Notes under the pieces: model-generated
What the model was told of the DNA's origin: nothing
The model's database searches: none
Seen by the model: the letters and a program-made list of their open reading frames with translations, nothing else
Shown: positions 1 to 50,542 of the stretch, one piece after another
Numbering within the stretch: position 1 is the stretch's first letter
Layout: each line of letters starts with the position of its first letter
Assembly (NCBI GenBank): GCA_964432715.1
Contig: CAYSOW010000002.1
Coordinates: forward strand, 1-50,542
Reading direction: 5' to 3'
Source of the DNA: an uncultured Bacteroides sp.
GTDB lineage: Bacteria > Bacteroidota > Bacteroidia > Bacteroidales > Bacteroidaceae
Length of the DNA: 50,542 nucleotides
Translations under genes and position numbers: made by a program

Positions 1-250
1 TTTGATTTTATTTCATACCCTGCAAATAAAATCATTTTCGGGGAGAATTCCTAATTATCAACGAGAAATGAAAAAGATAAGCATCTTCGCCCTATTGAGA
101 TTACAAGTCAACTACCTATTGCAAGTTCTTCATTATGCCTCATTCACGACAAGTTTGAAGAATTAATAGCAAATTATTAAGGAAACACTCTTTTTATTCA
201 TAAAAAACAATTAGTTTTGTAGAGACATTAAACTTAAATCGATACCGAAC

Positions 251-610
251 ATGACAAATCTCAGTAACGAAGCTTTTGCTGTAATGGCAGTTTGCCCGGA
301 GGCAAAGAAACACTACGGAATAACAGTAGACTATCTCACAAGAAATAGTCTCAAGCTTGTATGGGCTTTCAAAGTAGATCCAGAGAAAGCACACAGAGAG
401 GGTTATGACGAGAAAAATGTAAATGGTAGCATTACTCTAGACGACAATTATCCGGGATGTCCTTATTGTAAATCAAAACAACTTTTTTTCTGTTCATGCG
501 GTGCGATAATGTGCTGGCATGGTCAACGAGTTGTTACCTGTTCCAAATGCGGTGCATCAGGAGAGATTTCATCTATTTCACAAGTAAACCTTAAAGGTGG
601 AGGATTCTAG
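251..610 (+). CDS. Solo TerY-C metal-binding domain protein
   Basis: PGCPYC...FFCSCGAIMC...TCSKCG cysteine pattern typical of TerY-C; lies near the TerY vWA gene. Confidence 0.75.
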   Translation: MTNLSNEAFAVMAVCPEAKKHYGITVDYLTRNSLKLVWAFKVDPEKAHREGYDEKNVNGSITLDDNYPGCPYCKSKQLFFCSCGAIMCWHGQRVVTCSKCGASGEISSISQVNLKGGGF

Positions 611-612
611 CT

Positions 613-1800
613 ATGGGTAAAGGCTTATTTTTCTTTATAGCAATCATACTAATATTCTACGCTTTCTCAGCTATTGCCATCGGAATAGTTGCCATCATAA
701 TTCTTGTGCCATTGATTTGGGGTATACTCGAAATAGTTATCAAGATAAAAGACTCCAAAGAAATAAATTCATCAAAGAAACATTTATACGACCAATTATG
801 CAAGAAGTTTTCACTTGAAGACACATACAAAAAGAACGATATTGATTTTAAAATTTCAAGAGCTATATGGAGAGGGTTCCTACAGAAGAAATCAAACGAT
901 CTAAACGAGTCATTCGATGATATGTTATCAATTATACAGAATTCCTTTACAAGTTCTTCTATATGGCACTGCGAAAGATTTGAGCAGCCAAACGTTCCTA
1001 AATTTGCAAATAGCATTAGCCGGATAAATGCATCATTTAACCGTGATAAATTTATGAGATTAAGAGAATTTGGAGACATTTCCACATTCTGCATAATTGG
1101 GAAAGGGATTGAATTCCATGTCTTTCCACATATATGTATAATTAAATCAGGCATCAATTACGACGTCGTAGACATAAATGACATCACACTTGAAAACTTA
1201 GGTTCATTAACCATCGTAGAAAATGCAAAAGAGATAGTAAAAGGCAACACTCCTTCTTACTACACATACTTACATCAACGTGTAAACGGAGAGCCCGACA
1301 GACGATACAGTTATAATCCGTCATACCCAGTCTATCACTATGGCGGTCTTTCCTTGACATGTAAAAAGTCATATACATTTATTATTGCTGATGAATCCTT
1401 AGCCCTCAACATAATCCAATCATTTACAGATTATAAAGATGCTTTTAATGGAGCCTTATCGAAAGACCAATACGACATTCAACATTGTTCCGTATCAAGT
1501 GACGAATATGCGAGCCTGATACGTCAGCTATTGAAAGAAAATGGGAATAGCTTCATAAAGTCCAAGAAATTTATCGCATTTCTTAGTGATTATAAAGTAT
1601 TCAAGGAGAAGCCCTGTCTCAAATCAGTACTCATGGAACTGACGAACAAATCAACTTGGGACGAGATTCTTGACTCAGGATGTTCATTTAGTACATTAAA
1701 CAAGATAAAAGATAAGTTTGTATCCTCCAATAGCTACAAAGAAGAAGAGGCTACAGAAGCTTTTGCATATATAGCATACGGACTAGGAATTAAATTTTAA
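613..1800 (+). CDS. Membrane-anchored protein with PH-like central domain (DUF4236-associated type) and C-terminal helical domain
   Basis: N-terminal hydrophobic helices; motif YLHQRVNGEPDRRYSYNPSYPVYHYGGL resembles the WxYxNKxGxPDRRFxxNxxxP motif. Confidence 0.5.
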   Translation: MGKGLFFFIAIILIFYAFSAIAIGIVAIIILVPLIWGILEIVIKIKDSKEINSSKKHLYDQLCKKFSLEDTYKKNDIDFKISRAIWRGFLQKKSNDLNESFDDMLSIIQNSFTSSSIWHCERFEQPNVPKFANSISRINASFNRDKFMRLREFGDISTFCIIGKGIEFHVFPHICIIKSGINYDVVDINDITLENLGSLTIVENAKEIVKGNTPSYYTYLHQRVNGEPDRRYSYNPSYPVYHYGGLSLTCKKSYTFIIADESLALNIIQSFTDYKDAFNGALSKDQYDIQHCSVSSDEYASLIRQLLKENGNSFIKSKKFIAFLSDYKVFKEKPCLKSVLMELTNKSTWDEILDSGCSFSTLNKIKDKFVSSNSYKEEEATEAFAYIAYGLGIKF

Positions 1801-1804
1801 AATT

Positions 1805-3073
1805 ATGACAGAACTTAAGCCAGGAACAAAGATATCGCTAACTTCCGGTGGCCAAGTTTCCATTATAAAAGAACTTGGCCGTGGAGGACAAGGTATTGTA
1901 TATCTTGTTGATTTGAAAGGCGAAAAGAAAGCTTTAAAATGGTATATCAATCCACCAGATGATAAGTTCTACAAGAACTTACAGATGAACATACAGAATG
2001 GAGCACCATCTGATGCATTCCTATGGCCGGAGTATTTAACGCTACGCCAAAACGGGAGCTATGGGTATGTAATGAAGTTGCGCCCGCAAAATTACTTCGA
2101 GTTTGGCAACTTTTTACTCGCAAAGAAATCGTTTAAATCATTCACTGCAATGTTTGCAGCCGCAATGAAAATATGCGATGGATTTATGATGTTACACAGA
2201 GTCGGCTACAGCTATCAGGATTTGAATGACGGAAACTTCTTCATTGACCCAATTACAGGAGACGTCCTTATCTGCGATAACGACAACGTAATGCCACAAG
2301 GCGAAAAGTCAGGAATAATGGGCAAGGCACGTTATATGGCTCCGGAAATTGTCGCCGGTGGAATACCTGATAAATACAGTGACCGATTCTCTTTAACCGT
2401 CATTTTATTTATGCTATTCTATGCGAACCACCCGTTTGAAGGTGCAAAAGTAGTTGCATGTCCTTGTATGACAGAATCTTTCGAAAAGAAATTCTACGGA
2501 AGCGAAGCTCTATTTATCTACGATAAAGAAGACAATTCCAATCGTCCGGTACGAGGTATTCATACAAATGTTATTCGTAGGTGGCCTGCATTTCCAGCAA
2601 AACTTCGCGAAACGTTTGAACAAGAATTAGGTCAAGAATGTCTAAGGGATCCACGGAAACGAATGATTGAATCACAATGGGAAAAAATCATAGCTTCCAT
2701 TCGCGACGAGTTAATTTGTTGTCCATTCTGTGGAGAAGAAACTTTCGCAGAAACAGAGCCTAATGCGCAATGCATGGAATGCGGTAAGTCTATTGACGTT
2801 TCAAATCAGATCATCATAGGATCACGAAATATCATCCTTACCAAAGGCACAAAGATATATATTGATAATGATAACACACCTGATTGTGAAGTTGTCGTAC
2901 ATCCTAAAGACCCGGCAAGACTTCTTCTTAAGAATATATCTGAAACAAAGTGGACAGCCGAGACTCCTAGTGGGAAACTAAAAGAAGTTGAGCCAGGGAA
3001 TATGATGCCAATCAACCCCGGCATTAAAGTTTCATTTTACTCAACTTACAAAGGTGAAATTGTAAAGAAATAA
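1805..3073 (+). CDS. Ser/Thr protein kinase of TerY-P triad (YegI-like) with Zn ribbon and FHA-like C-terminus
   Basis: LGRGGQGIVY Gly loop, ALKWY, YQDLNDGNF catalytic loop, CDNDN, YMAPE, SDRFSL; CPFC...CMEC. Confidence 0.9.
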   Translation: MTELKPGTKISLTSGGQVSIIKELGRGGQGIVYLVDLKGEKKALKWYINPPDDKFYKNLQMNIQNGAPSDAFLWPEYLTLRQNGSYGYVMKLRPQNYFEFGNFLLAKKSFKSFTAMFAAAMKICDGFMMLHRVGYSYQDLNDGNFFIDPITGDVLICDNDNVMPQGEKSGIMGKARYMAPEIVAGGIPDKYSDRFSLTVILFMLFYANHPFEGAKVVACPCMTESFEKKFYGSEALFIYDKEDNSNRPVRGIHTNVIRRWPAFPAKLRETFEQELGQECLRDPRKRMIESQWEKIIASIRDELICCPFCGEETFAETEPNAQCMECGKSIDVSNQIIIGSRNIILTKGTKIYIDNDNTPDCEVVVHPKDPARLLLKNISETKWTAETPSGKLKEVEPGNMMPINPGIKVSFYSTYKGEIVKK

Positions 3074-3093
3074 ACCATTAAAAACATTATAAC

Positions 3094-3834
3094 ATGTCAC
3101 TTTTAGATGAAACCGTCAGCGTTCCGCGCAGAACCATGACACTATTCTTCCTCATTGATACCTCCGGCTCAATGGAAGGAAACAAAATCGGAGCAGTTAA
3201 CGATGCAGTAGTCAACGTACTTCCACTACTCAACGAAATTTCAGCTGAAAACCCAGACGCTGAAATTAAAGTTGCAGCACTTGAGTTCTCAAGTGGTACA
3301 AATTGGTTATACTCAGAGCCGAAACTCGCATCAGAGTTCCTTTGGCAAGATGTAACAGCCGGAGGTCTCACCTCTCTTGGAGCTGCTTGCATCGAACTTT
3401 CGAACAAGTTATCTCGTAGTGGATACATGAAATCAGCAAGTGGTTCGTTTGCTCCTGCAATCATACTGCTTTCTGATGGTGGTCCAACAGATGACTTCGA
3501 AAACGGATTGAACAAACTTAAAGCAAACAATTGGTTTAAAGCCGCCATCAAAGTTGCCATTGCCATTGGTGATGATGCCGACAAAGATGTTCTCAAACAA
3601 TTTGCCGGTAATAGTGAAGCTGTTTTTACCGTTCACAACATTGATGCATTAAAACAAATCATCCGTGTCGTGGCCGTCACATCATCACAAATAGGGAGCA
3701 AGAGCAGCACGGCCGGAGACACGACCAAACAAGACCAAGTTATTGAAGAAGTAAAGGGCGCAGTCGAAAACATTGATGGTGCGGAAGTGGCCACTAAAGT
3801 CGACAGCAGTTCTTATGATGATGATTGGGATTAA
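3094..3834 (+). CDS. terY: TerY-like vWA domain protein
   Basis: RRTMTLFFLIDTSGSM MIDAS, GGLTSLG, LLSDGGPTD. Confidence 0.9.
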   Translation: MSLLDETVSVPRRTMTLFFLIDTSGSMEGNKIGAVNDAVVNVLPLLNEISAENPDAEIKVAALEFSSGTNWLYSEPKLASEFLWQDVTAGGLTSLGAACIELSNKLSRSGYMKSASGSFAPAIILLSDGGPTDDFENGLNKLKANNWFKAAIKVAIAIGDDADKDVLKQFAGNSEAVFTVHNIDALKQIIRVVAVTSSQIGSKSSTAGDTTKQDQVIEEVKGAVENIDGAEVATKVDSSSYDDDWD

Positions 3835-5057
3835 TGACTACACGGCATATTAATTTTTCCTGCCAAGGAGAAAGTCATAAGGCTACTAACAAAGTATGTC
3901 AAGACTATTCTTATAGCGCTGTCTATGAGAATGGTCTAGCTATTGCTATTGTCTGCGATGGACACGGTGGTCAAAGATATTTCAGAAGTGATGTTGGCGC
4001 GAGATTTGCCGCGGAAATTACAGAAAAGAATATTTTATTCTTTGTTGACAACATAGACAAATCTTTATTCATGGAAAAACCATACACAGCAGTTTCATCT
4101 ATTGCCACACAGGTGGACCATGCAGAGTTCAACAAAGAGAATGCCATTGATAAAGCACTACGTCAGCTCTTTTCTTCTATCATATTTGATTGGTCGATTC
4201 AAATCAAAGAGCACGCAGCCAACACGCCCCTCACTGAGACAGAGAAAGCATCTGGCATTAAAGCAGAGTGGATTGATGATTTTAACGCAGGAAATTCACT
4301 AGAGAAAGTCTATGGTTGCACCTTAATGGTACATGTCCAGACTCCAGATTATTGGTTTTCATTTCATATCGGAGACGGAAAATGCATTTCATTTGACAAC
4401 AATGCAAATTGGAAAGAGCCAATACCCTGGGATGATCGTTGTTTTCTAAACAAAACCACTTCGCTATGCGATGCACAAGCCATTGAAGAGTTTCGCTATT
4501 GCTATCAAGGGAACAAGGAGTTCCCGGTTGCAGTATTCCTAGCTTCTGACGGTATTGACGATTCTTTCGGTGCAGAAGAGAATATGGTCAACTTTTACGT
4601 TCAAATTCTCAAAAAGCTAAAAGCCTCAACAAACGAGGAAGTGTACGAAGAGTTGGCGACAACGCTGCCACAACTCAGCAAGATAGGGAGTCAGGATGAT
4701 ATGTCCATCTCGCTCATTTATGATAGCGAGCGTATTGCAGCCATCTATCCGAAACTACTTGAATGGCAGATTAAATCAACGAAAGCCGCTATTGACGCCA
4801 TTAACAGTAAGATTGTTGATGATAGGAATTTAATTTCATCCATAGAGCAATCCGATAAGCTAACGACCAAATCAAAAATTGACCTTGATTATGCGACGAC
4901 AGACTTAAACCGATTATACGCGGATAAGATAAAACTGATTAAACGCATAGATGTAGTCTCACAAGAATTATATGGTAAAAACTTTAATCCATACACCGAT
5001 GATGTTGGGACAGAAACTACGGACACAAAAGAGGATATAATAAGGAGAGACTCGTAG
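3834..5057 (+). CDS. PP2C-family protein phosphatase of TerY-P triad with C-terminal helical extension
   Basis: GESH...CQD, VCDGHGG, HIGDG, LASDGI, QDDMS; ATG overlaps the terY stop (TAATG). Confidence 0.9.
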   Translation: MTTRHINFSCQGESHKATNKVCQDYSYSAVYENGLAIAIVCDGHGGQRYFRSDVGARFAAEITEKNILFFVDNIDKSLFMEKPYTAVSSIATQVDHAEFNKENAIDKALRQLFSSIIFDWSIQIKEHAANTPLTETEKASGIKAEWIDDFNAGNSLEKVYGCTLMVHVQTPDYWFSFHIGDGKCISFDNNANWKEPIPWDDRCFLNKTTSLCDAQAIEEFRYCYQGNKEFPVAVFLASDGIDDSFGAEENMVNFYVQILKKLKASTNEEVYEELATTLPQLSKIGSQDDMSISLIYDSERIAAIYPKLLEWQIKSTKAAIDAINSKIVDDRNLISSIEQSDKLTTKSKIDLDYATTDLNRLYADKIKLIKRIDVVSQELYGKNFNPYTDDVGTETTDTKEDIIRRDS

Positions 5058-5084
5058 ATATACAACAACAAGAAGATTATAATT

Positions 5085-6182
5085 ATGGCAACATGTAAGT
5101 ATTGCGGTCAACCTGCAGGCTTGTTTTCTCGAGTGCACAAAGAGTGCGAAGAGAAACACAGAAGTGGAATACAAGGATTGAGCAGAATGCTCCATAAGTA
5201 TTTCTCAGGGGCAATATCTGCCCAAGATATGGGAACGAAAATACAAAAGAACCGTCTTCCATACCATCTTAGCAACGAAGATATTGCAGAAGTATCCGCT
5301 TCCGTAATAAACGATTATGCATCAACCTTACATCGTCCTTTTACGCAACAGACACTCATTCTGATAAAGGATTTCTTAAAAAATATAGGGGTGCCATACA
5401 CGTTAATTAATAAGAACGGAGTGCTTGACGACCTTGGTCAAAAACTTTTTCAGGGATTCTCCGTAGAATATTTTGCACAAGGAGTACCGATGAGTCAAGT
5501 TGCCATTAACACAGCATCTGTCATATCCATACTACCGTTAAGCAGTCAGAAGAAAGAGGAAGCATATATGAATGTTCTGAATAAGGCAGCATCCAACTTC
5601 ATGAAAGGAGGAATGTTAAGCGACAATGAAGAACGACTTATCTCTTCATATGCTAATAGCATCGGAATATCGTTAAACGACCTTCCTGAGCAATATGCTT
5701 CGGAAGATTTATCCAAAATTGGTCAAGCAATTGTGCTTAAAGGATTAAGTCAAGGAAAGCTACCACAACAACCACTAACAGTTCCAGTGATACTCAGCAA
5801 AGGAGAATGTGTATTATGGGTTTATGACCGTGTGACCCTCTATCAGGAAAAAGTAGAACGAGAATATAGAGGAAGAAGCGGAGGTTTTAGTTTTAGAGTC
5901 TGTAAAGGGGTTACATATCGCACCGGACAGTTCCGCGGACGTCCCATTGAGCATAGTTACATGGACTTAGTTAGCGTTGGTTCTTTGGTTATCACGAACA
6001 AGAATCTCATATTCCACAGCCCAACATCAAGTTTAAAGATACCATTTAACAAAATTGTCGGTGTGTCTCCATACTCTGATGGGCTAGAAGTGCATAAAGA
6101 TGGAGCTGGATCCAAACGCACTGTTTTTCAAGGATTTGATAGTTTGTTCGTAATGAACGTGCTTAACCAAATGACCGTATAG
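5085..6182 (+). CDS. Zn-finger + TerB-like helical + PH-like domain protein
   Basis: CKYC...HKEC; GGMLSDNEERLISSYANSIG; GSLVITNKNLIF...KIPFNKI. Confidence 0.55.
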   Translation: MATCKYCGQPAGLFSRVHKECEEKHRSGIQGLSRMLHKYFSGAISAQDMGTKIQKNRLPYHLSNEDIAEVSASVINDYASTLHRPFTQQTLILIKDFLKNIGVPYTLINKNGVLDDLGQKLFQGFSVEYFAQGVPMSQVAINTASVISILPLSSQKKEEAYMNVLNKAASNFMKGGMLSDNEERLISSYANSIGISLNDLPEQYASEDLSKIGQAIVLKGLSQGKLPQQPLTVPVILSKGECVLWVYDRVTLYQEKVEREYRGRSGGFSFRVCKGVTYRTGQFRGRPIEHSYMDLVSVGSLVITNKNLIFHSPTSSLKIPFNKIVGVSPYSDGLEVHKDGAGSKRTVFQGFDSLFVMNVLNQMTV

Positions 6183-6219
6183 CTTACAAAGTATTACGTA
6201 TAACATTTAAACGAAGTTT

Positions 6220-8307
6220 TTGAATATGCTTACACCCAAGAAATCAGGAGGTTTACATTCAAGCCACACTCCCGTATCAAGATTTTTTGTTTACCTCAAG
6301 AACAAATTAAAGTTTTCAAGATGTGGACAAAGGATATTGATTAACAAGGCGGCTACCTACTTTGTGTCTTCACAAATCAACGATAAACTTCGCGATGCTC
6401 TTCAGACGATTATTAACAAGCAAGGTATCGCATCATTGACTCGGCCCCAATGTATAAATACACTTTCAGACATTTATAATTTTTCGTTGGAAATTGATTC
6501 AAAAAAATTTATAGTGGAATTCTTTAGGAGTGGCATACTAAACGAGTTTATCGCTTTACAGCACGATAAAATTGGAACGTTACAACAAGCATACATTCAT
6601 TTAAAGAACAATCCTTACCACAGCTATAATTCGGAACTCGTTAGAAATACAGTTCTAACCATTATTTCAGCGACCTCAAACATCTCACACGACGATATTC
6701 TGAAATTTTCAAAATGTACCCCATCTGCTAAAAAAAGGATAGGGAATTCTTCTTTGGACAACAAATCAAATAGTTCATCAAACAACTTTAAATTAATTCT
6801 CTCTTTTATTATTGGATTACTACTATTGTATGGAGGTACCATTTTTTACTTATACATATTCACAGGATGTTGGCTATTTTTCATTGTACTTATTACAGGA
6901 TTTATTCATTTGGGATACATTGTGAATATAACAAATGATTCTGGTCTCATCCTCATGAGCAATTCAGGCGAAAGAGAAAGGACGAAAGCAGCTATATTCC
7001 CAGTTTGTATCGGCATGTTGCTTAATGCATTCATAGGATTTTTGTTTTTCTCCGATTATTTCTGTTCTTTGATTTGTAGTTATGTATTTGACGACATATC
7101 GGAGGGAATTCTTCAGAAATGCTACGACTTTTTATTTGGAGATTATATAAGTTGTGATGAATCAGAGAGTGTTATTACCAAAATGCTTTTAGCCGTTGAT
7201 ATATTCTTCTTAAGCAGTATGATTTTGGATGCCTACACTTCTTTTACCGGAAGTAAGACTGTTAACTTTAAAAAACATACAAAGTTACTATTAAGAACTT
7301 CTATTATCACCATCATAGGATATATAATTCTTTTTAGCATACCAGCAATAAACAGAGCCTGGGGAAAAATCGAATATGCAAGATTATTAAATGCAATAAA
7401 ACAAGATGTTATAGCAACAATTAACTTAAATGAGCAATTGCGATCTTCTCGAGATAATTTATGCCCTGAACTATCATTCAAAGGCACCAAACTTGATATG
7501 TTATTTGCAAATATAGATTCGACTAATAATAAATTTCACTGTGGAACATATCGTCTACCAATTCGAGCAGATTATTCAAACGTCTATGAAATTGACAAGA
7601 GTCTCGATATAACAGTTATAGATAGACATATAAAATCTCTTCACGAGAACATTTATAACAGTTATAATTATGACTACAAAGCTAATGAAGGAGATACACA
7701 ATCTAAACTTGCCGATACGTTTGAAGAAGCAACAATGAATTTTCGTACCGCCTTAAAAACAGACATTATCGGCATGATGAATGACTTTCAAGTCAATTTT
7801 GACAACAAAGAAGCTCGAGTTTACATCTTCGAGAACAAGGGGAAAGTAGGGGCCATTCTAGTTAAAGTATATTCATCTAATACGGATTCTTTTTTCACAT
7901 TCTCAAAAAGACTATATTCATCCAATACAGATTCTATTTACACATCCTTAAAAGAACTATATTCACAGAAATATGGAATTGCTGAACAAATTCCGAAATT
8001 CTCGAATGATTCTAAAGAAGAAATCTATTGGACATTCAAAAACGGGACAATTTATATAACGGATCATACAATTTTATATATATCATCCTCTTTCATTAGC
8101 CAATTAAAAAAACAAAGTGATTTATTCAAGCAAGAAAGGGCACGTCTCAAAGAAGAGGCTATAGAGAAACAAAGACTTGAACAAGAAGCTGCTGAACGCA
8201 AAAGGCAACAAGAATATAGAGAGGCCGAGCGTAAAAAGCAACAACAAGAACAAGTCGAAAAAGAGAAACGAGAAGCTAATCACAAGAAGGCGTTCAATGA
8301 AATCTGA
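6220..8307 (+). CDS. Multi-pass membrane protein with C-terminal charged coiled coil (start uncertain; GTG at 6364 possible)
   Basis: Long ORF, several hydrophobic segments, E/K/Q/R-rich tail. Confidence 0.6.
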   Translation: MNMLTPKKSGGLHSSHTPVSRFFVYLKNKLKFSRCGQRILINKAATYFVSSQINDKLRDALQTIINKQGIASLTRPQCINTLSDIYNFSLEIDSKKFIVEFFRSGILNEFIALQHDKIGTLQQAYIHLKNNPYHSYNSELVRNTVLTIISATSNISHDDILKFSKCTPSAKKRIGNSSLDNKSNSSSNNFKLILSFIIGLLLLYGGTIFYLYIFTGCWLFFIVLITGFIHLGYIVNITNDSGLILMSNSGERERTKAAIFPVCIGMLLNAFIGFLFFSDYFCSLICSYVFDDISEGILQKCYDFLFGDYISCDESESVITKMLLAVDIFFLSSMILDAYTSFTGSKTVNFKKHTKLLLRTSIITIIGYIILFSIPAINRAWGKIEYARLLNAIKQDVIATINLNEQLRSSRDNLCPELSFKGTKLDMLFANIDSTNNKFHCGTYRLPIRADYSNVYEIDKSLDITVIDRHIKSLHENIYNSYNYDYKANEGDTQSKLADTFEEATMNFRTALKTDIIGMMNDFQVNFDNKEARVYIFENKGKVGAILVKVYSSNTDSFFTFSKRLYSSNTDSIYTSLKELYSQKYGIAEQIPKFSNDSKEEIYWTFKNGTIYITDHTILYISSSFISQLKKQSDLFKQERARLKEEAIEKQRLEQEAAERKRQQEYREAERKKQQQEQVEKEKREANHKKAFNEI

Positions 8308-8363
8308 ATCAAGAGTAAGTTTGAAAATATCATTGCTTGAGATACAAATTGCGAACACCAAAT

Positions 8364-8394
8364 TTTGAATTATAGAAAAGTTATATCACCTTTG
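8364..8394 (+). promoter_or_regulatory. Bacteroidetes sigma-A-type promoter
   Basis: TTTG (8364) + 19 nt + CACCTTTG (8387). Confidence 0.45.
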
Positions 8395-8461
8395 CACAAG
8401 GAGTCAAATTTAGCTTAACCGTGAAGATTGACTTCGATAACAATATAAAAGAAAAGACAGA

Positions 8462-10102
8462 ATGACGATCAACGACATACAGAAATTAATCGCGAACGAC
8501 GAGCATCGCATGCTCGAGCTGAAGAAGAGTACCGGTGAGCTCAAAGACGGTATGCACACTGCATGTGCATTTCTCAACACAGACGGTGGTTGGCTCATCT
8601 TTGGCGTTGCTCCAACCTCCTTAAAAATCACAGGTCAAGACGTTACTGATGCAACTCAAAGAGAAATAGCACAGGCATTGGCTGGTCTTGAGCCTGTAGT
8701 AGACGTAAGAGTTGAGTATATTCCGGTGCATGAGCCTGATGGGCCCAAAGTCATAGCGATTCACTTTGACGCATACGTTTGGGGCAAAACGCCATACACC
8801 TTCCAAGGATGCCCCTACTACAAAGTTGAAAGCACAACGATGCGAATGCCTCGTGATATGTTTTCAGCTCGTCTGATTGCTTGTAACATAAAGCAGCATT
8901 CGTGGGAGCGACAACCGGCTGAAGGTATTACACTTGACGATATAAACCAAGACAGGGTAAAGAATTCCGTCAGAATGGGAGTTGACGCCGGTCGTATCAT
9001 AACCAGCGCATCGTATGACAACGTTTATGACATTCTCGAGAAATGGCATTTGCTGACCAAAGAGGGACAGCCCAATAATGCAGCAGCTCTATTATTTGGA
9101 ACGAACACCCGTGAATATCCACAATTTAAGCTACAAATGGCTCGTTTTGTCGGAAATAACAAGAACGAGTTTTTGGACAGTCTGACTGTTGAGGGTAATT
9201 TCTTTGACCTACTGGATGCAGGCACTTCATTTTTCTTCAAGCATCTGTTCCAGAGTGGTCGAGTTGTCGGCTTTATACGTGAGGAGCATTTGGAGATTCC
9301 CGCTGAGGCTTTGCGTGAGGCATTAACAAACGCACTTTGTCACAGACAATGGGAGAAGGCGAATCAGGCTATATGCATTGCCATCTTTGACGATAGACTA
9401 GAGATTTCTAATCCTGGATGTTTGCCACAAGAGTTACCATTGGAGCAATTAAAACAGCCTCATAGTTCATATCCCTACAATCCGATTATAGCAGAGGTAT
9501 TGTTCCAAATCAAGATGCTTGAGAAGTGGGGTACCGGTGTTAACCGCATCATTGAAGCATGCCACGTGAATAATGTCCCGGAACCCGAATGGACGAACGA
9601 GCATGGATTAGTTACCGTTACATTCAAACGAATCAAAGGTTTTAGGGCACGACAAAGTAACAATGTAAACGACAATGTAAGTAACGATGTAAGCGAAAAA
9701 AGTAACGAAGTAAGTAAGAAAAGTAACGAAGTAAGTAAGAAAAGTAACGAAGTAAGTAAGAAAAGTAACGATGTAAATGAGAAAAGTAACGATGTAAACG
9801 ACAATGTAAGTAACGAAGTAAGTGAGAAAAGTAACGAAGTAAATAACAAAGGCAAAAAAACAGGTATCAGAGTAGCACTATCTAATGATAGACAAAAAGC
9901 CATTATTGATTTCTGTATGATTCCAAGAAGCAGACGCGAAATATTGGAACATATTGGACTTACTTTGCAAACCAAGCACTTCACACACTATATAAAGCCC
10001 TTAATAGATAGCGGTCAATTACAACTGACACAGCCAGACACGCCTAAAAGTCCAACTCAAAAATATGTTGTAAAATCTGACAAGAAACAGAAGATTCACT
10101 AA
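8462..10102 (+). CDS. Schlafen/AlbA_2 + HATPase_c_4 + winged-helix protein
   Basis: DEHRMLELKKS, CAFLNTDGGWLIFGV; ALREALTNALCHR, DDRLEISNPG, EKWGTG; C-terminal PKSPTQKY. Confidence 0.85.
   Translation: MTINDIQKLIANDEHRMLELKKSTGELKDGMHTACAFLNTDGGWLIFGVAPTSLKITGQDVTDATQREIAQALAGLEPVVDVRVEYIPVHEPDGPKVIAIHFDAYVWGKTPYTFQGCPYYKVESTTMRMPRDMFSARLIACNIKQHSWERQPAEGITLDDINQDRVKNSVRMGVDAGRIITSASYDNVYDILEKWHLLTKEGQPNNAAALLFGTNTREYPQFKLQMARFVGNNKNEFLDSLTVEGNFFDLLDAGTSFFFKHLFQSGRVVGFIREEHLEIPAEALREALTNALCHRQWEKANQAICIAIFDDRLEISNPGCLPQELPLEQLKQPHSSYPYNPIIAEVLFQIKMLEKWGTGVNRIIEACHVNNVPEPEWTNEHGLVTVTFKRIKGFRARQSNNVNDNVSNDVSEKSNEVSKKSNEVSKKSNEVSKKSNDVNEKSNDVNDNVSNEVSEKSNEVNNKGKKTGIRVALSNDRQKAIIDFCMIPRSRREILEHIGLTLQTKHFTHYIKPLIDSGQLQLTQPDTPKSPTQKYVVKSDKKQKIH
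9654..9847 (+). repeat. In-frame tandem repeat (21-nt SNEVSKK units mixed with 12-nt units)
   Basis: AGTAACGAAGTAAGTAAGAAA three times exactly at 9701-9763, plus degenerate copies. Confidence 0.95.
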
Positions 10103-10160
10103 AATAAATATTCTACCGACACCAAGTTCTACAAAGACACGGTGCCGGTAGTTTATTTTT
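10101..10160 (+). terminator. Intrinsic terminator-like hairpin
   Basis: CTACCGACACC...GGTGCCGGTAG followed by TTTATTTTT. Confidence 0.6.
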
Positions 10161-10246
10161 AAACCGTTTACTTTCTCTTTTCACCGACTTTCGCTATTTT
10201 TGTAGCTGAACTCCAAAAGGAGTAATAATCCATTAATACAAACACC

Positions 10247-11083
10247 ATGAGACTGAAGAAAATTAAAATGTATAGTATAATGATTGCCATGACGCTGGGC
10301 CTCGGTCTGACGGCATGCAACACACAAAAACCTATGGACAAAGAAACAATTATCTGCTTTGAGACAAGCAAGGGCGAAGTCAAGGTGAAACTCTATAACG
10401 AGACACCGAAACACCGTGACAATATGATTAAACTGGTGAAAGAGGGATTCTATGACGGAACGCTGTTCCACCGCGTGATTAACCGCTTTATGATTCAGGG
10501 CGGCGACCCCGAATCGAAGACGGCGAAACCCGACCAGATGCTGGGCGAAGGCGACACGGGATACACCATTCCGGCGGAGTTCGCTTATCCGAAGTACTTC
10601 CATAAGAAGGGCGCACTGGCGGCTGCACGCGAGCCGGATGAGGTGAACCCGGAGATGGCTTCCTCGGGCTGCCAGTTCTATATCGTGACAGGCAAGAAGT
10701 TCACCAGAGAGGCACTGAAGGATATGGAGGATTACCTCAACGACCAGCGAATCAGAGAGGTGTACGACTCCATCGCACGTCCCTACATGAAGGAGATGTA
10801 CCTGCTGCGCAAATCGAACCAGACCGACTCGCTGGCGTCACTGCAGGACAAGCTGATGACGGAAGCGGAGGCGAAAGCTGAACACTTTGCCTTTACCGCT
10901 GAGCAGAAAGAAGCCTATTCCACTGTGGGCGGTGCGCCTCATTTGGACGGCACCTACACGGTGTTTGGAGAAGTGATCGAAGGTATGGAGGTGGTGGAGG
11001 CCATTCAGAAGGTGAAGACCAACCGCGCCGACCGTCCCTTGGAGGATGTGGTGATTAAGAAAGCAACTGTAGTTAAGGACTAA
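10247..11083 (+). CDS. Cyclophilin-type peptidyl-prolyl isomerase, lipoprotein
   Basis: FHRVINRFMIQGGDP, SSGCQFYIV, HLDGTYTVFGEV; lipobox LTAC. Confidence 0.95.
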   Translation: MRLKKIKMYSIMIAMTLGLGLTACNTQKPMDKETIICFETSKGEVKVKLYNETPKHRDNMIKLVKEGFYDGTLFHRVINRFMIQGGDPESKTAKPDQMLGEGDTGYTIPAEFAYPKYFHKKGALAAAREPDEVNPEMASSGCQFYIVTGKKFTREALKDMEDYLNDQRIREVYDSIARPYMKEMYLLRKSNQTDSLASLQDKLMTEAEAKAEHFAFTAEQKEAYSTVGGAPHLDGTYTVFGEVIEGMEVVEAIQKVKTNRADRPLEDVVIKKATVVKD

Positions 11084-11089
11084 CCAACC

Positions 11090-12349
11090 GTGATAAAAGT
11101 AAACAAGCACACGCTCGACAACGGACTACGACTGGTGCACCAGGAGGACCGGACCACGCAGATGGTGGCCCTCACGGTGCTCTATGACGTGGGCTCGCGC
11201 GACGAAAATGAGAACCATACGGGGTTTGCCCACCTCTTTGAGCATTTGATGTTCGGAGGCTCGGTACATATCCCCGACTACGACGCTCCGGTGCAGAATG
11301 CCGGGGGCGACAACAATGCCTGGACCAACAACGACCTGACCAACTACTACCTGACGTTGCCGAAAGAGAACGTGGAGGTGGGGTTCTGGCTGGAGTCCGA
11401 CCGCATGCTGGGCCTCGACTTCAATGAGAAGAGTCTGGAGGTGCAGCGACAGGTGGTCATCGAGGAGTTTAAACAGCGCCACCTGAACCAACCTTACGGC
11501 GACTCGTACCATTTGCTCTACAAGATGGCGTTCGAGAAGCATCCGTACCAATGGCCCACCATCGGCAAGTGTACGGAGCACATTGCGCAAGCCACCATGG
11601 AGGAGGTGAAGGCCTTCTTCTACAGTCACTATGCCCCCAACAACGCGGTGCTGGCGGTGACGGGTAACATTCCCTTTGAGGAGGCGGTGCGACTGGCGGA
11701 GAAGTGGTTTGGACCGATTCCCCGCAGGGAGATTGCGCCGCGCTGCTTACCCGTAGAGCCGAAACAGACGGTACACAAGGAGCAGACGGTGCATCGCGAT
11801 GTACCGGTGGATGCGCTCTACATGGGATTCCACATGTGTGGTCATCAGGACGAAGATTACAAGGTGTTCGATATGCTGTCGGACGTGCTGTCGAACGGCA
11901 AGTCGACACGTCTGGAACAGATTCTGGTGCAGGAGCTGCGCCTCTGTACGGGCATTGATGCCTTCATCACAGGCACCGTAGATCCGGGCCTTTTCCTGAT
12001 TTCTGCCAAGCCGGCCACAGGCGTCACGACGCAACAGGTGGAGCAGGCTGTGTGGGAGCAGCTGGAGCGATTGAAGCAGGAGCCGGTGGGTACTCAGGAG
12101 ATGGAGAAGGTGAAGAACCGCTACGAGAGTGAGCAGATTTTCAACAGTCTGAACTATCTGAACGTGGCGAACAACCTGGCCTACTTCGAACTGCTGGGCG
12201 ATGCGAACGACTTCAACCGCGAGGTGGAGAAGTATCGTGCAGTGACGCCGGAACGACTGATGGAAGTGGCCCGGCGCGCCTTTGTGCCCGAGAACTGCTC
12301 GGTGCTCCACTATCTGCGCAACGAGGAGTCTAACCCTACCCAACCCTAA
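11090..12349 (+). CDS. M16 (pitrilysin) family zinc peptidase
   Basis: HLFEH inverted zinc motif, NAWT. Confidence 0.95.
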   Translation: MIKVNKHTLDNGLRLVHQEDRTTQMVALTVLYDVGSRDENENHTGFAHLFEHLMFGGSVHIPDYDAPVQNAGGDNNAWTNNDLTNYYLTLPKENVEVGFWLESDRMLGLDFNEKSLEVQRQVVIEEFKQRHLNQPYGDSYHLLYKMAFEKHPYQWPTIGKCTEHIAQATMEEVKAFFYSHYAPNNAVLAVTGNIPFEEAVRLAEKWFGPIPRREIAPRCLPVEPKQTVHKEQTVHRDVPVDALYMGFHMCGHQDEDYKVFDMLSDVLSNGKSTRLEQILVQELRLCTGIDAFITGTVDPGLFLISAKPATGVTTQQVEQAVWEQLERLKQEPVGTQEMEKVKNRYESEQIFNSLNYLNVANNLAYFELLGDANDFNREVEKYRAVTPERLMEVARRAFVPENCSVLHYLRNEESNPTQP

Positions 12350-12351
12350 CC

Positions 12352-13485
12352 ATGGCGGGCCTCTATCTCCATATCCCTTTCTGCAAGCGCCGCTGCCTCT
12401 ACTGCGACTTCTACTCGACGACGATGGAGGAGCGGAAGGAGGAGTATGTGCGGGCGCTTTGCCGGGAGCTGGAGCTGCGGAAGGAGTATCTGCAGGGAGA
12501 ACCGCTGGAGACGCTCTACTTGGGGGGCGGCACACCTTCGCAACTGAATCAACAAGCGCTGGAGCAAATCTTTGAGACGGTGGAGCGAGTCTACGGCTTG
12601 TCGCAATGCAGCGAGATTACGCTGGAGGCGAACCCGGACGATCTGAGCGAGGCGTATGTGCGGATGCTGCGCACCTTGCCGGTCAACCGACTGAGCATGG
12701 GGGTGCAGACATTCAACGAGGAGAAGCTGCGGTTTCTGCATCGGCGACATACGGCGGCGCAGGCGATTGAGGCGGTGCGTCGATGCCAGGAGGCGGGACT
12801 GACCAACCTGAGTGTCGACTTGATTTACGGTCTTCCCGGCGAACAGCCGAGCGACTGGGAAGCGGATTTGCAACAGGCGGTGGCGCTGCAAGTGCCCCAC
12901 CTCTCGGCTTATCATCTGATTTATGAAGAGGGTACGGAGCTCTATCGTCTGCTGGAAGCGCATCGCGTGGAGGAGGTGGACGAGGAGCTGAGTGTTCGCT
13001 TCTTCCGCATGCTGATTGAGCAGTTGCGGGCGGCGGGCTATGAGCATTATGAGATTTCCAACTTCGCCCTACCCGACCACTACGCACGCCACAACACGGC
13101 GTATTGGACCGGCCGTCGCTACTTGGGTGCCGGACCGTCGGCGCACTCGTACAACGGGGTGACGCGACAGTGGAATGTGGCTTCTCTCACGGATTATATC
13201 GAGGCTTTACTGAAGGAGGAACGTGTGCCGTTCGAACTGGAGGAGCTGGACCGCACCACGCGCTACAACGAGCGGGTGATTACTTCGCTGCGCACCATGT
13301 GGGGACTCAACCTGACACAACTGGAACAAGAGTTCGGTCGGGAGCTGGTGGACTACTGTCTGCGAAACGCACAACCACACCTGCAAGAGGGTCGGCTGAA
13401 AAAAGAGAAAGATACCCTCAAGCTGACTGCTGAAGGTATCTTCCTTTCTGATGGTATTATGAGTGACCTTTTATCAATCGATTAA
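12352..13485 (+). CDS. hemW: Radical SAM heme chaperone HemW
   Basis: YLHIPFCKRRCLYCDF, GGGTPS, YEISNF, HNTAYW. Confidence 0.93.
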   Translation: MAGLYLHIPFCKRRCLYCDFYSTTMEERKEEYVRALCRELELRKEYLQGEPLETLYLGGGTPSQLNQQALEQIFETVERVYGLSQCSEITLEANPDDLSEAYVRMLRTLPVNRLSMGVQTFNEEKLRFLHRRHTAAQAIEAVRRCQEAGLTNLSVDLIYGLPGEQPSDWEADLQQAVALQVPHLSAYHLIYEEGTELYRLLEAHRVEEVDEELSVRFFRMLIEQLRAAGYEHYEISNFALPDHYARHNTAYWTGRRYLGAGPSAHSYNGVTRQWNVASLTDYIEALLKEERVPFELEELDRTTRYNERVITSLRTMWGLNLTQLEQEFGRELVDYCLRNAQPHLQEGRLKKEKDTLKLTAEGIFLSDGIMSDLLSID

Positions 13486-13505
13486 ATCAATCGGTCAAGA
13501 TTAAG

Positions 13506-13544
13506 AAAAATGGGGGAAGCACCGGTCAAAGTGCTTCTCCTTTT
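13506..13544. terminator. Bidirectional terminator between hemW and glmM
   Basis: GGGGAAGCAC...GTGCTTCTCC with flanking A and T tracts. Confidence 0.7.
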
Positions 13545-13587
13545 GTGTGTTTATGATAAGTGTTGTTTTTTCTTTACTAGTCGCACC

Positions 13588-14973
13588 TTAGATGAGCGAG
13601 TAGACCACGTCCATCACCTTCTTGCCAATCTCATCGGCCTCCTCCATGGAGTGCGCCTCTGAATAGACACGAATAATCGGCTCCGTATTACTCTTGCGCA
13701 AGTGTACCCACTTGTCGGGGAAGTCAATCTTCACACCGTCGATGTCATTGATCTCCTCGTTGCGATAGAGCTCCTTCACCTTGGCCAAGATCGCATCCAC
13801 GTCAGTGGTCGGCGTCAAGTCGATGCGGTTCTTCGCGATGAAATAAGGAGGATAAGTGGCACGCAGCTCGCTCACCTTCTTACCCTCGTGAGCCAAGTGA
13901 CTCAAGAAGAGTGCGATACCCACCAAAGCGTCGCGACCGTAGTGGCACTCGGGATAGATGACTCCACCGTTACCCTCACCGCCAATCACAGCGCCTACCT
14001 CTTTCATCTTCGTCACCACGTTCACCTCGCCCACAGCAGCGGCAGCATATTCGCCACCCAACGCACGCGTTACATCGCGCAGGGCACGGGTAGAACTGAG
14101 GTTGGAAACCGTGTTACCCGGCGTGTGACGCAGCACATAGTCGGCCACCGTCACCAAAGTGTACTCCTCGCCGTACATCTCGCCCGTCTCACAAATCATT
14201 GCCAGACGATCGACATCCGGATCCACCACGAAAGCCACGTCGTGACCACCCTGACGCATCAAACCCATGATATCACCCAGGTTCTTCTCCAACGGCTCGG
14301 GGTTGTGCTGGAACATACCGGTCGGCTCACAGTAGAGCTTCGTCACCTGCTCCACGCCCAATGCCTCCAACAGCTGCGGAAGGATGATTCCACCCACCGA
14401 GTTGACCGCATCAATAGCCACGCGGAAATGCGCTTTGCGAATGGCCTCCACATCCACCAAGGGAAGAGCCAGCACGCGCTCAATATGTTTCTGATTATAT
14501 GTATTGTTCTCGATATATTTGCCCAAAGCATCCACCTCGGCAAAGCTGTAAGCATCAGCCTCCGCCAGGCGAAGCACCTCGTTGCCCTCGGCTGCATTCA
14601 GGAACTCGCCCTGCTCATTGAGCAACTTCAAGGCGTTCCACTGCTTCGGGTTGTGACTGGCAGTGAGGATGATACCTCCGCAAGCACCCTCCATCGTCAC
14701 GGCCAATTCCGTGGTCGGAGTAGAAGCCAAGCCGATGTTCACCACATCGAAGCCCATGCCCATCAGGGTGCCACATACCAGATTCTTCACCATCTCACCG
14801 GAGATGCGAGCGTCGCGTCCCACCACGATGCGGTTGGACGTGTTCTTAGTGGTGCGACGAATCAAAGTTGCATACGCCGCCGTAAACTTCACGATGTCCA
14901 ACGGAGTCAGACCATCGCCCGGTGCGCCACCGATGGTGCCGCGGATACCGGATATAGATTTGATTAATGTCAT
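13588..14973 (-). CDS. glmM: Phosphoglucosamine mutase / phosphohexomutase
   Basis: MTLIKSISGIRG start, TASHNP, DPDVDR, GGEGNGG. Confidence 0.9.
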   Translation of the reverse strand: MTLIKSISGIRGTIGGAPGDGLTPLDIVKFTAAYATLIRRTTKNTSNRIVVGRDARISGEMVKNLVCGTLMGMGFDVVNIGLASTPTTELAVTMEGACGGIILTASHNPKQWNALKLLNEQGEFLNAAEGNEVLRLAEADAYSFAEVDALGKYIENNTYNQKHIERVLALPLVDVEAIRKAHFRVAIDAVNSVGGIILPQLLEALGVEQVTKLYCEPTGMFQHNPEPLEKNLGDIMGLMRQGGHDVAFVVDPDVDRLAMICETGEMYGEEYTLVTVADYVLRHTPGNTVSNLSSTRALRDVTRALGGEYAAAAVGEVNVVTKMKEVGAVIGGEGNGGVIYPECHYGRDALVGIALFLSHLAHEGKKVSELRATYPPYFIAKNRIDLTPTTDVDAILAKVKELYRNEEINDIDGVKIDFPDKWVHLRKSNTEPIIRVYSEAHSMEEADEIGKKVMDVVYSLI

Positions 14974-15590
14974 CTGCCTACTTGATATGAAATTTCGTAA
15001 TACATCGGATATACAGAAGAAGAAGCATCTGAGTGGCCTGCTGCATGCGGCACAATCAACTTCACCTTGGCCAACTGCGACTGGTCGCGACCGAGGTTGA
15101 TGAAGTTCAACGGTACCAACCAACCCTCCGGAACGGAAGTGCCGTAGTTGCTGTACATGGTGCCCGAAGTGAAAGTGGCATAGTAAGTGCCGCTCACATT
15201 CTTGCAAGACATCACGTCAGGATAACGCTCCAACTTGTTGGATACAGAACTCGTGTCGCCGCTCTCTACGTAAATCTCCCAGAAACGGACGAGAATCTCT
15301 TTCCACTCATCCTCCTGCAACTTTTCGCCGCTACCGCCTTTGTTCTCAATCTGCATATAGACACCATTATCGTTGAACAAGACATACTCGTTCTTCGACA
15401 CATTCGTGGTGGAGTCTTGTGCATAGAACTCCGATTCGGTAATCACCTTGATACCTCTCTCCTTGATGAAAGCTTGAATATTCTTGCGCTCCTTCTTTTT
15501 CAAGTCGGCATACGTTTCAGAATCGTCACATGCTTGGAATCCGATACCCAACACCAACAAAGGGAGTACCCATTTAATTAATTTCTTCAT
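14970..15590 (-). CDS. DUF4827-type lipoprotein
   Basis: Lipobox FQAC, ETYADLKKKE, GWLVPL; ATGA overlap with glmM. Confidence 0.75.
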   Translation of the reverse strand: MKKLIKWVLPLLVLGIGFQACDDSETYADLKKKERKNIQAFIKERGIKVITESEFYAQDSTTNVSKNEYVLFNDNGVYMQIENKGGSGEKLQEDEWKEILVRFWEIYVESGDTSSVSNKLERYPDVMSCKNVSGTYYATFTSGTMYSNYGTSVPEGWLVPLNFINLGRDQSQLAKVKLIVPHAAGHSDASSSVYPMYYEISYQVGR

Positions 15591-15674
15591 ATTATGTACA
15601 TAAAAACGGCGCAAATGTACGAAACGACACGACACGCGCCAAGGAATTCCTTCCCATTTTTGGTTAATCAACTA

Positions 15675-16715
15675 CTATTTTTTGTTAAGCAACTGATCCT
15701 CAAAGCGTACCAAGGCCTGTTTGAAGCGTTCTTTCGCCTCTTCCATGGTGCCATAGAACTCGCCTCCGGAGGCGTTCAAGTGGCCGCCGCCGTTGAAGAA
15801 TTCCGCTGCCACCTGATTGCAGGGGAAGTTGCCCACCGAGCGAAGAGAAATCTTAATCATGCCCTTCTCCTTATCTTCGCGCAGGAAGGCAGAGAAGATG
15901 ACATCTTTGATTTGCAGCGGCAGGTTGACGAAGCCCTCGGTATCGCCCTTCATCGCCTTGAATTGCTCCAGATCTTTTGCATCCAACGTGATGAGCGAAG
16001 AGCGGAAGGCGGGAATGACAATCATCTTCTCAGCCAGCACGTAGCCCATCAGTCGCAAGCGGTTGGCCGAATAGGTGTGGAACACCTTGCGATAGATCTC
16101 ATCCTTGTCGATGCCCTTGGAGAGCAGCTGCGCAATGATGAAGTAAATTTCCGCATTGTTCGAGTTGTAAGTAAAGCCACCCGTATCAGTCATCATACCG
16201 GCATAAATACACTCGGCACCCTCTTTGGTAATCTCCTCAAAGGCACCCATGCGGCAAATCAGGCGGAAGACCAACTCAGACGTAGAGCTAATCTCGGGAT
16301 GCGAGATCACAATCTGACAGAAATCATCCGGGTACGGGTGGTGATCAATCATCACCTTACGCGCCTTCGAAGCCGCCAAAGCCTCCTGCATCGTGTCCAC
16401 ACGCTTCAGGCAGTTGAAGTCGAGACAGCAGATGATGTCTGCCTCCGCAATCAGCTGGTCGGCATACTCTTTATATTTATCGTAACGCAGGATATCCTTC
16501 GCCCCACTCATCCATTGCAAGAACTCGGGGAAAGCGTTCGGCATAATCACATTGACATTCTTCTCCTGGCTCTGCAGAAAATGGGCCAAGCCCAACGACG
16601 AGCCAATGGCATCTCCATCGGGAGATACGTGTGCCACGATGACAATGTTCTCTGCGCGTTCCAGCCACTTTTCAAAGTGGTCGATATGGGATTGATGTAT
16701 AATTTTCGATAACAT
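15675..16715 (-). CDS. nrnA: DHH-family oligoribonuclease/PAP phosphatase
   Basis: HVSPDGDAIGS, IDHH, TDTGGF, GGGHLNASG. Confidence 0.92.
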   Translation of the reverse strand: MLSKIIHQSHIDHFEKWLERAENIVIVAHVSPDGDAIGSSLGLAHFLQSQEKNVNVIMPNAFPEFLQWMSGAKDILRYDKYKEYADQLIAEADIICCLDFNCLKRVDTMQEALAASKARKVMIDHHPYPDDFCQIVISHPEISSTSELVFRLICRMGAFEEITKEGAECIYAGMMTDTGGFTYNSNNAEIYFIIAQLLSKGIDKDEIYRKVFHTYSANRLRLMGYVLAEKMIVIPAFRSSLITLDAKDLEQFKAMKGDTEGFVNLPLQIKDVIFSAFLREDKEKGMIKISLRSVGNFPCNQVAAEFFNGGGHLNASGGEFYGTMEEAKERFKQALVRFEDQLLNKK

Positions 16716-16738
16716 ACTTAAAATCTTTCGTTAAGGTG

Positions 16739-16746
16739 CAAAGATA
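16739..16746 (-). promoter_or_regulatory. -7 promoter element of nrnA operon
   Basis: TATCTTTG on minus strand. Confidence 0.6.
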
Positions 16747-16829
16747 CGAAAAAAGCGCCTCATTTCCACACGATTTGCAGCAAAAGTAAGGGAAAAGTAA
16801 AAGCGAAAGCAGCGCAGGAGTAAGGGCAG

Positions 16830-16864
16830 AAAAAAAGGTGACTCCCGCACAAGGAATCACCTTT
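16830..16864 (-). terminator. Terminator of rpsF-rpsR-rplI
   Basis: AAAGGTGA...TCACCTTT with U tract on minus strand. Confidence 0.7.
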
Positions 16865-16894
16865 ACTTTTATTATTCAGGTAGTAAGATAAATC

Positions 16895-17356
16895 TTAAGC
16901 TTCAGCAGCAGCCTCTTCAGCAACTACAGTGAAAGGAATCTCAACAGATACCTCTTTGTGAAGTTTAACGACAGCTTTGTAAGAACCAACTTCTTTCACA
17001 GCCTCTTTCACAACGATGAGTTTTCTGTCTACTTTGTGACCCAATTTCTCCAACTCCTCAGCAATCTGGATGCTACCTACAGAACCGAAGATAGTACCGG
17101 TTGCGCTCACCTTTGTAGCGATAGTCAAAGAAACACCAGCCAATTTAGCAGCGAATTCCTCAGCATCTTTTTTGATTTTCTCCAATTTGTGAGCACGTTG
17201 CTTCAAGTCCTCAGCCAACATTTTCTTAGCAGAAGGAGTAGCAATGACTGCCTTACCGGTAGGAATAAGATAGTTACGTCCGTAACCTGATTTCACAGTT
17301 ACAATATCATTTTTGTAACCCAAGTTCGCGATGTCTTCTTTCAAAATAATTTCCAT
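16895..17356 (-). CDS. rplI: 50S ribosomal protein L9
   Basis: VKSGYGRNYLIP. Confidence 0.98.
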   Translation of the reverse strand: MEIILKEDIANLGYKNDIVTVKSGYGRNYLIPTGKAVIATPSAKKMLAEDLKQRAHKLEKIKKDAEEFAAKLAGVSLTIATKVSATGTIFGSVGSIQIAEELEKLGHKVDRKLIVVKEAVKEVGSYKAVVKLHKEVSVEIPFTVVAEEAAAEA

Positions 17357-17375
17357 ACAAATTCCTCCTTCTTTA

Positions 17376-17645
17376 TTATTTCATCATATCAGTTACGAAT
17401 GGAAGCAAAGCCAAGTGACGAGCTCTCTTCACTGCTTGAGCAACTTTACGTTGGAACTTCAAAGAAGTACCTGTAATGCGGCGGGGCAAAATTTTACCTT
17501 GCTCATTCAAGAATTTCTTCAAGAATTCAGGATCTTTGTAGTCAATATACTTAATACCGCTCTTTTTGAAACGACAGTATTTTTTCTTTTTAACATCTAC
17601 TGAAGGTGGAGTTAAATATCTGATTTCTGATTGTTGTTGTGCCAT
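17376..17645 (-). CDS. rpsR: 30S ribosomal protein S18
   Basis: [25 protein letters not shown]. Confidence 0.98.
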
Positions 17646-17647
17646 GA

Positions 17648-17992
17648 TTAATCCTCCTTTTTAGCTGATTTAACATTTCTTCTTTTCGCAGCGTATTCAG
17701 CATGGAATTTATCCTGCTTGAAAGTCAAGAAGCGGATTACGCGCTCATCACGACGGAAGTTCACTTCGAGGGTTTCAATCACTGACGGCTCTGCTTTAAA
17801 CTCGATCAACTGATAGAAGCCAGTTGATTTCTTCTGAATGGGGTAAGCCAATTTCTTCAAGCCCCAGTTCTCTTCATTGATAATCTCAGCACCTGCAGCG
17901 GTGAGAATACCTTTGAATTTGTCTACCGCTTCCTTCATCTGAACATCAGACAAAACGGGAGTTAAAATGAAAACGGTTTCGTATTGATTCAT
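17648..17992 (-). CDS. rpsF: 30S ribosomal protein S6
   Basis: [17 protein letters not shown]. Confidence 0.98.
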
Positions 17993-18036
17993 ACTTTACG
18001 TTAATTAATTGATTAATACTTTTTGAAAATCGCCTG

Positions 18037-18144
18037 CAAAGTTAAGCATTTTTCCCTTATGCACAAACATTTGCGCCGTTTTTATTTTTTTATTTCTTTT
18101 CCGGACCCATTCTTCGCTCTTTTCAAAGGAGTTTCTTACCTTTG
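18037..18144. promoter_or_regulatory. Divergent promoters for rpsF and marR
   Basis: TAACTTTG (minus, 18037-18044) and TACCTTTG (plus, 18137-18144). Confidence 0.6.
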
Positions 18145-18164
18145 TAACGATTATATAATACGAA

Positions 18165-18620
18165 ATGAATACGATGATTAGAACTTTCAACTTCGACATG
18201 CCGTTGCTCTTTGCCATTCTGAACGGTAAGGTGTGGTCGGCCATCAGTCGGAAGTTGTACCATAATTTCAAAGCAAACGGGCTGGACATCACGCCCGATC
18301 AGTGGACGGTCTTTCTGTTTCTCTGGGAGAAGGACGGGGTGACGCAGCAGGAGCTCTGCAACGCCACTTCGAAGGACAAGCCCAGCATGACGCGACTGAT
18401 TAACAGCATGGAGCGACAGAGCTACGTGATTCGTGTCACGGGCAAGCAGGACCGCCGTGAAAATCACATCCACCTGACACAGGCGGGACGTGATTTGGAG
18501 GAAAAAGCGCGCCTGATAGCCAACCGCACCCTGAAGGAAGCGTTGCGCGGACTCTCGATTGATGAGATCAGAATCAGTCAGAACGCCCTCAAAAAAGTGT
18601 TCAATAACACCAAAGATTAA
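18165..18620 (+). CDS. MarR-family transcriptional regulator
   Basis: ITPDQW, TQQEL, DRR...LTQAG winged helix. Confidence 0.92.
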   Translation: MNTMIRTFNFDMPLLFAILNGKVWSAISRKLYHNFKANGLDITPDQWTVFLFLWEKDGVTQQELCNATSKDKPSMTRLINSMERQSYVIRVTGKQDRRENHIHLTQAGRDLEEKARLIANRTLKEALRGLSIDEIRISQNALKKVFNNTKD

Positions 18621-18747
18621 GGAAAATTTGTCCCATTCGGCATAAATTTAAAGAAGAAAGCAACTTTTTCCCGAAATAATTTTCGGCTTTAAAGAATTAT
18701 GCTTTAATTTGTCGCTAGAAAAAAAGTAACTATAAAAATACACGCAC

Positions 18748-18921
18748 ATGAACAGCTTATTGAAAAATTTAGGCCTTATATTGGTTGTCATAGGAGCTAT
18801 CATTTTGATTGCTTGTTTCTTCGCAGGAAACACTAACAACAATGTTATCTTGGGAAGCTCTATGGCTCTCATCGTCATTGGCTTGGTTGTTTACATCGTT
18901 TTGAACAAACGTTTGAACTAA
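18748..18921 (+). CDS. Small two-helix membrane protein (57 aa, absent from ORF track)
   Basis: MNSLLKNLGLILVVIGAIILIACFFAGNTNNNVILGSSMALIVIGLVVYIVLNKRLN, followed by a terminator. Confidence 0.8.
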   Translation: MNSLLKNLGLILVVIGAIILIACFFAGNTNNNVILGSSMALIVIGLVVYIVLNKRLN

Positions 18922-18941
18922 GAACGACCATAAATTCGTAT

Positions 18942-18985
18942 AACATAGGGGCAGCTTCCGAAGAGAAGTTGCCCCTATGTTTTTT
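18942..18985 (+). terminator. Intrinsic terminator
   Basis: AACATAGGGGCAGCTTC...GAAGTTGCCCCTATGTT + T tract. Confidence 0.85.
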
Positions 18986-18998
18986 CTCCCAAAGGGAT

Positions 18999-19040
18999 AA
19001 AAACAAAGACGCCCCGAAAGTAGTCATACCTTCGGGGCGC
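18999..19040 (-). terminator. Terminator after rprY
   Basis: CGCCCCGAA...TTCGGGGCG with A-rich left flank. Confidence 0.7.
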
Positions 19041-19076
19041 CCTTATAGCTCTACTCCACGTAAAGCCGTCGTCAGA

Positions 19077-19778
19077 TTATTCCTCAGCTTCGGGAGTAAT
19101 CAACTTATAGCCTTTACCGTGAATGTTGATAATCTCGATAGAGTCATCAGCCTTCAAATGTTTACGCAGCTTCGTGATGTACACATCCATGCTACGAGCG
19201 TTGAAGTAGTTGTCATCAATCCAGATGGTCTTCAAGGCGAAGTCACGCTGCAGAATTTCGTTGGCATGCGCGCAAAGCAAACCGAGCAACTCCGACTCCT
19301 TAGTCGTCAGTTTGGTCTGCGTACCATCGATAGAAAGAATCTGTTTCTGCGTATCAAAAACAAAGCGGCCAATCTTGTAGAGATTGCTCTCACGATTCTT
19401 CTTACCGCGCACGCGACGCAAGATAGCCTCGATACGGAACGTAAGCTCCTCCATACTGAACGGTTTGGTAATATAATCATCCGCACCAATCTTAAAGCCC
19501 TCAAGAATATCCTCTTTCAACGTTTTTGCCGTCAAGAAGATAATAGGAATTTCGGCGTTTGCCGCACGAATCTCCTGTGCCAAAGTGAATCCGTCTTTCT
19601 TAGGCATCATCACATCCAGTACACACAAATCAAATTTCGTCTTCAGGAAAGCCTTAAAACCGGCTTCACCATCCGGACACAACTCGGCAGAATAGCCCTT
19701 CGCTGCCAAATATTCTCTCAGTAACATGCCAAGATTCTCATCATCTTCGCATAACAGAATGGTTAATTTACCGTCCAT
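19077..19778 (-). CDS. rprY: OmpR-family response regulator RprY
   Basis: CEDD, LDVMMP, GADDYITKPF, RSMDVYITKLRK. Confidence 0.9.
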   Translation of the reverse strand: MDGKLTILLCEDDENLGMLLREYLAAKGYSAELCPDGEAGFKAFLKTKFDLCVLDVMMPKKDGFTLAQEIRAANAEIPIIFLTAKTLKEDILEGFKIGADDYITKPFSMEELTFRIEAILRRVRGKKNRESNLYKIGRFVFDTQKQILSIDGTQTKLTTKESELLGLLCAHANEILQRDFALKTIWIDDNYFNARSMDVYITKLRKHLKADDSIEIINIHGKGYKLITPEAEE

Positions 19779-19782
19779 ATCG

Positions 19783-21339
19783 TTATTCTTTTAATAATGG
19801 TAATACAATAATAAACTTAGTCCCCACGCCCGGTTCACTCTCCGCGCGGATGGTTCCCTTGTGATCGTCCACAACCTTCTTCACGTAGGCCAGTCCCAGA
19901 CCGAATCCCTTCACGTCATGCAGGTTGCCGGTGTGCACACGATAGAATTTGTCGAATATCTTCTTCAAATCCTCCTTCTTGATACCGATACCATTGTCCT
20001 GTATCGATATATGGAGCTTGTCATTCTCGTTCCAGGTCTTCACATGCAAATTAATCTCCTCATCCGGTTTCTTGTACTTCACCGCGTTATCCATCAAGTT
20101 GAATATCACGTTGGTGAAGTGCATCTCATCCACGAAGATAATCGGATCTTCGGCCTGCAACTCCGAGGTAATCTTTCCGTTGTACTTCTCCACCTTCAGG
20201 GCAAAGGTGTGAATCACGCCGGAAATCAGTTCGTTCGCATTAATCTCTTTGCGCTTCAGCGTTGCCTTCTGATGCTCGAACATCGACATCTGAAGCACCT
20301 TCTCCACCTGGAAACGGAGACGTTTGGTCTCGTCATTGATTACGCCCGAGATGTGTTGGAACATCTGCGGCGACTTGGCCACCGCGGGGTCCTTCAGCAT
20401 CTGCGCTGCCAGGGAGATGGTAGAAATAGGAGTCTTGAACTCATGCGTCATATTGTTGATGAAGTCGTTCTTTATCTCTGACAACTTCTTCTGACGGAAA
20501 ATCAGATAGATAGTAAAGATAAAGGTAACCAGCAATACACAGCTGAAGATCAACGAGGGAATCATGAATCGCACCGAGTTGAAGATGTAACTGTTCAACG
20601 TGGGGAAATGAACCCTCAGCACTCCCATTTTGGAAGGCGTATCATTGCGGAACAAAAGTTGCGTAAAAGTCGCCTCCTTGCCTTTCTCTTCGTAATCGGG
20701 ACAGCGGTACACTTCCCTCCCCTCATTGGTGGAGACCGTGAAGTGATACGGCAGCTCGATTCCGTTGTTATAGAGTTCCTGTTTAATGTCGGAATCTAAT
20801 ATCTTAAAGTTGATACGTTGTTCCAGCGGTTTGTTGCCGGTCTCGTAGATGATATTCATAATCACCTCGTTGATCAGCCCCGACTGGTAGACATATCGGT
20901 TTTTAATCGTCTCAATAAAGTCGTGCGCCGTTTGTGAGAAGTTCCGCTTTCCGTGCTTGGTGGAGATCACCACCTTCGGCATGTTGGAAGGCTGAATCAC
21001 AAAGCTCTTCGACTCGAAGAGGGAGTGCATCTTTCCCTCGTCTTCATGGATAGCGTAAGAGTGGGCAATGCCCGCCTTGTCGCCGTAGATAGAGTCATTA
21101 AGAAGATTCTGCAACTGAATGGCTTGCTCTTCGTTCTTAATATCCCGTTCCAGATAGCTAGCTGTCTCGTTTAGTTCCAAATTATGAGAAGCTACATAGA
21201 GGCTCCGTTTGACGGATTCATCAAACTGCTCTTTTCTCATCGTCACCATCTTTTCGATGTAGCTCACCTGCAGGTAAAGCAGACTTAAGAAGCAGAGCCC
21301 CATTACAATACCTAATATCCAAATAGTCGACCTTTTCAT
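19783..21339 (-). CDS. rprX: Sensor histidine kinase RprX
   Basis: THEFKTPI, NLMDNAVKY, DNGIG, GFGLGL; two TM helices. Confidence 0.88.
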   Translation of the reverse strand: MKRSTIWILGIVMGLCFLSLLYLQVSYIEKMVTMRKEQFDESVKRSLYVASHNLELNETASYLERDIKNEEQAIQLQNLLNDSIYGDKAGIAHSYAIHEDEGKMHSLFESKSFVIQPSNMPKVVISTKHGKRNFSQTAHDFIETIKNRYVYQSGLINEVIMNIIYETGNKPLEQRINFKILDSDIKQELYNNGIELPYHFTVSTNEGREVYRCPDYEEKGKEATFTQLLFRNDTPSKMGVLRVHFPTLNSYIFNSVRFMIPSLIFSCVLLVTFIFTIYLIFRQKKLSEIKNDFINNMTHEFKTPISTISLAAQMLKDPAVAKSPQMFQHISGVINDETKRLRFQVEKVLQMSMFEHQKATLKRKEINANELISGVIHTFALKVEKYNGKITSELQAEDPIIFVDEMHFTNVIFNLMDNAVKYKKPDEEINLHVKTWNENDKLHISIQDNGIGIKKEDLKKIFDKFYRVHTGNLHDVKGFGLGLAYVKKVVDDHKGTIRAESEPGVGTKFIIVLPLLKE

Positions 21340-21542
21340 GTCAGCAAATTTAACCTTGTTATTAACAATCACCTAATATCTTAACAAGATTCTTCACCTA
21401 ATTTCTAATAATTAACTTATCGTCGAAATTAAGATATTATTTTGCAAACTTCAACAAATTTATCATTTCCTTTGTTCGCAAAAATAATAAAAATTTAAAC
21501 ACCATCCTACTAAAGAATGAAAAGAATTAAGTCCGATTATAC

Positions 21543-21580
21543 AAAAAATCCGCCGGAGTTTAACAAGACCGGCGGATTTT
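21543..21580 (-). terminator. Terminator after EF-G2 gene
   Basis: AAAATCCGCCGG...CCGGCGGATTTT. Confidence 0.8.
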
Positions 21581-21601
21581 GGCAGATTTTATTTGGACAA
21601 T

Positions 21602-23761
21602 TTATTCTTCTTTATCTTGCTTTGCCTCAAACTCTTTCATCAATTTCTCCTGAACATCCGACGGAACGAGCTCGTAGCTGGCAAACTTCATAATAAAGGA
21701 AGCACGACCTCCGGTCAATGAACTCAACGCGGTGGAGTAAGAGGACATCTCTTTAAGAGGTACCTTAGCCACCAACTTCTCGTAACCGTTCTCGCTGCTC
21801 ATACCCATAATCATGGCACGACGTCCTTGCAAATCGCCCATCACATCGCCCAGCTTATCGCTCGGTGCGAAGACTTCCACGTCATAGATAGGCTCCAGGA
21901 TCTTCGGTCCGGCATTCTTGAAGGCCTCACTGAAGGCGTTTCGTCCGGCCAGCATGAAGGAGATTTCATTAGAATCTACCGGGTGCATCTTACCATCGTA
22001 GATGATGACACGTACGTCGCGGGCATAAGAGCCGGTCAACGGTCCCTGCTCCATACGACTCATGATTCCTTTCAGGATGGCAGGCATAAAGCGGGCATCA
22101 ATGGCACCACCGACGATACTGTTGACAAACACCAGTTTACCGCCCCACTCCAAAGGAATTTCCTCGGTACCTTTCACATTAATCTTAAACTCCTGTCCGT
22201 TGAACTTATAAGTGTCCGGTGCAGGCATACCCTCGTAATAAGGCTCGATAATCAAGTGGACCTCACCAAACTGACCGGCACCACCCGACTGTTTCTTATG
22301 ACGATAGTCGGCACGCGCAGCCTTTGTGATGGTCTCACGATACGGGATACGCGGCTCCTCATACTTGATCTGCAATTTCTCATTGTTCTCCAGACGCCAC
22401 TTCAAGGTACGCAAGTGGAACTCACCCTGACCGTGCACGATGGTCTGACGCAACTCCTTCGACTGCTCTACCACCCACGTAGGATCCTCCTCGCGCATAC
22501 GGTTCAAGATGGCCATCATCTTCTCCGTATCCGCCTCGTTCACCGGTTTGATGGCGCGAGAATACTTTGAGTTCGGGTATTTGATAAAGTTGAAACGGTT
22601 CTCAGAACCCTTACCATTCAAGGTATTACCGGTATGCACATCCTTCATCTTCACCGTACAACCGATATCACCGGCACGGAGTTCCTCCACCTTGATACGG
22701 TTGGCACCGGCACAAACAAAGAGCTGTGCGATACGCTCCTTCGAGCCACGGTCGGCATTGGTCAGGTCATCCCCCTCATGCACTTTACCGCTCATCACCT
22801 TAAAATATTGCACATCGCCGATATGCGGCTCCACAGCCGTCTTGAAGATATAGAGCGAAGTCGGTCCGTCGGCATCGGGCACCACCACTTCACCTCTTGT
22901 ATTATGAACTTGCGGCATTTCAGAAACAAAAGGCACCACATTGCCCAGGAACTCCATCAAACGGCGGACACCCATATCCTTGCCTGCGCAGACGCAGAAC
23001 ACCGGGAACATACCGCGAGCAGCCAGGCCCTTACGGATACCCTCACGCATCTCGTCCTCCGTCAGTGATTCCTTCTCAAAGAACTGCTCCATCAAGTTTT
23101 CATCGTTCTCGGCAGCAGCCTCCACCAAATTCTTATGCCACTCTTTTGCTTTTTCCAATTCAGAAGCAGGGATCTCCTCGATGGTAGGAGCACCACCTTC
23201 CGGTCCCCACGAATATTTCTTCATCAACAGTACGTCGATCAACTCATGAAAGTTCGGTCCCGTCTCCAAAGGATACTGCACCGGCACCACTTTCGAGCCG
23301 TAGATACTCTTCAATTGCTCCAACACATGGTCGTAGTCGCACTTCTCGCTATCCAACTGATTCACGAGGAAGATGACCGGCTTACCCAATTTCTCGGTGT
23401 AACGGAAATGGTTCTGTGTGCCCACCTCCGGACCATACTGACCATTCAACAACAGAATAGCCGTGTCTGTTACGTTCAATGCTGTAATCGCAGCGCCCAC
23501 AAAGTCGTCACTTCCCGGGCAATCAATGATATTCAACTTCTTTCCGTTCCATTCAGTATGAAAAACGGTAGAGAAAACCGAGTACCCATATTCCTGTTCA
23601 ACAGGGAAATAGTCACTCACCGTATTCTTCGCTGTAATACGTCCGCGACGTTTTATAACCCCACTCTCATAGAGTAAAGCCTCTGTGAGGGTGGTTTTTC
23701 CTGAGCCATCATTGCCTAAGAGTGCAATGTTTTTGATTTCATTCGTCTGGTATACTTTCAT
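21602..23761 (-). CDS. fusA2: Elongation factor G paralog EF-G2
   Basis: EF-G motifs (KKQSGGAGQFG, HPVDS) with divergent G motifs GNDGSGKTT/DCPG/NQLD; not in the rpsL-rpsG operon; next to rprXY. Confidence 0.9.
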   Translation of the reverse strand: MKVYQTNEIKNIALLGNDGSGKTTLTEALLYESGVIKRRGRITAKNTVSDYFPVEQEYGYSVFSTVFHTEWNGKKLNIIDCPGSDDFVGAAITALNVTDTAILLLNGQYGPEVGTQNHFRYTEKLGKPVIFLVNQLDSEKCDYDHVLEQLKSIYGSKVVPVQYPLETGPNFHELIDVLLMKKYSWGPEGGAPTIEEIPASELEKAKEWHKNLVEAAAENDENLMEQFFEKESLTEDEMREGIRKGLAARGMFPVFCVCAGKDMGVRRLMEFLGNVVPFVSEMPQVHNTRGEVVVPDADGPTSLYIFKTAVEPHIGDVQYFKVMSGKVHEGDDLTNADRGSKERIAQLFVCAGANRIKVEELRAGDIGCTVKMKDVHTGNTLNGKGSENRFNFIKYPNSKYSRAIKPVNEADTEKMMAILNRMREEDPTWVVEQSKELRQTIVHGQGEFHLRTLKWRLENNEKLQIKYEEPRIPYRETITKAARADYRHKKQSGGAGQFGEVHLIIEPYYEGMPAPDTYKFNGQEFKINVKGTEEIPLEWGGKLVFVNSIVGGAIDARFMPAILKGIMSRMEQGPLTGSYARDVRVIIYDGKMHPVDSNEISFMLAGRNAFSEAFKNAGPKILEPIYDVEVFAPSDKLGDVMGDLQGRRAMIMGMSSENGYEKLVAKVPLKEMSSYSTALSSLTGGRASFIMKFASYELVPSDVQEKLMKEFEAKQDKEE

Positions 23762-23878
23762 AATATCTATGATTTATAAAATGAACAATTGTATGTAATC
23801 GAGCATACGTTAACTTTAATGCCACGCAAAATATAAAGAATTAAGCACTTAAGCAACTATTTACCCGTGTTACTAAAC

Positions 23879-23894
23879 TATGTTCTACAACATA
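23879..23894. promoter_or_regulatory. Cur (BT4338-type) binding site upstream of fusA2
   Basis: Palindrome TATGTTCTACAACATA fits TATGTTnTAnAACATA. Confidence 0.8.
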
Positions 23895-23941
23895 AACCAT
23901 AGAAAATGTTTGACACTACACGAAAGTAACAGACCCTGGAG

Positions 23942-23978
23942 AAAGCAGCCGGACACCCCCACAGGAACGTCCGGCTGC
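23942..23978 (-). terminator. Terminator after pepN
   Basis: GCAGCCGGAC...GTCCGGCTGC. Confidence 0.65.
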
Positions 23979-23986
23979 TGCCAAGT

Positions 23987-26518
23987 TTATTTTTTCGAGC
24001 CTTCCGGCTGATAGATATTCATAAGGATTTTGTTGCGCAACATCGACGGATAGTCGGGATGTGCAGCAAGGAACTCCTTCACTTTGGCCGCAGCCTCATC
24101 GGGACAGTGGCCGTAGAGCAGCATGCTCACCCAACTCTTCGGGATGAAGATATCGCCGGTGCGTTTCACCTCCTCCAGCGCCTCCAGTCCACGCTCCACA
24201 TAACGCAACCCTTCCGAACGGCGGTAGCGGTGGTTAAGGAACGACAGTGCACTCAGTGCCCAAGGCTCCACGCTGCGTCCTTCGGGTTGAAGCAGACGTT
24301 CGAAAAGAGCGTCGCGCTCCTCCTGACGAGGAGAGACTGCGGGAGAGACAAACTCGTACTGACGACGGAAATAGTCGTTGGTAAGGCGGTCGTGCTGCGT
24401 CTTCACAATCTCATCAGCCTTCTCCGGCAAGCGGATAGCCAACTGGTACGAGAGGTTCATGGCATCCACGTCACTCAAGGTAAAGTTGGGCACCACCGTC
24501 GCCCCACTCCACAAGCCGTAAACCGTGTCAATGGCTTTCGGCGACTCCATCACATCGGCCAGCGCACGCAGTGCCACCACCTTGCGCGAAGGCACCGAGT
24601 CATTCAGCAGCAACTGAGTCAACATCTCCTCCAGCGGTTCGTTGGCCCCTTCGGCATAACGATTATGCGCCACGCGCAAGTAGCCCGCCGCCAAGCTATA
24701 GAGTTGCGGATCACTTTCCGCCGGCAAATAAGTCGTAAGCAGTTGCGAGAAGTCCGAAGCCGACAAGTCGCCACGCCACATCGCCTCATGCAGATTGATG
24801 AGCAAGGCGCCGCGCACCAAGGCATCCACCTTGAAGCGGCTTTGCGTCTTCGTGCTGTCCGGACGAACGGCATCGATAGAGGCTTGCTGCAATCCACCCT
24901 CCATGGCGAAGTAGCCATAAGCCATGCCATCCACATTCGGCAGAATGGTCTTTGCGCCGGCGGGAATGCGGAGCGTGGTGACTGCCGACGAGCAATCGGC
25001 CACCATCATCTCACCGTCAATCAAGAAGGTGATCTTCTGCGGACGAACCACCTCGGGCTGACGGATGACAAGCTTCTGTCCTTTGCGCGAGATGCGATAG
25101 ACCGGCATGCCCGCCTCGTTCACCCAGCTGTGGCTCCAGGCTTTCAAATCCTCCGGACTCAAATCGTCGAGAATTTCTATCAAGTCCTCCCAAGTGGCAT
25201 TGCCAAAAGCATAGCGTTTCAGGTAGCTGCGAATACCCTCGCGGAAGGTGGTAGAGCCAATCTTCGCCACCAACTGGCGCATCATCATCGGACTCTTATC
25301 ATAGATGATATTTCCATAAATCAATCCGGCGTCCTGCAAGTTGGGCAACAACTGCTGAATGGGGTTGGCACCCTCGGTGCGATCTTCGGCATAGGCGGTC
25401 GGAGCATAGCTCAACATGAAGCGCAAGCGATGGTCGACATCGGGATAAAGCGGTTCCGACATGCACGCCGCGTAATAGTTGGCAAAGACCTCCTTGGTCC
25501 ACACTTCGCCAAACCACCTCATCGTGACATAATCGCCGAACCACATGTGGGCAGTCTCATGCGCAATCAAAGCGGTGCGCGCTAATCGCTCATTCAGCGT
25601 GGCCTGCGGAAGCAAGAAAAGCATCTGGTCGTTATAGAGGGTGGCACCGGTGTGCTCCATACCTCCAAACTGGAAGCCGGGAATCAGCGCCAACTCATAT
25701 TTGGCAAAGGGATAAGGTATGGCGGTGTACTCTTCGAGCCAATCGAGAGAGGCAAAGACCTCCTTCAGGATATCGTCACACTGCGCCACACGGGCAGGGT
25801 CGGTTTCGCAATGATAGAGTGTGATGGTGCGCCCCTTCTGCGTCATGCTGCGCTGACTGAATTTGCCGGCAGCAAAGGCGAAGAGGTAGGTGCTCAAAGG
25901 CTCCGTCGGAGCGAAACGAATGGTGGTGGACGTCTCTCCATCTTCCGCCGCAAGCGACTTGCCATTGCTGATGGCCTTCCATCCGGCAGGCAAGGTCAGC
26001 GTAAGTCGATAGATGGATTTCATATCGGGCTGATCGAAGCAAGGGAAGAGACGACGCGCTTTATCGGGCACCGAGAGGGTGTAAACCAACTCCCCGCGAT
26101 AGTTGAGCAGGCGCGGCTCCACCCGGAAGTCGATGGTGACCCGGTTCTCGCCGGCCTTCGTAGAAGAAGCGGGAAGCACAATATGTTCGTTGACCAGTTG
26201 GCAAGGCAGAGAAACCTGCTCCACATGGGCTGCGTTATAGAAATCGAGCACCACCTCCTGCGGTTGGTCGAGACGGAAAGTCACCGTTACGCGACCACGG
26301 GAGAGCGAGTCGGAAGAAGCCGAGATTTGAAAGGCGAGGTCATACTCCACCCCGTGAATCTGTTTCACGCGCTGTTCCGCCAGAGCCAGCGTCACCCCCT
26401 TCTCGGGCGCGGCAGCCTCCGCTTGCGCATATATATAAGGTGTACCCCCTGCCAGGAAACAGCAGGTAAGACAAAGAGATCCGACCAATCTCTTCATTTG
26501 CAGTCCATATTTGTTCAT
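23987..26518 (-). CDS. pepN: M1 family aminopeptidase N (exported)
   Basis: GGMEH, HETAHMWFG...KE, YDK; signal peptide. Confidence 0.9.
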   Translation of the reverse strand: MNKYGLQMKRLVGSLCLTCCFLAGGTPYIYAQAEAAAPEKGVTLALAEQRVKQIHGVEYDLAFQISASSDSLSRGRVTVTFRLDQPQEVVLDFYNAAHVEQVSLPCQLVNEHIVLPASSTKAGENRVTIDFRVEPRLLNYRGELVYTLSVPDKARRLFPCFDQPDMKSIYRLTLTLPAGWKAISNGKSLAAEDGETSTTIRFAPTEPLSTYLFAFAAGKFSQRSMTQKGRTITLYHCETDPARVAQCDDILKEVFASLDWLEEYTAIPYPFAKYELALIPGFQFGGMEHTGATLYNDQMLFLLPQATLNERLARTALIAHETAHMWFGDYVTMRWFGEVWTKEVFANYYAACMSEPLYPDVDHRLRFMLSYAPTAYAEDRTEGANPIQQLLPNLQDAGLIYGNIIYDKSPMMMRQLVAKIGSTTFREGIRSYLKRYAFGNATWEDLIEILDDLSPEDLKAWSHSWVNEAGMPVYRISRKGQKLVIRQPEVVRPQKITFLIDGEMMVADCSSAVTTLRIPAGAKTILPNVDGMAYGYFAMEGGLQQASIDAVRPDSTKTQSRFKVDALVRGALLINLHEAMWRGDLSASDFSQLLTTYLPAESDPQLYSLAAGYLRVAHNRYAEGANEPLEEMLTQLLLNDSVPSRKVVALRALADVMESPKAIDTVYGLWSGATVVPNFTLSDVDAMNLSYQLAIRLPEKADEIVKTQHDRLTNDYFRRQYEFVSPAVSPRQEERDALFERLLQPEGRSVEPWALSALSFLNHRYRRSEGLRYVERGLEALEEVKRTGDIFIPKSWVSMLLYGHCPDEAAAKVKEFLAAHPDYPSMLRNKILMNIYQPEGSKK

Positions 26519-26578
26519 ATTGAAGTATAAGTTAGGATTCTAAATTCAATTTGAAGCAAATATAGACAAAATCCGAAT

Positions 26579-26619
26579 AAAAACAAAAGGGCGTCGAGAG
26601 TTTTACGTCCCAACGCCCC
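26579..26619 (-). terminator. Terminator after sigma factor gene
   Basis: GGGCGT...ACGCCC with A-rich left flank. Confidence 0.5.
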
Positions 26620-26638
26620 TATCCATAAGAAATTTCTA

Positions 26639-27499
26639 TTATCCTAAGTAAGATTTCAGCAATTTGCTCTGCGGACAGCTCCGGAGCTTACGAATTGCTT
26701 TTTCTTTAATCTGACGTACACGTTCGCGTGTCAAGCCGAATTTGTCACCGATTTCCTCCAAGCTCATTTCGCGGTGGTCGATGCCGAAGAAGGTCTGTAT
26801 AATTTCCTTCTCACGCGGAGTAAGGGTCGACAGTGTTCTGTCAATTTCTTCCGACAAAGACTCACTCACCAACGAATGGTCAGCCATAGGAGAGTCATCG
26901 TTAACCAAGACATCCAGCAAGCAGTTATCCTCGCCCTCAACAAAGGAAGCGTCCACAGATACGTGGCGACCGGAAACACGAAGTGCGTCTGAGATTTTGT
27001 CCTCTTCCAGACCCAACTCATCTGCAATCTCACCGGCCGAAGCACGGCGCTCGTTTTCCTGTTCAAACTTAGCCAACGCCTTGTTGATACGATTGATAGA
27101 GCCCACCTGATTCAACGGCAAACGAACGATACGAGATTGTTCCGCCAGCGCCTGCAAAATAGATTGACGAATCCACCATACGGCATAACTGATAAATTTA
27201 AAACCACGTGTCTCATCAAATTTCTGAGCAGCTTTAACCAATCCGATGTTACCCTCGTCAATCAAGTCGGCCAAACTAAGGCCCTGATTCTGATACTGTT
27301 TAGCTACTGAAACGACGAAACGCAAGTTGGCTCTTACCAGTTTATCCAGGGCGATAGTGTCTCCCTTGCGGATACGCTGTGCGAGTTCTACCTCTTCGTC
27401 CACCGAAATCAACTCTTCACGACCTATCTCACGAAGATAGGCCTCCAGAGAAGCGGTTTCACGGTTCGTAATACTTTTGTTAATCTTTAGTTGTCTCAT
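26639..27499 (-). CDS. rpoD: RNA polymerase sigma factor, RpoD/SigA family (Bacteroidetes type lacking region 1.1)
   Basis: [35 protein letters not shown]. Confidence 0.9.
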
Positions 27500-27613
27500 C
27501 TTCTAAAGTTTGGAAAATAGTTTGCAAAGTTACTATTTATAATACAATATCTCCCTGTTTTTCTCAAAAAGTTTTGCTAAATAATATTAAATTCTCTCCA
27601 AATACCTCTCTAA

Positions 27614-29224
27614 CTACTTCTCCGTCTGCTTTTCAGCTGCCTCTTCAGGAGCCGTTTCAGGAGCCGTAGCCTCGTAGGTGCAATCCTTAAAAACAGGGGC
27701 AACGCTCAGCGTTCCCTCAGGCTCTACCGCCAGTTGACCGCCGGGCACAACGAACTTCACCTGCTCGAAGCGGATGTTGCGCGCATCGTCCATCTTCACC
27801 AAAGAGTCACGACTGGTGATGGTGGATTCTGAGATGGAGAGCCCATCAACATCTTGCAGCAGCATCAACTTCTCGCTGCGGGCAGTCATGCGACTGATCT
27901 GCGCATCTTCCACCGGCGTCTCGGGCAGGCCCACTGCCTTCACTAGTTGCGAACAATCTTCCACAACGATATCCTTGGCCGTGATGTGACGGTAAGCCGG
28001 GGTCAGCGGACCGATTTCACGGGCGGGGTGACGAACTGCCAACTCGCCTACGAAAGTCTTGCTACCCAACATATCCCAGACAAAAGCCTGACCCGTCAAG
28101 TTCATACGGATACGCTCATAGTAGAGGTACTCTCCGCCACCACCCCGGTTACGACGCGTCTTGAAACGCAAGCCGGTGCCGGTGCCGTCAAACACACAAT
28201 CGTGCACATAGAGTCGACGAATCATACCCGCCGTCTCACTGCCGCACGTGATACCGCCGTGTCCCTTCTCGGCCAGGCAGTAGCGAACCACAATATTCTC
28301 CGACGGACGATTCACGCGCAAGCCATCCTCGCAACGACCCGCCTTCATTGTGAAACAGTCGTCGCCGCAGCTCAGCGTGCTATACTCAATCAAGACATTC
28401 TTCGAAGATTCGATATCAATACCGTCACCACGCGGGATACCCACCGAATGAACAGTGATACCGCGGATGATTACCTGGTCGCAATAGACAGGCACCACAT
28501 TCCAGAAAGGCGTATTCTCTAAGGTAACGCCCTCGATGAACACCTGCTGACAATGGATGGGAGAGACAAACATCGGCAGGAAGACCTGTCCGTTGTTGGA
28601 GCCATCGTACACACGCTCCTCCACCGGAGTTTCCACTTTAATATACTCCTCAACCACGCCGCCGCTCATCTGGCGCTGCTGAATCTCACAGTCGCGTGCA
28701 GGGCCCACCAACTTACCTTTTCCGGTCAAGGCAATGTTCTGCTGACCGTTGGCATAAATCAAAGCACCCAGCGAGTAGACCTCCACGCCCTCGTTGCGCG
28801 TCAGCACCGCCGGCAGGTAATCCTTGATATCCCCACTGAAGTGGAGCTCGGCGCCCTCCTCCAGATGCAGGTTGACATTACTCTTCAGTTCGATACGACC
28901 CGTGTTCCAAATACCCGAAGGAATCACCACCGTACCACCGCCATGCGCGCTCACTTCATCGATGCACTGCTGAATGGAGGCAGTCACCAACGTATTGGCA
29001 TCCGCCTGCAGCGTCTGCGTGTAGTCAGGGAACACAGGACGACGGAAGTCGGGCATCTCAAAAGGCGCCTGCACCGGCGCAATGGTGTCGGGCATACAAA
29101 GAGCACCCACTTGCTCGCGCTGAGGAATCACCACCTCTGCCGCCGGAGCGACCGCGGTCTTGCAAGCAGTACACAAGGATAAAAGGGCCATCACAAAGCC
29201 CACAGGAATCAGTTTTGTTTTCAT
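27614..29224 (-). CDS. Glycoside hydrolase family 28 (polygalacturonase-like), lipoprotein
   Basis: GGGTVVIP, LKSNVNL, GDGID, GDD, GHGGITCGSE, RFKT. Confidence 0.9.
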   Translation of the reverse strand: MKTKLIPVGFVMALLSLCTACKTAVAPAAEVVIPQREQVGALCMPDTIAPVQAPFEMPDFRRPVFPDYTQTLQADANTLVTASIQQCIDEVSAHGGGTVVIPSGIWNTGRIELKSNVNLHLEEGAELHFSGDIKDYLPAVLTRNEGVEVYSLGALIYANGQQNIALTGKGKLVGPARDCEIQQRQMSGGVVEEYIKVETPVEERVYDGSNNGQVFLPMFVSPIHCQQVFIEGVTLENTPFWNVVPVYCDQVIIRGITVHSVGIPRGDGIDIESSKNVLIEYSTLSCGDDCFTMKAGRCEDGLRVNRPSENIVVRYCLAEKGHGGITCGSETAGMIRRLYVHDCVFDGTGTGLRFKTRRNRGGGGEYLYYERIRMNLTGQAFVWDMLGSKTFVGELAVRHPAREIGPLTPAYRHITAKDIVVEDCSQLVKAVGLPETPVEDAQISRMTARSEKLMLLQDVDGLSISESTITSRDSLVKMDDARNIRFEQVKFVVPGGQLAVEPEGTLSVAPVFKDCTYEATAPETAPEEAAEKQTEK

Positions 29225-29374
29225 ACGTTTATCGGCTCGTTTTTCAACGATTATTGGGTAAATTTATAAATCGTGTGGAATAAATCACATCCAAATGCAA
29301 ATTTACCAAATATATTTTATAGTTTTGTACACGAAAGTAAAATAAAAATTCTATTTTTTAAATATCATTATTTC

Positions 29375-30313
29375 ATGAAAAACGCTTTTAAGAACCCACT
29401 TAGCGGTATCATTCCACCGCTGGTGACCCCTTTAAAAGGTAACGACACCCTGGACGTCGAGAGTTTGGAACGATTGATTGAGCATTTGATTGCCGGTGGT
29501 GTACACGGTTTGTTCGTATTGGGAACAACCGGTGAGGAACAGAGTCTTAGTTACCGTCTCCGTCAGGAGATGATTCGCGAAGCATGTCGCATCAACAACG
29601 GACGCTTGCCCCTCTTGGCTTGCATCACGGATACCTCTTTGGTGGAGAGTATCAAGTTGGCGAACGTAGCTGCCGAATGCGGAGCGTCGGGCGTGGTATC
29701 CGCTCCTCCCTACTACTTTGCACCCGGACAACCGGAGTTGGCTGAGTTCTATGAAGAGTTGATTCCGCAGCTGCCGTTGCCGGTCTTCTTATATAACATG
29801 CCGTCGCACGTGAAGGTAAACTTCGCCCCTGCCACCATCAAGCGCATTGCACAGAATCCACAGGTAGTTGGTTTCAAAGATAGTTCTGCCAACACTGTCT
29901 ATTTCCAATCGGTGATGAACATCATGCAAGATCGTCCCGACTTCGCCATGCTGATGGGTCCGGAGGAGGTGACGGGCGAGTGTGTATTGCTGGGTGCGAA
30001 TGGTGGTATCAACGGTGGTGCCAATATGTTCCCCGAGCTCTACGTCAGCATGTATAACGCAGCCAAAGCAGGCAACCTGGCCGAGGTGAACCGACTGCAG
30101 AAACTGATTATGCAGATCAGCGCCTCTATCTATACAGTGGGCCAGCACGGTTCCAGCTACTTGAAGGGACTGAAGTGCGCGTTGTCGTTACTGGGCATCA
30201 TCAACGACGACTTTGTAGCAGCTCCGTTCCACAAATTCAACGAGCCGGAGCGCGAGAAGATTCGTCAGGCATTGGCCGCTTTACCCATTGAGAATGGCAA
30301 ATTGATTTTCTAA
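29375..30313 (+). CDS. DHDPS/NAL-family class I aldolase
   Basis: GTTGE, LYNMP, GFKDSS Schiff-base Lys. Confidence 0.9.
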   Translation: MKNAFKNPLSGIIPPLVTPLKGNDTLDVESLERLIEHLIAGGVHGLFVLGTTGEEQSLSYRLRQEMIREACRINNGRLPLLACITDTSLVESIKLANVAAECGASGVVSAPPYYFAPGQPELAEFYEELIPQLPLPVFLYNMPSHVKVNFAPATIKRIAQNPQVVGFKDSSANTVYFQSVMNIMQDRPDFAMLMGPEEVTGECVLLGANGGINGGANMFPELYVSMYNAAKAGNLAEVNRLQKLIMQISASIYTVGQHGSSYLKGLKCALSLLGIINDDFVAAPFHKFNEPEREKIRQALAALPIENGKLIF

Positions 30314-30370
30314 ACCAAACAAAGAGATTACAGATTGTATAACCGTTCATTCACCTGAAAAACACCGAAT

Positions 30371-31843
30371 ATGCATATTATTGACCTGATTATATTTCTG
30401 CTCTTCACCGGAGGTATCGTAGTCTTCGGATGCTCCTTCTTCAATAAGAAGGCCTCCTCGGACGACTTCACCTCTGCGGGAAGAAGTCTGCCCGGATGGG
30501 TGGTGGGAATGTCCATTTTCTCGACCTATGTAAGTAGTATCAGTTACCTGGGATACCCCGGAAAGGCGTATGCAGGCGACTGGAACGCCTTTGTGTTCAG
30601 CGTTTCCATTCCGATTGCCTCGTTCTTTGCGGCGAAGTACTTTGTCCCCTTCTATCGAAGCATGGGCAGTGTCTCCGCCTATAGTTTCCTGGAACAGCGC
30701 TTCGGAGCGTGGGCTCGGCTCTACGCCTCGGCTTGCTACCTGCTGACTCAGATTGCACGTATGGGCTCTATCCTCTTCTTGCTGGCGCTGCCGATGAACA
30801 TCCTGATGGGATGGAACATTCAGATGGTGATTATCATCACGAGTGTGGCCATCATCATCTACTCGATGTTGGGCGGCATCAAGGCGGTCATCTGGACGGA
30901 GGCCATTCAGGGATTCATCTTGATTGGTGGTGCCTTGGCCTGCCTGCTCATCCTGCTCTTCTCGATGCCGGAGGGCCCGCAGCAAACGTTTGAGATTGCC
31001 TCGGCCAACAACAAGTTCTACCTGGGCGACCTGAGCTTGGACTTGACCCAATCGACTTTCTGGGTCTGCTTGATTTATGGTATCTTCATTAATTTGCAGA
31101 ATTACGGTGTGGATCAGAACTACGTACAACGCTACCACACAGCCAAGAGTGAGAAGTCGGCGAAGTTCTCCGCCCTCTTCGGCGGCTACCTGTTTATTCC
31201 GGTTTCTGCCATCTTCTTCCTCATCGGTACCTCGCTCTATGCCTACTATCAAGTCTACCCCGACTTGCTTCCGGCGGAGGATTTGAAAGCGGACTATGTG
31301 TTCCCCTACTTCATCGTGCATCAACTGCCGGTGGGTATGACGGGACTCTTGATTGCTTCTATCTTCGCTGCGGGTATGAGTACCGTGGCCACCAGTGTGA
31401 CGAGCTCGTCAACCATCATCCTGACCGACTACTACAAACGTTTCCGCAAGGATGCGTCCGACCGTGAGCAACTCATCGTGTTGAAGGTGGGTAGCGCCGT
31501 GGTGGGCGTGTTGGGCATCCTGATTGCCATCGCCTTGCTGAACGTGGAGAGCATTCTGGATGCATGGTGGATTCTCTCGTCCATCTTCAGCGGCGGTATG
31601 CTGGGTCTGTTCCTGCTGGGTTACATCTGTAAGAAAGCCAACAATGTACATGCGCTGATTGGTGTAGTTTGCGGTATTCTGCTGATATTCCGCATCTCCC
31701 TCTCCGACTGGCTCAACAGCTACTTCGGATGGCACTTATCGCCGATTCATGGCTATCTGGCCATCGTCTTCGGTACGATGCTCATCTTCTTCGTGGGCTT
31801 CTTGTTGGCCTCTCTGACATCGCTGTTTAAGAAAAGAAAGTAA
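30371..31843 (+). CDS. Sodium:solute symporter (SiaT-like)
   Basis: GRSLPGWVVGMSIF, GGIKAVIWTE, DQNYVQRY. Confidence 0.92.
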   Translation: MHIIDLIIFLLFTGGIVVFGCSFFNKKASSDDFTSAGRSLPGWVVGMSIFSTYVSSISYLGYPGKAYAGDWNAFVFSVSIPIASFFAAKYFVPFYRSMGSVSAYSFLEQRFGAWARLYASACYLLTQIARMGSILFLLALPMNILMGWNIQMVIIITSVAIIIYSMLGGIKAVIWTEAIQGFILIGGALACLLILLFSMPEGPQQTFEIASANNKFYLGDLSLDLTQSTFWVCLIYGIFINLQNYGVDQNYVQRYHTAKSEKSAKFSALFGGYLFIPVSAIFFLIGTSLYAYYQVYPDLLPAEDLKADYVFPYFIVHQLPVGMTGLLIASIFAAGMSTVATSVTSSSTIILTDYYKRFRKDASDREQLIVLKVGSAVVGVLGILIAIALLNVESILDAWWILSSIFSGGMLGLFLLGYICKKANNVHALIGVVCGILLIFRISLSDWLNSYFGWHLSPIHGYLAIVFGTMLIFFVGFLLASLTSLFKKRK

Positions 31844-31852
31844 CTGAATGAT

Positions 31853-32800
31853 ATGAATCGGATACAACGAGTTTTAAGAACTTTACCGCTGTGGGGCACG
31901 CTTTTCCTTTGTGGAGCGTGCTCCACAGTGCATAAGGAGGCTTACCTGTTTACCTCCTTTCACGAGCCGGCTGATGCCGGACTCCGCTATTTGTATAGTG
32001 ACGACGGACGCAACTGGGACAGCATCCCGGGTACTTGGCTGCAGCCTACATTGGGCGACAAGATTATGCGCGACCCCTCTATCTGGCGGGGCAAGGACGG
32101 CACCTACCACTTGGTGTGGACCATCGCTTGGCGCAAGGACCGCGGCTTCGGTTACGCTGAGTCGAAGGACTTGATGCACTGGTCGAACGTGAAGCGCGTC
32201 CCGGTGATGGATCATCTGCCCGACACTTACAACGTATGGGCGCCCGAGCTTTTCTATGATGAGCAGAAGGAGCAATACATGATTATCTACTCGTCGCTGG
32301 TGCCCGACAGCACTTGCATCGCGTTCGAGAAGGAGCAGAAGGATTACTACCGTCTCTACTACACGACGACGAAGGACTTCGAGACTTTTACGCAGGCGAA
32401 GTTGCTGTATGACCCGGGGTTCAGCTGCATCGACGGTTACCTGCTCCAACGGGGCGAGAAGGATTATGTGATGGTGGTGAAGGATAACCGCAAACCGGGA
32501 CATAGTAATCTGAAGGTGACCTTTGCGACCTCCCCCGAGGGACCGTTCTCGGCGGCTTCCGAACCCTTCACCGAGGAGTGGTCGGAGGGACCTTGCGTCA
32601 CGAAGGTGGGCGATGAGTATCTTATCTACTATGACCTCTACCGGAAGTATATCTACGGAGCCACCGGCACGAAGGATTTCCAACACTTCACCACGCTGAC
32701 CGACAGTGTACGCATTCCGCGCCTCCACAAGCACGGCACGATTTGCAAGGTTCCGAGGAAGGAGCTGAAGCGGTTGCTGAAGGCATCCAAAGCAAAATAG
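31853..32800 (+). CDS. GH43-like five-bladed beta-propeller glycosidase, lipoprotein
   Basis: MRDPS, SKDLMHWS, WAPE, CIDG, EGP. Confidence 0.8.
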   Translation: MNRIQRVLRTLPLWGTLFLCGACSTVHKEAYLFTSFHEPADAGLRYLYSDDGRNWDSIPGTWLQPTLGDKIMRDPSIWRGKDGTYHLVWTIAWRKDRGFGYAESKDLMHWSNVKRVPVMDHLPDTYNVWAPELFYDEQKEQYMIIYSSLVPDSTCIAFEKEQKDYYRLYYTTTKDFETFTQAKLLYDPGFSCIDGYLLQRGEKDYVMVVKDNRKPGHSNLKVTFATSPEGPFSAASEPFTEEWSEGPCVTKVGDEYLIYYDLYRKYIYGATGTKDFQHFTTLTDSVRIPRLHKHGTICKVPRKELKRLLKASKAK

Positions 32801-32803
32801 ACA

Positions 32804-33784
32804 TTATTCATTGATCGCTCCGCAGTACGGACACTTCCCTTTTTGGGAAATCTTACGGCCACAAGCGCCGCACAGATAGCCGCACCTTGCGGAGCGAATC
32901 ATTTTCCATGCGCCGCATGCCAGCAGGAGCAGTAAGGGATAGCCGATGTAATAGTAGATGGCCACCGAGAAGAAGAGGTAGCACAAGAGGCAGATGCCCG
33001 CGGTACCGAAGAGGCAGAAGAAGAACGTGGTGACATCCGTTTGATGCTTCAGCTGCTCCATCATTGCCAGCACCAGCAAAGCAATCATCCACAGCCCCAC
33101 CAGGAAGAGCGCCATGGAGAGCGGCCAATCGAAGGGATTGAGCGACGGATGAAAGTAGTAGTGCTTCCACAACTCGGGAGCAAAGCGCTGAATGGCGCCA
33201 TAGAGCGAAGCCGTGCACGCCACCATAAAAATCACCGTCACCGGGTAGAAATAGTCGACTTCCCTCAAGGAGGTGCGCAAAGCCGTACGTCGGTGCGCCT
33301 TGCGAATGCCGTAGAAAGTAAGGAAGAGCAAGCAGAAAATCAAGAAGACCACCGGGCGCCACTGTCCGAAGAGATAGATGAAACGAGAGATTGGATTCAC
33401 CGGCACCACACTGCGGAGCAGTTCACTCTCCTCCACCCAGCCAATCGTCTGCTGGTCGCGCGCCACCTGAATCCACACCGTCGTCAAGCTGTCGGTGCCC
33501 ACCACCAACCGATAATCCGCCACCACCAGTTCGTCCTGTTTCTGCACCACCTCCTGATCTTCGCTCAGCATATCCACATAGAGCCGAAGCGAATCAGTAG
33601 TCACCAGAAAGTTATCATTACGCACATAGTGGTGCTGCGCCAAAAAACGCAAAGAGTCCTGCTGCTCCGGAGTCAAGTTCCAATCCGAAGCATCCTGCAC
33701 AGGCACATGACAAGAAGTCAGCAGACAAAGCAGTCCGACGATGTACCCCAGCACCCCTTTACCCCCTAGGCGCGTCCTCCTCAT
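32804..33784 (-). CDS. Membrane protein with SH3-like domain and C-terminal Zn ribbon
   Basis: LTSC lipobox-like, WIQVA...GWV, TM helices, CGAC...CPYC. Confidence 0.65.
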   Translation of the reverse strand: MRRTRLGGKGVLGYIVGLLCLLTSCHVPVQDASDWNLTPEQQDSLRFLAQHHYVRNDNFLVTTDSLRLYVDMLSEDQEVVQKQDELVVADYRLVVGTDSLTTVWIQVARDQQTIGWVEESELLRSVVPVNPISRFIYLFGQWRPVVFLIFCLLFLTFYGIRKAHRRTALRTSLREVDYFYPVTVIFMVACTASLYGAIQRFAPELWKHYYFHPSLNPFDWPLSMALFLVGLWMIALLVLAMMEQLKHQTDVTTFFFCLFGTAGICLLCYLFFSVAIYYYIGYPLLLLLACGAWKMIRSARCGYLCGACGRKISQKGKCPYCGAINE

Positions 33785-35597
33785 GATATAGTTTCATTTG
33801 ACATAATTTACAATCAAACTCCAGGCGGAACCGTTTCCCGTCGGAAGCCACCAAGTAGTAAGGCTCCCGATAAGACGAGCGTCCCTGCTGCTGTTTGGGG
33901 CACCACCCCATGCTGAAGCGCAGACAGTGCTTGCAGAACATCAAAGGCACCTCACGCTGAGCCACCTTCTCAAAAGCCGGTTCTATCTGCTCCACCCCAT
34001 GTTGGCGATAGAAAGCCTCCGCCTTCGAGTTCATCACATTCCCCAGATAAGTCAGTTGCTTCAGCGGGTAAGAATGCGAAGTCGACTGCCAACGTTTACC
34101 CTCCGTCCGGTAGTTGGTCTTGCGCAGTTGCAACAACCGCTCCACCCCTTGGCGTCGCCAATCCGACCACGCCGAAGAGGGCACAAACCAATTGTCGGTC
34201 CAGTCGCTCGTCACCTCCTTCAGTTCAAAAGGCGTGTTACCCAACTTGCCCAACTGCGTGCGAATCTGCGCCAGCTGCTCACTGCGAGCCAATTCCTTCT
34301 TCGCCTCGAACGACTGTGTCAGGCGGTTGCCATCCTCATCCGTCCATGTAAGCGTAAAACCGTGATCCGTTTCACCCAGATGCACCGACACCGCCAGTTT
34401 TCGCTCGGCCGATTTGCGCTGCATCACCTTGTCGAACTCCTGATCAAAGTTGCGGTAAAGCTTGGTACGCGGAGCAATACGCGGCATCTCCTGCGGATAG
34501 AGCTTGTTGTTGTCCACCCGGTTCACGCGGAAGCCGTGCAACACCCCCTTCTCATCCAGATAGCAAAGACCGTCGCCGTTGTGGAAAGCCTTCACGCCTG
34601 CCACCGTCAGGTAGTTACCGCGAATCTCCTTCACCGTACCCACCTCCTCGCCGAGCGATTTCGGAGTATCAAAAGAGAAGATATCCGCCGAGCGTCCCTC
34701 CAGGAAGTGATGCGTAAAGCCCCGGTTGAAACTCTTCTCCAACAGTGGCGTAAAGGTGGTTTGCACCCTGCCCGAAGAGGCCCTTACATACTCCTTGCGA
34801 CGCTTGAAGATGGCATCCAGACGCTGACGATAGTAGGCCGTCACGTTCTTCACGTAAGCCACCTCCTTCAGGCGTCCCTCTATCTTGAGCGAAGAGGCAC
34901 CCGCATCCAGCAATTCCTCCAGTCGGTCACTTAAATTCAAATCTTTCAGAGAGAGCAGGTGCTTATTCTTGGCAATCACCTTGCCCGTAGCATCCTGCAT
35001 ATCGAAACTCAGACGACAGAATTGCGCGCACTCGCCGCGGTTGGCACTGCGTCCGAAGCAAGCTTGCGACACGTAGCACTGACCACTGTAGCTGACGCAC
35101 AACGCGCCATGCACGAAGACCTCCAAGGGCACCGGTGTCACCTCGTGCATCCGTCGAATCTGTTCCAAGGTAAACTCGCGCGGCAGCACCACCTGCTCAA
35201 AGCCCGCTTCCGTCAGGAACTTCACCTTCTCCGGCGTGCGACTGTCCATCTGGGTGCTGGCATGCAGCGCGATGGGCGGCAAGTTCATCTGCGTGATGGC
35301 CATGTCCTGCACAATCAACGCATCCACACCCGCCCGATAGAGCGACCAAATCATCGCCTCCGTCTGCGGCAACTCCTCCTCTTTCAGGATGGTGTTCACC
35401 GTGACGTACACCTTCACGCGGTAGAGATGTGCATACTCCACCAGCTTTGCAATATCTTCCAGGGAATTGCCCGCCGCTGCACGCGCGCCAAACTGCGGGC
35501 CACCAATGTAGACCGCATCCGCGCCGTGATTCACGGCCTCCATGCCGCACTCCAGGTTCTTCGCCGGAGCCAGCAGTTCTATCCGTCTCACTTCCAT
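33759..35597 (-). CDS. rlhA: U32 family protein with DUF3656-type tail (RlhA-like 23S rRNA hydroxylase)
   Basis: ELLAPA, HASTQ, HGALCVSYSGQC...NRGECAQFCR, KIEGR. Confidence 0.8.
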   Translation of the reverse strand: MEVRRIELLAPAKNLECGMEAVNHGADAVYIGGPQFGARAAAGNSLEDIAKLVEYAHLYRVKVYVTVNTILKEEELPQTEAMIWSLYRAGVDALIVQDMAITQMNLPPIALHASTQMDSRTPEKVKFLTEAGFEQVVLPREFTLEQIRRMHEVTPVPLEVFVHGALCVSYSGQCYVSQACFGRSANRGECAQFCRLSFDMQDATGKVIAKNKHLLSLKDLNLSDRLEELLDAGASSLKIEGRLKEVAYVKNVTAYYRQRLDAIFKRRKEYVRASSGRVQTTFTPLLEKSFNRGFTHHFLEGRSADIFSFDTPKSLGEEVGTVKEIRGNYLTVAGVKAFHNGDGLCYLDEKGVLHGFRVNRVDNNKLYPQEMPRIAPRTKLYRNFDQEFDKVMQRKSAERKLAVSVHLGETDHGFTLTWTDEDGNRLTQSFEAKKELARSEQLAQIRTQLGKLGNTPFELKEVTSDWTDNWFVPSSAWSDWRRQGVERLLQLRKTNYRTEGKRWQSTSHSYPLKQLTYLGNVMNSKAEAFYRQHGVEQIEPAFEKVAQREVPLMFCKHCLRFSMGWCPKQQQGRSSYREPYYLVASDGKRFRLEFDCKLCQMKLYHEEDAPRG

Positions 35598-35600
35598 ACG

Positions 35601-36518
35601 TTATCGAATTTGATTGACGTCAAAAGGAGTTTCCTGATATACATAGTAGTTCAGCCAGTTGGAGAAGAGCAAGTTGGCATGCGCTCTCCAACGGACCAGC
35701 GGTTCATTTTCCGGATTATTATCCCGATAATAGTTCTTCGGCATCTCTATGGGCAAGCCCTTGGCCAGGTCGCGGTGATACTCGGCATCCAACGTATCGG
35801 GTGAGTATTCCGAGTGACCGGTCACAAAAATCTCACGACCGCCGCGCGCCATAATCATATAGACGCCCGACTCGTCCGACTCCGCCACCAAGTCGAGCCC
35901 TTTCACCTTGAGGATATCCTCGCGGTGCAGCTCCGTGTGACGGCTATGAGGCACATAGAACACATCATCAAACCCACGGAAGATGGGCAAATGCGGCTGA
36001 TTCATGTGGTGAGCGAAGACACCGAACATCTTCTTTTCCAACGGATATTTGGGAATGCCATAATAGTGGTATAAGCCCGCCTGTGCCGCCCAACAGATAA
36101 AGAGCGTAGAAGTGACATGCGTACGGGCCCAGTCGAACACCTCCTGAATCTCGTTCCAGTAGGTGACCTGCTCAAAATCCATCTGCTCCACGGGCGCACC
36201 CGTGACGATCATACCGTCAAAACGCTCCTCGCGCAGCAATTCAAAGTCCTTATAAAAAGCCTTCATGTGCTCGATGGGGGTATTTTTGGAGGTATGACTC
36301 TTCAGCTTCATGAAAGAAATCTCCAGCTGTAACGGCGTGTTCGACAAGAGTCGAATCAAATCCGTCTCAGTGGTGATCTTTAAAGGCATCAGGTTCAAGA
36401 TGACAATCTTTAAAGGTCGAATATCTTGCTGACTGGCACGGGAGTGATCTATCACGAAGATATGCTCCTGCTTCAGCAACTCAATGGCCGGCAGTTTGTC
36501 TGGTAAATTCAATGGCAT
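35601..36518 (-). CDS. metA: Homoserine O-acyltransferase MetA (acetyl-type by TGAPVE)
   Basis: LNLMP, TGAPVE, ICWAAQA, PHSRH, GHSEY. Confidence 0.95.
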   Translation of the reverse strand: MPLNLPDKLPAIELLKQEHIFVIDHSRASQQDIRPLKIVILNLMPLKITTETDLIRLLSNTPLQLEISFMKLKSHTSKNTPIEHMKAFYKDFELLREERFDGMIVTGAPVEQMDFEQVTYWNEIQEVFDWARTHVTSTLFICWAAQAGLYHYYGIPKYPLEKKMFGVFAHHMNQPHLPIFRGFDDVFYVPHSRHTELHREDILKVKGLDLVAESDESGVYMIMARGGREIFVTGHSEYSPDTLDAEYHRDLAKGLPIEMPKNYYRDNNPENEPLVRWRAHANLLFSNWLNYYVYQETPFDVNQIR

Positions 36519-36620
36519 CTGTTCTCAAATTAATTTGTAGTGCAAAGATACACAAGTTTGGATGAAAAATGAATACTCTTCGCATATTTTGCACAAAAAC
36601 AGTAAAATTGTACGGTTTTA

Positions 36621-36742
36621 CCCCTTAAGAGAAGACTTCCATCCTTCTTTCCGACCGTCATTAACGGTTTCGGAAAGAAAGATGGAAGCACTTATCTTAT
36701 GCAACGACGTTGCGTTGCTATTCATGCAACTCCCAAGAGGGG
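36621..36742. other. Structured intergenic element (long hairpin plus small hairpins)
   Basis: About 33-bp imperfect stem at 36626-36699; CCCCT/AGGGG ends. Confidence 0.55.
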
Positions 36743-36743
36743 C

Positions 36744-37922
36744 TTACAAGCGATGCTTATACAAGCGAGCCAATGCCTGCTGATAGCGGCATTCCAGGTC
36801 GACATAGTTCATCTGTTCCTGCACGATGGGCGTAGCCTCCGTGAAGTAAGTGAGCAGCGAAATCTGTCCCTCGTTGAGCGACTGACGCAGATATTGCAGC
36901 GTGCGGCCCATCAGGGAGTAGTCGTAGAAGCTCAATGCCTTCTGCAACTTCACCGCCTCGTTGTAATCGCCCTGCAACTTCGCCTCCAGCTGCAAGGCAG
37001 TCTCCTGTTGCAACAGTTCAGCGCTCTTCGCCTCGGCCTTCGCCTGTTTCACCTTGTTCTTATTCTCGAAGATAGGAATGGAAGCACCCACGATAAAGCC
37101 GCTGAACTCCGTACCGATGGTACCGCTGCGACGATAGCCCACCGACCATTTCGGGAGCCAGCCACCCTTCTGCACCTGAATGCCCTTCAGCGCTGCCTCA
37201 TGCTCCTGACCGGCCGACAGCAATTCGTAGTCGGCTGCGAAAGCCTCATCGCGCACCTCCTCATAACGAGGAAGCAAAGGCGAAACGGGATACTCCTTCT
37301 CGTCATAGGCAATCGGCAGATTTCCGTTCATGGCAATCAGCTCCTGAAGTGCCTTGCGATACTCCGCATCGTTGCTGGCCTGCTGACTGCGCACCGCCAT
37401 ATACTCCATCTTCACCTTGTTGACCTCAATCACATTGGCATCGCCTGCCTCCAGTTTCTTCTCGTAGAGGTTCACCAGCGAGTCCACATAGTTGGTGTAA
37501 TAGTCGATGAGCGCCTTGCGTTTCTGCAAGCAGATCATCTCCAGACAGAGTTCCTTTGCCTGCAGCAGCAAGTTGCAGCGGGCGGCACTGTAGCGACTCT
37601 CATACGCACGACTCTGCAACTTGCCGTAGTTGCGGCGCGAAGCATACAGTGTGGGAAAGTCGAACGACTGTGTCAAGTTCAATTCCGACTCGTTGCGTTC
37701 ATCATACGGGCGACCGAACATATAGATATATTCCGCCTCCGGGTTCGCCAGATTATTTTCTATCTTCGTGCCCAGCTGCAAAGCATTCGTCTGCTGACGT
37801 GTCGCCTGCAGGGACTTGTTATTCTGTTCGATTTGTTGCAGCGCCTGCTCCAGCGAGAGCGACTGCGCTTGCATTGTGAGGCAGCCTCCCAGAAAGGCAG
37901 CCACTAACCATTTCATTCGCAT
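36744..37922 (-). CDS. TolC-family outer membrane efflux protein
   Basis: LSLEQAL N-terminus, helical repeats, IPIF; downstream of RND gene. Confidence 0.85.
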   Translation of the reverse strand: MRMKWLVAAFLGGCLTMQAQSLSLEQALQQIEQNNKSLQATRQQTNALQLGTKIENNLANPEAEYIYMFGRPYDERNESELNLTQSFDFPTLYASRRNYGKLQSRAYESRYSAARCNLLLQAKELCLEMICLQKRKALIDYYTNYVDSLVNLYEKKLEAGDANVIEVNKVKMEYMAVRSQQASNDAEYRKALQELIAMNGNLPIAYDEKEYPVSPLLPRYEEVRDEAFAADYELLSAGQEHEAALKGIQVQKGGWLPKWSVGYRRSGTIGTEFSGFIVGASIPIFENKNKVKQAKAEAKSAELLQQETALQLEAKLQGDYNEAVKLQKALSFYDYSLMGRTLQYLRQSLNEGQISLLTYFTEATPIVQEQMNYVDLECRYQQALARLYKHRL

Positions 37923-40900
37923 ACTTCTTTTCCTTTTTTATGATTCATCGCGATATAAACAATCGGAATGATAAAACCGTTCAAAAACGTAGAGGTTAAA
38001 AGTCCACCCAAAATCACTTTGGCCATCGGACTCTGAATCTCGTTACCTGCCAAGTCGCCGTTCACCGCCAGCGGAATCATCGCCAACGCCGATGAAAGCG
38101 CCGTCATCAGAATCGGGTTCAGACGGTCGAGCGAGCCTTTCACCACACTTTCATAGAGCGGCATACCCTCGCTGCGCAACAAGTTGTAGTGGGTTACCAG
38201 CAACATACCGTTACGCGTGGCGATACCGAAGAGTGAGATGAAACCGATGATGGCCGGAATACTCAGCTCGCCGGTGGTAATCAGCAACGCGAAGACACCA
38301 CCAATCAATGCCAACGGAAGGTTCAACAAGATGATGGCACTCTGTCCCAGATGCTTGAACTCAGAATAGAGCAACAAGAAGATGACAAAGATAGAAATAA
38401 TAGAGGTAAGCAGCAAGGTTCTGGAAGCTGATTGTTCGCTCTCAAACTGTCCACCGTACTCCACATAATATCCCTCGGGCAAAGTAATCTCCTTCGCAAT
38501 ATGGTCTTGAATATCCTCCACCACGCTGCGCACGTCACGTCCGGAAGTGTTGGCAGAGATAACAATCTTACGTTTCACATTCTCACGACTGATGGTGTTC
38601 GGACCCATCGAAGAACGCACGTCGGCCACATAGTGCAACGGAATCTTTCCCTCCGGCGTATCCATCATCAGTTCGCGCACCTGGTCGATGGTACTCTTGC
38701 GCGCATCAGCGGCACGTACCACGAGGTTGAACGACTTGCCCTCCTCGTATACCTGCGACACCGTTTCGCCACCCATATTCACGGCGACGAACTCCTCGAA
38801 CTCGGGCAAGGTGATGCCGTAGCGGGCCAGCATCTCACGCTTCGGAACGATGTTCAGTTCCGGACGCTCAATCTGCTGCTCCACGTTCAAGTCGACCACG
38901 CCTTCCACCTCCGAGATGGCATTCTTAATCTGATTACCCAGCGCAAACATCTTGTTCAGGTCGGTACCGAACAGTTTGATGGCGATGCTCGCCTTGGTAC
39001 CACTCAGCATGGCATCCATACGGTGACTAATCGGCTGACCGATTTCTATGTTGGCACCACTCAAGGTAGAAAGTTTCTCGCGCACCTCCGCCGTCAACTC
39101 CTTACGCGAACGTTTGGAGAGTACGAACGGCGCCTCAATCTCCGAAGTATTCACACCCAGCGCATGCTCGTCGAGCTCTGCACGACCGGTCTTACGCGCC
39201 ACCGTCTGAATCTCGGGAATGCTCAGCAGCAACTCCTCCGCCCGACGTCCCATGCGGTCGCTCTCCTCCAGAGAGATACCCGGCAACGAACTGACGTTGA
39301 TGGTGAAAGAGCCCTCATTGAACGACGGCAGGAAGCTGTGGCCCAATGTAAAGAAGAGCAACAAAGCCACCACAAAGAGCGCGATGGTACCGCCCAGCAC
39401 TTTCTTCGGACGCGCCAAAGCACCGCGCAACGCCTTCTCATACACCCCGCGCAACCAAGTGGAGAGCTTGCCCTCCTTCGGCAGACGGTCGGTACTCTTT
39501 CCGCCCAGCAGGTAGCTACAAAGCACCGGCGTCAAGGTCAGCGCCACCACCGTAGAAGCACAAAGTGCCACGATAAAGGCGATACCCAGCGGCACCAGCA
39601 TTCGTCCCTCCATGCCGGAGAGGAAGAACAACGGTACGAAGCTGACAATGATAATCAGCGTAGAGTTCAAGATAGGCATACGCACCTCCTTGGAGGCATC
39701 GAAGACGATTTGCTTAATCGGCAACTGCTGATCGGCAGGCAACTGACGGTTCTCGCGCAACTTGCGCCAAACGTTCTCCACATCGACAATGGCATCGTCC
39801 ACCAAAGAACCGATGGCGATGGCCATACCACCCAAACTCATCGTATTGATGGTGAGTCCCATCAGGTGAATCACGCAGATGGAAACCAGCAACGAAAGCG
39901 GCAGGGTAATCAAGGAGATGATGGTGGTGCGGGCATTCGCCAGGAAGAGCACCAGGACAATCACCACGAAGAAAGCACCCTCAAAGAGCGAGCTGCGCAC
40001 ATTGCCGATGGAGCTCTCGATAAACTTCGACTGGCGGAAGATATCGGTATGCACCTTCACATCCGCCGGCAAGTTCTGCTTCAAATCCTCCATCGCCTCA
40101 TCCAGCTTGTCGGTCAGGTCGATGGTACCAATCTTCGGCTGTTTGGTCACCGTAATCAGCACCGCCGGTTTACCCTCCACCGAGGCCGTACCCAGCTTCG
40201 GCTGCTGACTGCCGATACCTACGTCGGCCACATCCTCCAGCAGCACCGGTTTACCGTTGACACGTTTCACCAGCGTACGCGCCAGTTCATCAATGTTGTG
40301 CGAAGCCAGCACGCCGCGCACGATATACTCGTTGTCATACTCATACAACACACCACCGTTGGCATTGCGGTTCATGCCGCGGGTTGCCCCCATCACCTCA
40401 TCAAGCGTCACGCCGTAATGCTTCATGCGCTCAGGCTTGAGGTTAATTTGATACTCCTTGATATCACCGCCTTGCACAGCCACCTGTGCCACGCCACCCA
40501 TAGAGAGCAGACGCGGACGGATGGTCCAGTCGGCCAGCGTACGCAAGTCGAGCATCGAAGTGGAATCCGCTGTCAAGCCGATAATCATCAGCTCGCCCAG
40601 GATGGACGACTGCGGACCCATGGTCGGTTTGTTCACATTGGCAGGGAGCTCCTCGCCCACCAGCGCCAACTTCTCAGAGACAATCTGACGCGCCAGATAG
40701 ATATCCGTGCCCCAGTCGAACTCCACCCAAACCACCGAAAAGCCGTTGGTGGAAGAAGAACGCACACGGCGCACATGCGTCGCACCGTTTACGGAAGTCT
40801 CCACAGGGAAAGTCACCAGCTGCTCCACCTCCTCGGCCGCCATACCGTTGGCTTCAGTCATGATGACCACCGTCGGCGCGTTCAAGTCGGGGAAGACATC

Positions 40901-41008
40901 CACCTCCGTATGCAAGGCCGTGTAAGTGCCGCACACAAAGAGCAGCATGGCAGCGGCCAAGATCAAGATACGGTTGTGGAGCGAAAAATAGATGATTTTA
41001 TTCAACAT
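37913..41008 (-). CDS. CusA/CzcA-family heavy-metal RND permease
   Basis: DVFPDL, LVTFPVE, GSLVDDAIVDVEN, RLNPILMT. Confidence 0.92.
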   Translation of the reverse strand: MLNKIIYFSLHNRILILAAAMLLFVCGTYTALHTEVDVFPDLNAPTVVIMTEANGMAAEEVEQLVTFPVETSVNGATHVRRVRSSSTNGFSVVWVEFDWGTDIYLARQIVSEKLALVGEELPANVNKPTMGPQSSILGELMIIGLTADSTSMLDLRTLADWTIRPRLLSMGGVAQVAVQGGDIKEYQINLKPERMKHYGVTLDEVMGATRGMNRNANGGVLYEYDNEYIVRGVLASHNIDELARTLVKRVNGKPVLLEDVADVGIGSQQPKLGTASVEGKPAVLITVTKQPKIGTIDLTDKLDEAMEDLKQNLPADVKVHTDIFRQSKFIESSIGNVRSSLFEGAFFVVIVLVLFLANARTTIISLITLPLSLLVSICVIHLMGLTINTMSLGGMAIAIGSLVDDAIVDVENVWRKLRENRQLPADQQLPIKQIVFDASKEVRMPILNSTLIIIVSFVPLFFLSGMEGRMLVPLGIAFIVALCASTVVALTLTPVLCSYLLGGKSTDRLPKEGKLSTWLRGVYEKALRGALARPKKVLGGTIALFVVALLLFFTLGHSFLPSFNEGSFTINVSSLPGISLEESDRMGRRAEELLLSIPEIQTVARKTGRAELDEHALGVNTSEIEAPFVLSKRSRKELTAEVREKLSTLSGANIEIGQPISHRMDAMLSGTKASIAIKLFGTDLNKMFALGNQIKNAISEVEGVVDLNVEQQIERPELNIVPKREMLARYGITLPEFEEFVAVNMGGETVSQVYEEGKSFNLVVRAADARKSTIDQVRELMMDTPEGKIPLHYVADVRSSMGPNTISRENVKRKIVISANTSGRDVRSVVEDIQDHIAKEITLPEGYYVEYGGQFESEQSASRTLLLTSIISIFVIFLLLYSEFKHLGQSAIILLNLPLALIGGVFALLITTGELSIPAIIGFISLFGIATRNGMLLVTHYNLLRSEGMPLYESVVKGSLDRLNPILMTALSSALAMIPLAVNGDLAGNEIQSPMAKVILGGLLTSTFLNGFIIPIVYIAMNHKKGKEVCE

Positions 41009-41025
41009 AGTGCCACTCCTCCCGA

Positions 41026-42189
41026 TTAATGTTCGTGATTATGTGCAGGGATCGCGTTCGAAGCCGAAGCCAGTTTCACCTGATAAGCACCCTTCGTCAC
41101 CACGCGGTCGCCCTCCTTCAGTCCGGAGAGAATCTGCACCTCGTTGCCATTGTCGACACCCACCGTGACCTCCTGCTTCTTGTAGCCCTCTTCGTCGAGC
41201 TGCAGATAGATGAAGAAGAGTCCCTGCTCTTCGGTAATTGCACTCTTCGGCAACACCCACTGGCCGGCCATCTCGTCAGAGAGCAAGTAGACCTCCACGA
41301 GACTACCCGGCACCACTTCACCCTTGTTGTCAAACTCGAAAGTGACCGGGATAAAGAAAGCGTCGGCATCCGTTGCCTTACCGTAAGAGAGCACGCGGCC
41401 GCCCAGTTCGTCGAGCGCATACACCTTATTATCATAGGGAGTTTTGAAGTTGGCCGACTGGATGCGATTCAGCTGACCGTAGTATTTCTCTGACACCTCC
41501 GCGCGCAAGAACAGCTTCTTGTTCTGCGAGATGCTCACCAACGGCTGACCCACATTCACGTAGTCGCCCTCCTTCACGTAGCAATTCTTCACAAAGCCCG
41601 CTATCGGCGCCGTCATTGCCTGACGACCACCGCCGCGCGACTGTCCCGCCAAAGCGTTGTAAGTCAGTTTGGCATTCTCATAATTCTGTTTTGCCTGCGC
41701 CAGTTCGCGCTCAGAAACAATCTTGTTCACCGCCAGACGCGAAGCACGCTCATACTCCTGTTTAGCCGCCTCATAAGCGATGCGCGCCCGTTGACCCGGA
41801 TCGCCCTCCGCCGTGTGAGCGGTAGAGATAGAGAGCAATGTAGCTCCGCGGCCCACACTCATGCCCTCTGTCAGCGAGCCGCCGAAAGAGACCATACCGG
41901 CCACATTAGCCACCACCGTTGTCTCGTCAGCCTGCGAAGCCAACACCTGTCCCGTGGCGGGAATCACCATACGGAAACTCTGCGGATGCACCTCCGCTAC
42001 CTCCACGCCGGCCGCCTTCGCCTTCTCGGGAGTCAATACAATTTCGTCGGAACCTTCAGCGTGTTCAGCATGTTCGCCGTGTTCATGATCATGGTCGTGA
42101 TCCTCCTGACTGCCGGAACCGGAAGCACAAGATGCGGAAAGAAGGAGAGCTGCAGCATAAGCCACTCCCCAAAAATATTTTTTATTCAT
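41026..42189 (-). CDS. RND periplasmic adaptor subunit, His-rich lipoprotein
   Basis: Lipobox SASC, HDHDHEHGEHAEH, APIAG, GLKEGDRVV, C-terminal HNHEH. Confidence 0.92.
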   Translation of the reverse strand: MNKKYFWGVAYAAALLLSASCASGSGSQEDHDHDHEHGEHAEHAEGSDEIVLTPEKAKAAGVEVAEVHPQSFRMVIPATGQVLASQADETTVVANVAGMVSFGGSLTEGMSVGRGATLLSISTAHTAEGDPGQRARIAYEAAKQEYERASRLAVNKIVSERELAQAKQNYENAKLTYNALAGQSRGGGRQAMTAPIAGFVKNCYVKEGDYVNVGQPLVSISQNKKLFLRAEVSEKYYGQLNRIQSANFKTPYDNKVYALDELGGRVLSYGKATDADAFFIPVTFEFDNKGEVVPGSLVEVYLLSDEMAGQWVLPKSAITEEQGLFFIYLQLDEEGYKKQEVTVGVDNGNEVQILSGLKEGDRVVTKGAYQVKLASASNAIPAHNHEH

Positions 42190-42276
42190 CTGTTATCTAC
42201 TTCTATTTATTTGAATGGATTCATACATTATCAACAATCGTGCACCCACGAAAGTTCCCCTCGTGATGCTTGAAAA

Positions 42277-42705
42277 TCAAGCACAAGGAGGCGCTCTGAA
42301 CCCACCGGTGGAATAGAGTGAAACAGCGTGTAAACGTTCTAGATAAAATGTAGTGAGCGATTCGTCCGGCACTTCCACCGGCTCGAACAGCAATAAATGG
42401 ATGGGCGCATAGGCCCAAGTAAAGAGCGAGAAACTCGGCACGTGGCACACCGTCTGAGCCGAGAGCACCGAGAAGGAGAACTTCGTCACACAGTCCTGCT
42501 CACAAGGATTCGAGTCGGAATGGTGGTTACACGTTCCCTCCGCATGGTCGCAGCAAGTACACGAAGCATCCTCGCAAGCGAAGAGCTCCTTATCCTCCTG
42601 CCAGCAGATACGCGCCAAGTGGTGATGGTGCGGAAAGACCGCCGCCACCAGCATCACGAAGCTGACCATCAGCAAGAAATAGGAAATGTACTTTCTACGT
42701 TTCAT
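42277..42705 (-). CDS. His/Cys-rich exported protein ending in RAPP (DUF6769-like; putative arrest leader)
   Basis: Signal-like N-terminus, PHHHH, CTCCDH..CNHH..C, C-terminal GFRAPPCA. Confidence 0.75.
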   Translation of the reverse strand: MKRRKYISYFLLMVSFVMLVAAVFPHHHHLARICWQEDKELFACEDASCTCCDHAEGTCNHHSDSNPCEQDCVTKFSFSVLSAQTVCHVPSFSLFTWAYAPIHLLLFEPVEVPDESLTTFYLERLHAVSLYSTGGFRAPPCA

Positions 42706-42756
42706 CCAAGCGTTTTTATTAAAAGCTGTCGGAACAGCCCGACCGCTAATCAGTTG

Positions 42757-42764
42757 CAAAGATA
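42757..42764 (-). promoter_or_regulatory. -7 promoter element of efflux operon
   Basis: TATCTTTG on minus strand, 52 nt upstream of the leader ATG. Confidence 0.6.
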
Positions 42765-42800
42765 GCTAAATCTTTGTACCTCTGCAATTTTTCAAACAAT

Positions 42801-43502
42801 TTAACCCTGATGCGCCAGATTCATCAAGTGACAAGCCACCAGCGCCGCCGTCTCCGTGCGCAGACGTGAGCGCCCCAGCGTAATCGGTTGGAAGCCCTGC
42901 TGCAAAGCTGCCGCCACCTCCTCCTGACTAAAGTCGCCCTCCGGACCAATCAGCACCAGCGCATCCTCGTCCGGCTTCAGTGCCGACTGCAGCGACACCT
43001 TCTCGCCCTCGTAGCAGTGAGCAATAAACTTGCCCCCACTCCACGGGCGACGGATAAACTCCATAAAGTCCGTCATCTCATTCAGCACCGGCTTGCGCGC
43101 CTTCAGCGACTGCTTCATGGCCGACACCAAAATCTTATCAATGCGCTCCGTCTTAATCACCTTACGCTCCGAGAATCGGCAGTTCAGGAAAGTCAGCTCG
43201 TCAAAGCCAATCTCCGTCGCCTTCTCCGCGAACCACTCCGTGCGGTCCATATTCTTCGTAGGCGCCATGGCCAGATGCAAGTGCCCCTTCCAGAAAGGCT
43301 CCTGCGGCAGCTCCTCCTTCACCGCAAAAAGGCACCGTTTGTTGGTGGCCGTTGTAATCTCCGCGCGATAGAAAGAGCCCACGCCATCCGTCAGCATAAT
43401 CTCGTCGCCCTGCGACAAGCGCAGCACACGAACACAGTGAGCCGCCTCTTCTTCAGGCAGCTCACTCTTTATTTTTATTTCGGGGGTATAAAAAAGATGC
43501 AT
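42801..43502 (-). CDS. rsmE: 16S rRNA m3U1498 methyltransferase
   Basis: HCVRVLRL, EKATEIG, IGPEGDF, LRTETA. Confidence 0.95.
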   Translation of the reverse strand: MHLFYTPEIKIKSELPEEEAAHCVRVLRLSQGDEIMLTDGVGSFYRAEITTATNKRCLFAVKEELPQEPFWKGHLHLAMAPTKNMDRTEWFAEKATEIGFDELTFLNCRFSERKVIKTERIDKILVSAMKQSLKARKPVLNEMTDFMEFIRRPWSGGKFIAHCYEGEKVSLQSALKPDEDALVLIGPEGDFSQEEVAAALQQGFQPITLGRSRLRTETAALVACHLMNLAHQG

Positions 43503-43505
43503 ATC

Positions 43506-44783
43506 TTAACGATTCGGTTGATGTTTATATCTGAATACCAGTGCGAAGAGCACCGCCACCACCAAAGCGTAGGCAGCAAAGATGAACCACACCGTACTCC
43601 AGTCGCCCACGGTATAGAACTGGCCATCTACCTCCACCGAGTGCGTAAAGCAGTTCACAATCTGCTGCGCCGTCAGCGTACCGATGGTAGCGCCCAAACC
43701 GTTGGTCATGATCATAAAGAGACCCTGCGCACTGGAGCGAATTGACGGATCCGTCTCCTTATCCACAAAGAGCGAACCGGAGACATTAAAGAAGTCGAAT
43801 GCCACACCGTAGACAATCATCGAGAGGATGAAAAGCCATACACCGTTGCCCGGATCGCCCAAGCCGAAGAAGGCGAAACGACCCACCCAGGCAAACATGG
43901 CAATCAGCATCACCACCTTGATACCAAAGCGACGCAAGAAGAAAGGAATCAACAAGATACAGAGCGTCTCAGACATCTGCGAGAGCGAAATCAACGCATT
44001 CGCATGGTTCGCGCCGAAAGCATCCGCAAACTCCGGTTGACCCTTGAAGCTCGTGATAAACGGATTGGCAAAACCGTTGGTAATCTGCAAAGAGACACCC
44101 AGCAACATGGAGAAGAGGAAGAAGAGCGCCATCTTTTTCTGCTTAAACAGCGTAAATGCACGCAAGCCCAACGCTTCCGTCAGGCTCTTCTTCTGAGCCG
44201 AATGATTCACCGGACACGGCGGCAACGTCTGTGCATAGACCGCCAGCACCAAGCTCAGCACGGCAGAAACCAAGAACTGCGCATAGGTGGTTTGATAGCC
44301 CATAGCATCCACGAACAACATTGAGCAGATGAAACCCACCGTACCGAAGACACGGATGGGCGGGAAGTGCGCGATGGTATCCATGCCTGCCCCTTCCAAT
44401 GCCGAGTAAGCCACCGAGTTAGAGAGCGCCAGTGTAGGCATGTAGAACGCCACGCTCAGCGAGTAGAGCGTAAAGATGAGCGGGAAGCTCACCGTACCCG
44501 TCGTGCTCAAGCCGTAGTAAGAAGCACCCGCCACAGCCGCCATAAAGATAGCAGCCACCAAGTGACAGATGCCCAACATCCGTTGCGCCGGCACCCAGCG
44601 GTCGGCCACGATGCCAATCAACGCCGGCATAAATATGGAAACAATACCCTGCATGGCATAGAACCAGCCGATGCTACCGGATAGATTTACATTCACCAAG
44701 AAACTTCCCATGGAGGTGAGGTACGCGCCCCACACCGCAAACTGCAGGAAGTTCATCAGAAGAAGTCTTAATTTAAGATTCAT
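43506..44783 (-). CDS. nupG: MFS nucleoside:H+ symporter
   Basis: FLQFAVWGAY, GIVADRW, RVFGTVGF, SQMSE, FDFFN. Confidence 0.88.
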   Translation of the reverse strand: MNLKLRLLLMNFLQFAVWGAYLTSMGSFLVNVNLSGSIGWFYAMQGIVSIFMPALIGIVADRWVPAQRMLGICHLVAAIFMAAVAGASYYGLSTTGTVSFPLIFTLYSLSVAFYMPTLALSNSVAYSALEGAGMDTIAHFPPIRVFGTVGFICSMLFVDAMGYQTTYAQFLVSAVLSLVLAVYAQTLPPCPVNHSAQKKSLTEALGLRAFTLFKQKKMALFFLFSMLLGVSLQITNGFANPFITSFKGQPEFADAFGANHANALISLSQMSETLCILLIPFFLRRFGIKVVMLIAMFAWVGRFAFFGLGDPGNGVWLFILSMIVYGVAFDFFNVSGSLFVDKETDPSIRSSAQGLFMIMTNGLGATIGTLTAQQIVNCFTHSVEVDGQFYTVGDWSTVWFIFAAYALVVAVLFALVFRYKHQPNR

Positions 44784-44816
44784 GATCGATTCAAATTTAT
44801 TGGCACAAACATACAT

Positions 44817-44854
44817 AAAAAAAGTGAGATTCCGCCTACAGAGCCTCACTTTTT
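44817..44854 (-). terminator. Terminator after META gene
   Basis: AAAAAGTGAG...CTCACTTTTT. Confidence 0.7.
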
Positions 44855-44898
44855 ATTCCGTCATTCCGTCTTATTTCTTAAAGAATTGTTCCGCGTGT

Positions 44899-45318
44899 CT
44901 AGCGTTTGCTCAGCTGCATCAGGGAAGCACCCTTAGCATCCAGCAACTCCACATCACCGTTTTTCAGCACTTTATAGCTCACAATCTCGTTCATGGCCGC
45001 CAGAATCTGGTCCTCCACCTCCATGTTGGCACACATCATACGTGTAGCCCCCGCATGGTCGAAGCTCAGCGTAGAAGCCACCGAGTCGAGTGCAAAGCCT
45101 GCGAAGAAACGATTGCATCCGGCTGTACCGTACGCTTTGTTTTCCGCATAGTTAAAACCAATGTACGGAGCCTCTTCCACCATGGCCGCATCCACCGTTT
45201 TACCATTTACCGACACGATATCCCATTCGCCCGCCAACGAAGTGTTGAGCGTTTTCTGAGAACAAGCTGCCCCAAAGAGACCGACAGCCAGCAAGCATCC
45301 CATCACTACTTTTTTCAT
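44899..45318 (-). CDS. META/HslJ domain lipoprotein
   Basis: Lipobox GAAC, GTAGCNRF, TRMMC. Confidence 0.9.
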   Translation of the reverse strand: MKKVVMGCLLAVGLFGAACSQKTLNTSLAGEWDIVSVNGKTVDAAMVEEAPYIGFNYAENKAYGTAGCNRFFAGFALDSVASTLSFDHAGATRMMCANMEVEDQILAAMNEIVSYKVLKNGDVELLDAKGASLMQLSKR

Positions 45319-45554
45319 ATACTTTCTACTTTTATAGGTTTAGATTCAATATCTTTTTTCTCCCTGCAAAGGTAAGATATCTTCGTCAAATCACAGAGCC
45401 TCAACGCCTCTATTGACAAAAGTTAACTATCCAACTTCCAAATTTTAAAAATAAGACGAAAGAAATAACAAAAACAGCAGTGAATATCTTAAAATAAAAT
45501 CGTATTTTTGCCCAAAGTAAACAATGTATAATAACCAAACTTATCAAGATTAAA

Positions 45555-46748
<1,194 letters not shown>

Positions 46749-46782
46749 GCCGTTCCACATTTATAGACAGAATAAAAAACAG

Positions 46783-46819
46783 AGCGTGGGAGGAGCGTTC
46801 GGTTCCTCCCCGCTTATTT
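46783..46819 (+). terminator. Hairpin after CASDH gene
   Basis: GGGAGGA...TCCTCCC with weak T tract. Confidence 0.45.
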
Positions 46820-46841
46820 ACTAACACCATTTGCAAAACAC

Positions 46842-47288
46842 ATGAATGTAGGAGATAAAGCCCCCGAACTTCTCGGGCTCGACGAGAACGGCAACGAAAT
46901 CCGTCTCAGTCAATTCAAAGGACGCAAGGTAGTCCTCTATTTTTACCCCAAAGACAGCACCTCCGGCTGCACCGCCGAGGCATGCAGCTTGCGCGACGCA
47001 TACAGCGACCTGCGCCAAGCGGGCTATGAAGTGGTGGGTGTCAGTGTGGACGATGCCAAATCACACAAGAAATTCATCGAGAAAAATCAACTCCCCTTCC
47101 CGTTGATTGCCGACACCGACAAGCAGTTGGTGGAGCAGTTCGGCGTATGGGGCGAGAAGAGCATGTACGGACGCAAGTACATGGGTACGTTCCGCACCAC
47201 CTTCATCCTCAATGAGGAGGGAGTCATTGAGCGCATCTTCTCCCCGAAGGAGATTAAGACCAAAGAGCACGCAAAGCAGATTCTATAA
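46842..47288 (+). CDS. bcp: Thioredoxin-dependent peroxiredoxin Bcp
   Basis: [16 protein letters not shown]. Confidence 0.95.
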
Positions 47289-47316
47289 TTTACAACCCCA
47301 TAAATCAAGTAAAATA

Positions 47317-48345
47317 ATGGCAAAAAAAGACGAAACCATGGAGCCGGAAGATAAGAGCGCAAAACTGAAAGCGCTGCAGACCGCCATGGAAAAGATAGAG
47401 AAGAACTTTGGTAAAGGTTCTATCATGAAGTTAGGCGACGACAACATTCAGGAAGTGGACGTCATCCCCACCGGATCTATCGGCCTCAACGCCGCCCTCG
47501 GTGTAGGTGGTTACCCGCGCGGCCGTATCATCGAGATCTACGGTCCCGAGTCATCCGGTAAGACCACCCTGGCTATCCACGCCATCGCCGAGGCACAGAA
47601 GATGGGCGGCATCGCTGCCTTCATCGACGCCGAGCATGCCTTCGACCGTTTCTACGCAGCCAAGTTGGGCGTAGATATCGACAACCTCTGGATTTCTCAG
47701 CCGGACAACGGTGAGCAGGCCTTGGAGATTGCCGAGCAGTTGATTCGCTCCTCAGCCATCGACATCATCGTTATCGACTCTGTAGCTGCCTTGACGCCGA
47801 AAGCTGAAATCGACGGCGACATGGGCGACAACAAGGTTGGTTTGCACGCACGTTTGATGTCACAGGCTTTGCGTAAGCTCACCTCTACCATCAACAAGAC
47901 CAACACCACCTGTATCTTCATTAACCAGTTGCGTGAGAAGATTGGCGTGATGTTTGGTAACCCGGAGACCACCACCGGTGGTAACGCGCTGAAGTTCTAC
48001 GCTTCCGTACGTTTGGACATCCGCGGTTCTCAGCAGTTGAAGGACGGTGATGAGGTCATCGGTAAGCAGACGAAGGTGAAGGTAGTGAAGAACAAAGTAG
48101 CGCCTCCTTTCCGCAAGGCCGAGTTCGACATCATGTTCGGCGAGGGTATCTCTCGTAGCGGTGAAATTGTCGACTTAGGTTCCGAGTTGGGCATCCTGAC
48201 GAAGAGTGGTGCATGGTACAGCTACAACGGCACGAAGATTGGTCAGGGCCGCGACGCTGCCAAGCAGTGCATCTCTGACAACCCCGAGTTGGCCGACGAG
48301 CTGGAGAAACTGATCTTCGAGAAGATTAAAGACCAGAAGGCTTAA
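47317..48345 (+). CDS. recA: Recombinase RecA
   Basis: [34 protein letters not shown]. Confidence 0.99.
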
Positions 48346-48363
48346 GGAAGAGATAAGAAAATC

Positions 48364-48406
48364 AAAGAGGCTGCATTTCCGTGACGGGGATGTGGCCTCT
48401 TTCTTT
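48364..48406 (+). terminator. Terminator after recA
   Basis: AAAGAGGCTGCAT...ATGTGGCCTCTTT. Confidence 0.8.
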
Positions 48407-48514
48407 ATATATAATAGGTGTGATTTTCTAAGAATTTCTGATTTCCGAATAAAATATATGCGATAAACCGATGTGATATTCTAAAAAATGTGTAAGTTTG
48501 CAGCATTCGAAAAC

Positions 48515-48593
48515 CTCAAAAACGTGCGAAAACCGACTTTTGGAAATCTCAAAAACGTGCAAAAACGTCCTTTCAAAAGTCTCAAAAACGTGC
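48515..48593 (+). repeat. Three direct repeats CTCAAAAACGTGC with 33-bp period
   Basis: Copies start at 48515, 48548 and 48581, downstream of TAAGTTTG (48493-48500). Confidence 0.9.
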
Positions 48594-48600
48594 AAAATGG

Positions 48601-49974
48601 ATGCCTATGAAACGAAAAGTATATCAAGAGCTACTTGACTGGAAACAGCGTAGGAAGGGAGAAGTAGCCCTCCTTATTGAGGGGGCGCGACGAATTGGGA
48701 AAAGCTACATCGTGGAGGAGTTTGCCAAGAACGAATATAGCTCATACATTCTTGTGGACTTCAGTAAAGCCCCACCCCGTGTGAAAGAGCTATTTGATTT
48801 GTATTTAGACGATCTTGACTCACTGTTTCAGCGCCTAGAACTCTACGCAAAGAAGAAACTTCATCCACGCACAAGCGCTGAAGAGGAAGCTAAATCACTG
48901 ATTATTTTCGACGAGGTACAATTCTGCCCTCGCGCTCGTTCCGCCATCAAGCATTTAGTGGCTGACCACCGCTATGACTACATCGAAACCGGGTCGCTTG
49001 TTTCTATCAAGAAGAATGTGAAGGATATACTTATCCCAAGCGAGGAGGTATCTATCGAGATGTATCCAATGGATTTCGAGGAGTTTCTGTGGGCGATGGG
49101 AGATGAAGTAATGATGCCATTCATCCGGGATTGCTTCTCAAACATGAAACCCATGGGAGGATTTCATCGTCAGGCGATGGACTATTTCCGTCAATATATG
49201 ATTGTCGGAGGTATGCCACAAGTCGTGAAGCAGTACGTACAGACTCGCGACTTCCAAAAAGTGGACGAAGAGAAACGTGCCATTCTTGGCCTCTACAGAA
49301 AAGACATCAGCAACTATGCAGACCGTCAGGAGAACAAAGTGACAGCCATCTTCGACGAGATTCCCGGTCAGTTGCAACGCCACGAGAGACGTTTTCGTCT
49401 GGCTGCGCTAAAAGAGAATGCAAGGATGCGCGACTATCAAGATGCTTTCTTCTGGCTAAGCGATGCCCGCATCATCAATTGTTGCTACAACACCACACAA
49501 CCCAACATTGGCCTTCGTCTGAACGAGGAACGTGCCACGTTGAAGTGTTACATGGCGGACACCGGACTGCTTATCAGTCACTCGTTCGATGAGAATGGCA
49601 TCATGAAGCAAGAAATATATCAGAAGCTGATGATGGATAAGTTAGAGGTGAATGCCGGTATGCTTGTTGAGAACATAGTAGCTCAGATGCTTCGTGCATC
49701 CGGGCATAAACTTTACTTCTATAGTCGCAATTCAAGTGAGAACGATGAGCGTATGGAGATTGATTTCCTGATTGCTAAATCCAAGATCACCACGCGCCAT
49801 AACATCTCACCCATTGAAGTTAAGTCGTCCACGAAATACACGTTGACTTCGCTCAACAAATTCATCACGAAGTTCGCAAACTACCTCTCGACTTCTTACG
49901 TGGTACATAGCACCGATTTGGAGGTGAAGGGTAATATTGTTTATTTGCCTCTCTATATGGTGCCGCTGCTATAA
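48601..49974 (+). CDS. AAA_14 ATPase with DUF4143 C-terminus
   Basis: GARRIGKS, IIFDEVQ, TGS, YPMDFEEF, GGMP, EIDF...PIEVKS (PD-D/ExK-like). Confidence 0.9.
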   Translation: MPMKRKVYQELLDWKQRRKGEVALLIEGARRIGKSYIVEEFAKNEYSSYILVDFSKAPPRVKELFDLYLDDLDSLFQRLELYAKKKLHPRTSAEEEAKSLIIFDEVQFCPRARSAIKHLVADHRYDYIETGSLVSIKKNVKDILIPSEEVSIEMYPMDFEEFLWAMGDEVMMPFIRDCFSNMKPMGGFHRQAMDYFRQYMIVGGMPQVVKQYVQTRDFQKVDEEKRAILGLYRKDISNYADRQENKVTAIFDEIPGQLQRHERRFRLAALKENARMRDYQDAFFWLSDARIINCCYNTTQPNIGLRLNEERATLKCYMADTGLLISHSFDENGIMKQEIYQKLMMDKLEVNAGMLVENIVAQMLRASGHKLYFYSRNSSENDERMEIDFLIAKSKITTRHNISPIEVKSSTKYTLTSLNKFITKFANYLSTSYVVHSTDLEVKGNIVYLPLYMVPLL

Positions 49975-50024
49975 TATGATATTCGAAAAGATGAGTTAAA
50001 TTCGAGCCACTAAAATCGATTGTT

Positions 50025-50282
50025 ATGGCAAATTTAGGTGATGGCTTTTACGCCACCCATCCGGGAGAAATATTAAAGGACGAACTTGAAGCGAGAAGGC
50101 TATCACCATGCAAGTTCGCTGAACAGAACGGTATAAATCCTTCAGCGCTCAACGATCTTCTTGATGAACGTTGTTCATTAAGTAGCCACTTCGCACATAT
50201 ATTTGAGAAAGCCCTCGGCATATCTGCTGAGTCGCTGATGAAGTTACAGATGAAATACGACGAGCAGATGGATAGAAAGTGA
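50025..50282 (+). CDS. higA: HigA-family antitoxin (XRE HTH)
   Basis: HPGEILKDEL...EKALGISAESLMKLQ. Confidence 0.8.
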   Translation: MANLGDGFYATHPGEILKDELEARRLSPCKFAEQNGINPSALNDLLDERCSLSSHFAHIFEKALGISAESLMKLQMKYDEQMDRK

Positions 50283-50288
50283 AAAGCA

Positions 50289-50542
50289 CTATAGGTAAAT
50301 GGCATCTCTCTGTATAGACTCCTTCAATGATTGGCGCAAGGATTCCCGATAATGCACAATGTCCACAGGTAGCTGGACCAAGAGTTCTAACTCCTCTTTA
50401 ATCTTTTCCAATGTAAAGAAGTCAGGTTCATTCAAAACGACAAAAACATCCAAGTCGCTCTGCTCTTTTTGTTGCGAACGAGCATATGACCCAAAGATAC
50501 CCAGTGTACGAATTCCATACTTCGAAGCTGAGCGTTTCTTAA
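50289..50542 (-). CDS. Minimal nucleotidyltransferase (MntA-like), 5' end outside window
   Basis: Manual translation: YGIRTLGIFGSYARSQQKEQSDLDVFV...VDIV...IQRDAIYL*. Confidence 0.85.
   Translation of the reverse strand, partial: KKRSASKYGIRTLGIFGSYARSQQKEQSDLDVFVVLNEPDFFTLEKIKEELELLVQLPVDIVHYRESLRQSLKESIQRDAIYL

Follow-up and report, generated by a model that had tools for sequence, protein, structure and literature searches.

Organization of the locus

The question raised by this locus is what connects a TerY-P-like phospho-switch with the assorted accessory genes that lie between and behind its core genes. We studied it in a 50,542-nt stretch of DNA from an uncultured Bacteroides sp. (GenBank assembly GCA_964432715.1, contig CAYSOW010000002.1), hereafter the window. 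The sequence-only reading had described a tightly spaced, co-oriented cluster in AT-rich DNA, and the ORF positions and base composition bore this out. Seven ORFs, g1 to g7, follow one another on the positive strand (Table 1), with spacings from g1 to g6 of 2, 4 and 20 nt, a TAATG overlap that couples g5 to g4, and 27 nt; the gap between g6 and g7 is 37-43 nt, depending on the g7 start. The GC content of the locus was 37.7%, as compared with 51.1% for the genome and a minimum of 37.5% among 306 blocks of 8 kb. Only 250 nt separate the locus from the contig end, so that whatever lies further upstream is outside view. Promoter and terminator predictions were at chance level, and no boundary repeats were found. 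In a search for an empty site, the 1.5-kb flanks of the cyclophilin gene in five relatives held no cassette gene, a weak check as four of the "upstream" windows were misoriented. Three gut metatranscriptome studies yielded short contigs that match parts of the locus; two of these contigs bridge g1/g2 and g3/g4, but contigs alone prove neither transcription nor co-transcription. The next gene, g8, is probably the last of the low-GC island and outside the switch: its GC3 was 0.41 vs 0.68 in the gene that follows, and a homologue occurred in 4 of 80 related loci (E<=1e-8).

Table 1 Coordinates of the features identified in the window
Feature	Position	Strand	Description	Basis
g1	251..610	+	Stand-alone TerY-C metal-binding domain protein, 119 aa	Pfam TerY_C, E 9e-9
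g2	613..1800	+	Variable accessory protein, 395 aa: N-terminal hydrophobic anchor, middle domain, C-terminal helical tag	
Tag copy 1	1501..1797	+	g2 residues 297-395	E 3e-12, profile built without copy 1
Asp326, tag copy 1	1588..1590		Predicted MIDAS ligand	Complex model
g3	1805..3073	+	Ser/Thr kinase, zinc ribbon and C-terminal beta-rich domain, 422 aa	Pfam Pkinase, 8e-13
g4	3094..3834	+	TerY-like vWA, 246 aa, predicted tag receptor	Pfam VWA, 8e-12
g5	3834..5057	+	PP2C phosphatase with C-terminal extension, 407 aa	Pfam PP2C_2, E 9e-27
g6	5085..6182	+	Putative Zn site, helical region and PH fold, 365 aa	Structure model and alignment
g7	6220..8307	+	~693 aa (start ambiguous, TTG 6220 or ATG 6226): N-terminal tag, five predicted membrane helices, soluble domain, charged helical tail	
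Tag copy 2	6382..6696	+	N-terminal in g7	E 1.6e-5, profile built without copy 2
Conserved Asp, tag copy 2	6469..6471			
g8	8462..10102	+	AlbA_2, HATPase_c_4 and Fic-like_C domains; 21-nt repeat tract	Pfam
Repeats in g8	9654..9866			

Core switch genes and accessory genes

The TerY-C, kinase, vWA and PP2C identities proposed earlier were confirmed by Pfam, and so was the kinship with TerY-P: g3-g5 present all the features of the triad, namely a vWA with an intact MIDAS, a PP2C and a kinase with a zinc ribbon, in an operon-like block. The catalytic and MIDAS motifs of the three proteins are intact. In a 32-row alignment of g3, the G-loop glycines, K45, D139, N144, D158-N159-D160 and A179-P180-E181 were invariant, as were C306, C309 and C323 of the zinc ribbon, with C326 nearly so; its C-terminal beta domain had no significant sequence match in Pfam or PDB, FHA and OB domains included. 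The MIDAS residues of g4 (D22, S24, S26, T93 and D128) were invariant in 34 rows and in 79/79 Bacteroidales rows, and the protein is 34% identical to plasmid genes annotated terY. The phosphatase g5 keeps the CQD, DGHGG, GDG, SDG and QDD motifs.

The accessory proteins are more heterogeneous. The hydropathy peak of g2 spans residues 21-39, and its middle domain carries an HQRVNG-PDRRY motif in the alignment and resembles the C-terminal part of phrog_17982 (E 1.5e-7). In g6 the PH domain suggested before was upheld: the modelled C-terminal fold (pLDDT 86) retrieved a list full of PH domains, the best at Z 10.6 and rmsd 2.7 over 97 aligned residues. Its N-terminal C4/C7/H18/C21 site was invariant in 23 rows. 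The "TerB-like" label given to its middle region was dropped, as it found no support beyond one weak lead. Tagged homologues of g7 were found in databases, including one on the Prevotella plasmid L100. Sequence comparison revealed no homology between g2 and g6, or between the tag and g6.

A helical tag shared by g2 and g7

A helical domain of ~100 aa, absent from the earlier description, is common to g2 and g7. Its two copies are 16% identical to each other and are the only ones in this genome. One residue is near-invariant, an Asp in 117 of 121 rows (Glu in 2/121), and no Ser or Thr is conserved at >=50%. The model of copy 1 is all-alpha (pLDDT 90). Searches with 48 members gave no consistent Pfam family and no Pfam EAD match, and the tag had no match in PHROGs, no credible match among PDB sequences and none by Foldseek at E<=0.001; the best VIA-align match (Z 5.6, rmsd 3.3, 76 aligned) was unspecific and all Atlas scores were <=0.83. 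Thus the tag has no Pfam family and no clear PDB fold match, and failed fold matching does not prove a new fold.

A profile search yielded 1,523 tag clusters at 50% identity. Beside switches of this kind the tag occurs on dozens of different proteins, in fusions to WD40, TPR, LRR, Sel1, FtsK, helicases and ClpA/ClpX/IF2 fragments. Non-enzymatic binding repeats and pieces of host proteins make up most of the partners; the host-fragment fusions themselves are few (one plasmid carries ClpA-N and ClpX-ZBD, and IF2-N was matched once, at E 5e-5). Among 67 partner groups the tag is N-terminal in 54, C-terminal in 10 and internal in 3. Database matches included a single fusion to a MIDAS-degenerate TerY (P0044) and a single one to g6 (P0124), and no other fusions of this kind.

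Variation among relatives and defence setting

In 80 related loci (E<=1e-8) we found TerY-C in 62, vWA in 76, PP2C in 71 and g6 in 33; a near-full g2 occurred in 5, and none carried g7. The larger module that the sequence-only reading had envisaged stood as an expanded switch, whose core recurs in Bacteroidales, and fell as a fixed seven-gene system, whole g2 and g7 being rare. The accessory genes are mostly interchangeable, g6, untagged in the window, being the most conserved of them, and the conserved element is the small tag on variable accessory proteins. Kinase-first order, formerly taken as a mark of novelty, was abandoned as such: it is the norm of the clade (76/76 Bacteroidales loci having a vWA), and environmental loci were kinase-first in 35 cases, vWA-first in 20, opposite in 1 and without a vWA in view in 24. 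Gene order therefore carries little meaning, because Bacteroidales are uniformly kinase-first and environmental relatives show both orders.

The tag is tightly linked to this TerY-P kinase clade. It was present in 51/80 Bacteroidales kinase loci (49 under a stricter length filter) and, in environmental kinase loci, in 30/80 with a Bacteroidales-only profile and 57/80 after one iteration. Copies lay on the strand of the kinase in 164 of 166 cases and within 3 kb of it in 124/166; the nearest neighbour of a copy was in its own locus for 28/92. In 150 unselected genomes of the family, tag and TerY occurred in the same two, and in 400 genomes of the order clean tag matches occurred in four (two of them seed loci), each 1-4 kb from TerY, with a close TerY in only seven. 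A fifth match, in G316, was rejected as spurious: its E was 8e-4, it contained two stops, and TerY was absent. The tag gene and TerY were on separate contigs in G144 and G137, in the former with the tag gene among housekeeping-type genes. The tag is not obligatory in TerY loci, because three of the seven order genomes with a close TerY and 6 of 49 environmental loci of >=6 kb lacked it (43/49 had it). It spans the kinase tree, a quick version with 110 rows and three in four Bacteroidales rows omitted. Profile A7 found no tag in 300 phylum-wide Bacteroidota genomes, from which divergent copies may escape; a plasmid search with the Methylomonas copy returned only itself, and just one distant match represented phage-borne kinase copies.

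The defence context suggested earlier was supported by the surroundings of the relatives. All four genes of HXS (HxsABCD), reported as an anti-phage system (PMC13128918), occurred in 28/80 related loci, counts inflated by kinship, and HxsB lay <=5 kb downstream of PP2C in 29/30 cases. In the background, HxsB was present in 8/400 genomes, only one of which has a close TerY. BREX occurred in 4 related loci. We infer a defence role for the locus because 28/80 relatives nest anti-phage HXS genes. ZorAB-like and DarT-like neighbours were discarded, being below curated cut-offs or without PADLOC matches. The PADLOC run on the window, one of the checks proposed at the outset, recognized the kinase fold with generic matches; it made no system call and matched none of g1, g2, g4, g5 and g7.

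Predicted docking of the tag on TerY

In many solved complexes a MIDAS site binds an acidic residue, and for this reason a complex model may favour a pose with Asp on a MIDAS. With this in mind, the tag Asp is predicted to dock on the TerY MIDAS: the tag-vWA model scored 0.81 against 0.00 for the best of three controls, its runs agreed in >=96% of contacts, and partner pLDDT was >=84. In the model, tag Asp30 contacts S24, S26 and T93 of the vWA (expected error 0.7-0.8 Å). The mark for this score was reached by 116/157 solved pairs vs 2/215 mismatched pairs; ours is a single model with custom alignments and an added Mg ion, a setting that the calibration of the tool does not cover, and the vWA was the sole partner tried. 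Classical TerY proteins from tag-free loci retain most of the MIDAS-face residues as well.

The reading that we favour, with moderate confidence, is a TerY-P switch in which accessory tags are predicted to lend an Asp to the vWA MIDAS; a single kinase would thus answer to interchangeable proteins that likely sense phage or the envelope. Integrin I domains change shape on ligand binding at their MIDAS; likewise, a tag Asp plugged into the metal site may alter the shape of TerY and shift the balance between kinase and PP2C. Most tag partners would act as sensors or decoys, because most are binding repeats or host-protein pieces, and a minority, namely helicases and FtsK, would be effectors. For the window this would make g2 and g7 inputs that are anchored in the membrane and expose their tags to the cytoplasm; g6 may act downstream as an adaptor, and the switch would end in growth arrest or some other block to the phage.

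The tag may instead dock as predicted on a hub for general envelope, metal or stress signalling that merely shares islands with defence genes, which we judge rather unlikely. In its favour, PMC11090510 summarises a proposal that TerY-P is a metal-sensing phospho-switch tied to tellurite resistance, tag partners also include PG-binding, SH3, fn3, Tim44 and membrane proteins, a GrpE-like/Hsp70-like cluster begins with a tag gene in one case, and PADLOC gave the window nothing beyond a kinase fold. Against such a hub speak the patchy presence (7/400; 2/150), the AT-rich island, the rapid exchange of partners, the HXS genes nested in related loci and the BREX genes nearby, and the published phenotypes of TerY-P, which are anti-phage, such as the reported protection of Pseudomonas against Autographiviridae (PMC10889362). 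It is less probable still that the tagged proteins are outputs, either kinase/PP2C substrates presented by TerY or proteins held inactive until phosphorylation frees them. Some partners are indeed enzymes (SF1/SF2 helicases, an Hhe-like helicase-nuclease, FtsK), but most are non-enzymatic, and the tag lacks a conserved Ser or Thr.

The tag is small, all-alpha, terminal, multi-copy and in some proteins tandem, and copies from the same locus are closer (median 27% vs 18%), as for a classical EAD with homotypic contacts, the vWA pose then being an artefact of the model. We find this quite improbable: no tag was fused to an intact kinase, vWA, PP2C or TerY-C among 174, 146, 131 and 76 core ORF matches, 35/52 loci have a single copy, Pfam gave no EAD match, and the vWA model beat its controls. 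Finally, the accessory genes could be mere passengers of the island with no tie to an otherwise ordinary TerY-P triad, which would agree with the rarity of whole g2 and g7. This view is largely refuted by the co-occurrence of tag and TerY in unselected genomes, by the strand of the copies and their distance from the kinase, and by the spread of the tag across the kinase tree, and hardly any likelihood is left to it.

The literature searched held no description of a TerY-P trigger or TerY ligand. TerY-P is a proven anti-phage module, and a tag with a single conserved Asp would name the TerY ligand; Asp point mutants would make docking testable by a binding assay. Building on sensor docking as favoured above, we tentatively propose that this widespread TerY-P clade may be a plug-and-play immune receptor, in which gaining the tag would suffice to dock a protein on the TerY MIDAS and wire it to one kinase switch, captured ClpA/ClpX/IF2 pieces serving as integrated decoys; the TerY metal site would then be a protein-ligand site, not a metal sensor. 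If true, bacteria would use a counterpart of integrin-type ligand recognition for modular immune wiring. The profile search lists candidates for sensors, decoys and effectors, and the tag could serve to wire new inputs to a kinase.

Comparison with known systems

In 28/80 relatives, nested HXS genes follow immediately on PP2C and a tagged gene, whereas the window lacks them; the main text of the HXS paper makes no mention of TerY, vWA or kinase (PMC13128918). No McrBC-like GTPase, helicase or nuclease genes of the CoCoNuT type were present among the downstream ORFs of the window, upstream being beyond the contig end, and Pfam revealed no TerZABCDE in the locus. With the TerY-P triad (Anantharaman 2012; Gao 2020), as outlined in PMC11090510, PMC4978471 and PMC7699616, the locus shares the MIDAS vWA, the PP2C and the kinase-zinc ribbon in one operon, as well as a defence-island context. 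The g3 kinase is only 22-26% identical to those of five classical loci checked and has DND where DFG stands; here TerY-C is alone, the kinase comes first, and tagged variable accessory proteins occur, which were not found in the five loci. The kinase of anti-phage TerY-P has a C-terminal OB fold (Gao 2020), to which the g3 C-terminal domain, compared by sequence only, showed no match.

The E. coli operon YegL-PphC (YegK)-YegI has the same vWA, PP2C and kinase genes, and PphC dephosphorylates YegI (bioRxiv 10.1101/303594), a logic that by analogy likely holds for the window switch too. The vWA and kinase are 28% and 22% identical to their E. coli counterparts, gene order differs, and the 25 kb read around the Yeg operon contained no tag. 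Like EADs (Kaur et al. 2020, PMC7159879), the tag is a small, non-enzymatic, helical adaptor at the ends of variable proteins that would join them to a constant core, with extra copies elsewhere in the genome. EADs always have one copy joined to a core component, whereas no tag copy in the loci is fused to an intact one, and at the Pfam level the tag matched no EAD family. EADs pair homotypically, whereas heterotypic, metal-bridged docking on a vWA is predicted for the tag. In the integrin I domain, an acidic ligand residue completes the metal shell of the MIDAS; here, in contrast, a portable cytoplasmic domain, present on many proteins of a bacterial kinase cassette, would serve as the ligand.

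Gene organization of the locus and its relatives

Reading of the ORFs showed seven co-oriented genes (g1 to g7) separated successively by 2, 4 and 20 nt, a TAATG overlap, 27 nt and 37-43 nt, in agreement with the spacing and coupling proposed by the sequence-only reading. Its four core identities were confirmed by Pfam (see table), a scan that gave no family for g2 (an anchored accessory protein), g6 or the membrane protein g7; structure modelling and fold comparison placed the anticipated PH fold at the C-terminal end of g6. The kinase, MIDAS (vWA metal site) and PP2C motifs were all intact, and the kinase and vWA were single copy in a search of their own genome. The contig end lies 250 nt before the locus, which is indeed AT-rich, its GC content being 37.7% versus 51.1% for the genome, on a par with the lowest among 306 8-kb blocks.

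Features of the locus, the window and related loci
Feature	Position	Basis or source
Locus g1-g7, + strand	window 251-8307	ORF reading
g1, TerY_C		Pfam
g3, kinase		Pfam
g4, VWA		Pfam
g5, PP2C_2		Pfam
21-nt tandem repeats encoding an Asn/Ser/Lys/Glu/Val-rich linker of an AlbA_2-HATPase_c_4-Fic-like_C protein	window 9654-9866	
K-channel-like gene, family adjoining the cassette in 12/80 loci	L005:854-1609	
Non-specific endonuclease, family adjoining the cassette in 15/80 loci	L033:5394-6191	
Five tandem tagged genes, fused to Sel1, Tim44, Clp_N (ClpA N-domain) and zf-C4_ClpX (ClpX zinc-binding domain)	L101:11435-15989	Methylomonas plasmid CP157007
Tag+MORN gene heading a GrpE-like, Hsp70-like, MORN cluster, away from the TerY locus of the genome	L088:8296-12656	G137
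Cassette with g6 and four tagged genes, among them fusions to FtsK and to FGE-sulfatase	L100:10096-24490	Prevotella sp. E2-28 plasmid

Related loci were the best 80 of 105 GTDB kinase loci, nearly all from Bacteroidales. The kinase-first order, which had been taken as a distinguishing sign, is no novelty: vWA followed the kinase in all 76 related loci showing a vWA, and both orders (35 kinase-first, 20 vWA-first) occurred among 80 environmental loci, the best of 469 from a distant kinase alignment in a scan covering 11 of 64 parts. At E≤1e-8, TerY-C was present in 62 of the 80 related loci, PP2C in 71 and g6 in 33, while a near-full g2 occurred in 5 loci and g7 had no match; on these counts the core comprises TerY-C, kinase, vWA and PP2C, with g6 frequent and the others variable. 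Of the four extra components proposed earlier, TerY-C and g6 recur, and g2 and g7 are variable.

Four cassettes with kinases 64-70% identical (L021, L029, L041, L057) occur in assemblies that are labelled as Lachnospiraceae, Blautia and a methanogenic archaeon, which may reflect transfer or mis-binning. The divergent family F20, upstream of TerY-C in L019, L023, L030, L034 and L037, matches parts of PHROGs 17982 and 38135, as do the neighbour family F10 and residues 162-254 of g2 (its middle domain), suggesting a putative single domain set split and shuffled around the loci.

A tag domain shared by accessory proteins

A profile based on the N-terminal ends of three neighbour families picked up two proteins of the locus, g2 at its C-terminus (E 3e-12) and g7 at its N-terminus (E 1.6e-5). 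Of the 80 related loci, 51 held this tag, which was attached to about 29 protein families, and its structure model was all-alpha (pLDDT 90), without a Pfam family, a PDB sequence match or a clear fold match. A database search gave 1,523 matching clusters (50% identity). The Bacteroidales-built profile found the tag in 30 of the 80 environmental loci, rising to 57 after one iteration. Of the 49 environmental loci that were at least 6 kb long, 43 had it. A quick kinase tree had the tag on every main branch; of 166 copies, 164 lay on the kinase's strand and 124 within 3 kb.

A partner scan, which covered 89 of the 150 database hits and 65 of the 76 environmental ORFs, named WD40, TPR, LRR, Sel1, RCC1, WG repeat, beta-helix, fn3, SH3, PG-binding, FGE-sulfatase, Lcl, FtsK and helicases; many partners had no family. 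The tag was also fused to a MIDAS-degenerate TerY (protein P0044), to full g6 (P0124) and, in one database protein, to a piece resembling the IF2 N-terminus (E 5e-5). On the Methylomonas plasmid the five tagged genes follow kinase-vWA-PP2C and their tags are 89-98% identical, which looks like a recent capture of host fragments as putative decoys. The Prevotella plasmid, from a cultured isolate, offers a practical experimental source.

Among 150 genomes of the family, tag and TerY were found in the same two, on different contigs. Among 400 genomes of the order there were five profile matches, four of them 1-4 kb from TerY (two being seed loci); the fifth (in G316; E 8e-4, internal stops, no TerY) was dropped. 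A close TerY occurred in seven of the 400, three without a tag match. The profile found no tag in 300 phylum-wide genomes, nor in five classical TerY-P loci (best E 6), namely the yegL region of E. coli, one ter plasmid and three plasmid loci that precede AAA/helicase genes.

Predicted docking on the TerY MIDAS

The sole near-invariant tag residue is Asp30 (D326 of g2): of 121 rows, 117 carried Asp at this position and 2 carried Glu. TerY with Mg was chosen as the one modelling partner on the idea that Asp30 completes the MIDAS. The complex scored 0.81 (0.80-0.82), the best of three controls 0.00, with contact agreement between runs of at least 96% and partner pLDDT of at least 84; among solved pairs 116 of 157 attained the score mark, among mismatched pairs 2 of 215, figures that apply only roughly to this model. 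Asp30 contacted TerY S24, S26 and T93 (expected error 0.7-0.8 Å), and the interface was entirely the MIDAS face. The modelling supports binding of the tag to TerY at the MIDAS as a prediction; acidic residues are frequent MIDAS ligands in solved structures, and classical TerY proteins retain most of this face. Docking would alter the shape of TerY, which would shift the kinase/PP2C balance, and the input would come from the tagged binding domains. In E. coli, YegI is dephosphorylated by PphC, according to the available part of bioRxiv 10.1101/303594.

Defence context

All four genes of HxsABCD, a system described in the available text of PMC13128918 as stopping phage DNA entry, were present in 28 of the 80 related loci; 29 of 30 had HxsB no more than 5 kb downstream of PP2C. 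HxsB, HxsC and HxsD scored above NCBIfam cut-offs and HxsA below. The HxsB background was 8 of 400 genomes versus these 28 of 80, a contrast inflated by kinship. In L002, L004, L005, L007 and 24 more loci, the TerY-P operon contains the full HxsABCD cluster, nested downstream of PP2C and directly after a tagged gene of family F4; the main text of PMC13128918, as available, does not mention a TerY-P link. BREX adjoins four loci. A ZorA/ZorB-like pair (ZorB1 match below cut-off) adjoins the cassette in L014, L015, L055, L074 and L075, three of them with a DarT-domain protein upstream. In the window itself no HxsABCD was found, and PADLOC gave a kinase-fold match only. TerY-P protects against T7-like phages, according to the parts available of PMC7699616 and PMC10889362, and we consider an anti-phage role for the locus fairly probable.

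Comparison with known systems

The locus is a real triad of ordinary type and fits the TerY-P definition in the available text of PMC11090510. Neither the tag nor a ligand of TerY was described in the literature searched, which consisted mostly of listings; Anantharaman 2012, Gao 2020 or supplements could already mention the domain. What appears new is a layer on the triad, a portable tag predicted from the complex model to dock on the TerY MIDAS. This tag would work like the effector-associated domains described in the accessible part of PMC7159879; however, those are fused to a core component, whereas tag fusions to an intact core protein were absent from the related loci.
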